A stretch of 62,771 nucleotides of DNA, the filler included, from Polymyxa betae A26-41 (taxonomy: Eukaryota > Protista > Endomyxa: Phytomyxea), in NCBI GenBank assembly GCA_003693705.1. It is 4 parts of 4 records of this genome, joined end to end, with 100 filler letters (N's around TTAATTAATTAA, not from the genome) between each part and the next. Parts side by side here need not be neighbours in the genome. Positions count along the whole stretch, not along the records: positions 1 to 26,468 come from RBZT01000464.1; 3 more parts are not named here. One strand, given 5' to 3'. The notes under the pieces are model-generated. The model saw only the letters and a program-made list of their open reading frames with translations. It was not told where the DNA came from and ran no database searches. Both the position numbers and the translations under genes were made by a program. Positions 1 to 62,771 of this stretch are shown piece after piece. The number at the start of each line of letters is the position of its first letter. The first letter of the stretch is position 1.

Positions 1-2917
1 AAAATGACAGATTAATTCCTTGTGACCTATATGCGTTGCTGGTGTCTGAACTCGAAAAGAGTGGTCAAATCTTCTTCAATCGAAATCCTTCTTGGGCTCT
101 TCCCGCCTTCGTCGTCGACCAGTTCAAGAAGCCTCGGATGTTGGTCGACATGGTTCTTGCTAACAAGACTATGGTAAAAAATTACTTCCTCTGCCACATT
201 TACACACATTTGGCTGTCATTTAAAAGATTCTTCTGTTTATTTACTCTTGATTGTTTTAAGGGTTATTGGCAATTTTCAGTTACTGGCGATCTTGATTGT
301 CAAAGTTTTGTAACTCCTTTTGGCGTTTATACTCCCACTCGAATTTGCAAAGGCAATTGCAATGGCGTTTTTGCTCTTCAACGTGGCATGCTTGGATTTT
401 TTGGAGATTTGATTCCTAATCAATTATTAGTTTGTCTTAATGATTTGCTATTTTTTTATTCTCCTGACAAGTTGCTTTCTTTATTGAAAAAGGTTTTTGT
501 TCTTTGTCATGATTTCATTTTAAAATTGAGAGCTTCCAAATGTTGTTTTTTCAGCAATATCTATTCGTCGAAGGGAATCTCTCCTGATCCCAAGCGTAAT
601 CAAGCTCTTCAGAACTTCCCGGTTCCTGTTACCGCTGGAGAACTGATGCAGTTCGTCTGTGCTGCTACATGGTTGTCGTCGGCCATCCCTGATTTTACTC
701 GGAAATTAAAGCTGCTCAGTTACGTCAATTACTCGAAGAATGCTTGAAGAATCCCCCTGTTCGTTCGAAGAAGTTTGCATCCCGCATTGTGCTGTCGGAG
801 GTCGGCTGGAAACCTGAACATGATGAATCGTTGTCGACTATTGTCGACTCCATCAAAAATGCTGTTACGTTGGCGTATCCATCTGAAGATCTGGTCCCAT
901 GCCTCTTTACGAATGCTAGTAAGGATTTTTGGATGATGGTGATAACTCAAGTTTCGGTTCAGGATTTGCATCTACCATTTAAAGAGCAGTTTCATCAGCC
1001 GCTTGCTTTCTGCTCTGGCACTTTTAAAGGACCTTCCACAAACTGGTCTGTTCCTGAGAACGAAGCCTATCCCACTCAGTATGCTGTTCGTCGCTTTGAT
1101 TATCTTCTTTGTACCGGTAAACACCCGTTTCGTATTTTCACTGACCATCGAAATTTAGTATTTATCTATAATCCTGAAAGTGTATCTGTATTCCTTAACC
1201 GATATTCTCTGGACAAAGTCCATCGCTGGCGTCTCAATCTGGACGGTAAATCTTACTGCATTGAATCTATTTCTTGCGAGGACAATTTGTGGGTTGATAT
1301 TCACTCATGTTGGGGAGTTTCGGATTCTCAATCTGCTTTTCGTGTTTCCAGAACTGTTTTTTTCGTTCTCGTCTTGTTACGAATGCTATAGTTCAGCCTT
1401 TGCAACAAACTGATTTCGTTTGGAATAGCTTTTCTGAAATTTCTTCCATTCAGTCTAATTATTTTTCTATTAATGATTATCGTCGTTACGTTTTTACTAT
1501 TGAGAATAAGGTTTATTTAACTCAATCTCGTAATATTTTCATTCCTCCTGATGCTTTTGAATTAATGTTTCGCATTTTGGTGATTTCACACTGTGGCCTT
1601 TCTGGACATCGAGGCATCAAAGCTACTTTATTTTCTATTCAGGAACGGTTTTACTGGAGCGGAAGATGTATTTTCTTTTTGTAAACAATGTCTGCACTGC
1701 ACTGTAAATCGAGGAGGTTAAGTTGCTCCACGTCCCTTTGGCCCGGCCTCCCATGCTGTTGTTCGCAACTCAGTGCTTCACTTCGATTATCTACAAATTG
1801 AAATATCTAGTAAGAAGCAATTTGAATACCTTTTCGTTGTTCGTGACGATTTATCATCGTTTGTTGAATCATTTCCTTTCTTAAACCCTACTGCGTCTTT
1901 TGCCGCTGAATGTTTGATTGATTGGATCACCCGAAATGGCATCCCTTCTATCTGTGTTTCTGATCGTGGCTCTAACTTTCTAAACTCTCTTATTGAAGAT
2001 TGTTTAAAATGCACAAATCATCATCATCTTTCTTGCTTACTGTCCTTGGTCTAATGGCACTATTGAAGTCAGTAATCGTCATATTTTGCATGTATTTCGT
2101 TTTTTAATTTCTGAATTTCGCCTTGACTTGGTTGATTGGCATATTCTTGTTCCTCTGATCCGATTTGCTTTGAACCATTCTACTGCACCTGATCGACCTG
2201 CTGCTGTTACCCAGTTTATGGGTCTACCTCCTCTCCGCTTGATGCCGTCTCCAATTCTCGAACGAAAGCTGTTGTTCCTGTACCGTAGATGCATATTCAA
2301 TTATAAGAGCTTGTATCTGACTTGCAAGCATCGCTTCTTCAATGGCATAAAGATGTTGATGAAACTCGGTCGTCACGACGTACTGCTGCTAATCGACGTC
2401 GTAAGGCAGTCCTGCCCAGCTTTTCTATCGGTGACTATGTTTTGGTTTCGAATGCATTAAAAGTTGATCGAAATAAGTTACATGTTCGTTGGGTTGGACC
2501 TTTTCAAATCGTGTCCGTCAAATCTGATCATGTTTCACTGTTCGAGATTTATTGTCTGCGTGATTTTTTGATTGTCATTGTTCTCGTCTTCGTCTTTATT
2601 CTGATTCTGAATTAAATGTTACCGAGGAGACTTTTAAACTATTTGCTCATGATGGTTATGGCTTTGAGATTAATGTTCTTTTTAATTCTCAAACTAATGA
2701 TTGGGAATTTTCATCTCGTGGTCTGGTATTGAATCTGCATAGAATACCTGGGAGCCGCTTTCGCAACTTTTGAAGGACTGTCCCGTCTTCATCAAGCGCC
2801 ATCTCCGGCATGCAAAATTCTGTCCCCCTGAGTTACACTCTCTGCTCGACGTCAGACCTCATCGATTGTGTCCTGTCCGACACTGGATCAAGACTTTAAA
2901 CTGCCTCCTTCGATCCC

Positions 2918-3043
2918 CTCACCTCTATCTCCGACTCACCTCTATCTTCGCCTCACCCCTGTCTCCATCTCACCTCTATCTCCGTCTCACCTCTATCTCC
3001 GCCGCACCTCTATCTCCGTCTCACATCTTTTTTCGTCTCACCC
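2918..3043. repeat. 17-bp minisatellite (~7 copies, CTCACCTCTATCTCCGT) in the Gypsy 3' region
   Basis: Directly visible tandem copies. Confidence 0.9.
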
Positions 3044-3336
3044 CAACAAAATGAAAATAACATAACAAAATAATAAAAAAGAAAAATTTACTACAACAAA
3101 AATATACCTATATCAAAACCACTGTCATCATTATTCATTCCTTCTCCCTACCACCTCTCCTTGCCTTTCTTATTTACATCCTACTATTCTCTCTCCTGCT
3201 CTGTTCCTGAAGTGTTCTTTCCTGTTCGTGGTGCTTGTGCTCATGCTGTCCCAACTTGGCGACCCTGGATCTATGCCATCTTCTTTTTCCTTCCTGCTCC
3301 AGTTCTAACTCGGTCTCGCCCAAATGAAGTGGGCGA

Positions 3337-3568
3337 TGTGACGCGAAGTTTTTATTTTTACTTTTAATTGTTTATTCTGCTACTGATATTGGTTTCCCCC
3401 TTACCTCTCCGCGGACACCGCAACCGCTTCTCTTTCTAATAATACAGCGAGAGTTCGTTGTCTCTGTCTCAACAAGAGTCTATCTCGTCTCTCTTTCATC
3501 TCTCATTGTAATTGGTCTTCCGACCCCCTGGTCGCCTTATATAGTTTCTCACGATTCTATCGATCACA
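3337..3568 (+). repeat. Probable 3' LTR of the first Gypsy element
   Basis: Starts TGTGA right after the PPT; candidate TCACA end at 3568. The right end is uncertain because it overlaps the head of the 325-bp array. Confidence 0.55.
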
Positions 3569-4760
3569 TCCTAAGCACTGACGCCAATCTGGACGTTCAG
3601 GTCAGTCTTCCGTTTTTTTTCTGGCTTTATACAAGTTTCATATGAAACGCACCGTTAGGGGATACACTTGTTGGCTGAATGGCCCCTCCAGGTCTGTGTG
3701 GCATTGCTGCTTGTTCTTTCATGAGATATACGTCTTAAACTGATTGTTCTCGTGTATAGGTCGGGGCGGTCTGGGTTCTTGCTGGCGATGTTGGCTTCGA
3801 ATCGGTACATTTTTCACTATCGGCTAGTGTGGATGCTGACACTTTCTGAAATTCTCTCTCTTCTCAGTTTAATAGCGCTCTAAAAGTTTAGTTTTTCAAT
3901 ATTTATAAAAGCAGTTGGCTGCTTTTAAGAATGCTTTTTCTGTTCATTTTCTTCGGTCTTGTCACAGGTGGACGAGTTTGATTTCACATTTCGGGGGCCA
4001 GACTAGCATTGCTTTTTGTTCAACCTATAGTTTGTGATGCCTGTGATGATTGATTTCGTGTATAGTTCGGGCGTCCGGAGTTTTCGTGCCAGTGATGGCA
4101 TCGAATCAAAGGTACTCTCTAAATGTTTTTATCTTCTAGGGTGGATGTTGCCCAATATTGAGATTGTTTCTCTCTTTCAGTTTAATAATGTTTTTAAACG
4201 TTTTCTGCAACGCTTAAATCAGTAGGTTGCTTTTACATATGCTTTTGTCTCTCTATTTCAAAGGATTTCGTCACTGATGGTTCGCACGATCTCTCCTTTT
4301 CGCTTGCAGGGCCTTCTGAGCCCATCTATCATTGCTGTTTGTTTATGCTACAGATTGCATACTTTGTGCTGACAACTCTCGTATATTGATCTGGGCGTCC
4401 CAAGTTTTCGTGGCGGTTATGGTGTCGAATCAAAAGTATTCCCAAATTCGTTTGAAAATTTTTTGGGTGGATGATGCCCAATTTTGAAATTTTCTCTTCT
4501 CAGTTTATTAATGCTTATAAATGTTGTCTTCAACTTGTAAATCTGTTGGTTGCTTTTACAAATGCTTTTGTCTTTTTATTTTTCTGGGTCTCGTCACTGA
4601 TGTGGCGCTCGATTTCTCCTTTTCGCTGGCAGGGCCTTCTGGTTTCATCTAACATTGCTGTTTGTTTATTTTAAAGTTTGCATACCATGTACTGATTGTT
4701 CCCAGGTATAGCTCGAGGCGGCCCGGGTTTTCGTGGCAGTGATCACATCGAATCAAAGGG
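3561..4760. repeat. ~325-bp diverged tandem array, copy 1 (head plus ~3 units)
   Basis: Marker GGATG(C/T/A)TG(C/A)C recurs at ~3831, 4143, 4469. Head 3561-3830 is homologous to 6285-6560. Confidence 0.9.
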
Positions 4761-4775
4761 GTATGTTAATGTAGT

Positions 4776-4811
4776 CTAGGTTTCCCGTAGTCCGTTCGGA
4801 ATCGAACGGAC
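4776..4811 (-). terminator. Helitron 3' terminus: GC-rich hairpin and CTAG
   Basis: Perfect 9-bp stem GTCCGTTCG/CGAACGGAC (4790-4798/4803-4811) lies 10 nt from CTAG (4776-4779). The flanking base is not the canonical T. Confidence 0.75.
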
Positions 4812-5499
4812 GTTTGTTGCTAGTCCGAATCTTTTGCTCGTGCGCAGCTTGGTGTTTGGGCGGCGTTGTACGACGATGTTTTTTGTTAGCACGAAGGGTC
4901 CCCGTAGCATTACCGAAGCGTCGTACCTCGCTCGATCACCGACCCGCTAACGCGGGTACCCTGGTGATGGGCTCACAGTTGTCACCCTCAGCGAAGCCAC
5001 CACTTACATCGCTCGATTACCTCGCTCGATCTCCGACCCGTTGACGCTGGTACCCCGGTGATGGGCTCACAGTTGTCACCCCCAACGAAGCCACGGCCCA
5101 CTCGTAAATCTCCATAAAATTTGATGAATTTTCATTGTTCACACAGCATGTCCCAAGTTGGCAGAAACCGCTCGCAAAAAACGGGACTTTTTCAGTGATT
5201 TTTGAGCGAGAAACGTGATTGCACTCTCGATCGCTATAGCAGTCCGTTCGAGGCGTACTGGTCCGTGGCCGCCCGAGCGCGGTCCGTCCTCGGGTCGCAT
5301 GTCGAAGGATTCGGCGTCTGCTGGTTCGTCCTGGAACAAAGCACACGTCTGTGGTGATGATGATTACAATACCGTGCTTGTTTTTCTTTTTTTGTGTTTC
5401 GGTTGATAAGGACAAGGAGGTTAATCTTCGAAAGATGCGCGCGGACCACTGCGGCTGGGTTATCAATCCAGCCCCGGTGCGTGCCAGATTTCTACTGAC

Positions 5500-5980
5500 T
5501 AAACCACCCCCTTTGTTTGGGTCGACGGGGAACGAACGACCCTGCAACTTACAGGTTGCGGAACTGGCGGACAATGTCCGGGTAAACGACATTTCGGGCA
5601 TGGAACTGGCGCCGGCTGCAATCGAATGGAGCAAGGACATGGAGATTCTACGGACTGCCGACACGGGAAAGCGCCACGCAGAGCCGGCAATGCGAGAAGA
5701 CTTGGTCTTTTATGCAGATTCCAACCAAGGCTCTGCCCCTGCGCCTTGTTGATGGTCATGGCGAAGGCCGGCTTGATTGGGAATTGGCGGCGGCGGAACG
5801 CGATCGGGAACTGGGTGGGCGATGGTTTTAAACCCATTCGGGACAGGAAAACGGATTCTCCAGACCGTGTGCCGGTGACGATGCGGCATCGCAGGACGGT
5901 ATCGCGCACAGTCTCGATGATCAGTCTGGTTGCAGAGTCCGGCGTCCGGGTCGATATTGCGGATGAAAATCACGGACATG
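5500..5980 (-). pseudogene. Helitron Pif1 helicase, C-terminal part
   Basis: MSVIFIRNIDPDAGLCN ... RRRQFPIKPAFAMTINKAQGQSL. Joins 8752+ in frame (RVKPG|MSVIFIRNID) once the insertion is removed. Confidence 0.9.
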
Positions 5981-8751
5981 CACACCGGAACTGCGCTTGT
6001 CTGCCCTGACATGCCTTTTCCTACGACATTCTGCCAAACGCAGCGGAAATATGCGTTTTGGATTGAAAACTGCAAAAAACATGCTTTTTGCCAAAAGTGC
6101 GCTTCGGAACCAGGATCAGCAATGTGAGACCATCCGCAAAAGTCTGCGTCTCTATCTTATTCTAACTGCGCTTTCATGCGAAATACAGATGCAATTTCTT
6201 GCAACGCAACATTTTTTATTTTAACTCCTTGTCAGTTCGAATCGCTCTTCTAACCATTCTTGTCATATAATTTCTCTCTCCAACCGATCACTTCCTAAAC
6301 GTTGACTCCGACCTGGACGTTCAGGTCGTTCTTCAGGAGTGTTTTCAGTCTTTGTACCCGTTTTATATCAAAAACACATCGTTAGGACTTGTTGGCTGAG
6401 TGGCGCCCCCTGGTCTGTCTGACATTGCTGTTTGCTCTTTCATCAGTCATTACGTACGCCTCAGACTGATAATTCTCTGTATTATAGGTCGGGGCGGTCC
6501 GAGTTACTTGCAGACGATATTGGCTTCAGATCGGTAACAGTTTTCAGCAATCTTATCCGTTAGTTTGGATGCTGCCCATTTTCGAAATTCTATCTCATCT
6601 CAGTTTATTAATGTTTTTATAAGTTTTCGAAATTTATACAAACAGTTGGTTGCTTTAAAGAATGGGTTTTCTGAACCTTTTCTTCGGTCTTTTCTCTGAT
6701 GGGACGCAGATGATTCCATCTTTATGCTTGAAGGGCTTTCTGGGCCAGTATGGCATGACTGTTTGTTTGATCTGTAGTTTATATACACTGTGCTGATTGT
6801 TTTCGTGTACAGTTCTTGGTGGCCCGAGCTTTCGTGGCGATAATGGCGTCGAAACGAAGGTAACCTGTATATTTTTTTCGGCTAGGTGGATACTGCCCAT
6901 TTTCGAAGTTTGATCTTTTCTCAGTTTATTAATGTTTTTATAAGTTTTTTGAGTTTATTCAAACAGTTGGCTGCTTTTATGAATGCTTTTTCTGTACATG
7001 TTTTTCGGTCTCGCAGCTGATGGGACTCATATGATTGTAAATCCGTTTTCCTTGAAGTGCTTTTTGGGCCAGTATAGCACGACTGATTGTTCACTCTGCA
7101 GTTTGTATACAATGTACTGACTATTTTCGTGTATGGATCGGGGTGGCTCGAGCTTTTTTGGCGATAATGGTGCCGAAACGAAGGTAATCTGTAATCTGTA
7201 AATCTTTATCGGCAAGGCTGGTGCTGCCCATTTTTGAATTTTATCTGTTTTCAGTTCATTAATGCTTTTAAAGTTTTTCTGCATTTATTAAAGCAGTTGG
7301 CTGCTCATATGAATCTCTGATTGGATGTCTATGATTTCACATAGCTGGTTGCTTTTAGGAATGATTGTTTCTTTCGATTTTTTCGGTCTCGCCGCTGATG
7401 GGACGCCTATGTTTCTCCTTTCCGCTTGCAGGGCCTTCTGGGCCCATCTAACATAGTTTTTTGTTTGCACTATAGTTTGTATACCCTTCGCTGATCTTTC
7501 TCGTGTGTAGATTGGGGCGGATCGAGTGTTCGAGGCTGAAATAACATTGAATCGAAGGTATTCTAATTCTATTTTGTCGGCTAGGGTGGATGCTGCCCTT
7601 TTTAGTAATTTCTGTCTTTCAATTTATTATTGCTTTTGAAGATTTTCTGTATGTTTAAGAATTGTTAATTGCTTCTATGAATGCGTTTTCCTTTCTATAT
7701 TTTTGGCTCTCCTCGCTGATGGGAAGCACGAGATCTCATTTTCACCTGCAGGGCCTTCTTGACACTTCTAACATTTCTGCTAGTTTATTCTATTGTTTCT
7801 ATACACTGCACTGATTGCTCTCGCGTATAGATCATGGCGGTTCGTGTTTTGAAAACGATATTGGGGTCGAATTGAAGGTAAACTTGGTAATTTTATTCGG
7901 TTAGAATGGATGCTGCCCATTTGGAAATTTTCTCACTTCTCAGTGTATTGATGCTTTTTAAGGTGTTCTGCAATTGTTAGAATAGTTGGCTGTTTTTACG
8001 AATGCTCTTATCGTTCTATTTTTGGGTCGCTGATTGGACGCACGGTTTCTCCTTTTCGCTTGCAGGGCAGGGCGTTCCGGGCCCTTATATCATTTCAATT
8101 CGTTTATTTATATATTCTATAGATCTTTACCCTGTGCTAGCTGATTGTTCTCGTGCTAACGCTGTGGCCGCTCGCGTTTTCATAGCGATGTAATTATCGA
8201 ATCGATGGTAAACTTGCAAGATTTTTTCAGCAAGTGTGGATGCTGACCATTTATCAAATTTTCTCCCTTCTTAGTTTATTCATGCATTTAATTTCTTCCA
8301 ACGTTTTTATTGCTTTCAATGGTCGTTGCTCTGCTCCCTTTGCACGGGTCGTTGCTGTTTGAACTGAACGTGCCCGAGCTGTTGCTCGTGGTGCTGAAGT
8401 TGCTGAACCTGCTGGAGCGGATGGCAATCTATACTGCTATTCTTTTTTGTGCTGATGCAGCTGGTGCGGCCAGATGCTGTACTGGTACAGCTGCTTGCTT
8501 TCGGTGCTTCGTTCTAACTAACGTAATAAACTCGAAAAGTAATCTCTGTTTAATATAATTACAATTAATGCCCTATCCTAAAAGCGAATTAGTTTTCATG
8601 CAGAAATCTGCAATGCTCCGCGAATATCTGCGAACAGAACCTGCGATCCCACGCAATTCCATGTGCAAAATTCTGCGTGAACTTGCAAAATGGCCGTGAA
8701 AATTCGCAGGTCCAAAAACGTTGGGAAACGCAGGTCCACGCAGTTCCGGTG
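5981..8751. mobile_element. Non-autonomous TIR DNA transposon (CAC...GTG ends, 3-bp TSD; CMC/CACTA-Chapaev-like) carrying a tandem array
   Basis: Left end CACACCGGAACTGCG, right end CGCAGTTCCGGTG. ATG is duplicated at 5978-5980 and 8752-8754. Excision restores the helicase frame. Superfamily assignment is inference. Confidence 0.85.
6285..8295. repeat. ~325-bp diverged tandem array, copy 2 (head plus ~5.5 units)
   Basis: GGATGCTGCCCAT-like marker at ~6567, 6888, 7220, 7588, 7908, 8238 (period 320-368). Confidence 0.92.
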
Positions 8752-11345
8752 ATGCCCGGCTTGACTCGAAGACGGTGTAGAGGCATGCCGCCCGGGTTCG
8801 CCTGGTGCACGACTTCGATTCCAACTGCGGCTCCATTTTCGTTGGCGTCATCGGCGTCAATAGCATCGACAGAAATCAGCTCGTGGACGTCACCGGGCAG
8901 CAGCTCGAGACAGCCCTGGTTGATCTCGTCGGCCAATGCGTTGGTTGTGGTGAGAATGTAGCGTGAGGGCAAGTTGAACTGCGTGTCGTCGAATCGAAGC
9001 ACCATGACCGGGTAGACCGCATCGATCAGGGAGCGGATATCGGTGGAGAACGGCGCACTGTTTGCCAGGCAGTGCGACATGGGCAGCTGAAGAGTGATAT
9101 GATGCCTGAATCGACCATTGGGAGAGTCATCGAAGTCAGGCGCCACGCCATCTCCAACTTGCGGCTGCCTGCTGGAGAACTCGACTTGATCTCGGACGTC
9201 GTCACCTTGGTCAGCTGCCATCTGGACTCGCATGTTGACCGTCAGCCGTAAAATGCGGACCGAGGCCCAGAGATGTGACGAAACGATGCAGGCGTTCACA
9301 AGGCCGGACGCGCCCCCACGGGAACCGCGGGCAGAATCTGTCGCGGATCGCCACCCAGATGATGACTTAGCCACCGAATGGAATGTACGGACAGCGGCAG
9401 AGTTCGCGATATAAACGGTCAACGGCTTCGAAACAATGCCGATGCTCCAATCAAACTCTCGTCCCACACAGTCCGCGCCGATCTTCGAATCGATTCGGCC
9501 AACTCTGAGTCCAAGGGCAGGCCACAGACGCTTTCGCTGTCCAGGTTGTGGACCGGAACACCGAACGTAGAATGAGCGGTTCGACCGACGCGCAGCAGGA
9601 GGGCCGAGATTCCCGACGATGAGCAGGCAATGGCGGTTCCGCCATTGGATCGGACGGCATCAATGATCCCGTTGATGGTGAACGTCTTCCCGGTCCCCGC
9701 CGGGCCCATCAAGAAGAAGAGCTGCGGACGCCGACCAGTAACAGCCGCCATGATCTCGCTGAAGGCAACATGCTGGTCAGCATTTATAGCGTCGAGCACA
9801 GAATCCGCATCGCGAGCGTCAGAGTGGGCGTCATGTGCGGGCAGGTCGTCGATGTCGAGGTCATGGGCGTCGGAAGAGAGGTGGGGCAGCATCCATCAGT
9901 CGGGGCAACGATGGGAACTCTTCAAGACCCGATCCCATTGAACTGAGCATGGCCGACAGCATGCGGAGCGCGGCGGCCTCTGATTGACCATGATGACGTC
10001 GACGAAGGTCTTCCGTGAGGGCGGGCAGAAAAGTAGTCCAGAGTGTTGCGGGATTGGCGGGGCTACAGTGGACCAGGATCTGGGCGAAGAGACGGCGCAT
10101 TTGGCCGGTCATCTTGAGCGTCGATGCTTCTCGCAGGCATCGCTTCCATTCACCGTCGTGTTCCAGCAGACCGCGCGCAATGCACGCTTCCTTGAATGGA
10201 GGGCAGGGTCGCTGTTCAAACGTACAAACATCAATGTATGAGCAAGGACCGCGTACGTCTGTCAGCAACAGCCGCAGATGAAAGCGTTCTTCGCTGCGGG
10301 GATTCACGAACGAAAGCCGAGCGATAGCCGGGGCGTGCTGCCTGCGTGTCCGTGATTGCCAAACGCACGACTGGCGATTGAATGAGTATGTTGCGGGAAC
10401 ATCTTGGTACAGCAGATGTCGGGCGGCTTCATTCTCCCGACACAGGTTGAAGAACGCTGTCAAAGTGGTGTTGGGCGGACCCTTCTCCACGATTCGGCGT
10501 TGTCAGGGTCAAAGAGCACATGCTGCTGTCCCTCCAGATGGACCCCAAGTCGTAAGACATTGGGTGCGTGCCAGCGCATTAAAAATCCTAGGTCAAAGAA
10601 CGTGTCAGTTTCATTATCCACAAACTGATCCGCAACATCACTGACCGAGCAACGATACGCGGCTTCAAGCTGTGTTACCCACCGACCGTTGGCATAGTCG
10701 TCGATCTCGTTGACAACCGGATGCTCATCTGCGGAGTCGCTGGTAGCGTCGGGTTCCGAGCGCGCTCGGATTGTGGCCTGGTTTTGAGCGTCGAACCGCC
10801 CGCCGACCTCAATGGCAAACGTTGCTCAGTCGTGACCCATGTGCACGTACTTAAATAGGTACTTCACGCTGCCGATCGAGAAACAGCATTCGACATTGAC
10901 GTGAGTATCCTCAATGAGTGAGGTCGTCGGGCTGTACGGGACCACGTTCCGATTGGTCAAGACCATTCCGGGACGTACGTCGAACGATCGTCCATCATCT
11001 CGGCGTCGGTACCTATTTCCACTGAATTCCAAGCAAAATGACATGCAGGTGAAAAGCAACGGACAGGGAAAACGCTGAATCACGAAATTCCGTCGTATCT
11101 ACAAACTGCTTCGGATACCTATAAGTTGAAAGCGATCAGTGCGCGCAATATGATATTTTGGCTTTACCCTTATCTACAATCAGCATCGCCGTCGAGACAT
11201 CGAGTTGAGCACCGGTGCAACATTGTCCGCGTGATCGTATCGTACAGCTCCGGGTTCAGGGTTCGATAGGGCAGCTCCGAACACTTCAGAGCGTCAATAT
11301 CCTCCGGAGTCCGAAGCTTGTCGTCGGTATGCAGCCACAATATCA
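8752..11345 (-). pseudogene. Helitron Rep/Pif1 helicase, N-terminal and central part, with spliceosomal introns
   Basis: ORFs 11170-11385, 10826-11083, 9861-10490, 9419-9892 and 8589-9467 are frameshifted pieces. GT-AG introns at ~11110-11167, ~11013-11064 and ~10589-10646 restore Rep motifs. Confidence 0.88.
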
Positions 11346-11620
11346 AGTATGGCCAATGCCCTTTCTTGAGCCCATTGTTACTCATTTGGGAGATTCTAAA
11401 TATTGGTTCAAGTTAGATGCTTTTAAGGGCTTTTGGCTTATGACGTTAGCAGAAGAATGTCAAGTGATGTTCTCTTTTATGACAGATAGAACGGTTTTCA
11501 TCTCCGAAAAGATCTATTCAAGGAACTTTGAATTCAACTATTCAATCTTAATCCAGGATGCATGAAGTATTCAAGGATTTGATATTTGACATGCTAATTT
11601 TTTGGATTGATGATTTGCTG
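11340..11620 (+). pseudogene. Gypsy reverse transcriptase fragment
   Basis: WPMPFLE..LGDSKYWFKLDAFKGFW, then FWIDDLL. Confidence 0.85.
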
Positions 11621-11701
11621 TGTCTACTCTACGATAGAGACGAAAGAGACATCAAAGACAATGTTAAAGAGAAAGAAGAATTAAGATTGTTGTATTACTT
11701 A

Positions 11702-12228
11702 GAGACTGGTTCAAGTAAAAAACGCGGTACCGCAATTTATTAAACGAGCCAGTCAGATTTCGACACCTTCAATTCCGTGGCGCTATATTTTAATGGACCC
11801 TCTGGGGGTCCATTTCTCAGAAAACGCGGCATTTCTTGGCCAATTATGAATCTATTGCATCACGAATTGGCGGTTTTGATGGGCGTTTTGTTGCTGCTCT
11901 TTACTTCTTTGAAGAACTGACAGTAGGTGTCGAATATCACAGCCATAAAACTTTAAATCATTTCGTTGCTCCATCGAACATTGCTCTTGGTTTGCAGACA
12001 AATGTGGAAGTATCGGTCAGCTTAGCTGGAGCAGTTGATGCTGACATTGGCACTCCAAACTGCCTTCCCAGAGAAGCCAAGATGTCTGCAGAGAAAGAGC
12101 GCAGCCTCCGGAAATAGCGGAAAATAGCGGTGCCGCAATTTTTCCGCTATTTCCGGAGGCTGCTACTTTTTCACTGGAATATTTATTCCCGCAATTTTTT
12201 TCCGCAATTATTTACTTGAACCAGTCTC
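11702..12228. mobile_element. PIF/Harbinger non-autonomous derivative (527 bp)
   Basis: TIR GAGACTGGTTCAAGTAAA / TTTACTTGAACCAGTCTC; TTA TSD at 11699-11701 and 12229-12231; same TIR as 15187-17881. Confidence 0.93.
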
Positions 12229-12962
12229 TTACACGGATTATTTTACGTGCGAACACCAAGTGGTGGTCGCAAGAAGACAAAAATAGCAGAGAAACGACAA
12301 AAATAGTGGAGGAACCATGCGTAAACGCCACTTCACCCTCTCGAGGTCTTTTAAAATAGGAAAAAATATCATGTAAAACACGTGCTGCGGTAGGAAAGGT
12401 AGCCTTGAGTAACAGGGGATATCTTTCTATAGATATTTTGCATCTTCCCAGGAATCTTCAACTTCAGTGAAACCACGCCATCGGACTACTAACTGCCAAT
12501 GACGACGTTCGAGTTTTTGCATCCAAAATATCTTCAACTTCGTAAATAGCGGATTCTGCAGCAACATGTTGAAGCTCAGATGTGAGGTTAAGCGAGCTAT
12601 CAGAATAAATTTGGAAACGCTGTGAATGAACGTCAAGTTGATGATGGGAAATCAAATTTTCAATTCGGAAAACGAAATCGGAAATGCATTCGACGACACT
12701 AGCAGGACCCTGCCACTTATTTCGTGAGTTTTTGACGAGATTTAAATGGCGTATAGTAAAAGACGTAACCTACAGAGAACCGAGGTTGCGGAGACCGGCG
12801 CTTTCGGTTAGCACGCTCGTGAGATTGTCGCCGAACGTCAGTAACCTCACGATGCATATCACGCATGGAGAGTTGCAAATCAGAAATTCGAGCATCGAGC
12901 TCATCCTTCGACAAGGGGACTGTTATGAAGTTTCGAGTGACAGGGGACCAGATTGCATCTAA

Positions 12963-13583
12963 TCCTGATCGGACTCCGTGGTGGTATACATTATATACCA
13001 CAGCGATTTTTTGAGCGTAATTCGAAAAATATTGGGTTTACGGAGAAATTCTCTGACAACAGAATGAAGAACAGGAAATTTCCTATCGAGGTATACCAAA
13101 AGTCGCACAAAAATGTGTTTAGGTTTGCTATTAGAATCTCTGTTGATAATGACCATTTTCGTTTAATTTACCCCACGCACATTTGTATGCGGCGGTATAT
13201 AATATATACAACCGCTGGAGAGAACAATTCATGAAGAGTCCATTTTGGTCGTAGAAGCATACCCCAATCAACCAATTCATCCCCAGCCAAGTCATCATTG
13301 AAGAAAGAGTCCAGGTCAGCAATTACGTCAGAATCAGCCAACATAGTTTAGTAATTAGAGGCACCTTTGCAATGAATGCAGTTAAATTGGCCATGGCTAA
13401 AATATCTCAAAAAAAATATTGGTGCAAAAATTCAGTGTCATCAGTTTATTAGATTAGGCGTTATGATTGTTCAACATCAGGCTTTTTGCCACGTGGCGGT
13501 ATATATTCTATGCCGCCGGGGGGTTCGGTGATTTTTGGAAGATTGCGTTGCGGTATATAATATATCCCGCCGCTCGATCAGAG
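12963..13583. mobile_element. piggyBac-like non-autonomous element (621 bp)
   Basis: Ends TCCTGATCG / CGATCAGAG with longer subterminal inverted repeats (GGTATAYATTATATACC). CTAA duplicated at 12959-12962 and 13584-13587. Removal restores integrase HPSSP-L-DAIW. Confidence 0.7.
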
Positions 13584-15333
13584 CTAAAGGTGAGCTGGGA
13601 TGAGACCCAGTATGTAACGTAATTGGAGCGTTGACAGAATCCGGAGATATAGCGTTATTTAAAGCAAAGCGAACAAGAGGAGGCCATTGCTGGCGAGTGA
13701 GACGTAATTCAGAGCATCACGATCGGAAACCATTCAGAATTTAACGATTGCAATTTTCTATAGAAGCATGCGTCCACGGGGCAATTAACTTAATGAAATA
13801 GGTGGTTAGAATGAAGCAGAATAGACAGTTCAGAAATAACTTGGTTAAGAAAACGTGAGCCTTGATCAGAAATTCAGGTAAGAACAACACCATGACAACT
13901 GAAGTACAGTAGTAAGGAGTCGGCGGTATGTGCAGCATAGGGAACTGAATCAGGAAAGAGATCGCATAACCCGGAGAAGCGATCTCGAACAATGAGAACG
14001 TATTCAAGGCCTGAGTCCGAAAATTCAAGCGTCAGATAATCAAAATGTATTATATCATTAGGTTTTCGGAGACAACTTGAGAACCAAAAGGGCGAGGAAT
14101 TGATTCACCACTGCGAGAGGATATACAATGTAGGCATTGCTTAACAAAGGCGGAAACATCATCACGAATGCCTTTCCAGTATAATCGAGCAAGAACAGAT
14201 GATAAAGAGCGATCACCACGGTGTACAGCAGTACCGCAATGAGCGACGATAGAAATGGGTAAAATAAGAGCAGAATCTTCTTCATGTACCAGAACGATTT
14301 CACCTTGGAAAAAAACGCCACATTCTTTTGAGAAAGTCTGAGATTCGACAACAAACCGATTGGACATCAGGATCGTAAAATTTTTGCTGAGATTCGATGA
14401 CAGTTTCAAATGTTGGAAATTAGAAATCATGGGATTCCATAGGAGAAATTTGTCCAGATGGAATGGCGGAAACACGACAAGCACTGAGCACGATTTGTAC
14501 TTCAAGGAGCCGCCCAGCGTGTTGGCATATCGGCCCACACATTACGTTCACCTGGAATATGTTCAATGGTGTAATAAAAGGAAGAAAGCTTGAGACTCCA
14601 ACGATGTACTTAAGCGGAATGCTAGAAGCCGATGGATCAAAGATGAGTACCAATTCCTATGATCGTTGAAGATGTGGAAGGGCTGTTCACCAATCAACAA
14701 GTAATCGAATCTGGAAATCGCAACGATGATAGGAAAAGATTCTTTCTCTGGTATTGACCAGCGTGACGAAGCTCACTGAAAAGTTCGGCTATCGAATGCT
14801 AAAGGCAGATGTAACTGCTCAGAGATAGGCTTCAATATATCAGATGCCGGAGCTTGTGTAACCATAATAGAACAGAGACCACCAAATGAGTGGGTAAACA
14901 AACATTTCTCTAAATCGGGGAGAGGATTTGAAAGCTCAACAACATGATTCAAAGCTTCGATGATAGTTAGGAAATATGATTCAGTTTCAGAAGTCCAAAG
15001 CGAAATTGGAAGCGGAACACGTTTTGCGGACTTTTTGAGCGCTCAGAAGAGCCTTGAAGAAGCGACTTTAGAAGCGAACGAAGTGGAACAACTTTCTGAG
15101 CGAATAGAGGAATATGGAGAGCTAACAACTGGCAAGCGCACAGGAACTGCTTAAAGTCACCAGCGTTATGTGGATGAGGGAAGTTAGATACTGGTTCAAG
15201 TAGAAAAATTGCGGGAATAAAAATTCCAGTGAAAAAGTAGCAGTCTCCGGAAATGGCGGCACCGCTATTTCGTGATAGCGGGGCCTCCATTTCCGGAGGC
15301 TGTGCGCTGTTTCTCTGCTGCCGTCTTGGCGTC

Positions 15334-16186
15334 ATGGGTAGGCAGTTTTGAGCGACCATTTTGTCACCATCTGTTCCAGCTGAACCGGCGGAAACTTCCA
15401 CACCTGTCTGCAGCACTCCTGCTACCAAGCGCCGTGGGAGGAAGCCGAAATCCCAAACCGGGAGCAGTATCCGTTGGAATAACGAAATGATCGAAAGTTT
15501 AATGACTGCAAGATTCAAAACCTACGGTCAGTTCTTCAGAGAAGTTAAGAACAGCCATAAACTCTCGGAGGGGTGGTCAAAAGTCGCATACGAGGTTTGC
15601 AAAGTGACCAATCAAATTGTCAATGGCGAAATATGCCGTCAGCAATTCGGACGATTGCAGACAAAATGGCGAGACCACAAGCCTGAAGGAAAAGAATCTG
15701 TTCGAACGGGTAACCAGGATCCCGGCAATAACGTAAAGGACGACACGTTTGCCACCATTTAGCCGTTTTTTTGAAAAAGCCGGGCTGTGGCTCTAACTTG
15801 GGCCAGGCCACTGATGATCATGATTCGACGCCGGAAGCTGCTGACAGCGATTCATCCTCTGACAGTGAAATCGAAATGCAACCGAAACCCATGAAACTGT
15901 TCAAGCCAGACCTGCCAAAAAGCCGCTGACTTCGGCTGAAGGAATAGCAATGCTAGGGCAGTCGTTTGATGGAGTTGGAATCAAAGTTGCTGAGGGACTT
16001 AGATCGATAGCATCGTCATTAGGCTCTAGGACCTCTGGCAATGACGACATCATGAAGTTCCTTGACAAAAATCGTGAGGAACGAAGAAAATGCGAGAAAC
16101 ATTGGATCGTGTTGCTTCGATTCAGGAAGCGACGTTGCAGTTTATGCCGAGATTCATGTCTAATCAGTAAAGATGGCTGGTTATGA
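15334..16186 (+). pseudogene. Harbinger Myb/SANT-like DNA-binding protein
   Basis: KRRGRKPK, RWNNEMIESL..WSKVA..CRQQFGRLQTKW trihelix pattern; internal stops. Confidence 0.8.
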
Positions 16187-16229
16187 TTTCCAGAGATAAT
16201 CTCGGATAGAGTCCCGCTTGCGTTTTGCA

Positions 16230-17726
16230 ACCTCCCCTGGTATTGCTTGTGCTTCTTCGCCATCTCCTCCTGCGTTGCGTTGCGTCGGATGTCATCATCG
16301 TCACGTTCCTCATCGTCATTTAGATGAATGAAGATATTGTGCAAGATGAAGCAGGCTCGAATCACTCGCGACGTCTGCTTCACTGCAACCTTTTCCGGTC
16401 TGTTGTTGCTATTCCCGTTGTTAAGATTGCCTTCCTGATTGAGAACGGATTTGAAAATGCGAAATCGGTTCTTCAATCTTCCAAGGGTAATTTCAACAGG
16501 CATCCTGGTTTGAGAATGCAGATGATTATAGATTTTTCCTTTCTGGTCATACCATCGTGTATCTCGTATGGAATCATACAGTGGGCAAAGAACTGATAAC
16601 CCGCATCTGCAACAATCATCTTGTCATTCGGAAGCTTCTGCGTAATCGTCTGTCCGAATTCCGATCGGTTATAGACACCTCTATCGTTTTCAGATCCCGG
16701 CCGCAAGCAATAATCTCGATTTCTCATCTGGTAATCAACAACAATCTGCGCGTTGATAGCAGGATAACCCTTTCTGCAGTACCACCCTTCATAATCTGCA
16801 GGTCGTTCAATCGCGATAAGGGAGCCATCAACAGCTAGGCATGTGTCGGGAAATCCACAAATTGCTTCGAAACCTTTCGACAGATCCTCCCATTCATCGA
16901 GCGCTTCAGGCAAGCGAATAAATTTACGCCCCAGACACTTAATGAAAACGCGGATAACTTGATCAATGTACCGAACTGCTGACGCTTTGCTCAAACCAAA
17001 AACTCCAGCAGAGTAAACAACAGATTATGAATGCGTTAAGTAATGCAGACGAACTGCGACACGATCACGATGGAAGAACCGAGCGTTATGACTGATCACA
17101 GAGTTGACTGCATCCCAAGCGGTTGTAATGTATACCTGTTGAGTTTCTGCTCCGGGAAGCGGCTACTATTTAGAGCGATGTGAGCTAAACACAATCAATA
17201 ACAGAATGAATGTATTATATAAGGAAGTCAGCGTCTTATAGATGCCCCAATTAGGACCTGCTTCATATACCTAGAAACTCCGTGGCTGATTTTACATGTA
17301 CAGTGGCTGCTGCCCTCGGCACTGTACTGCCAGAGGAGAGGAAGTGCATGTCGGAGTTTTCCATCTGCACTGGAGGGCTTGATGTCTCCTGACTGACGGT
17401 TAATGTAGGGATACTAGTCGAGCGGCAGCACATATCGTAGATGAGATTGGCTTCCTGCTCAAGAATCCCACAATTTTATCAAAAGACGACTTGTTACACT
17501 GATTCCGAAACCATCATTCGTCGAACCATACGTTTGCATCGGCTATGGGAAATTGTGAGTCGCGAATCGACCATCCAACCGATGCAGGCCGTCTGGACGA
17601 GCGGCCATCCCAAGAAATATCAGACGCCGCCAGGACAGCCGTAGTGAGACAGCTGGTCAATGTAATTTGGACAGCAGCGCCCAAAGCGCCGATCAAAGCC
17701 GCCACTTCGTGGTCAGATAGGTTCAT
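16230..17726 (-). pseudogene. Harbinger DDE transposase (HARBI1-like)
   Basis: GFPDTCLAVDGSLI, CRKGYPAINAQIVVD, PGSENDR, VADAGY, VEITLGRLKNRFRI, ACFILHN; frameshifted. Confidence 0.92.
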
Positions 17727-19368
17727 GATTGGCGAAGAAACGCCGATAATTATGAGAAATGGACCCTCTGAGTGTCCATTAAATAATAGCGCAAAAATAG
17801 CGCCACGGGATTTCGGGGGTCGAAATCTGATTGGCTCGATTGAAAAATAGCGGTACCGCGTTTTTTACTTGAACCAGTCTCATACAAAGAGCAAGAATAC
17901 GATCTGGATCATTTGAAACACCGGTTTGACAATATATCAGGCCACACCAGCGAACAGAGGTACAGTAGAAAGTACCGCGAGCTGCATTTAGCTTCAGACC
18001 GTATTGACGACAAAACGGAAAGATCTTCTCCAGGAAGGACTGCAGAAATAAATCGTCCGGGCAATGAAGCAGTAAGTCATCAACCCAAATCAATAACTGC
18101 TCGAGAGATAATGAAGGACGAAATATAGAGTCCATTGAACTCTGAAATGCAAAAACGGAATTTAGATTACCTTGTGGGAGACGCAAAGGTGTGAATATAC
18201 CTAAAGACGTTATCATCGACTGACTATCTTGTGCCAGAACCACTGAAAAGCATCCAGATTACAGAAGCATTTGGAGAAAGTAAGCACCAACTGTCAGTAA
18301 ATAAGGCATAGGGTAGACGAGGCGTTTTGTTACGGCATTTGGAACGAGTAAATCGCAGACCGAACCAAACGATGTAGATGGTAAACTAGACTTCGCAACA
18401 CCGAATGCTGGAGAGGCCCAACAAGAAGAAGCGTTCAGATATCCATAGTCGAAATCAATCAACATTTGAAAATGCTGGGAAAAAAACTTGCGATGGAGGG
18501 GTGGGTACCGTCAAAAAGGACAGAGCTTCGGTTCAGCATTAGCTAGAAGTGCAATGGATACTGGACGAACTTTAACTGGTGGATCTGGTCTCAACTTCAA
18601 ATGAAATATATCGACACAATCACGAACTAGACGACGTAAGCCATCAATAAAGTTTTGAGAAGCGTGATCAGAAGCTTTGTCAACAGCACATTCAAGAGTA
18701 GACATGACCTCAGAGTGATCGTCGAGACAAAATTCGACAAAATCAGATTCATCATCGGCCACAATGCTTGTTTTCGCGGAGGGAGTTCTGTCAGTAAATT
18801 CAGAATGTTGACTAGAAGCGATATCACATAATTGTTTTTCAACATCAATGCCAAGACAGAGTAACAGCGGACGACCTACGAGGGCATCCGGCATGGGCTT
18901 ATCGGCGACATGGTCGCGATGGCGGCGGACAATAACCGGGCCAGCGATAGCACGAATATGAGTATCGAGAAGAGTGGTAAATGTTACAGTAAGGGTTGAG
19001 CCATCAGCAAGTGTGAAAGAAAAATCAGGAGGTTCAATTTCAGGATTGGCTGACAGTAAATGTTCCCAGGCATTAATACCCATGATAGTAACATCGGCGC
19101 CATCATCAACTGCAGAGGTGAAATTTGTTGGGCACCATTAACTTCAACAATTACACGCGAAATACGAGAGATCGGTTTCGAGAACAAAGCCGTCGGAGAA
19201 AAATCTAAGGCAATAGCCCTACATAAAGACTGCTCAACAAGAAGAGGATCCACAGCAAACTCAGGCTGCGTTTCGGAAATTGAGGAACCTGAAAATGATA
19301 ATTGGGATCTGGCAATGAAGGAACGAAATCAGCAAGTATCGAGGTTATGGGTAAATGGATGAAGATTC

Positions 19369-22300
19369 TGATGACGTAAAAGCGCTATCTTCTCCATCCG
19401 CATAATTCAAGTTCCAAACTTCCGACGGAGAAGTTGCCCCAGCACTTCCGTCGTCTGTCAATTCAATCCAATTACGCCTCATGCAATCACTTCTTCATTC
19501 TTACTCAATTGTGAACTTGTGCTATTCCTAACTATATTCTACTTCTAACCAGCCACCGCCTAATAGATTAAGAGTCCTACTCTGCTCCAAAAAGACGCCA
19601 AACACGAAGTGGAAGGCCAAGCAACAACCTTGACGAACAGCAAGCAAAGGTGGACAGAATGAGAAGCCGGCCCAGCCGCGCTCAAAGTCAAACTCTGAAC
19701 CGGAACCCAAATCAGATTAATGTTCATTATCTGACTGAAGAAGTCGATCTCTCGAAACACTACTCAGGGCTGAAACTCATCCCGCAATTTAATGGTTCGA
19801 ACTGGGAAGAGTTCAAGAGAAAGCGGGAAATGCAGTTTACGATCATGGGCCTGGAGAGTTTCCTTGATCATACCCCAAGACCAACGAATATGATCGAAGT
19901 CCGCAACGACAAACTCGCGTCCGCGCAAATATGCCTCTGACTTACTCAATCACAGTATAAGCAAGTATCTACATGCAGAACTACATGCGAAATTAGGAAT
20001 AAGTTACGGCACGTTTATGAACAATCAGCGGAATCAAAAGCATCATCCCTGTTTAATCAATCTATTCATCTCCAGAAAAAGCCTTCTGAGACGATGAAGT
20101 CATATTTGGACAAGATCACAGGACTATATAATGATCTTCAAGTATACGATATCAGTATCGGCGAACTCGCGTTGTGCACAAAAACGCTGGATGGCCTACC
20201 TGAGACCTACCTGCAAATCAAAGCCGCAGCAAGAGCATCTCAAGGAATGACGATGACGAGGTTGACGAACCTTACTATCTGGTGAGCGTGACTAGAAACT
20301 CGACGCAAAACTACCTGCACATCAAGATGAGATCAAAAACCTGAACACAGAATGAAGGCGTTACAAACGCAGTTCAAAAGGATGAACAGAAGCGGAAACC
20401 GAAAATATTGCACAAGGTGTAAAACAGCACGCACAAAACTGCTGAATGTTGGTTCCGCAAGGACCAGAAAGACAAAAAAATCAAAAGTTAAAATTAATGC
20501 TGCAAATAACTCTGATTCAAATGAGCAAGAGAACGACACTGAGGTTTTTACAGGATTTCATACACAAGGTGGCCAACAAGCACAAAAATCCTACCTTATT
20601 GACGGCGGTGCCAACTTCAATATGACGAATGACAGATCGATCCTACAGAACTACCGCAAGACGGAGAACACGATCGAAATCACAAGCAGCAACCGAGGGA
20701 AAGTACAAGAATACGGAGCTGGAACACTCATTATCAACAGTAACCATCCGCTTCACATCCACAATGTCCTTTTCGTGCCTAAATTATCAAAGACACTCTT
20801 AGCCACAAAATCGTTTACTGAGCAAGGACTCACCATTCTTATAGGTAAAGAACGGCAGATCTTCGACCAAACTGGGAGAATTATCATCACGGCACAGCAT
20901 CATAATGGTCTGCATTACATTCATAATGGAGTGAATAGCGAAACGAACATGAGCATCGACCTGGAACTGGCCCACCGAAGGCTCGGACATGCGTCGGACG
21001 AACGTCTAAATCAATTATTATCAGCAACGGACGGAATCAAAATCACCAACAAAGAGAAACCGTTCTGCGACAGCAGCGCCCAAGGCAAAACCAGGCGCCA
21101 GCCATTTCTGGTGGAAAGGAAAACAAAGGCAATCCGCCCATTCGAAATAGTATCTTCCGACATCAAAGGACCACTTCTGGTGCCTATCAAAGAAGGGTTT
21201 CGGGATTACATTTCATTCAACTGTTTATATTTAACATGGACTCAGATAAAATTGCTGAAAACAAAAAGTGCCGAAGAAGTACTGAACGCAATCAAATGGT
21301 ACATCACGAACTCACAAGCTGAAACAAGCCAGCGAGTACCCACCGTACATTACGCCGTCTACACGCAGGACAAGCTACCGACTAGGAGGATCAAATGGAA
21401 AACACCGTACGAGCTATGTCATGGCAGGAAAACTGAAGTCAATCATCTGAGACCGTTCGGATGTATTACATACGCTCACGTGGATTCATCACTGCGGACA
21501 TCTCTACAGCCGGCATCGAGAAAATGCATATTTCTCGGATACGCGCCCAACCAAAAAGACAATATTGTACCAGATATTCAGAGTAACATCACTTTTGCGC
21601 GAGGAAACGTTACCTTTAACGAACAAGAAATGAACAACCAGATTATCCGGGAGTCAACAATCAACGAAGATCCAGACCCGCTAGCAGTAATCGAAGAATA
21701 TGGATATGATCTACAAGGACATTATTCATCAGAACAGCTACCAAGAGCTTATCAAGAATCGCAAAGAAGAACTGATGCAAACAAATGGCATAAAACAGCC
21801 CTTGAAGAACTACAAGCTCATAAAGAAAACGCAACGTAGATATTAGTAAAAATTCCACCACGAATGAAACCAATTAAAACAAGATGGGTATTCACCAAGA
21901 AACAACTTCAAAATGGCCAAGAAAAATACAAAGCTCGACTTGTAGCAAAAGGTTTTTCCCAAAAATACGGAATTGATTACCAAGAAACGTACTCATCTGT
22001 GCTCGCCCAAACATCTCTTCGAATACTGATCAGCATCGCAGTGAACAAAGACTGGAAAATTTACCAAAAAGACTCCACAACCGCTTATTTAAACGCACCC
22101 CCCTCCTAACTCCAATTTTTGTCGAACAACCTGAAGGCTTCATTAAGCAGATGAGCCATAAAGACAAAGTATGTTCGCTTAACAAAGCCTTATATGGACT
22201 CAAGCAGGCAGGGAGAGCATGGCAACACTCATTATTCTCTCTCATTAAATATCAAGGATACAAGCAATCAATGAAAGAGCCCTGTATATGGTATAAGCAT

Positions 22301-23517
22301 CAAGAAAAGAAATTGACGCTCATCGGAACTTACATTGACGACCTGATCATCACCAGTGACGATTATTCTGAAATTCAAAAATTAACATCAACTCTAGGCA
22401 AGACATTCAAGATGAAAGACCTTGGAGAACTAGATGAATTCTTAGGAATCAAAATGTTAAGAACCCAAAGAGGAAAAACTTTAACCCAAGACAAGTACAC
22501 TAAGGCAGTCGTGAACACGTTTGGACAAGACCAAAGCAAACCGACCCCTACACCGATGGCGGCGACATACGACCCAGGATATGGTCCCAGCCACGATGCC
22601 GAAGACGTCCGACGCGGACGAGATCTGACGACAACGACCGACGACGAGGCGACCGAGAAGAAGTACCCAATAAGAGGCGATCGGATGCTTAATGTATATG
22701 GCTAACGCAACCCGCCCAGATATTCCGTATGAGGTAAATTGCGTGAGCCGCTACGTTACCGCGCCAACAAAAACTTTATGGAGAGCAGTCCAGAAAATCA
22801 ACAAGTATTTGAACACTAACTACTGCAGGAATCGGACTTCACTTTACCAAAGGATCCACTCCGATTGAAGGATACGCTGACAGTGATTTTGCAGGCGATT
22901 GTCATGACCCCAAATCGACAACTGGTTTGGATTTACAAAATCGGCAACAGCACCGTATCCTGGAAAAGTGCGAAACAAAAAGCCGTAACCTTATCTACTA
23001 GGGAGGCGGAATACATGGCCGCCTCTGATGCTGTAAAGGAGGCAATCTGGCTGCAAGATCAATTATTGGAACTACAAATTATTCAAAACAAAACTTCTAT
23101 CCTACAACAAGATAAAGGGCGATCTTTTTACAGAACAATAATTGCAACAATATCAAGAACAAAGCACATCGACATCAAATATCACTTCATTCGGGAAAAA
23201 GTAAAAGAGGGCCGTATCAAAGTCATGTACTGTCCGACTGACAGGATGATCGCTGACATATTTACAAAACCGTTGTGCGAACAAAAATTCAAAATTCAAA
23301 GAATCAAGATATTAAATGAAACAGTTGCAGACTATGCCTCAGACAACATAGCGAAGGGGCGTGATAACTTGAAAGCGCTATCTTCTCCGTTCGCATAATT
23401 CAAGTTCCAAACTTCCGACAGAAGTTGCCCCACCACTTCCGTAGTCTATCAATTCAATCCAATTACACCTAATACAATCACTTCTTCATTCTTACTCAAT
23501 TGTGAACTTCTGCTATT
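19369..23517 (+). mobile_element. Degenerate Ty1/Copia LTR retrotransposon
   Basis: LTRs 19369-~19565 and 23362-23517 (3' copy truncated). Domain order gag (FNGSNW), protease (LIDGGA), GAG-pre-IN (AHRRLGH), IN, RT (KARLVAKGFSQ, LYGLKQ, YIDDL), RNase H (TKHIDIKYHFIRE). PPT AGCGAAGGGGCG. Confidence 0.95.
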
Positions 23518-25076
23518 AATTAGGTGGAGTCAACTCTACAGGCTCGTCTTGAGTCAATCAATCTCGACTCTGTTTGTACTGACAAATAAAAGACACTTTC
23601 GATTCTGTTTCTAACTTAGAACATCTTTAGTTTATCTCAAGCATCTTAGTTTAGTTTCAGTCAGCGTTTCCTACAAGTTCTGCTCAACTTCAGATTCTAC
23701 TTGGTTATCGGCTCAGAAATGCCACATCCAACACTGTCCCTTTCAGATATTCAGGAACTCCAAAATAATTATCAACAGCAAGTTGAAGCCATGCCTGCGC
23801 AGATCGAGCAGCTCCAACATCAACTTCTGCACAATCAGCAGCAAACGACTCTAACCCACCTGCAGCTCAATCCTTAGAACCAAATGTTCGTCTTCCAGAC
23901 CCATTCGATGGAGATCGTCGCAAACTGCATGGGTTTCTGAATCAGCTTAGACTTATTTGGAAGTTTCAGCCGCAACGTTATGCAGCAGATTCTGTAACAG
24001 TAGCCCTCTTGGGACCTTTATTAAAAGGGGCCGCTCTTCAATGGTTCTCTCCTCTACTTTAATCTAATGATGTTCGACTCAACGATGCAAACGTTGTTAT
24101 ACAATTGTTAGACGAAGCCTTTGGTGGCCCGGATCGCATTACTACGGCGCCTCGAAGAATAGAAACCCTTCAGCAAGGCCGTCGACCAGCCAGTGCCTAT
24201 GCTTCTGAATTTCGTCTCATTGCTGCAGATTTAGATTGGAATGACGCAGCCAAAATGTATTGGTTTCGTCGTGGGCTGAACAACGAGGTGAAACGATTTT
24301 TATTATCGAAGTCGAAATCGACTACTTTAGAAACTGCTATTAATGATGAGATTGAATGCGACAACCGTATCTTTGAACTTCGTTCGTTTGGCGATCGAAC
24401 CGCCTTATTTACAAATGCCGGGAGTCCGGCGACATCTAATCCACCGTCTGATCCAATGGTACTAGATGCAGCATTTTTCACGTAATCACAGCCCAGAGGG
24501 CCATTATCGTCTGATGAAAGTCAACATCGTATAGATAACGGCTTATGTCTTTACTGTGGTGAAGATGGACACATCGCAGTTAAATGCCCGAAACTCGCTA
24601 ACAGAACTTCGGGAAACGGCCCTCGGCGGGGATGAAATTGTCGGTCTCCACGCCTGCTCCTTATAAAGGATATTTCACGTTTCATAATTCCGACTCAACT
24701 CCTAATTATTTTATCACCAGCGTCAAATCTAATACTAACTGCAGTCCCGTTATATTAAGAGCTTTAGTTGATACAGGATCGTTCACAAATTGTGCGGACC
24801 ACGAAACTATGTTAGCTCTCAACATTCCGATTGTTGACAAGCTATCTGCGCTGAAGGCTGAAACAATAGATGGGACGAAATTAACAATCTCGCAAGCAAC
24901 ATTACCTTTGACTGCTGTTGTTGCTGATCATACTTATCTTACATCATTCAATATCATCAACTCCCCACATTTTCCTGTAATTCTTGGAATTCCATGGTTA
25001 AGAAAGCACAGACCAAGTTTCAATTGGGATAATATGACTATCAGACAAACATTTTTATCCCAAACTTTACATTGTT
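23518..25076 (+). mobile_element. 5' part of a chromovirus-type Ty3/Gypsy (LTR-like, gag, protease)
   Basis: gag VRLPDPFDGDRRKL, LQQGRRPASAYASEF, PMVLDA, zinc knuckle CLYCGEDGHIAVKC; protease ALVDTGS and ILGIPWL. Confidence 0.9.
24611..24655 (+). promoter_or_regulatory. Putative -1 ribosomal frameshift signal (gag/pol)
   Basis: Slippery GGGAAAC at 24611-24617 just after the zinc knuckle, followed by a potential stem GGCGGGGA...TCCACGCC. Confidence 0.7.
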
Positions 25077-25374
25077 AGTTAGCAGACCTTTTTTCCAAAA
25101 CCCGGTTTCATCCCATTGGGTTTTTCGGGGGCGGTTTTACTGGTGCTACTACAATTGTAGATAACACAAATTTCTGCCTTCTTCAACCATAAAATTGTTT
25201 TGGAGGAAGGTAGTGTATGGGGGCTGCGACCCCTGTGATAATATTGACTGGTGATGGACGTGATCAGACTGAACGGTAAAGAAGTATCCTGGAGATTCAT
25301 CATATTATATAGAATATGTATTTTTAAATGAGAAATAATCTTAATTCGATTACTGGGACAAACCACACAGAGCA

Positions 25375-26468
25375 AGTAATTTCATGATTGTTGACATGAA
25401 ATATGCTGCCTGGTCAGAAACAAAAATTTTCGAGCTTCCAAAGTGAGAACGCCATTGCAGTAATGAATCTACTGTGGCATCACCATTGGGAATAATAACA
25501 GGTTTCAATAAAACCAAACCCGAAAAATCGTCTCTGATCACAAAAATCCATTGATAGTTTACCGAGCTCTTTAATTTAGGAGCTATATATAGGTAATCAA
25601 AATGTAAAACCTCATTTGGCTTTGTGCCATGGCAAGCTGCTCCCAAGGGCCGAGGAATCCAATTTCCTTTCCTAGTTGGAAGACAGTGTAGGCAAGAAGT
25701 GCAGACATGCTTAACATCCTGCTCCATTCCAATCCAATACACCCACTTTTGTAACAGAGATAATGTATTTTTTGTAGATAAATGGCCACAATGACATCCA
25801 GCATGTGCTATGATGCATAGGCGACAGATCAGATTCGTACTCTGCACTGGTATAATGACTCTTTGATGTGTGTCAACCATAAGTCCATCTGAGTTTTTAG
25901 CAAAACTGTCATGGAAAGGTGGAGACTCTGCTCCTGCATTATCTCAGATAGGTCTGGCCAGACTAAATTTTTACAAGGTTGCACACGAGTAAACGTGGGT
26001 ATTATTGTGACTGGATCGACAACAGGGTCGTCCCCTGATGTTTTTAATCGACTAACGTGGATGGTTGGGCTATCATTAGGAAGCCCTGCCCCCCAACGTG
26101 AAAGTAAATCAGCCCAAATATTGTTTTTACCTGGGATATGGTGGATTATATAATTAAATTCACGTAACTCAATACCCCAGCGAATCAATCTTTCAGCTGA
26201 TTGCTTTGTACATCGCATGGGATTATACATGGCGATAAGATTCTTATGGTCCGAAAATAAATGGAATGGCTGTTGCATATGTAATAAATATGTCAGCTTT
26301 TTTAGTATCTCTTATAGCAAAAGCTTCTTTATCCACTGTGGCCCAATTTAATTCAGAGCCATTAAATCGATGTCCGACAAAGCCTAACGGTTGATGATGC
26401 TGCTCTGAAATTGGGCAGTCAAGATCTTCAGGTGGAATCTGCGTCACAAGACCTGAACTTGCATAATA
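25375..26468 (-). mobile_element. Gypsy RNase H-integrase fragment
   Basis: WATVDKEAFAI, FSDHKNL, WADLLSRW, HAGCHCGH, CLHC, LHFDYL, FVSDQ. Same family as 46304-47530. Confidence 0.9.
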
Positions 26469-26568
26469 NNNNNNNNNNNNNNNNNNNNNNNNNNNNNNNN
26501 NNNNNNNNNNNNTTAATTAATTAANNNNNNNNNNNNNNNNNNNNNNNNNNNNNNNNNNNNNNNNNNNN
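26469..26568. other. Artificial contig linker
   Basis: N44-TTAATTAATTAA-N44 (stops in all six frames). Confidence 0.98.
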
Positions 26569-26646
26569 CAGGTACATGAGCTTCTTGTCACAGATCACCT
26601 GTGAGATATCGCATGTTGACATCGCTTACTTAACAGCGTGAAAGAC

Positions 26647-26720
26647 GTCTGAGTGGCGCAACTGGTCAGCGCGTTCGGCTGTTAACCGAGAGGTTGTGGG
26701 TTCGAGTCCCACCTTTGACG
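26647..26720 (+). tRNA. tRNA-Asn (GTT)
   Basis: Cloverleaf GTCTGAG..CTTTGAC, anticodon arm TTCGG-CTGTTAA-CCGAG, GTTCGAG T-loop, T7 terminator at 26725-26731. Confidence 0.95.
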
Positions 26721-26886
26721 TATGTTTTTTTCTTCACCCGAAAGGTCTGTGAGTTCGAACACTGGAAGTAACCTGGATGTTGCCAACGTCGTTAGATCAG
26801 AAATCCTGACATAATGTATTACATCTTGGTCTATCGCAATATCCTAAAATGGCTACAGCCATTAGGAGCATTATAAGGCACACGGT

Positions 26887-28941
26887 CTAGGATCTGACCG
26901 GCGAGAGACGTATAGACAATCCTCTTAGATCTTCGTGTAATGTGACATTTTGATGATCATTATAAAACAGTTCAATCATGTCCTCGTATGGGACTGACAA
27001 CCCTTTCGATAGAGCATCGCTGCGGATCTGTTCGCCCGTTTTCCTGCAGAGGCCGCCATTCGCCTTCACCCATTCCTGCGCCGATCTGGCAGTCCTCCAA
27101 GCGAACGGATACCCGTAAAGCAATGGTATTGTGGAGTCTACGTCAACGAGAATCTGAGGCGACAGAAATTTTGCTGGTGGTGATACAAACTCGAGTCCAT
27201 ATCGATTTTGCATACTTTGAATAAACGATTGAATATCAGCAGGAGCTCGTGTAAGACGAGTCCAATGGAACGCCGCAATTCCTGTTAGAAGATCTTGAAA
27301 TTTTTTGACGGCGTCGAAGAAGGCAAATTCATTCTGGATTTGAGAGATCTGAGCAACCGTTAGACCCGGATCCATACTTCGTAGAACTTCGGGGTCGTGT
27401 GCCCACATTTCATGAAGCTGCGATGGAAACTCAACCCAATCTAATGGACCATGAATAGCTGACAAAAGCGAATATTTCGGATTGGAGAAGATCATGTGCA
27501 GGGCATGACCGAACTCATGAAAAAGAGTGACAACCTATATGGCATTTTTCACCATCAAGCTCTACACAATACAATCTTCACTTACTTCAGTGAATGTAAC
27601 TCTGTCATGATTGGCAGGGATGCACATCATTATTATTGCAGCAGAACGTTCCAGTTTTAAATGATGCGATCTCTCCATTAAAGGAGCGGCGAAGTTCTCA
27701 TCATCCTTGAAGTGCCGGTTCTTCAGATCCAGGAATATCAGGCCCAGCTTCGAGCCATCTTCTTCGAGAAATTCAAAGACCCTGACGTCGGCATGGACTT
27801 TATGGATATCGGATCTTTCAACGACTTCCAGCCCGTATAGCTTCTTCGCAATGAAGAATATTCCGTTCCAGAGAACGTCCTCCAGCTTCCATCGCCTTGC
27901 ATTCAGAATCGACAACCTTGGAGTTACCTTATTCACATAGGCCTCCCAATTGAATTGCGAACTGCTAGGGGCAGGATAACCCAACTCTTGGTGAAACCGA
28001 GTTAAACCCTAAAACAGAATTGAATCAGTAAAAGAAAATGGCAAAATCGTTTGAATAATAAAACAATGATTTGTGAAGGTGTCCACCCCAATGCGTGATA
28101 AAACAAAGCAACAACAGGTTGAGGATGAAAACGTGCACTTACAATTGTGGTGAACATTTGGGACATTGAAACCAGCAGAGATTCGACTGCTTCGACAGAG
28201 CCAGCACATGTCTGAGCGATCTCGAAACTGGCCCAATCATCGTATGGCGATATCAGCTGAAATTGTTGTGTTCGAGCTACAATTAGCTGCTGTAGAAGGT
28301 TGGCTTTCTTGTTACGTTCCAGCTTTGGAGAATACGTTTGCAGAGCCTTTGAAATTTGTCTTCCAAAGCGGTGGAATTTCTCCAGATTGCTGTCATTCAA
28401 AGACGCACCGTTTCTTCTCAGCAATAATTCACAAGCCTTGGCGAATCGATGGTCTTCGTTTTCTTCAGGAAGCGTCTCAAGAACCGAGCGAACTCGCTGG
28501 TAAAGCTTTGCGTTCCTCATGATGGCCGAATTTAACAGCCGAGAATGTAGCAATGCTCTTGCTGTATCTGCAGCTCCCCAGACGTGAGCTGCGCATGCAT
28601 ATAGAGCAGTATAAAACTTATGTAATATGGCATCTAAAGGCAAGATTGTGTTCTCGAATGTTGCTGGGTCTGAGTTGGACGAGATCCTATCCATGCCGCT
28701 TTGCAGTTCATTAATCAAATTGTCACCATACGATTGCACGTTCCCAGCCTGCAGCATCGTTAGTTTTAATATATGAGATTACAGCATCATGTACTTGTAT
28801 GGTATAAAGCTCGGGAAGGTCATAATCTGGAGACTTTCTGCTAGACAGCGCGATCAGCAGAATGAGACCTGTAAGCATCAAGACGATACATGAAGGGATT
28901 GCCCAGCACCATAAGCGCTCTCGGATCCGACTTTGACTCAT
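26887..28941 (-). CDS. Family M3 zinc metallopeptidase (Dcp-like) with N-terminal membrane anchor; at least 3 introns
   Basis: After splicing intron 27535-27585: TFTE-VVTLFHEFGHALH (HEXXH), DWVEFPSQ, ATFENTI, GIFFIAKKLYG..DVRVFE. TM segment WAIPSCIVLMLTGLILLIAL. Confidence 0.9.
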
Positions 28942-29020
28942 ATGAAAGACCCTCAAGACCCTTAAGGCTTAAAGGCAAGCGGAGAGAGAGACAAGCAACT
29001 CTATAGGGGAACCCCATGCG

Positions 29021-29770
29021 CAGGCCTCATAAAAATAGTCAAATGACTAATTTAACTAATTTTCCGTAATTTAGTCATTATTTCGAAATGAAATCATCAA
29101 AACAGTCATTTGCCTTAAAATAGCCCTAATTTGTATTCAAATCAAAGTAAATAGGCCGGATATGGAAAGATATTGTGGAGATTTCATTTTGGAGCAACAT
29201 GTGTCGACACTGCAGAATGTTTTCCAATGAAGAGTCCGTCAGCGAGCGACGGAAGTCGTCATTATACCATTTAAGTAAAAAGAAATCAGGTTCTGCAGAT
29301 GCTGTACTTGGAAAAACCAGAAGCAAGACCGCCGGCTAATGCACAAAGGTCCGGATAATAGCTCAATCAATTCTCTGGGCGCATTTCTATAAATTCCAGG
29401 AGTTGTGGCAGCCTCTCGTTCCACTGAGCTGGCATTTAAATATCAATCGCGCTCAGATCGGACCTCTTGCAGAACAAACAGTTAATGTAATGATCATTTC
29501 AGCAACGTTCTAGAGAATCTTATCCAGTTTTTCTGGCTGCAATCCCCTAGGAAATTGATGGATAAGTTAACAGGCCTTGGCCGATTAAACTTCTTCGAGT
29601 ATCTGAAACCATGGCAATGAATGGTGTCTTCAGGGATACCGGCTGCAGTCCGCAACTCATAAAATTTGACAAACCTTTCTTCCAAAATTTCCGTAAATTA
29701 GTTACTTTTTCAAAGTGAAATTAGTCAAAATAGTCATCTATTTATAGATTGACTATTTTTATGAGGCCTG
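29021..29770 (-). mobile_element. hAT internal-deletion derivative
   Basis: TIR CAGGCCTCATAAAAATAGTC; 8-bp TSD CCCATGCG/CACATGCG. Remnant VFPSTASAEPDFFLLKW..LTDSSLENILQC matches the C-terminus of the hAT transposase at 41041-42866. Confidence 0.92.
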
Positions 29771-30264
29771 CACATGCGCAATGTTTTTTGAGTGCAGACA
29801 TTGACAGAATGTGAGCCTGTAGGAAAACCTTGAAGCATTATTGAGTCCTGATTTACAAAACGGCGGAGCAGGAAGAGATTACTACACCGTTTTTAAGAAT
29901 GCCCGCATTCTAGCTCCCTCTGATCATCATTCTTCACCGTGAAATGATCTATCTCAAGCTCTACCTGTTACGGCAAACGACCTAGTCCCCAGCATTCGTT
30001 CGTACAGGTTTATTCTTAATTATTCAACTTCCCTTCGATTCGAGAGCTCTCGACCAACGGTACTGGTCACTTCAACAATGGATAGTTGGGAGCTCAACAC
30101 TCGAATCAGGGATCGCTTCCAATACGGTTGAAGACAACCAGAATGTTTTCAAAACTACAACAAGCTTCATTCAAGGCAAAGGTCGAATGCTCGCATGCCC
30201 AATAAGTGAGCCTAATCCATCAATTCAACTTCAGGCACAATTTTCTTCTTCCATCATCAAGCCA

Positions 30265-30351
30265 GCCCGCGTAGCTCAATCGGTAGAGCGTGGGACTCTT
30301 ACAGATGTAGGGTTCATCCCAAGGCTGCGGGTTCGAGCCCCGCCGTGGGCT
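30265..30351 (+). tRNA. tRNA-Lys (CTT) with 14-nt intron (30302-30315)
   Basis: GCCCGCG/CGTGGGC acceptor stem, TGGGA/TCCCA anticodon stem, intron at canonical 37/38, T7 terminator at 30356-30362. Confidence 0.93.
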
Positions 30352-30616
30352 GAAATTTTTTTGATCGCTCCCCTTATTTTGATCCTCGATAGCGGGCAGT
30401 CGTTTTCAATTCGAATACTTTATTTCTACATATTGTGATATAACTTCTTGCATTCATTCTTTTACTATCGATCAAATTTGACCTTACTTCAAAAAATGCC
30501 TCAAATACGGTCATTGGTGAATTGTGAGCAATCAGCATATACAGATGCGAAGTGCTGGAAGAGTCCAAAGCGTCAGAACTAATTGCAACAAAAACAGTTT
30601 ATCAAATTGTTGAAGC

Positions 30617-31650
30617 TCAGCCCTCTGTCCCAGTAGTATCATCTATATCGAACAGCAATTCGTGAACAAAGCCACTGCTATCCCATACTGCTGTACTGTC
30701 CTGATTGTCTCTGTCTAAAGCGACTATATTCAGTAATTGCTCTTCTGCTTTCTGATCATCAACAACGTGATTTCCTTCATGTGATTGACATGTATGAACC
30801 TCGATCATATCGGTCTCCATTCTAAACTGGCTTCCCTGCAGTAAAACTACTGATTCTTGCATTGCATCATGTCTCGCTTTAACATCGATCTCGTGCATGT
30901 CTACATCAGCTTCGACATTCGTATGATCTGAATGATCGTCCTCAGCCGAGTAACCGTGGATCATTTCAGGCGAATGGAATGCGTCATGGGAGCATGATTT
31001 CGAGTCGTCTGAGTTTTTAACAAAGTAGTCTGGTTCTTCATTCTCGTCGTCTGGGTCTTCAGCAAAGTAGTCTGGTTCTTCATTCTCGTCGTCTGGGTCT
31101 TCAACAAAGTAGCCTGGTTCTTCATTCGAGTCGTCTGGCACTTCAATCGAGTCGTCTGGGTCTCCAATAAAGTACTCTGGTTCTCCATACGAGTCGGTTT
31201 CCGTTTCAAGTACCGTGTCTTCCGAATCTTCGTTATCCTCGTCAGTACTGGGCCATAGCAACTCGAGCTCCTCGCTCGACCAGTTTTCAAATTCCGGGTG
31301 CATCTGTCGTAATCGCAACTTTAGTGCCGCCAGATAGACTCGGTTCGCTTGATTCATCGTAACGCAACCATAATAGTAGAGAGGAGGCTATATTCAACTT
31401 ATTTTACAAAATCAAAAGCCAAACGACCGAACTTACTGGAGGCAGGAGACCATCGATTTGAATAGGATTTACTGGAGCCAGACGCGCCTTGTAAAAGTCG
31501 ATCCAGGTCCAAATTGTCACCGGATCTTCCAGATCGTTCATGAAGATTTTGGCGTCGTTCATGACCACATTGCGGTCTCGATGCTTCTGTTTCATTGGCA
31601 ACAACGGAAGCGAGAAGCCAGAAATAAAGGCTGCAAAATGCCAATGGCGA
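30617..31650 (-). CDS. Acidic low-complexity protein with 14-aa repeats (EEPDYFxEDPDDEN); 5' exon structure uncertain
   Basis: 246-aa ORF 30617-31357. Intron GTAAGT..TATAG (~31388-31436) links an upstream exon in frame. 42-bp repeats at ~31000-31190. Confidence 0.6.
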
Positions 31651-32189
31651 TGAAGATGCCGATGGCTTCCGTCACAAATCGGCAGGGATATCTCATTTGT
31701 CACTCCCGAGATAGGTGCCAGACAATTTGGTGACGGGCATCTCCCAGCCTGATGAAATCATTACGAAGGCGGGCTCCTAACATGATGGATGATGAACAGT
31801 GGCCGAATCGGAAGACGAGATATAACAGCTTTAGAATGGCTGGTTAACAGCCAGAGACGCCGCCGCTGGAGCTCGCTTAGAACCTCATAGTGACGAACCA
31901 TACACTCATACAGTGAATGATGCCATGCCACACGCACTCCATATTGAAGCATAGAGAAGAAAAAACACCATCTGATGCTATAATAGCAAGTTTGAATAAT
32001 GATCTCATACAGAATATTCAATCTTGGTGGCTTGCAAATAACGTCCTCTACGATATGGCATTCACCACATGTCTTCGAAATGGAATTGAGGCATCGAGCA
32101 TCGAATTGATAAAACAGTCTGACCAACGGTCGAAGACTGCAAAACAATTTAATTGGATTGACAAATGAATCTTAATCAATAAATAATGT

Positions 32190-33860
32190 TCAGGATTGAT
32201 TCTGCACGTTTGACTTCGGTGAAGTGATGTTCTGCGACAGAGCCAGCATGAGAGTGTCGCGAAGCGCGACGTCGTCGTATCGGCCGTCGAAATGCACGAG
32301 TCGAGCCCTAGAAACGAGCGCATACAACTCTGTCAAATCCTTCGTGTTTTTACTTCTTCTAGCGAAGAGAGCGACCCATTTCCGACAAGTCCCTAAGCGT
32401 CTTGAGATCTCGTAGAAGTCGCCACGTTTTCGAATGCTGTTCTTATCATCCAATCCGCAGAAATAGATCAGAGCCACAGTCATCAGAGTGACAGGCGACC
32501 TTTTGAGAGCTGCCTCAAAATAATCGGAGAGGTCCTGCTCGGAAACCTTCGAAATTATATCAAAATTGTTGATGACTTGAGAATCGAATAGCGCCAACTG
32601 CGTTTTTCGAAAGCGTTGCAAACGAAAACGTCGCGAGAAGGTCAAACGTTCCGGCTGAAAAGTCGCCAACCGTTTCGACAGCTCTTGATCGCAAATTTGC
32701 AGAATGCGCTCGCACTCCATTTTTGAAGCAATTGACGTGATATAGGCGATATTTGATATCGAAAATTTCCGGATCGCGACCAACTCGTACATCAGTTCGA
32801 GAAATTGCCGGAACATGGCCGATGGATGATCGGCAAGTTCGCCGAATCCGACAGAAGATACAGCGTCAGGTCTCGGAAGTTTCACAATAATATCGCGGCC
32901 ATTCCAGCTAGAATTCTGCAGCTGCTTCGTGTACAATTTCGAATCGAAAAACTTTCGAAAAGTTCCACATTCCTCTGATAGAATATTTCGATGAACAAAG
33001 AAAGCGTCCTTGTCGACAAGAAGGCGGAAATCGCTTCCGATCTCAACGTTGAATATTTTCACATCCGACTGTTGTTTCCTCGCATTACTTTTTAATTGCC
33101 CAACTAGTTCCGAGATCTTCTGCAGCTTAACGAAATCGGAGGCGGTCGTAGGTGGTCGCGAATTCTGATTCTGCCTGTTAGCCGTAGCGTTCTCGACGAC
33201 TTTTGCTGCAACTGCTTGAGCCGTAGTCTGAGCTGGTCGAGGCAGTTTCAAAGGGATCGTAGAGAGAGACGCAGGCACAGTTAAGCGTGAACGTCCCGTC
33301 CTTAGACCGTCCTGCTGAACTTTGAGGTCCATAATTAGCCGTAGAAGCAGGAATTGGTTACAGATGGCGTTATTGACGCCAAAATGAAATTGGCGCTGGA
33401 AGAGATAAATCTCGGACGCTGCTGGGATCTCGAACTGTCCCGTTCTCACTTCATGTAATAGAAAATACCTCGCGTTAAAGACGGCGATACCTGCCGACGA
33501 CTGCTTGAATACGACCAAATTGATTCTCAACAAAACAGCCAGCAGAACGACTTCGAAATTATCGCCTTCGACGCCCAACGTTCCCAGTTTTTTTTTCACA
33601 TATTCGTCAAAATTTACTTTCGAATTCTGAGAGAACAGAGTCATCAGCAGCTGAGCCAGCGGCCGACCAGCGCCGGTGGAGAATTCGAGAAGACCGGCGC
33701 GAAGTTTCTGGACTGTCATTCCGGGCAGCAGGCCGGAGTTCAGAACCGCCTGAAACAGCGAGTTGCCGTCAGGCGGGACCGACTCGACAGCGAACACGCG
33801 CGTCCCATAGCGGAACCGGGCGCCAGGAGCCACATCCGATGCCGCCGTCGCATGCTGCAT
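32190..33860 (-). CDS. Protein with N-terminal catalytically altered OTU-like domain and a BTB/POZ domain
   Basis: Intact 556-aa ORF. VPPDGNSLFQAV, EGDNFEVVLLA..INLVVF and NQF match the OTU pattern; SDFRLLV..FFVHRNILSEECGTFRKFF matches BTB. Confidence 0.8.
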   Translation of the reverse strand: MQHATAASDVAPGARFRYGTRVFAVESVPPDGNSLFQAVLNSGLLPGMTVQKLRAGLLEFSTGAGRPLAQLLMTLFSQNSKVNFDEYVKKKLGTLGVEGDNFEVVLLAVLLRINLVVFKQSSAGIAVFNARYFLLHEVRTGQFEIPAASEIYLFQRQFHFGVNNAICNQFLLLRLIMDLKVQQDGLRTGRSRLTVPASLSTIPLKLPRPAQTTAQAVAAKVVENATANRQNQNSRPPTTASDFVKLQKISELVGQLKSNARKQQSDVKIFNVEIGSDFRLLVDKDAFFVHRNILSEECGTFRKFFDSKLYTKQLQNSSWNGRDIIVKLPRPDAVSSVGFGELADHPSAMFRQFLELMYELVAIRKFSISNIAYITSIASKMECERILQICDQELSKRLATFQPERLTFSRRFRLQRFRKTQLALFDSQVINNFDIISKVSEQDLSDYFEAALKRSPVTLMTVALIYFCGLDDKNSIRKRGDFYEISRRLGTCRKWVALFARRSKNTKDLTELYALVSRARLVHFDGRYDDVALRDTLMLALSQNITSPKSNVQNQS

Positions 33861-34104
33861 TCTGCCTCACCGACTGACTAAGCAGATCATAGATCGATCC
33901 GACACAGAGTCGGGTGGGGCCTCTGCTCCCAGTTCCGGGCATACAGCGCACATTTTTTTTCAAACCAAAAGTGGTCGCGCCGTAGGCTTTATTTTTTTTC
34001 CTGGGACAGACGCACTTATTTTGTTTTGTTTTGAGGGGAAATTTACTCTGCTCTGTGACGTTCTAGTACGGAATGATGGTCCGTTTGCCCTGCTGGTCTA
34101 TAAA

Positions 34105-35757
34105 ATGTTGACGAAGGCGGCACGATATGGGACGACGGATGGGACCAGCTCGCGCGACGAACGCATCGACCGCCTCAAGATGCAGATCCGCAATCATATC
34201 CTGATGCTGAACGACGCCGCTGTCTTGAGTCGCGGTTCGTCGGATCGCGTTCGTCGAGCGGAAGCGATATCTGAATCGCTGCTCATTCAGCATGGTTCGA
34301 GATGGCCGAAAACGTGGTCGCCGTCGGGCGTTTCGCCACGATCGAGGCCGCTGCTCCGTTACAAATCGAGAAGAACGTTAATGATCAAGCTGGGAGGAAA
34401 CAGAACGGTAAACATTTTGATCTTTGAGTAGTCTTCAATCTTGAAATGATAAAACCTTTGGACCTTTCAGAAAAAGTTTGTGTTTCCAATTCTCCTACGA
34501 ATTGCTTTCGTTAGAAGTGTCGAACGAGTGTAAGGGTTTAGGGCTTGTCATATATAGGGACGCTCTGGGACCAGGAACGGGACGAAGTATCGATTCGGGT
34601 TCTGCTTGAAGAAGGCAAGCTGAACCTGAGTCTGCGAGTCCTTCAGCAATACATGCAGGTCTCTATGCGACCTGAACTGATCCAATCCGCAATCAAGGTA
34701 CCAAACCTTTACTACACGTTAACTTTACTCAACAAACAACGTGATTACATAGAAATTCTCTCTCGAAGCCGGTCTTCCCGATGCTAAAGTCATGAACGTG
34801 TATGTGACACTCGAATATTTTTGCCTTTTCCATCCAACACTCTTGACGCTTCCGTTCCGTGCTCCGGCATTGATCGTCTCGATGGCAGATGCCGCGAATT
34901 CGAGGTGGCGCTGGGCCAGCTGTTACGGGCGGCTCTTCGCCACGTCGAAGTCATGCAGATCCTCGATATCCCGTGTCTGGCCCAACACTGCCGGGACGTG
35001 ATCCAGCACGGCGTCAACAACGAGTCGTTGGGTCGGCTTGGGTAGGTCGTCGTGCCTATCATGACCGCTGTTTGACGAAGACTTCGTAGTGAACATCAGG
35101 AGGGCATGCAAAAGTCCACGGTCATCTATTACCTGAATAGTCTCGCTCAGCACATGGAACAGGTATCATCACGCTGACCTCATTTCTGGTCAGATTTCTT
35201 TTACATTTTTTGATGGGTTTGATCGCATTTTGTTGTGCTGATTGCGCTGTTTGTTCATGTTCCGTCTCTTTCTGGAAGAAATCGCTCTGATGCGGGCTGT
35301 GTTATAGTTGGACGAAGACCGGATCTTGGAGGTTCTCGATTCGCATCAGATCGTGCGTCTGGTTGCGGTCTACACCAGCAAGCAACACCAGGCGTACTTC
35401 TCCGCCGCTGATACGGCGGAGGCTGTCCAGTTCCTGGTCGCCGTTTTCAATTCGGAATCATTCACATCCAGTGCGGTTCGTAGTTCTGCATCAGATTTGT
35501 ATCTGCTGATACTGTCAATTAGGAGCGCTATCAAACTGATGACTTAATGAGAGCCCTGCTTGAGATTAAAGGTTCGCAATCGGTTCGTTCTGGACGATTT
35601 CGATGTTCTAATTGTTGTTGTGAATTCAGGCAGCGTTTTGGAGCCGGCATTGGCTACCGCGACGGATGCCGACTTTCGTCGCGATCTGCGCCGGTTGATG
35701 GATCGCATCAACGCATTTCAACGGCGAAACCGTTCATCTCTACCAACTTCGCAGTAA
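34105..35757 (+). CDS. Multi-exon hypothetical protein
   Basis: GC-rich exons separated by GT-AG introns (exons near 34105-34294, 34558-34697, 34900-35163, 35308-35475, 35630-35757). Exon boundaries approximate. Confidence 0.65.
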
Positions 35758-36152
35758 ATTTCAAACTAAATATAGATCAGCACGACTGGTTTCCTATTCC
35801 CTCTATCACTTCAGCCTCATATCCTAGAAATTGGGTTTTTGGCGAACCACCATACAGATCCAACTGCGATAACAAGTTCCTTATCTTTATATTCGAATAG
35901 ATTGTGGGCGTTCCTCAGCGTCGCAGCGAACTAAAATGGCGATTTAGAGGATCGTTTCGCTTGCCAATGCTCTCCTCCGTCTATGATCACGGACTGAACA
36001 TGGTGGCGGCCTTCGCCTTGCTGAAACCTGATTGGGTCTTGAACAATGCACTCTCCATCGTGATCGCCGGATCCGACTGCGGTCGTGCTGGCTCTTTCCG
36101 GAAACTGATCTCACGCACAGCCGGTGATGATTTCGCATCCTAATCGCCGCAG

Positions 36153-36945
36153 TCAGAAACGTAGATCCATATTGGTATCGTAAAACGGGAATGGTTCGGC
36201 GAATCGATCAGAAAACTCGTAGACCGTGGCGGCATCCGGTAACGTCAACATGGGGACGATATCGAGGTCTGACGGGAGCGGATGCAGCTGCGGGGACGGG
36301 ACGGCTGGGGCCCCACCCGCCACCACATCCGTGACGCTGCGACTGGGGCGGATCCCGCCGGAATCGGGCCTGCCGGAATCGGGCCCCCCGCAATCATTGG
36401 CCGGCAATGATCGATTCCGCCCAAGACCGACCATCTGGTTCGACATCATTGCGGCCGCACTGGGACCGGGCGCCCCAGGCTGCCTGTACGCCTTGATCCA
36501 ATCACTGAGCGTGCCGTCAGAGTCGGAAAGTATTCGCAATTCGTATTCCAGTCTATCTTTAATGGGATGATCAGCTTTATTGTGATAATTTACGCACAGT
36601 TTGCATCGACTAACTGAGAGATGATTCCCAGCAAGAAGAGCTCTGTGGGTGACGAACACGGTAGCGTCGGATTTTAGAAGGAGCAGGCTGGAGTAACATA
36701 ATCAGAGTCCCCTGTTGACAGTCCGACCCTAAACCCTCTGGGCGCAGCCTGATGGGGTGGACACCAGGTCGAAACAGCAGCTCAGTCCCAGACCTGACAA
36801 TATAGAATCTATGATAGATATACAAAAGCAAATCGATTGTTCTATCTTGATACCCGATGGATTCTCTCACTTTCCAATACTGTTCCTCGCACTCGCTGAA
36901 CGTCCCCAAAGCTGATCTTGCACAATCATTAGTGTCATCGATCAA
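36153..36945 (-). CDS. Hypothetical protein (probably multi-exon)
   Basis: 168-aa ORF with Cys/His cluster and Pro/Gly-rich tail, plus upstream ORF 36610-36945; no recognisable domain. Confidence 0.4.
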
Positions 36946-37199
36946 TCGTAGATGAGTTTGGCTGATGATGCGAGGATGATCGAATGGGTGGAATAGGGCA
37001 GTACGCCCTCTTATTGAACTATAATATACTATAGACTACCTGTTACATAAAGTTACATCAAGCTGAGGTCGCCATCAGATCATCTGACCAAAACTGACTC
37101 ATCCGATTGACCAAAAGCCCGTGAAAACTCCGATCGCGAAAATCCTTTCTGATTGCGAATTTGCGCAATCTGTATCCTCACGGGGTCATTCTCCCATCG

Positions 37200-38630
37200 A
37201 TGACTACCTTCCGATACCCAGTCGTCGTACTGCTCCTGTCCATCATCGTTGTCGTGGCTCCAGCAGCCCGGGGTCAGCACGACCCCGTCGACCAAGACGC
37301 CGAATCCGGCGCTGTTGTCGCCAGGCCCAAATCGGAGTGGTATCGCGAGCCTGTCTTCTACTACCTGATGATGTTACAGCTTGCCGGTACATTGGTCATG
37401 AAGCCGCAGACACCGTTGCTGGGAGCGAAGGCCGCGCGTAACGGCATCACCTCCGAGTCGATGGGCGTCATCCTGGCCCTGATGCCGCTGAGTGGCGCCC
37501 TCATATCCCCCTGGATCGGACAGCTTCTGCCGTGGATCGGTCTACGGCGTACGCTGGCACTGGGCTCCATAACGATGGCGCTATCCGGGGCGGCGTTCGG
37601 TGTCCTGGACTTCCTGCACGGGCCGCTCTTCGTCTTCACTGCTATCGTCCTGCGCATTCTGTTCGGTTTCGGCCAAGCTACCGGCATGACCGCTACGGCC
37701 GCCTATTGGAATGCCGCCTGTGACAGCTTCTCCACTGTTCATGCCGTAACGACGGCCTTCTCCACACTGACAGGAATGCTGGTCCCTCCCGCCTGCTCTC
37801 TCATCGAAATGCGCTTCGGATACTACATGGCGTTCATCGTGTTCGGCCTCGTCTCCGCTCTCATCGTCGCTTTCTGTACCATAACGTTACCGGATTTGAA
37901 GGAGCCCGCGCCCTCCAGTTCCTGTGCGGGTCTCGGCGCCGTCCGACGCATCCCCCGAGCGCTGGCCGCCCTCGCCGTCGTCGTCGCCAACATGGCTGCC
38001 GCAGGTCTGATCGGCGTACTGCTCCCGTACGTGTTCGCCGATCTCGGCGTCTCCGATATCGGAACCAGCCTGGCGTTCTCGGCGTCCGGGCTGGCGTGGA
38101 CTGCGGGCAGCCTCCTGTCCAGTCGTATGCTGGACGGATGGCGATGCCGGGCCTCCGTCATTATGAATCTCTACACCGTACTGGCCGCACTGGCCCTGGT
38201 TATGCTCGCCCTGGTCAAGGCGCCGCTGTCCGTGGCGGCCTCCGTCATCTTGCTGTCGTTCTCGACAGCGACGGGGCATGTCGCGGCCTGTAATTTGCTG
38301 ATAACGGAAGCGCTGGCTTACGATACCGCTCTAGTCCCAGTCGCGACCGGCCTGAAGATCAGCGCTCGCGCATTCGGAGAGGCGATCGGGAACCTGTTCG
38401 GAGGGCTTCTGTATAGTCACGGCGGTCTGGCTCTCGCTAACTGGACCTTTGTATCGTTGACTATTGCGGCAATTATCGCGTATGAAGTGACTGCAAGATG
38501 GGCGGGTAATAGTCCACATACGTTACCTGAGGATGATGTGGCGGTTCCGCTGTTGAATAACAGGAAACCTGAATTGTTAGGACGGCTATGGAGGCGGTTA
38601 CGAGGAATGGTCAGGCCTGTCTTACTGTGA
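37200..38630 (+). CDS. Major facilitator superfamily transporter
   Basis: Intronless GC-rich ORF with ~12 hydrophobic helices, motif-A-like GQLLPWIGLRR and LRILFGFGQA, plus an extra N-terminal hydrophobic segment. Confidence 0.9.
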   Translation: MTTFRYPVVVLLLSIIVVVAPAARGQHDPVDQDAESGAVVARPKSEWYREPVFYYLMMLQLAGTLVMKPQTPLLGAKAARNGITSESMGVILALMPLSGALISPWIGQLLPWIGLRRTLALGSITMALSGAAFGVLDFLHGPLFVFTAIVLRILFGFGQATGMTATAAYWNAACDSFSTVHAVTTAFSTLTGMLVPPACSLIEMRFGYYMAFIVFGLVSALIVAFCTITLPDLKEPAPSSSCAGLGAVRRIPRALAALAVVVANMAAAGLIGVLLPYVFADLGVSDIGTSLAFSASGLAWTAGSLLSSRMLDGWRCRASVIMNLYTVLAALALVMLALVKAPLSVAASVILLSFSTATGHVAACNLLITEALAYDTALVPVATGLKISARAFGEAIGNLFGGLLYSHGGLALANWTFVSLTIAAIIAYEVTARWAGNSPHTLPEDDVAVPLLNNRKPELLGRLWRRLRGMVRPVLL

Positions 38631-39926
38631 ATACCTCTGAATATGTTCGATTAATGAATAAACTTTTGAACATTTCTAATATCTGCTCAAAGGGTCATTT
38701 CTATCAAATGCGTCTCCTAAGCACACTCTTAGGTGACTAATTGAACCATTCATCAGTTAACTTCTAGCATTCAGATTCCTCTAATAAAATCCCCCTTAAT
38801 GGCAGGATCGTGCGCAAAAACTGGAATATTTCCACACGACTTTACTGAAGCCGCTGGATTCCCGAAATCTGTAGCCTATCTGGCCGTTGTATTGGGTAAC
38901 AAATCATGATTGAATATCGAGTACGAAGTCACCCCCAGAGCCCAACGTCATGTTGGAATATGCAGCCCAATCGTTCCAGATTCGTATGACTCCCGGCAAC
39001 TCCGCGAACTTGACTGTCCCGAACAACCTAACAGCTGAATCCGGCGGGTTTTCATGAGCACGATTGGAGAATTTAATAAGTTGCAGATTCAGTCTGTGCT
39101 TCAGTAATCGTTGTTAAGGGCGTTGCTGTAGTTGATACATAATGTTGATCAAAAGGGTCGTTGATGTAAACAGTGAAAGGATAGCGGAAGGTCCTCTGGC
39201 TGCAACTGCCTCACAATGGCATTCAGCAGAAGTATCTTCATCCATAATGAGCGATTGATTCCGTTTTGCTTCTATGGTTGGCTTCAACTTGAAGATAATG
39301 ATCAAACAGCTGATTTAATACTTTCTGTGGATGAGATTGAGGATACTGAATGACAATGGCCTTTGAAAAATCGTAACCATACACATGAGGAGAGTATAGT
39401 GACGTCACATTCAGATTGGGTAAAATCCCGACGACGCCGATTGCCTCTATAGACTGTCAGACTATCTAGCAATACATCTGGAACAGACATGAAAAAGACA
39501 CGATTTTCGAAGAATTTAATCAAAATTTGAATGACATAATCGACAGGATTGTTCAGTGAATTTAATCAAAATTTCAGGGAACATGACCCATGATCATTCC
39601 ATTGGAATATTTTAAGAAAAGGGAAACCCTAACCCTAACAATGGCGGCATTACGTTATTCTCTTAGCCACTTCGCGCTTGTCCCATACTGACACATAGCA
39701 CAGCTGATAATCCTCGTTATATTCTCTCAATTCAGAATAAACGAGCAATCTATGCACAGAACGATCAGTTTATTAGAAGCACGATTGGTATAACGAACTG
39801 GGATATTCATGGATCTGCAGGAAGAAGTCCGTACGGACTTCCTGGGAGGTGGGGTCGGGGTCCCAAAGCGGCAGGCTGCTCGACCTGGCCATTCCCAAAA
39901 TCGGACCTGCCTCTCCACCACCTTTC

Positions 39927-40940
39927 ATGTCGCTCTCTCACGTCCTCGTGCTCGTCGTGTCCGTACTGGCCCTGTCGGGGTCGGCCGTGGACACCAAGTC
40001 TAAGAAACCCTTCCAAAACCCTGTTGGATTATATGCCGCTCTGGAGGGCAGCAAGGCCGACCCCGTACTGGCCCGCTCGGGATCGCACATACCGGAAGTG
40101 AAACAGTCGGTCGCGGCCACCGAATCTGCTCAGACTGGAGAGCAGCCCCTGGCATCTAACGATATTACTGAGGGCGAGGCCCCCCAGCCTGAATCCAAGA
40201 ACATCGAATCTGTTACCGAGACCGGATCGACTGAGACCGAGGAGGCCCAGGAGAACTCCGAAGATAAAGTTTCCGAGAAAGCTGCCGAAGAGCAGTCCGA
40301 GGAACAAGTTACCGAGAAGGTCGCCGAGGAGAAATCCAAAGATTCTACGGAGGACAACGCGCGTGAAGAAGTGACCGAGACTGCTAAATCGGTGTCGGGT
40401 GAAGAGGATCGTTCTGAAGAGCAATCTGAGACCACCACGGACTCAATGGGAACTGAAGAACAGCCTGAGATCATGAATAACACCGAGTCGGAACAGAAAA
40501 CTGACGATGCCGATGAGGCTGAAGAATCTGAAGGTGCCGATCTGGCTGAATTCCTATATCATGATGTCTTCAACTTTATTCAAGAATTTTCTCAGAAAGA
40601 GAAGGAAGAATTGGCTCTGAAAGAGGAGGAAGCATTGGCTCAGAAACGGGAGGCGGAAGCAGAAGCGGAATTTCAAGGCCGCCGCTATCTCCATGATTTC
40701 ACGCAGATGGTTAACAAGCAGGAGGCGGAAGAAGGCCCGAAACGTCAAGGTCGCCATTATCTCCGTGATTTCCTGAAATTGGTTAACAAGCAGACGAAGG
40801 ACGCTGAAGCGAAACTGCAAGGTCGCTACTATCTCCATGATTTCCTGGAATTGCTTAACGAGCAGCGTAAACAAGAGAATGAGGCCCAAGATGAGACTTC
40901 AGCTGAGGATAACATTGAGAAGGAAGAGGAAAGCTGTAAG
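39927..40940 (+). CDS. Secreted Glu-rich repeat protein (effector candidate), 3'-truncated by gap
   Basis: Signal peptide MSLSHVLVLVVSVLALSGSA, acidic middle region, three 24-aa repeats QGRxYLxDFxxxxNxQ. Confidence 0.8.
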
Positions 40941-41040
40941 NNNNNNNNNNNNNNNNNNNNNNNNNNNNNNNNNNNNNNNNNNNNTTAATTAATTAANNNN
41001 NNNNNNNNNNNNNNNNNNNNNNNNNNNNNNNNNNNNNNNN
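40941..41040. other. Artificial contig linker
   Basis: N44-TTAATTAATTAA-N44. Confidence 0.98.
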
Positions 41041-42866
41041 CGAGCGAGAAAACCAACATGTTCTCTGGAACCCGGTGATGTCGCCAACGATACATCCCTT
41101 TCGAATGCGCTTTCCATCTTCAAGCGCAACGAAAGCAGCGACAAATACGAAATGTGCGTTAAACAGGTGAAACAATATCAACTGGCCACACTTTTCGTTG
41201 GACGTGGTCTTTCGTTCCGACAAGCCGCATTTGCAGCTCAGGACGCTAAGTTTGTGACCAACTGTGTTAAGCTTGGCAACTGCAATAACTTGATCGTTGC
41301 GAAGTACGTCCGAATTGTCTGTGCTGTCGCATTCCAGAACATTTCGCGACTTCTGTTTGGCTTTTGGGCATTTTCGATTGCAGTCGATGGTTCGGACTGC
41401 CAATCTACCTCGTACATCGATATACGCTGTCGACATTACTCTGACGGCAAACTTCTGTATCACCACCTTATTGCAATTCCTTTCTCTGGAAGTCACACTG
41501 GTTCTGAAATGTTTAGCATGATTGAAACTGTTTTCGATGCTTTGTGTAACGACTGGAAGTCCAAGCTTGTTGCTTGTCTAACAGACGGAGCTGCGAACAT
41601 GACTGGCCACATATCCGGACTTGTTGCGCGGATTTCCAATGTCGCTCTGGATCCTTTCGTCCGGAATTGGTGTGCTCGGCATCAAATAGACTTAGTAATG
41701 CAACGCGTTTTCCGTCGAGTCAACGATGGCCAGTTCTACACATCATTAACTGGTATGATTTCGCATCTTCTTCGGCAAAAATCCTTAATTGACCGTCCCA
41801 AATCGACATGTCCCGCCTTATCTGGCACCCGATGGGTATCAATGTCTCGCGTATCATCGTACCTGCTGGAGTATCGAACTGAAATTTTAGAGCATTACGA
41901 ATCGCTTAACGCCGAAAGACGCAAAAGCGAGCCGCCACTTACTTTTTGGATTTATTTAGCTGCATTCAACGTGATTGCGACAGAGGTCAATGACAGTGTG
42001 CAGCGACTCCAACGAATGCATTAGTCGAATCCAAAAGCTAGCATTCTCTGAAAATGCGACTGAGGATGAACCCAGAGATGATACTATCGTTGGCCATGGG
42101 TTGCGGTATTCGAAAGAGGAATTGAACGGGTTTCTAACGGACCAAGGCCTGTTTGTTTTCCATTTGTTGAAAGAGACTCAAACAGAAGAGCGGGACGCGA
42201 TCCTTGAGAGTGTTGCTGAAATGCTCAGCACATTCATTGCTGGGTTGCAGGAAGTACGAGCTGAGCGAGACGAATTTAATGTCAGCTCTTTGAATGATTT
42301 TCTCCCCACATTACATTTGGAGTTCGTAGAAATGAAGCCGGTGGAGCTTGTTGAGCAACAAAACTTTCGGATTTCTGCCAACTGGAACAGCAAGGAAATC
42401 GAGAATATCTGCTCTCAGCATCGCGACCTGAAACTTCGGTTTGAAAAACAACCTCGTTTCAAATCTGCCTTATCCCGTTCTAATAATCTCAACAACTACT
42501 TTTGACGAGGCCTGGGGAATTGAAGGAATGTCTTCTGAGTATCCGGAGCTTTGTGCTTTCGCTTGGGGTCTGGCTTCAGTTTTTCCAAATACGGCCTCAG
42601 TAGAATCGGACTTCTATTCGTTAAAATGGGAGAAAAACGATATTCTTCACCCGCTGACTGACTTCTCTTTGAAAGGCATCTCGCAATGCCGTCAGGTGCA
42701 GCTCCAGCAGTGTTGTAATGGCATCGTGTTAGCTTTCTTTCCACATTTTAATACAAATGAGCCCATTTTAGAGAAAATGACTATTTTTAGTACTTTATTT
42801 GAGAAAAAATAATTATTTTAGGGAAAAATAGGCCAATTAGTCATTTGCCTATTTTTATGAGGCCTG
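41041..42866 (+). mobile_element. hAT transposon (5'-truncated by gap), degenerate transposase
   Basis: FSIAVDGS, HTG, LTDGAANMTG, WCARHQIDL, TRW, FPNTASVESDF; right TIR CTATTTTTATGAGGCCTG ending at 42866. Confidence 0.92.
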
Positions 42867-43529
42867 GAGATGGGTCAAAGTAGCTTGGAATGATATCTCT
42901 TCTGAAACTATAGCAAACTGCTGGAGGCATTCCGGAATTGTTGCAGATGAGGCGCCCGTACATATGTAACCAGACTCTGAACAAGAGCGAGACATTGATG
43001 CGGAGTTGTTGGATGAGATTGACCGTCTGCGAATCTACGATCCCATTGATCTTCCTAATCTCCTAACCCCTTCGGTCGAAGAGGACGTTCATGAGGAGTT
43101 TACTGAGCAAGACTTCCTGGATATGTGTGAAACCATAGCTGAGGTCAGTGATGAAGAAGAGTTTGTCTGCGAAGTCGATAATGAGAAGCTCTTACATTGT
43201 CTTCCGACCGAAATTACAAAATCAGAAGATCCCATCGGAAACTCCGCGGCTCTTAAGTGTCTTCACCGCTTGCAGTGGGATACACGACGCGCAATCATCG
43301 AAAAGAAGCAGTCTGCTATTTCAGGCCGATATCAGATCGTTTTTTGAATTTCTAATAAAATGCTGTTTTTTCGGAAATCTCCAATAATCTAAAATCTTTC
43401 CTGAAGGTATAAAATAACAAAATGAGAGATATAAGATAATCGTCATAGGAACGGACTTGGTTCCAGCGATATCAATAAAATATAAGAGATTATAAAGGTT
43501 TAGATAAAAAAGTATTCGAGAGTCTACGG
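42867..43529 (+). mobile_element. pogo/Tigger 3' remnant
   Basis: AWNDISSETIANCWRHSGI resembles AWNAVSSDTIANCWRHTGL of 53612-55054; ends GAGAGTCTACGG followed by TA. Confidence 0.75.
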
Positions 43530-43539
43530 TAGTTAAAAG

Positions 43540-45391
43540 CGCGTCTAGTTAAATCCTCCTAATAGTCGAGCGCAGATAATGCTTTCTGCGTACAGAAAAT
43601 TGGGCGCAACCCTAAGCTACAACCACTGTAAATCTGTTTGATTATTAAAAAAGTTCAGACATCTATATTTCGGAGTTTCGTATATGCCCAGAATTCGGCA
43701 TGATAACGGCAGTTGAACGATAGGCACAGGCTTATTCATCTTACCCGTCGATTTGCTACAACTTGGTCTAGGTTTCTCGTTCGCAGAATTCTCTCATTAC
43801 CTATTGTTTCGGTTTCGAATCGGTTTCAAATGATCGGCGACACAAGGAGGTTTGGCAGGACTTCAGAGTTTGGAAAATCGCTCTGCTGCGAAATGCCACA
43901 TACTGATCATGCCGATCAATTAAATCTTTCCAGGCCTGAACTCATGAATGCCGAATAAATAATTCATCTTCAGGAATAATTCATCAAGAAAGTTTCCGAG
44001 CGAAACCTTGAAGCAAGGAATTTTTAGTCCGTGACAAGAATGAATATGTAACGACTAGCGAGACGCACTCGGAGTTTGGGGTCGTTTGACCTGCAATAAA
44101 TGTGCATCGGTGCTTTCACAGCAATTGTAATAATAATTCTTTATTTCGGACTTATTGATTTTTTTCTCATGCGATGAAGGAATAAGCTATTTTCTAAGGC
44201 CGCTCATGCGGAGTAATTCGATTCCGCTTCAAACAGAGGAATAATAAATTATTCCGGAAGCTGTTCCCATGAAATAAATAGTGGATATTTATTTCGGCAT
44301 CCCTGCAGTGAAACTCAGACACATTGCAAAATGTATGGGGCTTCAAGGATTGGCGATTCTCAGTGATTCTGTTTATTAAAGAATAAAATAAAAGGCTGAA
44401 AATTGTAATTTTGGAGTATATTCCTACTCCTATTTTGGTCTCTGACCGTTTAAACGAGACCTTTAAAAAGGTCTAAACAAGTCCAATCCGTTTCACAATC
44501 CTGGCTAGGGCTCCGATTCGGTCGGATACTACCCGAGTATCGGTGTTCGGATCGGATACCGGTAGGATACCGGTACTAGGGAGCTATCCGACCGGGTTCC
44601 GAAAACTACCGAAATTTATAGTCTCCCATACTGTAGCAGAGCAACAGGTAATGGATGAAGTGGATAAGTACCTGAGCTTGCGTTGAGAGCATCCAGCAGT
44701 CGATCCCTTGGAATTGTGGAAACCCCATTCGAAGCAGTTTTCGAACCTCTGCAAAGTTGCCAAGAACATTCTTTCCATTCTTGGATCATCAGTGGCGGTT
44801 GAAAGAACATTTAACTAAGTTCGGGATGTGGTCGGGCTTCGCAGACACTCCTTGAAAAAAGAGACGCTCAGCTCATTAATGTTGGCATGTGTGCATTGAA
44901 AAAATGAACAGTAAAAGTTGTTTCCGCTCCTTTATTAGTATTTCATGTTTCGGCAGCCGATACTACCGGTATCGTGTCCGGTTTTCCGGATACGATACCG
45001 GTAGTAAGCAAATACCCGACCCGAGACTACCGATAGGAGCCCTAATCCTTGGCATATAAAGATGGCTTGCGGTTCTGTTCTTATTGTAGATGCACAACCG
45101 GATGCAGATCGGTGTTACGTCAGCGAAATTTCGTTCTTATATGAGATGCCATAAAAGTCACAAACTACCCGCAGGATATCAGCCTGGTGAACGGCCTGCT
45201 GTAGCGCTTCACGTCGCGGGATCTTGAATGTCATGCCACTCTGTTGGGAAGTCGGGCGATCCATGGTTGTGGCGATTGGTGAAGGGAAAACCTCAACGCA
45301 AGACATGTAATTTAAAAAGGGCTGCGCGCAGTTTACTGTACGTAGAATGCATTTTCTGCGCTCGACTATTAAGAGGATTTAGCTAGACGCG
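43540..45391. mobile_element. Unclassified long-TIR (~60 bp) non-autonomous element containing nested hAT pieces
   Basis: CGCGTCTAGTTAAATCCTCCTAATAGTCGAGCGCAGA.. is inverted at ~45336-45391. Flanks TTAAAAG / TTAAAGC. Confidence 0.75.
44506..45044 (+). mobile_element. Ac-like hAT deletion derivative
   Basis: TIR TAGGGCTCC/GGAGCCCTA; TSD ATCCTGGC/ATCCTTGGC; TACCG subterminal repeats; dimerization-domain remnant DPLELWK..LCKVAKNILSILGSSVAVERTF. Confidence 0.88.
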
Positions 45392-45559
45392 TTAAAGCGG
45401 CGGAAAGCGCAACTTAGATACCCCCTATTGTATTAATGGCCCGGTGGGCTCTTATATCGTAAAATAAGTTTAACGCAGATTCATATATAAGGAAACTCCG
45501 CAACGGAGTTGTCTTACACCTGTGAGGAGCTGCCATGGTCGACTGGGTCTGTATGTGTT

Positions 45560-45975
45560 ATATCAACTCCGGTTCGGAATTTGAGAAGGCCAATGGTTCG
45601 TGGCCATGCACGACTCGAACCAAGTTACAATGCGCCCGCTTGTCGTGCACACCTGCCTTAGCTTGATCTTGACAATGAAGACCAACCTCTTTATGAGCGA
45701 GAGCATCGTTGACTCAAGATGGCACAAACGGCATTTACAGTATCTCATTCACTGGGAGGGATACGACGTGTGCGACAGGACAGGACTTGGGATTTTGCCA
45801 AATCATTATATCTCTCCGCCACTCCAGCTCTGCGATTAGCCATGGAAGCCTTTCATCTGCAATTTCCAACGAGACCGGGACTGAGAGGGATGTAATGTCA
45901 GGAACGCAGCCACCGGAGATGTTACCCTCGTAACGTATCCACTCACTGTTGGCAGTTCTACTTCTGTAACACTAA
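45560..45975 (+). mobile_element. Gypsy 3' end remnant (chromodomain, PPT, LTR start)
   Basis: ESIVDSRW..LQYLIHWEGY; GAGAGGGA then TGTAATG at 45891. Confidence 0.75.
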
Positions 45976-46303
45976 GAGCCTGGTTCAAGTAGAAAATAGC
46001 GCGAAAGAATAGCGTAAATTAAAGAAATGTGGCTGCAACTAGCTGGACGAGCAATTCCGGTCCCGCAAGTTGTGGAGGCCGCACAGAAGGCTGCGCGCAC
46101 TGATCAAAGGCTGCGCCGACCTGGCCGTTAAATGCAGCTCTGGACCTGACTACAGCTGCTGAAATGACGGATGTTGACGGCGCCCCAGCAGCTGCTGCTT
46201 TGTCGGCGGTAACAATAACGCCTAAAAAACGTGGCAGGAAACCTAAAGGCGATCCGGGCCGCACCGAAGCTCGCTGGAGTAACGAAATGGTCGAGGTTTT
46301 TGG
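45976..46303 (+). mobile_element. Harbinger left-end fragment
   Basis: TAA then GAGCCTGGTTCAAGTAGAAAA; PKKRGRKPK..RWSNEMVE is homologous to the Myb gene at 15334. Confidence 0.85.
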
Positions 46304-49300
46304 TTGAAAACACAACATCGAATAGTGATACCCGTTCAAAGCTATGACCTAAAAAGACGCCTATGCATCATTGCACATGCTGGCAGTCATTGTGGTCATC
46401 TCTCGTTAAAAAATGGACTTGCTCTGCTAGAAAGTTGGGTATTTTGGGTCGGTATGAAGTTAGACATCAAAGATGTCTGCTCTTTCGTGCTTGCAATGCC
46501 TCCAACGAAGAAAGGATTTCGTATTCCTCGACTTCTTGGAACTGCATGCCATGGAACAAGACCTAATGAGGTTTTGCATTTTGATTATTTATATATAGCT
46601 TCTTAATTAAAGAGCTCTTTACTTTATCAGTGGATCTTCGTTATCCGAGATGATGTTTCTGGTGTGGTCATACTGACACCTGTCATTGTACCAAATACGG
46701 TTCATACAGTTGATGCCTTGTTACAATGGCGAGTTCTTTTTGGCAGATCGAAAGCATATGTTTCTGATCAGGCCTCATATTTTATGTCTGAGACTTTGAA
46801 ACAATTTTGTAAAACAATTGGTACGCAGCAGCACTTTAATACTGTCTAGGCCCATTACTCCAATGCCAAGATTGAAATTGTGAATCGTAGTGCTGTAAAT
46901 TTATTACGCTGTATAATATCAGAATTTCGCTCTGATAAAGCTGATTGGCCTTGGTTTGTAAAACTGGTAGAACCTGCCATAAACCATCGTTCACAACGTC
47001 GCTTAGCTGGTCACGCGCCGATCGCTGTAATGACCGGATTGCCAGAAGAAATCCCTTCGGATATCATTTTTGTAGCCCAAAAACGTTAGCTATTAGCTCT
47101 GTTGATATTCAAACAGACCAGATTACAAAATCACTTGAAAATTTGCAGAATAGCCTTCAGTATATCCATAAAGAAATTGTAGCTGCTACTGAGACTGAGC
47201 GGCAATCTCACCGAGATTGTAAGTCAAAACATAGGACATTGCCTAACTTCGATGTTGGCGACTATGTTCTTGTTGCAATCTCTGAAAATATAACTGGTAA
47301 TAAACTCGGCTTTTATGGCATGGACCTTATCGAATAGTCAATGTTCAGAGTCATTCGTTTTCACTGTTGAGAATTTGCTCATTGGAGAAATACAACAAAT
47401 ACATGGTGATCGAATTCAGTTTTATTGTGATAAAAATCTCAATATCACTGATGATTTTCTTAAGCAGCTTCAATATGACATGCCTAATCGACAGATTGAG
47501 AAACCCTGTGATGCTAGACTAAATGCAACTACCGTCTTCACCTGAAGACAGCGCCTAGTCGTTCTATTTAAGTTTCTCTGAAAACTGGCGAAGAAGAAAG
47601 TTGGTACAAAAACCCGAATACAACGCCAAGTTATATAACGCCTAGGCGTTGTATTTGAATACGCCTAGGCGCTGTATTGGAAGACGCCTAGGCGTTGTAT
47701 TTGAATGCATCAGTTCTACAGCGAGCCTGGTCGGAGGTCCCATATCGGGCATTTAACAGGCTCGGGTATTTAAGGAGCTCGTTATTCTGTGGCAATAAAA
47801 GAATCATTTCTTCAACGTCTAGAGAGCACGGCTGATTTCAGAATACACGAACAATAATGGTTGGACAGGAACGTTTTTCCAAACGCAAGTCTTTCACGAT
47901 CCAGTACAAACTGGATGCCGTTGGCCAGTACATGCCCGGCGTTAAGGGTAAAGGATTCGCGGCCGTTGCCAAGCGGTTTGGTGTCACTTCTTCAACCTTG
48001 CGCGGCTGGTACAGTAATCGTCAACAGCTGTCTGCATTATTACAAGACAATGCCGTTCAATCTCGCAAGTCGTGTCGACTGTCGGGCGGAGGCCGCAAGT
48101 GCAAGTATAACTCCGTCGAAGTCCGTGTGCATGACTGGGTGAAGAGTCGCAACAAACTCGGCTTGCGAGTAAAGGATCAATATATTCGACTGAAAGCGCT
48201 CGCTTTCTACCGCGAAGAACATCATCATGCTCCCGATTTTGAAGCAGAGCATGCTGAGGATAGTGACGACGGCGTTGGTTCTTTCAGGGCGTCAAAGGGG
48301 TGGTGTTCACGATTCAAGGACCGTTATGATTTGGAGGCTCACATCATCAAGGGTATTACCAGATAATGCTGATCACTTAGTGCAGTCTTGGACACAGAAT
48401 ATCCATCACTTGATTGAGCTGCACAATATCAAGCCGTGCAATATCATAAATATGGACCAGGTTCCAAGGTACATTGAAGTCGAACCAAAAAGCACGCTAA
48501 CAGCGAAGGGCAGCCGGGAAGTTTTAATGCTGAAGGGAGGAACTTCCCACAAACGACTTACTGCCACATTTACAGTCCAATCCGATGGCAAACTATTGAC
48601 ACCGCACGTATTGTTTTCGAAGTTGAAAACAAGCCCGTTTGTGAGGACGGGATTCTGGTTGACGTGAACAAGACCGGAATGTGGTCTGATTCAATTTTAC
48701 TGCAGCAAGTTAAAGACGTCGTGCTGTCTCGGCGACAATCCGCATTTAACCGCGAGCCAGTCCTTTATATAACTGACTCGTACGGGTGTCACTTGAAGAT
48801 GTTCAACGAAGCAGTTCTTCAAAAGCACAACGTGCACGTCTCCATTGTCCCGCCAAACTTGACGAACATCTTGCAGCCGCTTGATGTTGGCATCAATCGA
48901 TCGATCCAGCAGTTTTATAATGACCGAAATGATTCATACATTGCCGCCGCGCTCGCCAACCACGACTTGCAAACCAAGCAAGGAAATGTGAAGGTCCCTC
49001 CATATAAGCTGGTTACTCGATGGATACTGGATTGGCAAGAGAGCCGAGTCGAAGCGGATAAGGCTAAGGCATTTTCTGTTTGTGGAATATGCCATCCGTC
49101 CGAATTCTCGGTGGAGAAGCTTCATCCGCCTGTTTAAATCCCAGTTCGATCCTGTAGCCTGGCAACAAAAATATGGGGACTTATTGGGATCGGAGTACGC
49201 CAATCTACCATCCATGGAAACTGTGCCGCCAGACTTCTACCTCCCAGCTGATTCTCAAAGGAGTTTGTTTGCCTGCATCTACCGATCCATAGGAGTGGTC

Positions 49301-49920
49301 CCGGTTTTTGAAAACCGACATCACCGAAATCCTCGACAAAGTGGTCGACTTCATGCTCCAGATGCCCGGACTACTTGATAGATTTAGCAGTGAGGATGGT
49401 AGCGCGATGAAGAATGGTGACAAAGTTGCAGGTGTGTGCGAATTATTCGGAATCTCTCGTTTTTACGAGCTAAACATCTTGGTATCCACGCTCGACGATA
49501 AGGCGAAAGTCCTATCACAGTTTACCTTTGAAGGGGGTGTCGAGCATTCGGATATCAAGCACGTGCATCTACAACGCTTTGGCGATTACTTCACCATGGA
49601 ATTGCAAAACATGCTATAAAGGACCTTGCAATAAAGGACCATAAAATACTTGATTTTGTATCTGATTCCACTCTATAGACTGTTCATTTCAAGATAACTG
49701 ACTGTATCATCGAGGCAGATCCATGTAACAGAAGTATAGGGTTTCGCGAATAGGCGCTGTAGTCGAATACAGCGCCTATCTGGCTTCTGGAGAGAAAAGT
49801 TGAAGCTTACACCCTATAATACAGCGCCTAGGCGCTGTATTCGGGTGAAGACGGTAGTACTGATGTTGAATAACTGGTAAAATGGAGAGGATTTTCCCCT
49901 CTAGAAAATACCTGGCGCAA
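46304..49920 (+). mobile_element. Gypsy integrase-chromodomain fragment interrupted by pogo
   Basis: HAGSHCGH, LHFDYL, YVSDQ, FDVGDYVL. The chromodomain resumes after 49856 (LVKWRGFSPLENTW). Confidence 0.88.
47532..49854 (+). mobile_element. pogo (POGK/Tigger-like) transposon, full length, frameshifted
   Basis: TIR CCGTCTTCACC(T/C)GAA(G/T)ACAGCGCCTAG with TA TSD. Brinker/HTH-like N-terminus, FRASKGWCSRF, NMDQVP, ITDSY, LQPLDVGINR. Confidence 0.93.
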
Positions 49921-50139
49921 AGGAAAAATATTCGAAAGAACTTTCAAATCACCCATTTTTACCCTCAAGGCTGTAACTTCTCGACTTTGCAGTCAAAGCC
50001 ATCCACTCCGCGATGTCGCCGAGGTCAGCTCTGGCCATCTCTTTCGTGTGTGAATAAGACATCACTTCGCTTACATTCTTGTAATTTCACTGGTCTTCTC
50101 CGGTATTTTACGTTCCTAAACCAAACACAAAATCGGTCA

Positions 50140-52460
50140 TTACACGCAGTTGTAGATTTAAGATATCCTAATTCTCAGATTTTACGGCGTGTTTTTCCGA
50201 TGCCTCATCTACATACAGTTGGAGAGTACTTGGTAAATTCGAAGTATTTTGCTACGATGGACGCTTTTAAAAGGTTCTGGCAGTTCCCAATTTGTGGTGA
50301 TATTGAGTCGCAGTTTATGCAAACTCCTTTAAGCACTGTGACTCCTCAACGTCTCCCACAAGGAAATACCAACTCAGTCTTTATATTTCAGGAGGGGATG
50401 AAGACTATTTTTAGAGGCTATCTTTATTTCAGTTGTTAATATGGGTCGATGACCTTCTAGCTCATGCGCCGTTGCTTGATGATCTTTTGACCGTTCTTCA
50501 AACAATTTTCGAATTATGTAATGAAATTAAATGCTGCTCGTTGTCGTCTGTTTCTTACGGAGGCCAAATATTGCGGTCGTTTTTATTCTCAAGGGTCAAT
50601 ACGGCATGATCCTGCTAGGATTCAATCGTTAGTATCAATGCCATCTCCGAAAACAGCAACGGATCTTATGCTGTTTCTTTGCGCTGCGACTTGGATTAGT
50701 ACTCATATACCTGACTCTGAGCGCCACGTACGTCCGCTGCGCGACCTTTTGGAGCAACTGCTCCATGGTCAACCGTCTCGTTCTAAGGCTGTCTCGTGGC
50801 GTATTCCTGTCATGACGCACGCTTGGACTTCTGAAAATGAGGATGCTTTTCATAGTACTATTAGCGCGATTTCTAACGCGGTAACACTATACCATCCGCG
50901 TGAGGATCATGATCGCTGTCTTTTTACTGATTCTTCAGCAGATTCTGACTCTATTATTATAACACAAGTCGAACCTTCAGTGCTCAGTAAGCCTCTTCCT
51001 GGACAAAATCACTTTCCGCTAGCATTTTTTAGTCGTAGTTTTCGGGGTTCGTCAGCTCGTTGGGCTATTCCCGAAAAGGAGGCGTTCCCTATTGTAGATG
51101 CATTCAACGATTCGATTATCTTCTGATTTATGATCGTAAACTACGTATAATCACTGATCACCGCAATCTTATGTGTATCTTCAACCCCGAATCGACTTCG
51201 TTTCCTTTGAAACAACACACTTTGGATAAATTGTATCGATGGGCCCTGAAGCTTAGTTCTGTTGATTATGTTATTGAGAACATTCCAGGACAGTTTAAGG
51301 TTTGAGCAGATATGCTTTCGCGGTGGGGTGCTGGTCCTTCACTTATACCACCCCGAGTTTGTAGATTGAAACGACAGTCCAACATTTCTGCAGGCATCGT
51401 TAATCCTTTGCAGGACCTCGTGTTCCCTACAGAGTCTGAGATTGCTGATGTTCAGCGCGAAGCTCTAAATGTTGATGTCGAATCCTACGTTATTGGATCA
51501 ATTAGTTTTTTACGTAATCTAGCTTGACTTTTTATTAGCGATACTCGAGTCCTTTGGATTCCTGATAGTACTAAAACTTTTCAACTACATATTTTAATAG
51601 TCGCGCATTGTGGCTCTTGTGGCCATCGTGGTGTCTCAGCCACGCTTTCTGCTTTACTTCCTCGCTTTTTTGTCGACTATGTGAGCTGATGTCGCGGAAT
51701 TAATTTGTTCGATTATGTTTACATTGTGTGCCACGCAAAGCTGGTGATGTAGTCCCTAGACCGTTCGGGGCTACAGCTGCTCCTACATTTGCTAACGAGA
51801 TTATTGATTTCGATTATTTTCATATCGGTCCTTCTAATTTTCAGTCAGAGCGCTTGCTGGTTATTCGCGATCGACTCTCAGGCTATGTCGAAATGTTTCC
51901 TGCGGTTGAACTCAGCGCTGAGCGCCGATTCTTTGGTAGATTGGGTTTTTCGTCATAGAATAGCCCCCCGGGCACAGACCGTGGTACTCATTTTGTGAAT
52001 TATATTATTGCTGACCTAGCTCTACGTATGCGTGCCACACATCATTTTCACTTGGCGTACTGCCCGTGGACGCACGGAGGTGTCGAAACCGCTAATCATC
52101 ATATTTTATCGGTCTTTCGATCATTAATTTCGGAGTTTCGCCTCCCTCTGCGCGATTGGCCTTTGCTAGTACAAATTGTACGTTTCGCTTTGAATAATAC
52201 CGTTCCGCCCGCCTTAGGTTTCGCCCCGATTACATTATTCACTGCACGAGATCCGTCGACTCCTCTAGACGCAATTTGAAACCCACGTAAACAGGAGTCA
52301 GTGCCCCTGTCGGAGGAAGAGATGGGCAAGCGTCTTTCTGACTTGAAAGAGTCGATATCTAAAGTGTGCGCTGACGTTGCTGAAAGTCGTGTTAATAGCC
52401 GAGTTCGCAAAAACTCTAAGCGTAAATATCCCGCAGCTAAATTTCACTGTCGGTGATTAC
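50140..52460 (+). mobile_element. Degenerate Gypsy pol (RT, RNase H, integrase)
   Basis: VVDLRYPN, FPMPHL, MDAFKRFWQF, RLPQGNTNS, LIWVDDL, FTDSS, EKEAFPIV, FDYF. Confidence 0.92.
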
Positions 52461-52476
52461 GACAAGAAATTTCTCG

Positions 52477-52680
52477 TGTGACTGTGTTTTATTACATTAC
52501 TACAAAATAAACTCCTGCTTCTGATCGGGCTGAGCCCTAGTCCTCAGTCCAATCAACGAACGTTTCTACCAACTTCACTTGTTGTGTCGCTCCCGCCTTC
52601 TTAGAGATTTTTCTTCTCTTCTTCCTCTTTTCTTCCTCTTTCCCCCAATCCTCGACCCCTGTAGTAGTTGGCTCATAACA
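52477..52680. repeat. Possible solo LTR
   Basis: TGTGAC...TAACA, ~200 bp, truncates the integrase tail; no partner copy in the window. Confidence 0.35.
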
Positions 52681-52989
52681 ACTACAGACGCATCTTTACC
52701 AAAAGTGCGTGCACTGGCCTGTTTCGACGGGCGCGGTTTTTCTGGTGCTTCTACATGTGCAATTTCACAAATTTCCTACATTCACAGCATAAATTGTCTT
52801 GAAGGACGTAGTGTATGGAATTTTATTCAAGGCGAATGTCGACCGCAACCCGGCGCAGGCCTAATTCAGACGACATTCCGTGCCGCCAAATTAGGGGCGA
52901 TGCAGCCAGCCTGAGCCACGCATCTGGAGCCAACAAGACCTAATATACAAATCAATTTCTGATTCTAACTGTTTGTCGTTCTTGGAAAT

Positions 52990-53130
52990 CAACGGATTTT
53001 TGGCCCAGCACGCTTACCTCTGCAATGAACCCACGAAACGACGTCGTAAAACCGACCCACCTGAGCCGATTCGTTCTGAAAGGAAACGAGAACTGGCAGC
53101 TCTGGAAGACTGATGTCCTCCTCCTATGGG
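52990..53130 (+). pseudogene. Copia PBS remnant and gag N-terminal fragment
   Basis: TCAAC-GGATTTTTGGCCCAGC resembles the PBS GGTTATGGGCCCAG; LKGNENWQLWK. Confidence 0.55.
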
Positions 53131-53434
53131 TGAAGCATCAAGAAGTCACTGGCTGTTGGAAATGCACCGGTGATCTCTGTAAGGACTGCATCTCCTGGCA
53201 ACTGGGACCAGCCAGACATCCATCACAAGGAAGGGCGGGCGAACCTGAGTTGCGAGGGTGAACAAGGGAGACCGGGCTGACACTGTGGAGGGTAGCAAGA
53301 ACACTGGTAGGTGGAAAGTCCGCCGCGGAGTTTTGACACTATATGGAAGTCCCCTAGTATGCATTATCCTATATAATTCTCATTTCATAATAATACAATG
53401 CATTCTGTTAATGGTTGTCTAGCCTCAGTTCGTA

Positions 53435-55888
53435 CCGTAGACTCTCTTATAATTGGTCCTCTTATAATCGATTCTCGCTTATAATTGATATCGAACGCGT
53501 GCACGGAGTCCGTTCTATAGGTTATAATCGATATTCTCTTATATTTAATAATCGATACAGTACGCGGAACCCATCGATTATAACCAATAAGAATAATTTC
53601 ATAGGTCAAGTTTATTGCCGAAAGAAAGAGCGGATGTCGCTCTGTTTCAAGGAGTCCGTATGATTGTCCGCCTTCTCTCGACAAAGTTCAAGCAAGAGGC
53701 GGCGAACTTGACGAATTGCGGTCTCATTCTCTAGCGGATTGTCAATAAGGAGACTCAAGGTTGTTCGAACAGCCTGAATCTTATCATCATGTGTCGGGCC
53801 GTGGTCAGTATCGTCATCAGAACATTCTGAATCTTCCTGAGTCACTTCAGAAAACACTTCCATAATTTCGTGGTCGGTGAAAGAATGATGAATCTCAATT
53901 TGAGATTCGTGCTCTGACGTCACCTCGATAGACAAGGCCGAACCAATTTTGAGCTGCTTAACGTTCTCTGACAATATTTTGTCAACAGCGTCATCCACAG
54001 AAGAGCTAGGTGAAGGCGACACTTCATCCGCCAACAAACCAGTATGACGCCAACAATTCGCAATCGTATCAGATGATACGGCATTCCAAGCTGCCTTCAT
54101 CCATCTCATTGCCTTCAGAATGTCGACCTTGTAGATATTTTTTTCTCCTGCTGCATCTCTATCGATAGCGTGGGCAAGATGAAAAGACCGGTAGCGCTTT
54201 TTGAATGATGCAATGATGCCAGCGTCCATAGATTGGATGCGCGAGGTCGTATTCGGGGGCAGAAATGTTACCTTCACATTGGAAAGAGTCACGTTCTTAA
54301 CCATATGTGCTGGTGCATTGTCAAGAAGCAAAAGGACATGGCGTTGCTGGCGAAGCATCCGAGCGTCAAACTGCTGTAACCATTCTTGAAAAAGTTGCGA
54401 AGTCATCCATGCCTTCTTGTTAAACCGGTAATAGAAACCCAGCTGTTGGCCGGTCTTTTTGTTGAACGCTCTCGGTTTTGCAGAATGGCCTATAATCATA
54501 AGTTCCTCTTTCTCCGTGCTGTCAGAGTTAGCACAGAGAGCAACGCTGATGCGAGTTTTATCCTTCTTCATTCCTTCAATTTTCCGACTTGCAATTGATC
54601 GATCAGGCGCCAGACAGTAAAAGAGGCCCGCCTCATCCATATTGAAGACATGTCGAGGAGCATACAATTTGATCGTGGCCCGAAGGTCAGGAAGGGCAGC
54701 CACAATGCCCGCGACATCAGCTGAGCCACTTTTGCCGGACATCACTATCGTCCTGAGTCCATGCCGATCCAAGAACTTTTCAAGCCAGCCATCCGAGAAA
54801 CTAGGACGTTGACTTTCGGCAAGTCCTAACCTATCGGCGAAATCCCCTGCTTTTGCCTGTATCAGGCTCCAAGTCAAGCTCACCCGATTTTCTTGGCGTT
54901 GTAGAATCCATTCCGCTAAGATCTTGTCCAATTCGGCTGACTTGACAGTCCTCTTTCTTTTAAGTCCTCGGTTTCTGTCATCCAATATCTCAGGAACTCC
55001 GCGCTTCTTATTAACGATGTGAGAGATTGTCGATTGACAGGGAAGTTTCTTCAAATTGAATTCCTTCTTTGCCCAGTCGCGGAGTTTCTCTTATGTCATC
55101 CCTTTCTGCTTGCTCTGCTGGACAATCTTCTGGGCTTGTTCGTTGGTCAAGTTTCTTCCAGTTGCAGTTGCACTACGGAATTCCGCCAAGATTTTGGATA
55201 TAGTGGCCTGGGTCAGTATTTCAAGTTGAAACTCATTCTTGGCCCAACCAGCAAGGCTCGTTTGTTTCAGCTTAGGGAAAGACAAATGCCTCTGCCAAAT
55301 CTGCGACCGTTGCTCTTTTGAAAGCTTCGTTTTTGATCTTAAAACGTCGGGTCCAACGCACGGAGCTGTAACGTTCTCATGACCGGAATGTACGTCAGAA
55401 GAAGAACTCGTTTCACCATCAGGTAATGAACAAGAATCAGACGACAATTGCAACCGCGGGAGTTGACCAGAGCGCACACATGTTCCAGATTTCGAACACC
55501 AGATGCGTTGACCATGTCCTTCGTCGTCGAATTCATAAGGTTTCCTGCAAAACGGGTGCACAGGCTGATAGCACGTAGGACACAGATGATGCCCGCTTAT
55601 TGAAGAGTTACAAACAACGCAGCAATTCATATCGGTGGTGATTGCGACAACGGGACGGTGAGTAGAACGCAGCGAATCAGCTTTCAATGACGAATCCTGA
55701 AGAGAATTTGAGGGCATTGACCCGGGTCAAATTCGAAACACGCAGATTCCGCGATCCGTCAGTCACGCATAAAATTTTGCGTACGCATAAAAAAATTGCG
55801 AACGCAGTTTATTCTCTTATAATCGATACTCTCTTTAATTGACAAAAACACCTGCCACCGACCATATCGATTATAAGAGAGTCTACTG
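53435..55888 (-). mobile_element. pogo/Tigger (CENP-B-like) transposon, nearly intact
   Basis: TIR C(C/A)GTAGACTCTCTTATAAT, TA TSDs at 53433-53434 and 55889-55890. HTH-CENPB plus DDE_1 (NMDEAG, LLDNAPAH, QSMDAGII). One stop/frameshift near 55090. Confidence 0.96.
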
Positions 55889-55959
55889 TAGTTCATGTCA
55901 GAAGACAAGTCGTCTTCAGACTTTCAACAGGTTAACAGCCGAAGTATGGCTCAGCGATC

Positions 55960-56589
55960 AAGCAATCTTGAATTATTAAATTCACTTCCGCTATCACTCA
56001 CGATATTACTAATTTTAACCCCAATATTCTTATATTCATCTTCAATTGTTCTAAATGCTTTTAATACGTTTTCTGCGCTTTTCTGTTTAATAGCACGTAA
56101 AAATGTATAACGAGAATACGTATCAACCACAATAAGAATATATCTATACCCCCTATTATAATTTGAAAAATAATTCATATCAATAATATCAACTTGTATT
56201 TCCCCAAGTTTTAAAGTAATTGTTTTATTATAATTTAATTTAGATTTTTGCACTGGTTTTAATATTTGTGCTGGTTCTTGTTTTAATATATAATCTTTAA
56301 CTTCTTTTAATTTAAAATTCTTATCGGCATATTTATCCTTGACATATTTATATAATTTCCCAGCAGTTTTATAACCATTTGAAACGTCATAATATATATC
56401 TTTTAAAATTAACTCTTTATTATAGTCCATTATTATTATAAATATCTAATTAATTCTCAACTTTGTTATATTTTCCGTTGAATTCCTTTTTAATATAATC
56501 CATTACATCTTCCCATACTTTCTTTTTCCCCTCTTTCTTAAATCTAAATTCTTTATGTTTGATTTTTCCAGTAATAATATCCTTGTATT
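55960..56589 (-). mobile_element. Maverick/Polinton-like fragment: rve integrase N-terminal half plus tail of an upstream ORF
   Basis: Very AT-rich. LKDIYYD..KLYK..VKDYI, QVDIIDM..NRGYRYILIVVDTYSRY, VSDSGSEF; no H2C2 finger. Upstream ORF stops at 56450, 20 nt before the ATG. Confidence 0.8.
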
Positions 56590-56689
56590 NNNNNNNNNNN
56601 NNNNNNNNNNNNNNNNNNNNNNNNNNNNNNNNNTTAATTAATTAANNNNNNNNNNNNNNNNNNNNNNNNNNNNNNNNNNNNNNNNNNNN
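56590..56689. other. Artificial contig linker
   Basis: N44-TTAATTAATTAA-N44. Confidence 0.98.
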
Positions 56690-59600
56690 TTTGTAGCCAA
56701 TCAAACAGTGAGTGGTAGAAAACGTCTCAGACCTTTAATCAATACAAAATTCATTCTTTTTCCTCTCTACTGCTCGCCCTTGTTCTCGGGAGTCGACGCG
56801 TTGCCAAAACCACGATGCCTTCTGAAGAAGCCTCATCGACGGGACATCCCTCTACATCGGGTTATGGGCCCAGCAAGCACTTCCGAGGCGATAAGCTGAT
56901 TGGAATCGAGAACTTTGCGGTGTGGAAGCTGCAGATGGATTCGTTCCTCAGACGCAACGAGTGTCAGAGATATGTTGAGGATTCAAGCTCGACAGCTGAA
57001 CAAGAATCAACGCTGGCTATTGCTGTTTATGACGATTTAGTATGCTCTGTATCAGCAAACCTCCTTCCTCAAGTTGTTTACTGCGAAACTGCAAAAGAAC
57101 TGTGGAAGGCGGTCTTATCACGGTTTGAGAATACCTCTCAGACGCGGGTTAATACTTTACGTGGCCAATTGCTCAATCTGCGCGCCTGCATAAAGGAGAT
57201 GATTTGCATCAATTCTTAGACAAGTTCGTGCTTATTGCAAACCAGTTGCGTGGTGCTGACACTAACGTCAAAGATGCTGAATTAGCACAGCTACTTATTC
57301 AGAATATTAAGTCCAGACGTTATGAAGCTGAAATCGCTCTTTTACTTGACAAGACCGGAAATGACGTGTCTCTCGATCATTTCTGTGACCGTCTCCGTCT
57401 GTATGAGGAGAATACGTCGGCTCGTTTTGGGCCTGTTTCGCGACATCATAAGACCCAAGGAAAGGCAGATGAAGAAGAGCTGCTGTTTGCTGGAGATCGT
57501 ACCAGACAGAAGCGCATAATGCGACCAAAGTGCCAGAAATGTCATCGTTTTGGACATTGGGCAAAAGATTGCAGGTCAACAAACGCGCAGGAGGAGTCCG
57601 AACCTCCTGATGAGCTCGCGTTATCGGTCAAGGAGGAGTGTGTCCCTGAAACTGAAAACTGTTTCGTCGATTCTGGCGCGTCAAGGCACATGACCGGAAA
57701 CAAAAACCTTCTTCAGAACTATAAGGATCTTGGTGAATCTCTTGAATTCGTGACCGCAAATGGCTCTATAATGCACGGAGTGGGCTATGGCAATATGCAG
57801 TTCGGAAGAGAAAAGTCTCTCATGCTAAAGGATGTTGTCTATATTCCGGAGCTTAAGACAAGTTTGTTTTCTGTAAGTGCGGCGGCGATGAATGGTGCAA
57901 AGATAAGATTTGATCAAGAAACGTGTAATGCTGTTGTCAATGGGGACGAGTTCCAGCGCGGTGTACGAAAAGGTAGAGTTTATGCCCTGCACGTTAAATC
58001 TCAGAAGCCATGGAAATCGGTGGATCGCATTCTCCTTCATAAACGACTTGGTCATTTAAACTATTCGAGTATTGAGCAAATGGTACGAGATGGAGCGATC
58101 GAAGATGTTAAGTTGTTAGGCAAGAAACCAGATTTCTGTGACGACTGTGTCTCGTCGAAACTTTGCAAAGCTCCATTCTTATCCAAGGAGAATTCACCAG
58201 AGGCAACCGCAGTGAACGATCTTGTTCACTCTGACGTTGTTGGCCCTATGTCGACAGAATCATTCAGTGGAAAACGTTATGCGGTATTCTTCATCGACGA
58301 TTATTCTAGGCATATATCTGTCTACTTCTTGACGAGAAAGAGTGAGGTTTTCAAGGTATTCAAAGATTATAAAGCCAAAATGGAGACTATTCACGATAGG
58401 CCTATTCGGCGTTTAAGAACGGATAATGGTGGAGAGTATAAGTCCAACGTTTTTGAAGAGTTCATCAACAAGCATGGGATCAAGCACGAACTGACGGTTG
58501 CTCGACGGCCTCAACAAAACGGTGTTGCCGAACGACAGAATCGCACTGTTATGGAGATGGCGCGTACGATGCTTCTCTCGTCTAAGCTCCCAAAGTCGTT
58601 CTGGGCCGAGGCGGTTCAGACCGCCGTTTATGTCCGGAACCGTTGTTATTCATCCTCCCTACCAGCTGGAAAGACACCATTTGAGCTCTGGACAAAAAGG
58701 AAACCCAGTATTCGTCATCTCCGTGTATTTGGCTGCAAGGCATGGTATAAGATAGACGGAGCCGGAAAACTGGACAGTCATGCTAGACTCGGAATCTTTA
58801 TCGGGTATGCAAAGGATAAAAAAGGATACCGAATTATGGATGAATCTTCGCGAAAAGTCGTCGTCAGCGGAGATGTTGGTTTTCAGGAATTTTATCGGCA
58901 TCCGAATCACGTTGAAAGCGAAAATCACGAAGAAGAGGCTATCGTTCGAGGTCGAGCTCGATCACCTACAGTCAGCTCACCGTCTGTAAAGGTGAAACCC
59001 ACAAGAGTCTCAAGCCGCGCCAGAGCTCCACCATCACGGTATATTGATGAGCAGACCATGTTCTGTCTTCTGTGCAGTGACGATGGCGAACCGAACAATC
59101 GAGTGGAGGCACTGGAGTCGTCAGAGGCAGAGATGTGGCAGAAGGCAATGGAAAGTGAACATGAAGCCCTGCAAAAGAACAGGATGCGGGATATCGTACC
59201 GCGGCCATCAAACCGGCGAGTCGTCGACAGTCGCTGGGTATTCAAGAAGAAACGAAACGAAAATAACGAAGTCGTCAAATACAAGGCGCGCTTTGTCGCT
59301 CGTGGATTCACTCAAGTGTTCGGCTGCGATTATTTCGAGACATTCAGTCCTGTGGCTGCGACAACAGCCATTCGCACGATACTCGCAATTGCAGCTGCCC
59401 GAAACTTGGAGCTATACCGAATCGATATTGAGACGGCCTTCCAGCACCAGATCCTTAAGGAGGAGATCTTCATGGAGCAGCCAAGTGGCTTTATCGTACC
59501 CGGTACTACCCAAGAAAGACATGTATGCAAACTGAATAAGGTGCTTTATGGTCTAAAGCAAGGAGCTGTGGAGCTCCATAAACATTTGTTGGAGATCTTC

Positions 59601-60841
59601 GATCTTTATGAGTACAAGGTCATCGCTGCAGACAAGTGCGTTGTATGTAAGAACTTCCCGAATGGTGATTATATTATCTGTGCGATTCATGTGGACGATA
59701 TTCTTTGTGCATGTACCCGAACTGAAGTTTAGATAATTTTAGGCGCGAGTTAGGCACGGTTTTTCCGGTCAAGAACTTAGGTGTGGCAAGATTTCTTTAG
59801 GAATGTTATTTACAAGAAATCGAGATAGAGGACTTATCCACCTATCACAACAGGCAAAAGTATCCAAGATCCTGGAGGTTTTCAATATGAAGGAAAGTAA
59901 TCCTATGAAGACGCCATTCAACAGTACCTCTTCCTCAGAAGCAACAATTGCTGAGGATCAAGTTAATTTTTCGTTTCGAGAGGCAGTGGGCCACTTATCA
60001 TATTTGGCAAACATGACCAGGCCTGATATCTCTTTTGCTGTTGGCGTCGCCGCGCGTGCAGTTTCCTGTTATTCGAATGTCGATATCAAACACATCAAAC
60101 GAATTCTACGTTACCTCAAAGGCACACAAGACTATGGTATATGCTTCGGAGGGAAGTCAAACGAAACAGCTGTTATCTATACTGATGCTGATTTCGCTGG
60201 AGACGTCTCAGATCGCAAATCGATTTCAGGAGGCCTGATTATGCTGAATGGAGGGCCAGTTCTGTACTATTCGAAAAAGCAAGGATGTGTTTCTCGTTCA
60301 ACCGCAGAAGCTGAGTATATTGCCTTATCGGAAATTGTTTCAGAAGCTTTATGGTTCAATAACATTATTCAATTCCTGCCAGGCGGCAGGGACCAGAAGC
60401 CGCTAACCATCAAAGAAGACAACCAATCTGCAATTGCTATCGCGAATCAATCTACGAGCACCAAACGGTCGAAGCATATCGACATCCACTTCCATTATGT
60501 TCGTGATCATCTTCACAAAGCGAATATTGCAATAGAATATTGCCCAACGAACGACATGCTCGCAGACATGTTTACAAAGAAGTTGGGCGGAATCAAATTT
60601 TTAGACCTTCGAAATCGAATCGGTGTTCGTGGCCGTATTGATTTACTACAAAAGGAGGAGAATGTAGGAAGTGGTTTGTAGCCAATTAAACAGTGAGTGG
60701 TAGAAAACGTCTCAGACCTTTAATCAATACAAAATTCATTCTTTTTCCTCTCTGCTGCTCGCCCTTGTTTTCGGGAGTCGACGCGTTGCCAAAACCACGA
60801 TGCCTTCTGAAGAAGCCTCATCGACGGGACATCCCTCTACA
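56690..60841 (+). mobile_element. Young near-intact Ty1/Copia element
   Basis: LTRs 56690-56856 (partial) and 60663-60841 with 3 mismatches in 167 bp. PBS GGTTATGGGCCCAG, PPT AAAAGGAGGAG. gag CCHC, VDSGAS, IN (TDNGGEY), RT (HVDD), RNase H. Frameshift at ~57200 and stop at 59730. Confidence 0.97.
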
Positions 60842-61157
60842 ACTTTTACCTACTCGTTTAGACCATTTATAACGACGTATCCTTTATGTACTAAACAAAC
60901 CGACATCGAAAATGAATTTATTCAGATTCAGGGGCTTTCGTAGTATTTATCTTTATTTGATTGTTATTGAAGACAAAGAAAAATAGACCACAATTATTAG
61001 ATTTTGCTGGATACAACAAAACGATTATAAGATTCCCACCAGAGTGAAAAAACGCTGCTTTTCAACGAAAACTTAAAGACGCGCTTTGTTAGCAAACCGG
61101 AAACGATATCAGCTTCTATCAAGTTTTATTAAAAAGAGATACAACATTTTGGAACAA

Positions 61158-62490
61158 TTACGACGGCAGCAACGACTCGATGCATTTCCAATCGCCTTCC
61201 AGATCGCGGCCCCAAACTTGTACATTGCCATCAGGCGACGAGGAAGCCAGCAAAGTTCCAGCAGGGTTCCAAGAGAGACGACACCCGCGAACCGGCAGCG
61301 TCCAAGTCTGCACAACATTGCCAGGCGATTTGATCTGCGAGAGAACTGTATCATGGCCCATGAAGAAGGTAGCAATGAGGTCATACGACCGGGCCAGATT
61401 CGGGAGCCCAGGCGACATCACAAACGTAGCCACGATTGGGAAGAAGGTCACTTATGTGTTGCCATTTTCGATGAGAAGTCGAATATTGCCAGATCTGAAT
61501 GGCGTCCAAGCGGCCGACGATGAGCTGGGGCGGGTCAAATGGTGATGTGTTCCAAGCTAAACACGAAATTGACGAATGCGTTGGGGAGGTGGAGCTCGCG
61601 GGCTTCAGAATCATTGAAAATTCGTCTCGTAATGGCCAGGCGCTCAATTGCATCATATCGACCTATGAGGCTTGTCAAAATTTAAGAAAAAATTGATTGA
61701 AGCTTTCGCAATGTTTATCAAAATCAAACAAAGGTGAGATAGGAGGAAAACAAATTAGCAGCAATGAATGTAGATAAAGCAAGTTCTCTTGGATATGAAA
61801 ACGTATGAACCCACAATAGCAGGGAAGGCTATGGATGAAACGCTTTTGATTGCTCAGAGCAGATTAGAAACCTGACTAAAAAATAACAACTTCGGGCTAA
61901 AGACAGTGATAACAGCATGGATTAAAGAAGTTCAAACATCTGGAGTAAATAAGCGATTTGCGAAGCGAAAGCAGAATAGCGTTAGCGTGACTAAAACTTA
62001 CTGCTTCGTAAATCCTCACGATGCCATCCTCACCAAGAGTGGCTAATTGCATGCCAAGATGCCTGACCATAAAAACATTACAAGAGCGACAAGAAAAATG
62101 GGAAAGCGACCTTGGTGCAAACTGCAACGCATGCACTTCGCCATGACTATCAACTAGACGAACCCGCTCAGCCCATGTGCCTTCGCCAGATTCAGAATCA
62201 CCAAAACAAAAACAAGATCGGTACGAGTCCGAAAATGGGCAGAAAGAATACGACTGTAAAAAGAAAACAGCCGTATTGTAAGAGCAGAAGACGAGTGACG
62301 AAAAAGCTTCAGCTACTCGCACTTGATGAGACGAGCTACAACCATATACGGTGCTGAAAGAAGTTTCAGTTGGTTTGAAAGATAAACCTGAAACAGGGCT
62401 GTATTGTTTCTGTACCTGTTCCTCATAAATGACAACATTGCAATCGGAACTGCAAGCAGCCAGAATCTGGCCAAACTCAGGCTTTCTTCA
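61158..62490 (-). pseudogene. SEH1: Nucleoporin SEH1-like WD40 gene, multi-exon, frameshifted and apparently 5'-incomplete
   Basis: PEFGQILAACS, LQFAPRHLGMQLAT..DGIVRIYEA, VAWAP(N)LARSYDLIAT, SWNPAGTLLASS..DGNVQVW. An extra base at ~61405 breaks the frame. Confidence 0.75.
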
Positions 62491-62771
62491 ACGATCCTAC
62501 AAACAAGTACAGGCTGGTGATGAGCGAAAACCCTTTAGAATTCGCTGTTCCGGCGGTGGCGTGGAATTTTGATTCAGGCTACAGACATCATGCGTGCTGT
62601 CGAGTCTATGGCGTTGGCTGTACTGACGCGATGCACCTTTGTAATCCACACGTTCCATCCCCCAAAGCTGTCGATTGGCATCATCTTGAAGATGCCGTTC
62701 GAATTCATTACGACAATGCTCGTTCCAGATTAGAAACTCTCGATCCGGACGTCCACTGCAAGTTCCTTGTT

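Follow-up and report, generated by a model that had tools for sequence, protein, structure and literature searches.

The window analysed here, a stretch of 62,771 nucleotides (filler included) from Polymyxa betae A26-41, contains an internal-deletion derivative of an EnSpm-type (CMC) transposon of about 8 kb from the same genome. This derivative is very probably a non-autonomous member of an EnSpm-type cut-and-paste family, and its 323-bp tandem array belongs to the complete transposon as non-coding sequence rather than having been captured as a gene. The same module was found in a second carrier, which is assigned by its encoded domains to the CryptonF family of tyrosine-recombinase transposons, and its presence in both EnSpm and Crypton suggests that transposons of two unrelated classes have exchanged a module.

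The element is bounded by perfect inverted termini of 13 bp (5983-5995 and 8739-8751), with an imperfect extension to about 22 bp. ATG target-site duplications flank it at 5978-5980 and 8752-8754, as judged from the sequence and from an excision test, in which deletion of 5981-8754 restored the frame of the interrupted PIF1 helicase (KPG-MSV). The precise insertion proposed in a preliminary description of this DNA, with terminal inverted repeats and an ATG duplication, was thus borne out. That description had the element start at 5981; the CAC..GTG element is real, but the family terminus is at 5983, where seven other left ends begin exactly, and an alignment of eight left ends places the CA at 5981-5982 outside it, as an extra dinucleotide of the window copy only. 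The interrupted host is a PIF1-type helicase region of a Helitron-like element (5499-9892, minus strand; Pfam PF05970, E=2e-27 and 2e-6), of which a genome-wide search returned no close copy with an empty site. The left terminal inverted repeat (5983-6004, plus strand) is the 3' terminus when the element is read in the direction of the transposase. It is followed by an EnSpm-type subterminal region (6005-6205), which is 85-88% identical to the left ends of seven other copies and holds AAATCTGC-type motifs. The same motifs recur inverted at the right end, twice on the left and four times on the right, and constitute the subterminal direct and inverted repeats characteristic of EnSpm/CACTA elements. 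Within the array, which is read on the plus strand, a diverged partial unit (6370-6564) precedes five full units of about 323 bp (6565-8235; 321, 331, 369, 320 and 330 bp), which are T-rich on this strand and lack a codon signal, and a last partial unit (8236-8310) closes it. The 369-bp unit owes its length to a 48-bp internal duplication. The total is about 5.7 units, in agreement with the approximately 5.5 diverged units described before. A CTG/CAG-rich spacer (8310-8545), with an AATAAA at 8525-8530 on the plus strand, leads from the array to the end of the transposase and is also present in the transposase-bearing copies. Alignment with the copies on contigs C177, C571, C732 and C452 identified 8568-8590 (minus strand) as what is left of the final codons of the transposase frame. 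The right arm (8596-8751, minus strand), consisting of subterminal repeats and the terminal inverted repeat, is the 5' end in transposase orientation and is 83-85% identical to the transposase-type copies.

The genome (27,085,814 bases in 1,001 contigs) was searched for related copies. The window element gave 45 matches, and its 13-mer terminus occurred 29 times, against 0 for a control. An 8.2-kb element at C177:5771-14011 has the same ends, an AAA target duplication and the same array, and no intact transposase copy was seen among the genome copies read. Both ends were present, and a target duplication testable, in two copies only, the window copy (ATG) and the C177 copy (AAA), and each gave 3 bp. 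The C177 element has a transposase gene between its array and right arm, encoded on the other strand from the one read in the preliminary description, and the same gene is found in partial copies on C732, C452, C571 and C188 (88-94%). The order of the parent (about 8.2 kb) is 5' terminal inverted repeat, a piece of an upstream ORF, an intron-split Tnp2-like transposase, the CAG-rich spacer, the array and the 3' terminal inverted repeat, and the transposase-bearing copies carry 6-8 units of the 323-bp array behind the transposase.

The transposase was assigned to the Tnp2 type (Transposase_21) in these sister copies from a PF02992 match, the motif order and the codon signal, which agree. The Pfam match (E=0.0023, on one exon) was below the curated cut-off because single exons alone could be scored. 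An H(3)H motif, cysteines spaced CxC and the positions of the catalytic D/D/E are visible in the translation as read from the sequence, and comparison with homologues gave a clear synonymous excess (z=4.7, 5.9 and 6.5), which served as a positive control. The recurring stops in the gene are accounted for by seven short introns of 45-55 nt; an alternative genetic code was rejected, as the stops sit in these introns and are a mixture of TAA, TAG and TGA. The CAC..GTG ends in short inverted repeats and the 3-bp target duplications are the features by which fungal EnSpm elements were classified (PMC12730594), and the earlier assignment to a CMC-like element holds with these ends, the duplications and the Tnp2-type transposase of the sister copies. 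The ends read CACCG, not the CACTA or CACTG of plant CACTA elements in the strict sense. Related Tnp2-type transposases occur at about 40 loci of the genome (42-97% amino acid identity), several of them near termini starting with CACCGGAACTG (C13, C124, C259, C374, C419 and C887), and these loci represent a radiation of EnSpm-type families. A metagenome scan gave one relative of the transposase, on a contig that ends before the position of the array. Two other observations concern such elements. At L042:1-288 (plus strand), an open protein-like piece without a Pfam match lies upstream of the EnSpm transposase on the same strand and is possibly a second gene of the element. At L045:759-2217, the end of another family has the same first 16 terminal bases and an internal repeat in common with the C177 right arm.

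Relative to the parent, the window copy retains the right 156 bp and then lacks about 5 kb, its sequence continuing within the final codons of the transposase frame; the deletion junction is at 8591-8597. This junction is common to four copies at different sites, the other three being on C778, C636 and C641 (79-88% identity around the junction), and the deletion form is therefore itself a family. The transposase of the family, for which the element ends suffice, would have mobilised the deletion lineage in trans and produced the 3-bp duplication. Since the array is also present in the transposase-bearing parents, it is an inherited 3' subterminal satellite and not cargo captured by the window copy, and of the two origins offered in the preliminary description, the transposon-borne satellite is the one that agrees with its position inside these family members. 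A second copy of head and array, truncated to about 3.5 units and without termini, lies at 3536-4759 (plus strand) and is 87% identical to the C177 element. This copy, the transposase-bearing parents and the Crypton-borne copies described below were all absent from the preliminary description. In a tree of the units, the middle units of the transposase lineage form a clade of their own, and the last units of both lineages are sisters. Such a pattern, with terminal units shared between lineages and middle units multiplied within a lineage, is expected of slippage or unequal exchange. The array may thus be seen as a passenger satellite that would turn over by duplication and deletion of units inside the element, without selection for a protein.

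For analysis of the array itself, 51 units were aligned; they fall into 18 types, with 71% identity between types and 94% within them. Nearly fixed block lengths had been claimed for the units. In the window, the 41-nt block was found in 5/5 units, the 79-nt block in 4/5 and the 47-nt block in 5/5, but the block given as 88 nt varied from 86 to 136, and over the genome the modal lengths were kept in 31/51, 30/51 and 39/51 units, with changes of 1, 3, 4, 5 and 16 nt. The splice-like signals fared similarly. AAG|GTA had been assigned to each unit, and AG|GTA is present in 10/18 unit types only; the supposed TGCTG(A/C)C branch site reads GCTGCC, lacking the branch A, in nearly all units. The splice-like signals are real in part: the plus-strand consensus has three motifs of a branch followed by the first YAG against 0.28 expected in shuffles (P~0.004, post hoc), and the opposite strand has none. 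These motifs are denser in the unit than in shuffles, T-rich control windows and the transposase gene (0.78 per 323 nt). Conservation of the branch sites and of most donors was not detected (P=0.64-0.86). The acceptor AGs changed by 0.88 steps, against 2.13 in base-matched columns (P=0.009, uncorrected, in eight tests), and a 14-bp motif was conserved (P=0.01 after window correction), the same motif having been the anchor for picking units. One candidate intron of 52 nt, with its branch 15 nt before the AG, resembles the introns of the transposase; it is the only one of such a length, and most acceptors have no donor at 45-55 nt. An AATAAA after the array, on the same strand, is conserved. Altogether, the splice-like signals form no coherent gene.

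The unit may nevertheless derive from an intron-rich transcript. One alternative, which we consider less likely than not, is that the unit is the relic of an intron-rich gene once convergent to the transposase, either a lost second ORF or a captured host fragment, which would have died and then been amplified as a satellite inside the element. This proposal concerns the origin of the unit alone and is compatible with a non-autonomous EnSpm element. The restriction of the motif enrichment to one strand, the transposase-like 52-nt candidate intron and the AATAAA on the same strand speak for it. However, neither a donor nor a relative was found in Pfam, the genome itself or protein scans, most acceptors lack a suitably spaced donor, and the nearly open frame on the T-rich plus strand is expected by chance, as it appeared in 40% of shuffles (P=0.40). 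Moreover, one ancestral unit amounts to a single draw, and the motif was picked post hoc.

The head and array also occur, with 3 units, at three loci of another kind. On C377, C259 and C265, the EnSpm spacer is missing, and a recombinase gene ends with its stop codon directly at the array. The predicted product has NDC10_II (E=2e-47) and GCR1_C (E=1e-22) domains, and on C377 its frame is open for 483 codons. CryptonF elements are defined by a tyrosine-recombinase-like domain with a C-terminal GCR1_C, no terminal inverted repeats and terminal direct repeats of 4-6 bp; the domains of this protein agree with the definition, and its homologues are in oomycetes, fungi and an aphelid. The Crypton-borne copies are 89-95% alike. 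C377, C259 and C82, a fourth locus with the Crypton end, have a different outer end in common, which lacks the EnSpm terminal inverted repeat, and the 3' end of the Crypton-borne copies matches that of a sister Crypton. The sister, 80% identical, was found on three soil metagenome contigs; it has about 137 nt from the stop codon to the same outer end and no array. The module of about 1.5 kb is therefore an acquisition of the Polymyxa Crypton lineage. Many other CryptonF-type recombinase genes are present in the genome, with long open frames on C426, C508, C983 and C851.

The Crypton-borne module contains two EnSpm subterminal motifs. Its identity is 87% with the head of the window element and 80% with the transposase-bearing lineage, compared with 78% between the two EnSpm lineages; in the window element, the head and array part at 6121-6880 is nearer to the Crypton-borne copies (82-90%) than to the transposase-bearing EnSpm copies (70-80%). 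The motifs and the 87%, 80% and 78% identities are all explained by one transfer, from the lineage of the window element into the Crypton. We therefore consider it probable that part of an arm of a window-lineage EnSpm copy entered the 3' UTR of the Crypton and then spread with it. The route may have been a nested insertion that was later trimmed, or a recombination event where the two shared a short stretch of similarity. The reverse direction, in which duplication of a stretch with the last codons gave rise to the array at the Crypton 3' end and the EnSpm family acquired it later, appears unlikely. It draws on a 52-nt similarity, right at the junction, of unit positions 40-98 to the final ~17 codons of the Crypton read in antisense (score 37 against 27±2.5 in shuffles and up to 34 in genomic controls). 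However, the remaining unit matches neither the gene nor the 3' UTR of the sister Crypton, and a profile of the unit gives no score at the end of the gene. In addition, the EnSpm subterminal motifs within the module and its unequal similarity to the two EnSpm lineages (87% and 80%) mean that a birth in the Crypton needs two transfers.

The arrays of EnSpm and Crypton lie in the same position and orientation behind an enzyme gene and stop at the same unit phase, just past an acceptor-like CAG. Together with the mild conservation of the acceptor AGs and the 14-bp motif, this could mean that the module still has a function. It might give a spliced non-coding RNA antisense to the transposase or recombinase gene, or serve for protein binding or termination; three lineages would then keep it in the same place and orientation because of this function. 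We regard such a function as improbable, since branch sites and most donors are unconserved, the column variance is neutral overall (substitutions per column near Poisson, variance/mean 1.05), neither an Rfam match nor a stable fold was obtained (z=-1.3), and the orientation agrees by chance in half of cases. It would be just as improbable, in our estimation, that head and array form an exchangeable 3' module regulating the adjacent transposase or recombinase and are kept by DDE and tyrosine-recombinase transposons for that reason. Transfer of a passenger from EnSpm to Crypton is the reading that we prefer.

The coding potential of the array was assessed from 446 distinct substitutions in six frames, over the whole unit and over each proposed exon block. 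Over the unit, the synonymous share did not depart from expectation in any of the six frames (|z|<1.4), compared with 4.7-6.5 for the transposase control, and the proposed exon blocks gave best z values of 0.34, 1.02 and 0.81. Even with the best frame chosen for each block, the sum was 55 synonymous changes against 47.5 expected (z about 1.3). In simulations, a 255-nt stretch gave z of about 3 at omega 0.5 and more than 5 at omega 0.3, with less power in single short blocks. Indels of 1, 2, 5, 16 and 19 nt inside the proposed exons are fixed in whole unit types and break the frame, and the exons add up to 115 or 131 nt, neither of which is divisible by three. The frame that had been described as weakly RNI-LRR-like needs read-through of a conserved stop and gave z=0.35. 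Searches of Pfam, the genome itself, a word search and a full scan of 1.8 billion representative proteins gave no real relative of the array, which was searched as natural stop-free pieces, the 41- and 47-nt blocks being too short alone (<20 aa). All matches of the unit in the genome, by DNA and by protein, are on contigs carrying these arrays. The only match of the large protein scan (P0002, E=2e-11) was an artefact, in which seven 7-bit matches were summed over an unrelated 321-bp satellite without DNA similarity to the array unit. An unrelated homogeneous 321-bp satellite (31 copies, 98%) on an ENA contig (ERZ26692669, L053) is called as genes of 750-850 aa, with false profile matches through score summation. 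Several other candidates were rejected: coding on the A-rich strand as a TnpA-like second ORF (at least five stops per unit in that frame, z<1), a Q-, S- or L-rich spacer protein (|z|<=1.4 in any frame, no Pfam match, Atlas scores <0.8), a structured RNA (no Rfam match, fold z=-1.3) and an origin of the unit in the transposase gene or in a shorter sub-repeat (no similarity).

A present function of the array as a protein gene is thus very unlikely, and the earlier proposal of a repeated exon/intron module, still or recently coding for an RNI-LRR-like repeat protein and captured Pack-style, can hardly be maintained: its splice-like motifs and the block lengths stable within the window are outweighed by the presence of the array in transposase-bearing parents, the absence of a codon signal, the frame-breaking indels fixed in whole unit types, the exon sums and the lack of an LRR or any other Pfam match. 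Pack-CACTA elements consist of non-autonomous CACTA ends around non-transposase sequence. The window element has similar ends, but a host donor gene for the array was not found in Pfam, the genome or the protein scans, and its interior derives from the parent.

Tandem arrays near the 3' ends of CACTA-type elements, and deletion derivatives of such elements, are already known, with precedents in PMC8978399 and PMC7320549. The Jozin CACTA of Chenopodium (Belyayev et al. 2022, PMC8978399) is likewise of the Tnp2 type and has a tandem array between its coding region and 3' end in several copies. Its unit is 171 bp, whereas the Polymyxa array has a 323-bp unit, about 29% divergence between units and 3-8.5 units; here, the host is a rhizarian, the ends are CACC rather than CACTA, and the array is shared with a Crypton. 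Deletion derivatives of CACTA elements in Triticeae, cited in PMC7320549, are similarly non-autonomous and carry the tandem repeats Afa and TM-2; as a difference, no free-standing satellite of the 323-bp unit was found in the Polymyxa assembly. Fungal EnSpm elements (Kojima 2025, PMC12730594) are similar in termini, length of the target duplication and H(3-4)H motif, although their C(2)C motif appears here as CxC. Passengers (TET/JBP genes) pass between transposon lineages in that study, whereas the shared passenger of Polymyxa is non-coding. The YR and GCR1_C protein is also that of CryptonF and of MarCry-1_FO (Kojima and Jurka 2011, PMC3212892), the latter a precedent for chimeras that combine a DDE transposon with a Crypton. 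In MarCry, the Crypton is mobilised by its DDE partner, whereas in Polymyxa only a non-coding arm fragment is shared and each transposon keeps its own ends. CryptonF was known in the 2011 survey from fungi and oomycetes only (PMC3212892). Neither an EnSpm nor a CryptonF family was found described for a plasmodiophorid in the literature searched, and both are worth recording. The module of about 1.5 kb is a clean natural case of non-coding DNA passing between mechanistically unrelated DNA transposons, with the empty state visible in the sister. The array also illustrates how a T-rich satellite can look like an exon/intron repeat and lead gene prediction astray.

The window as a whole is a nest of transposon remains. 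A perfect hairpin with a 9-bp stem (4790-4811), of the kind expected where a Helitron has its 3' end, lies beside the end of the truncated array copy and is followed by a 94-bp tandem duplication (4924-5094). A 17-bp minisatellite of 7.4 copies is at 2918-3042. Several inverted matches of 56-111 bp and hairpins of 24-28 bp at 11700-12230 and 15180-17880 surround a DDE_Tnp_4 (Harbinger-type) nuclease remnant (16473-16994), and are probably nested copies of one family.
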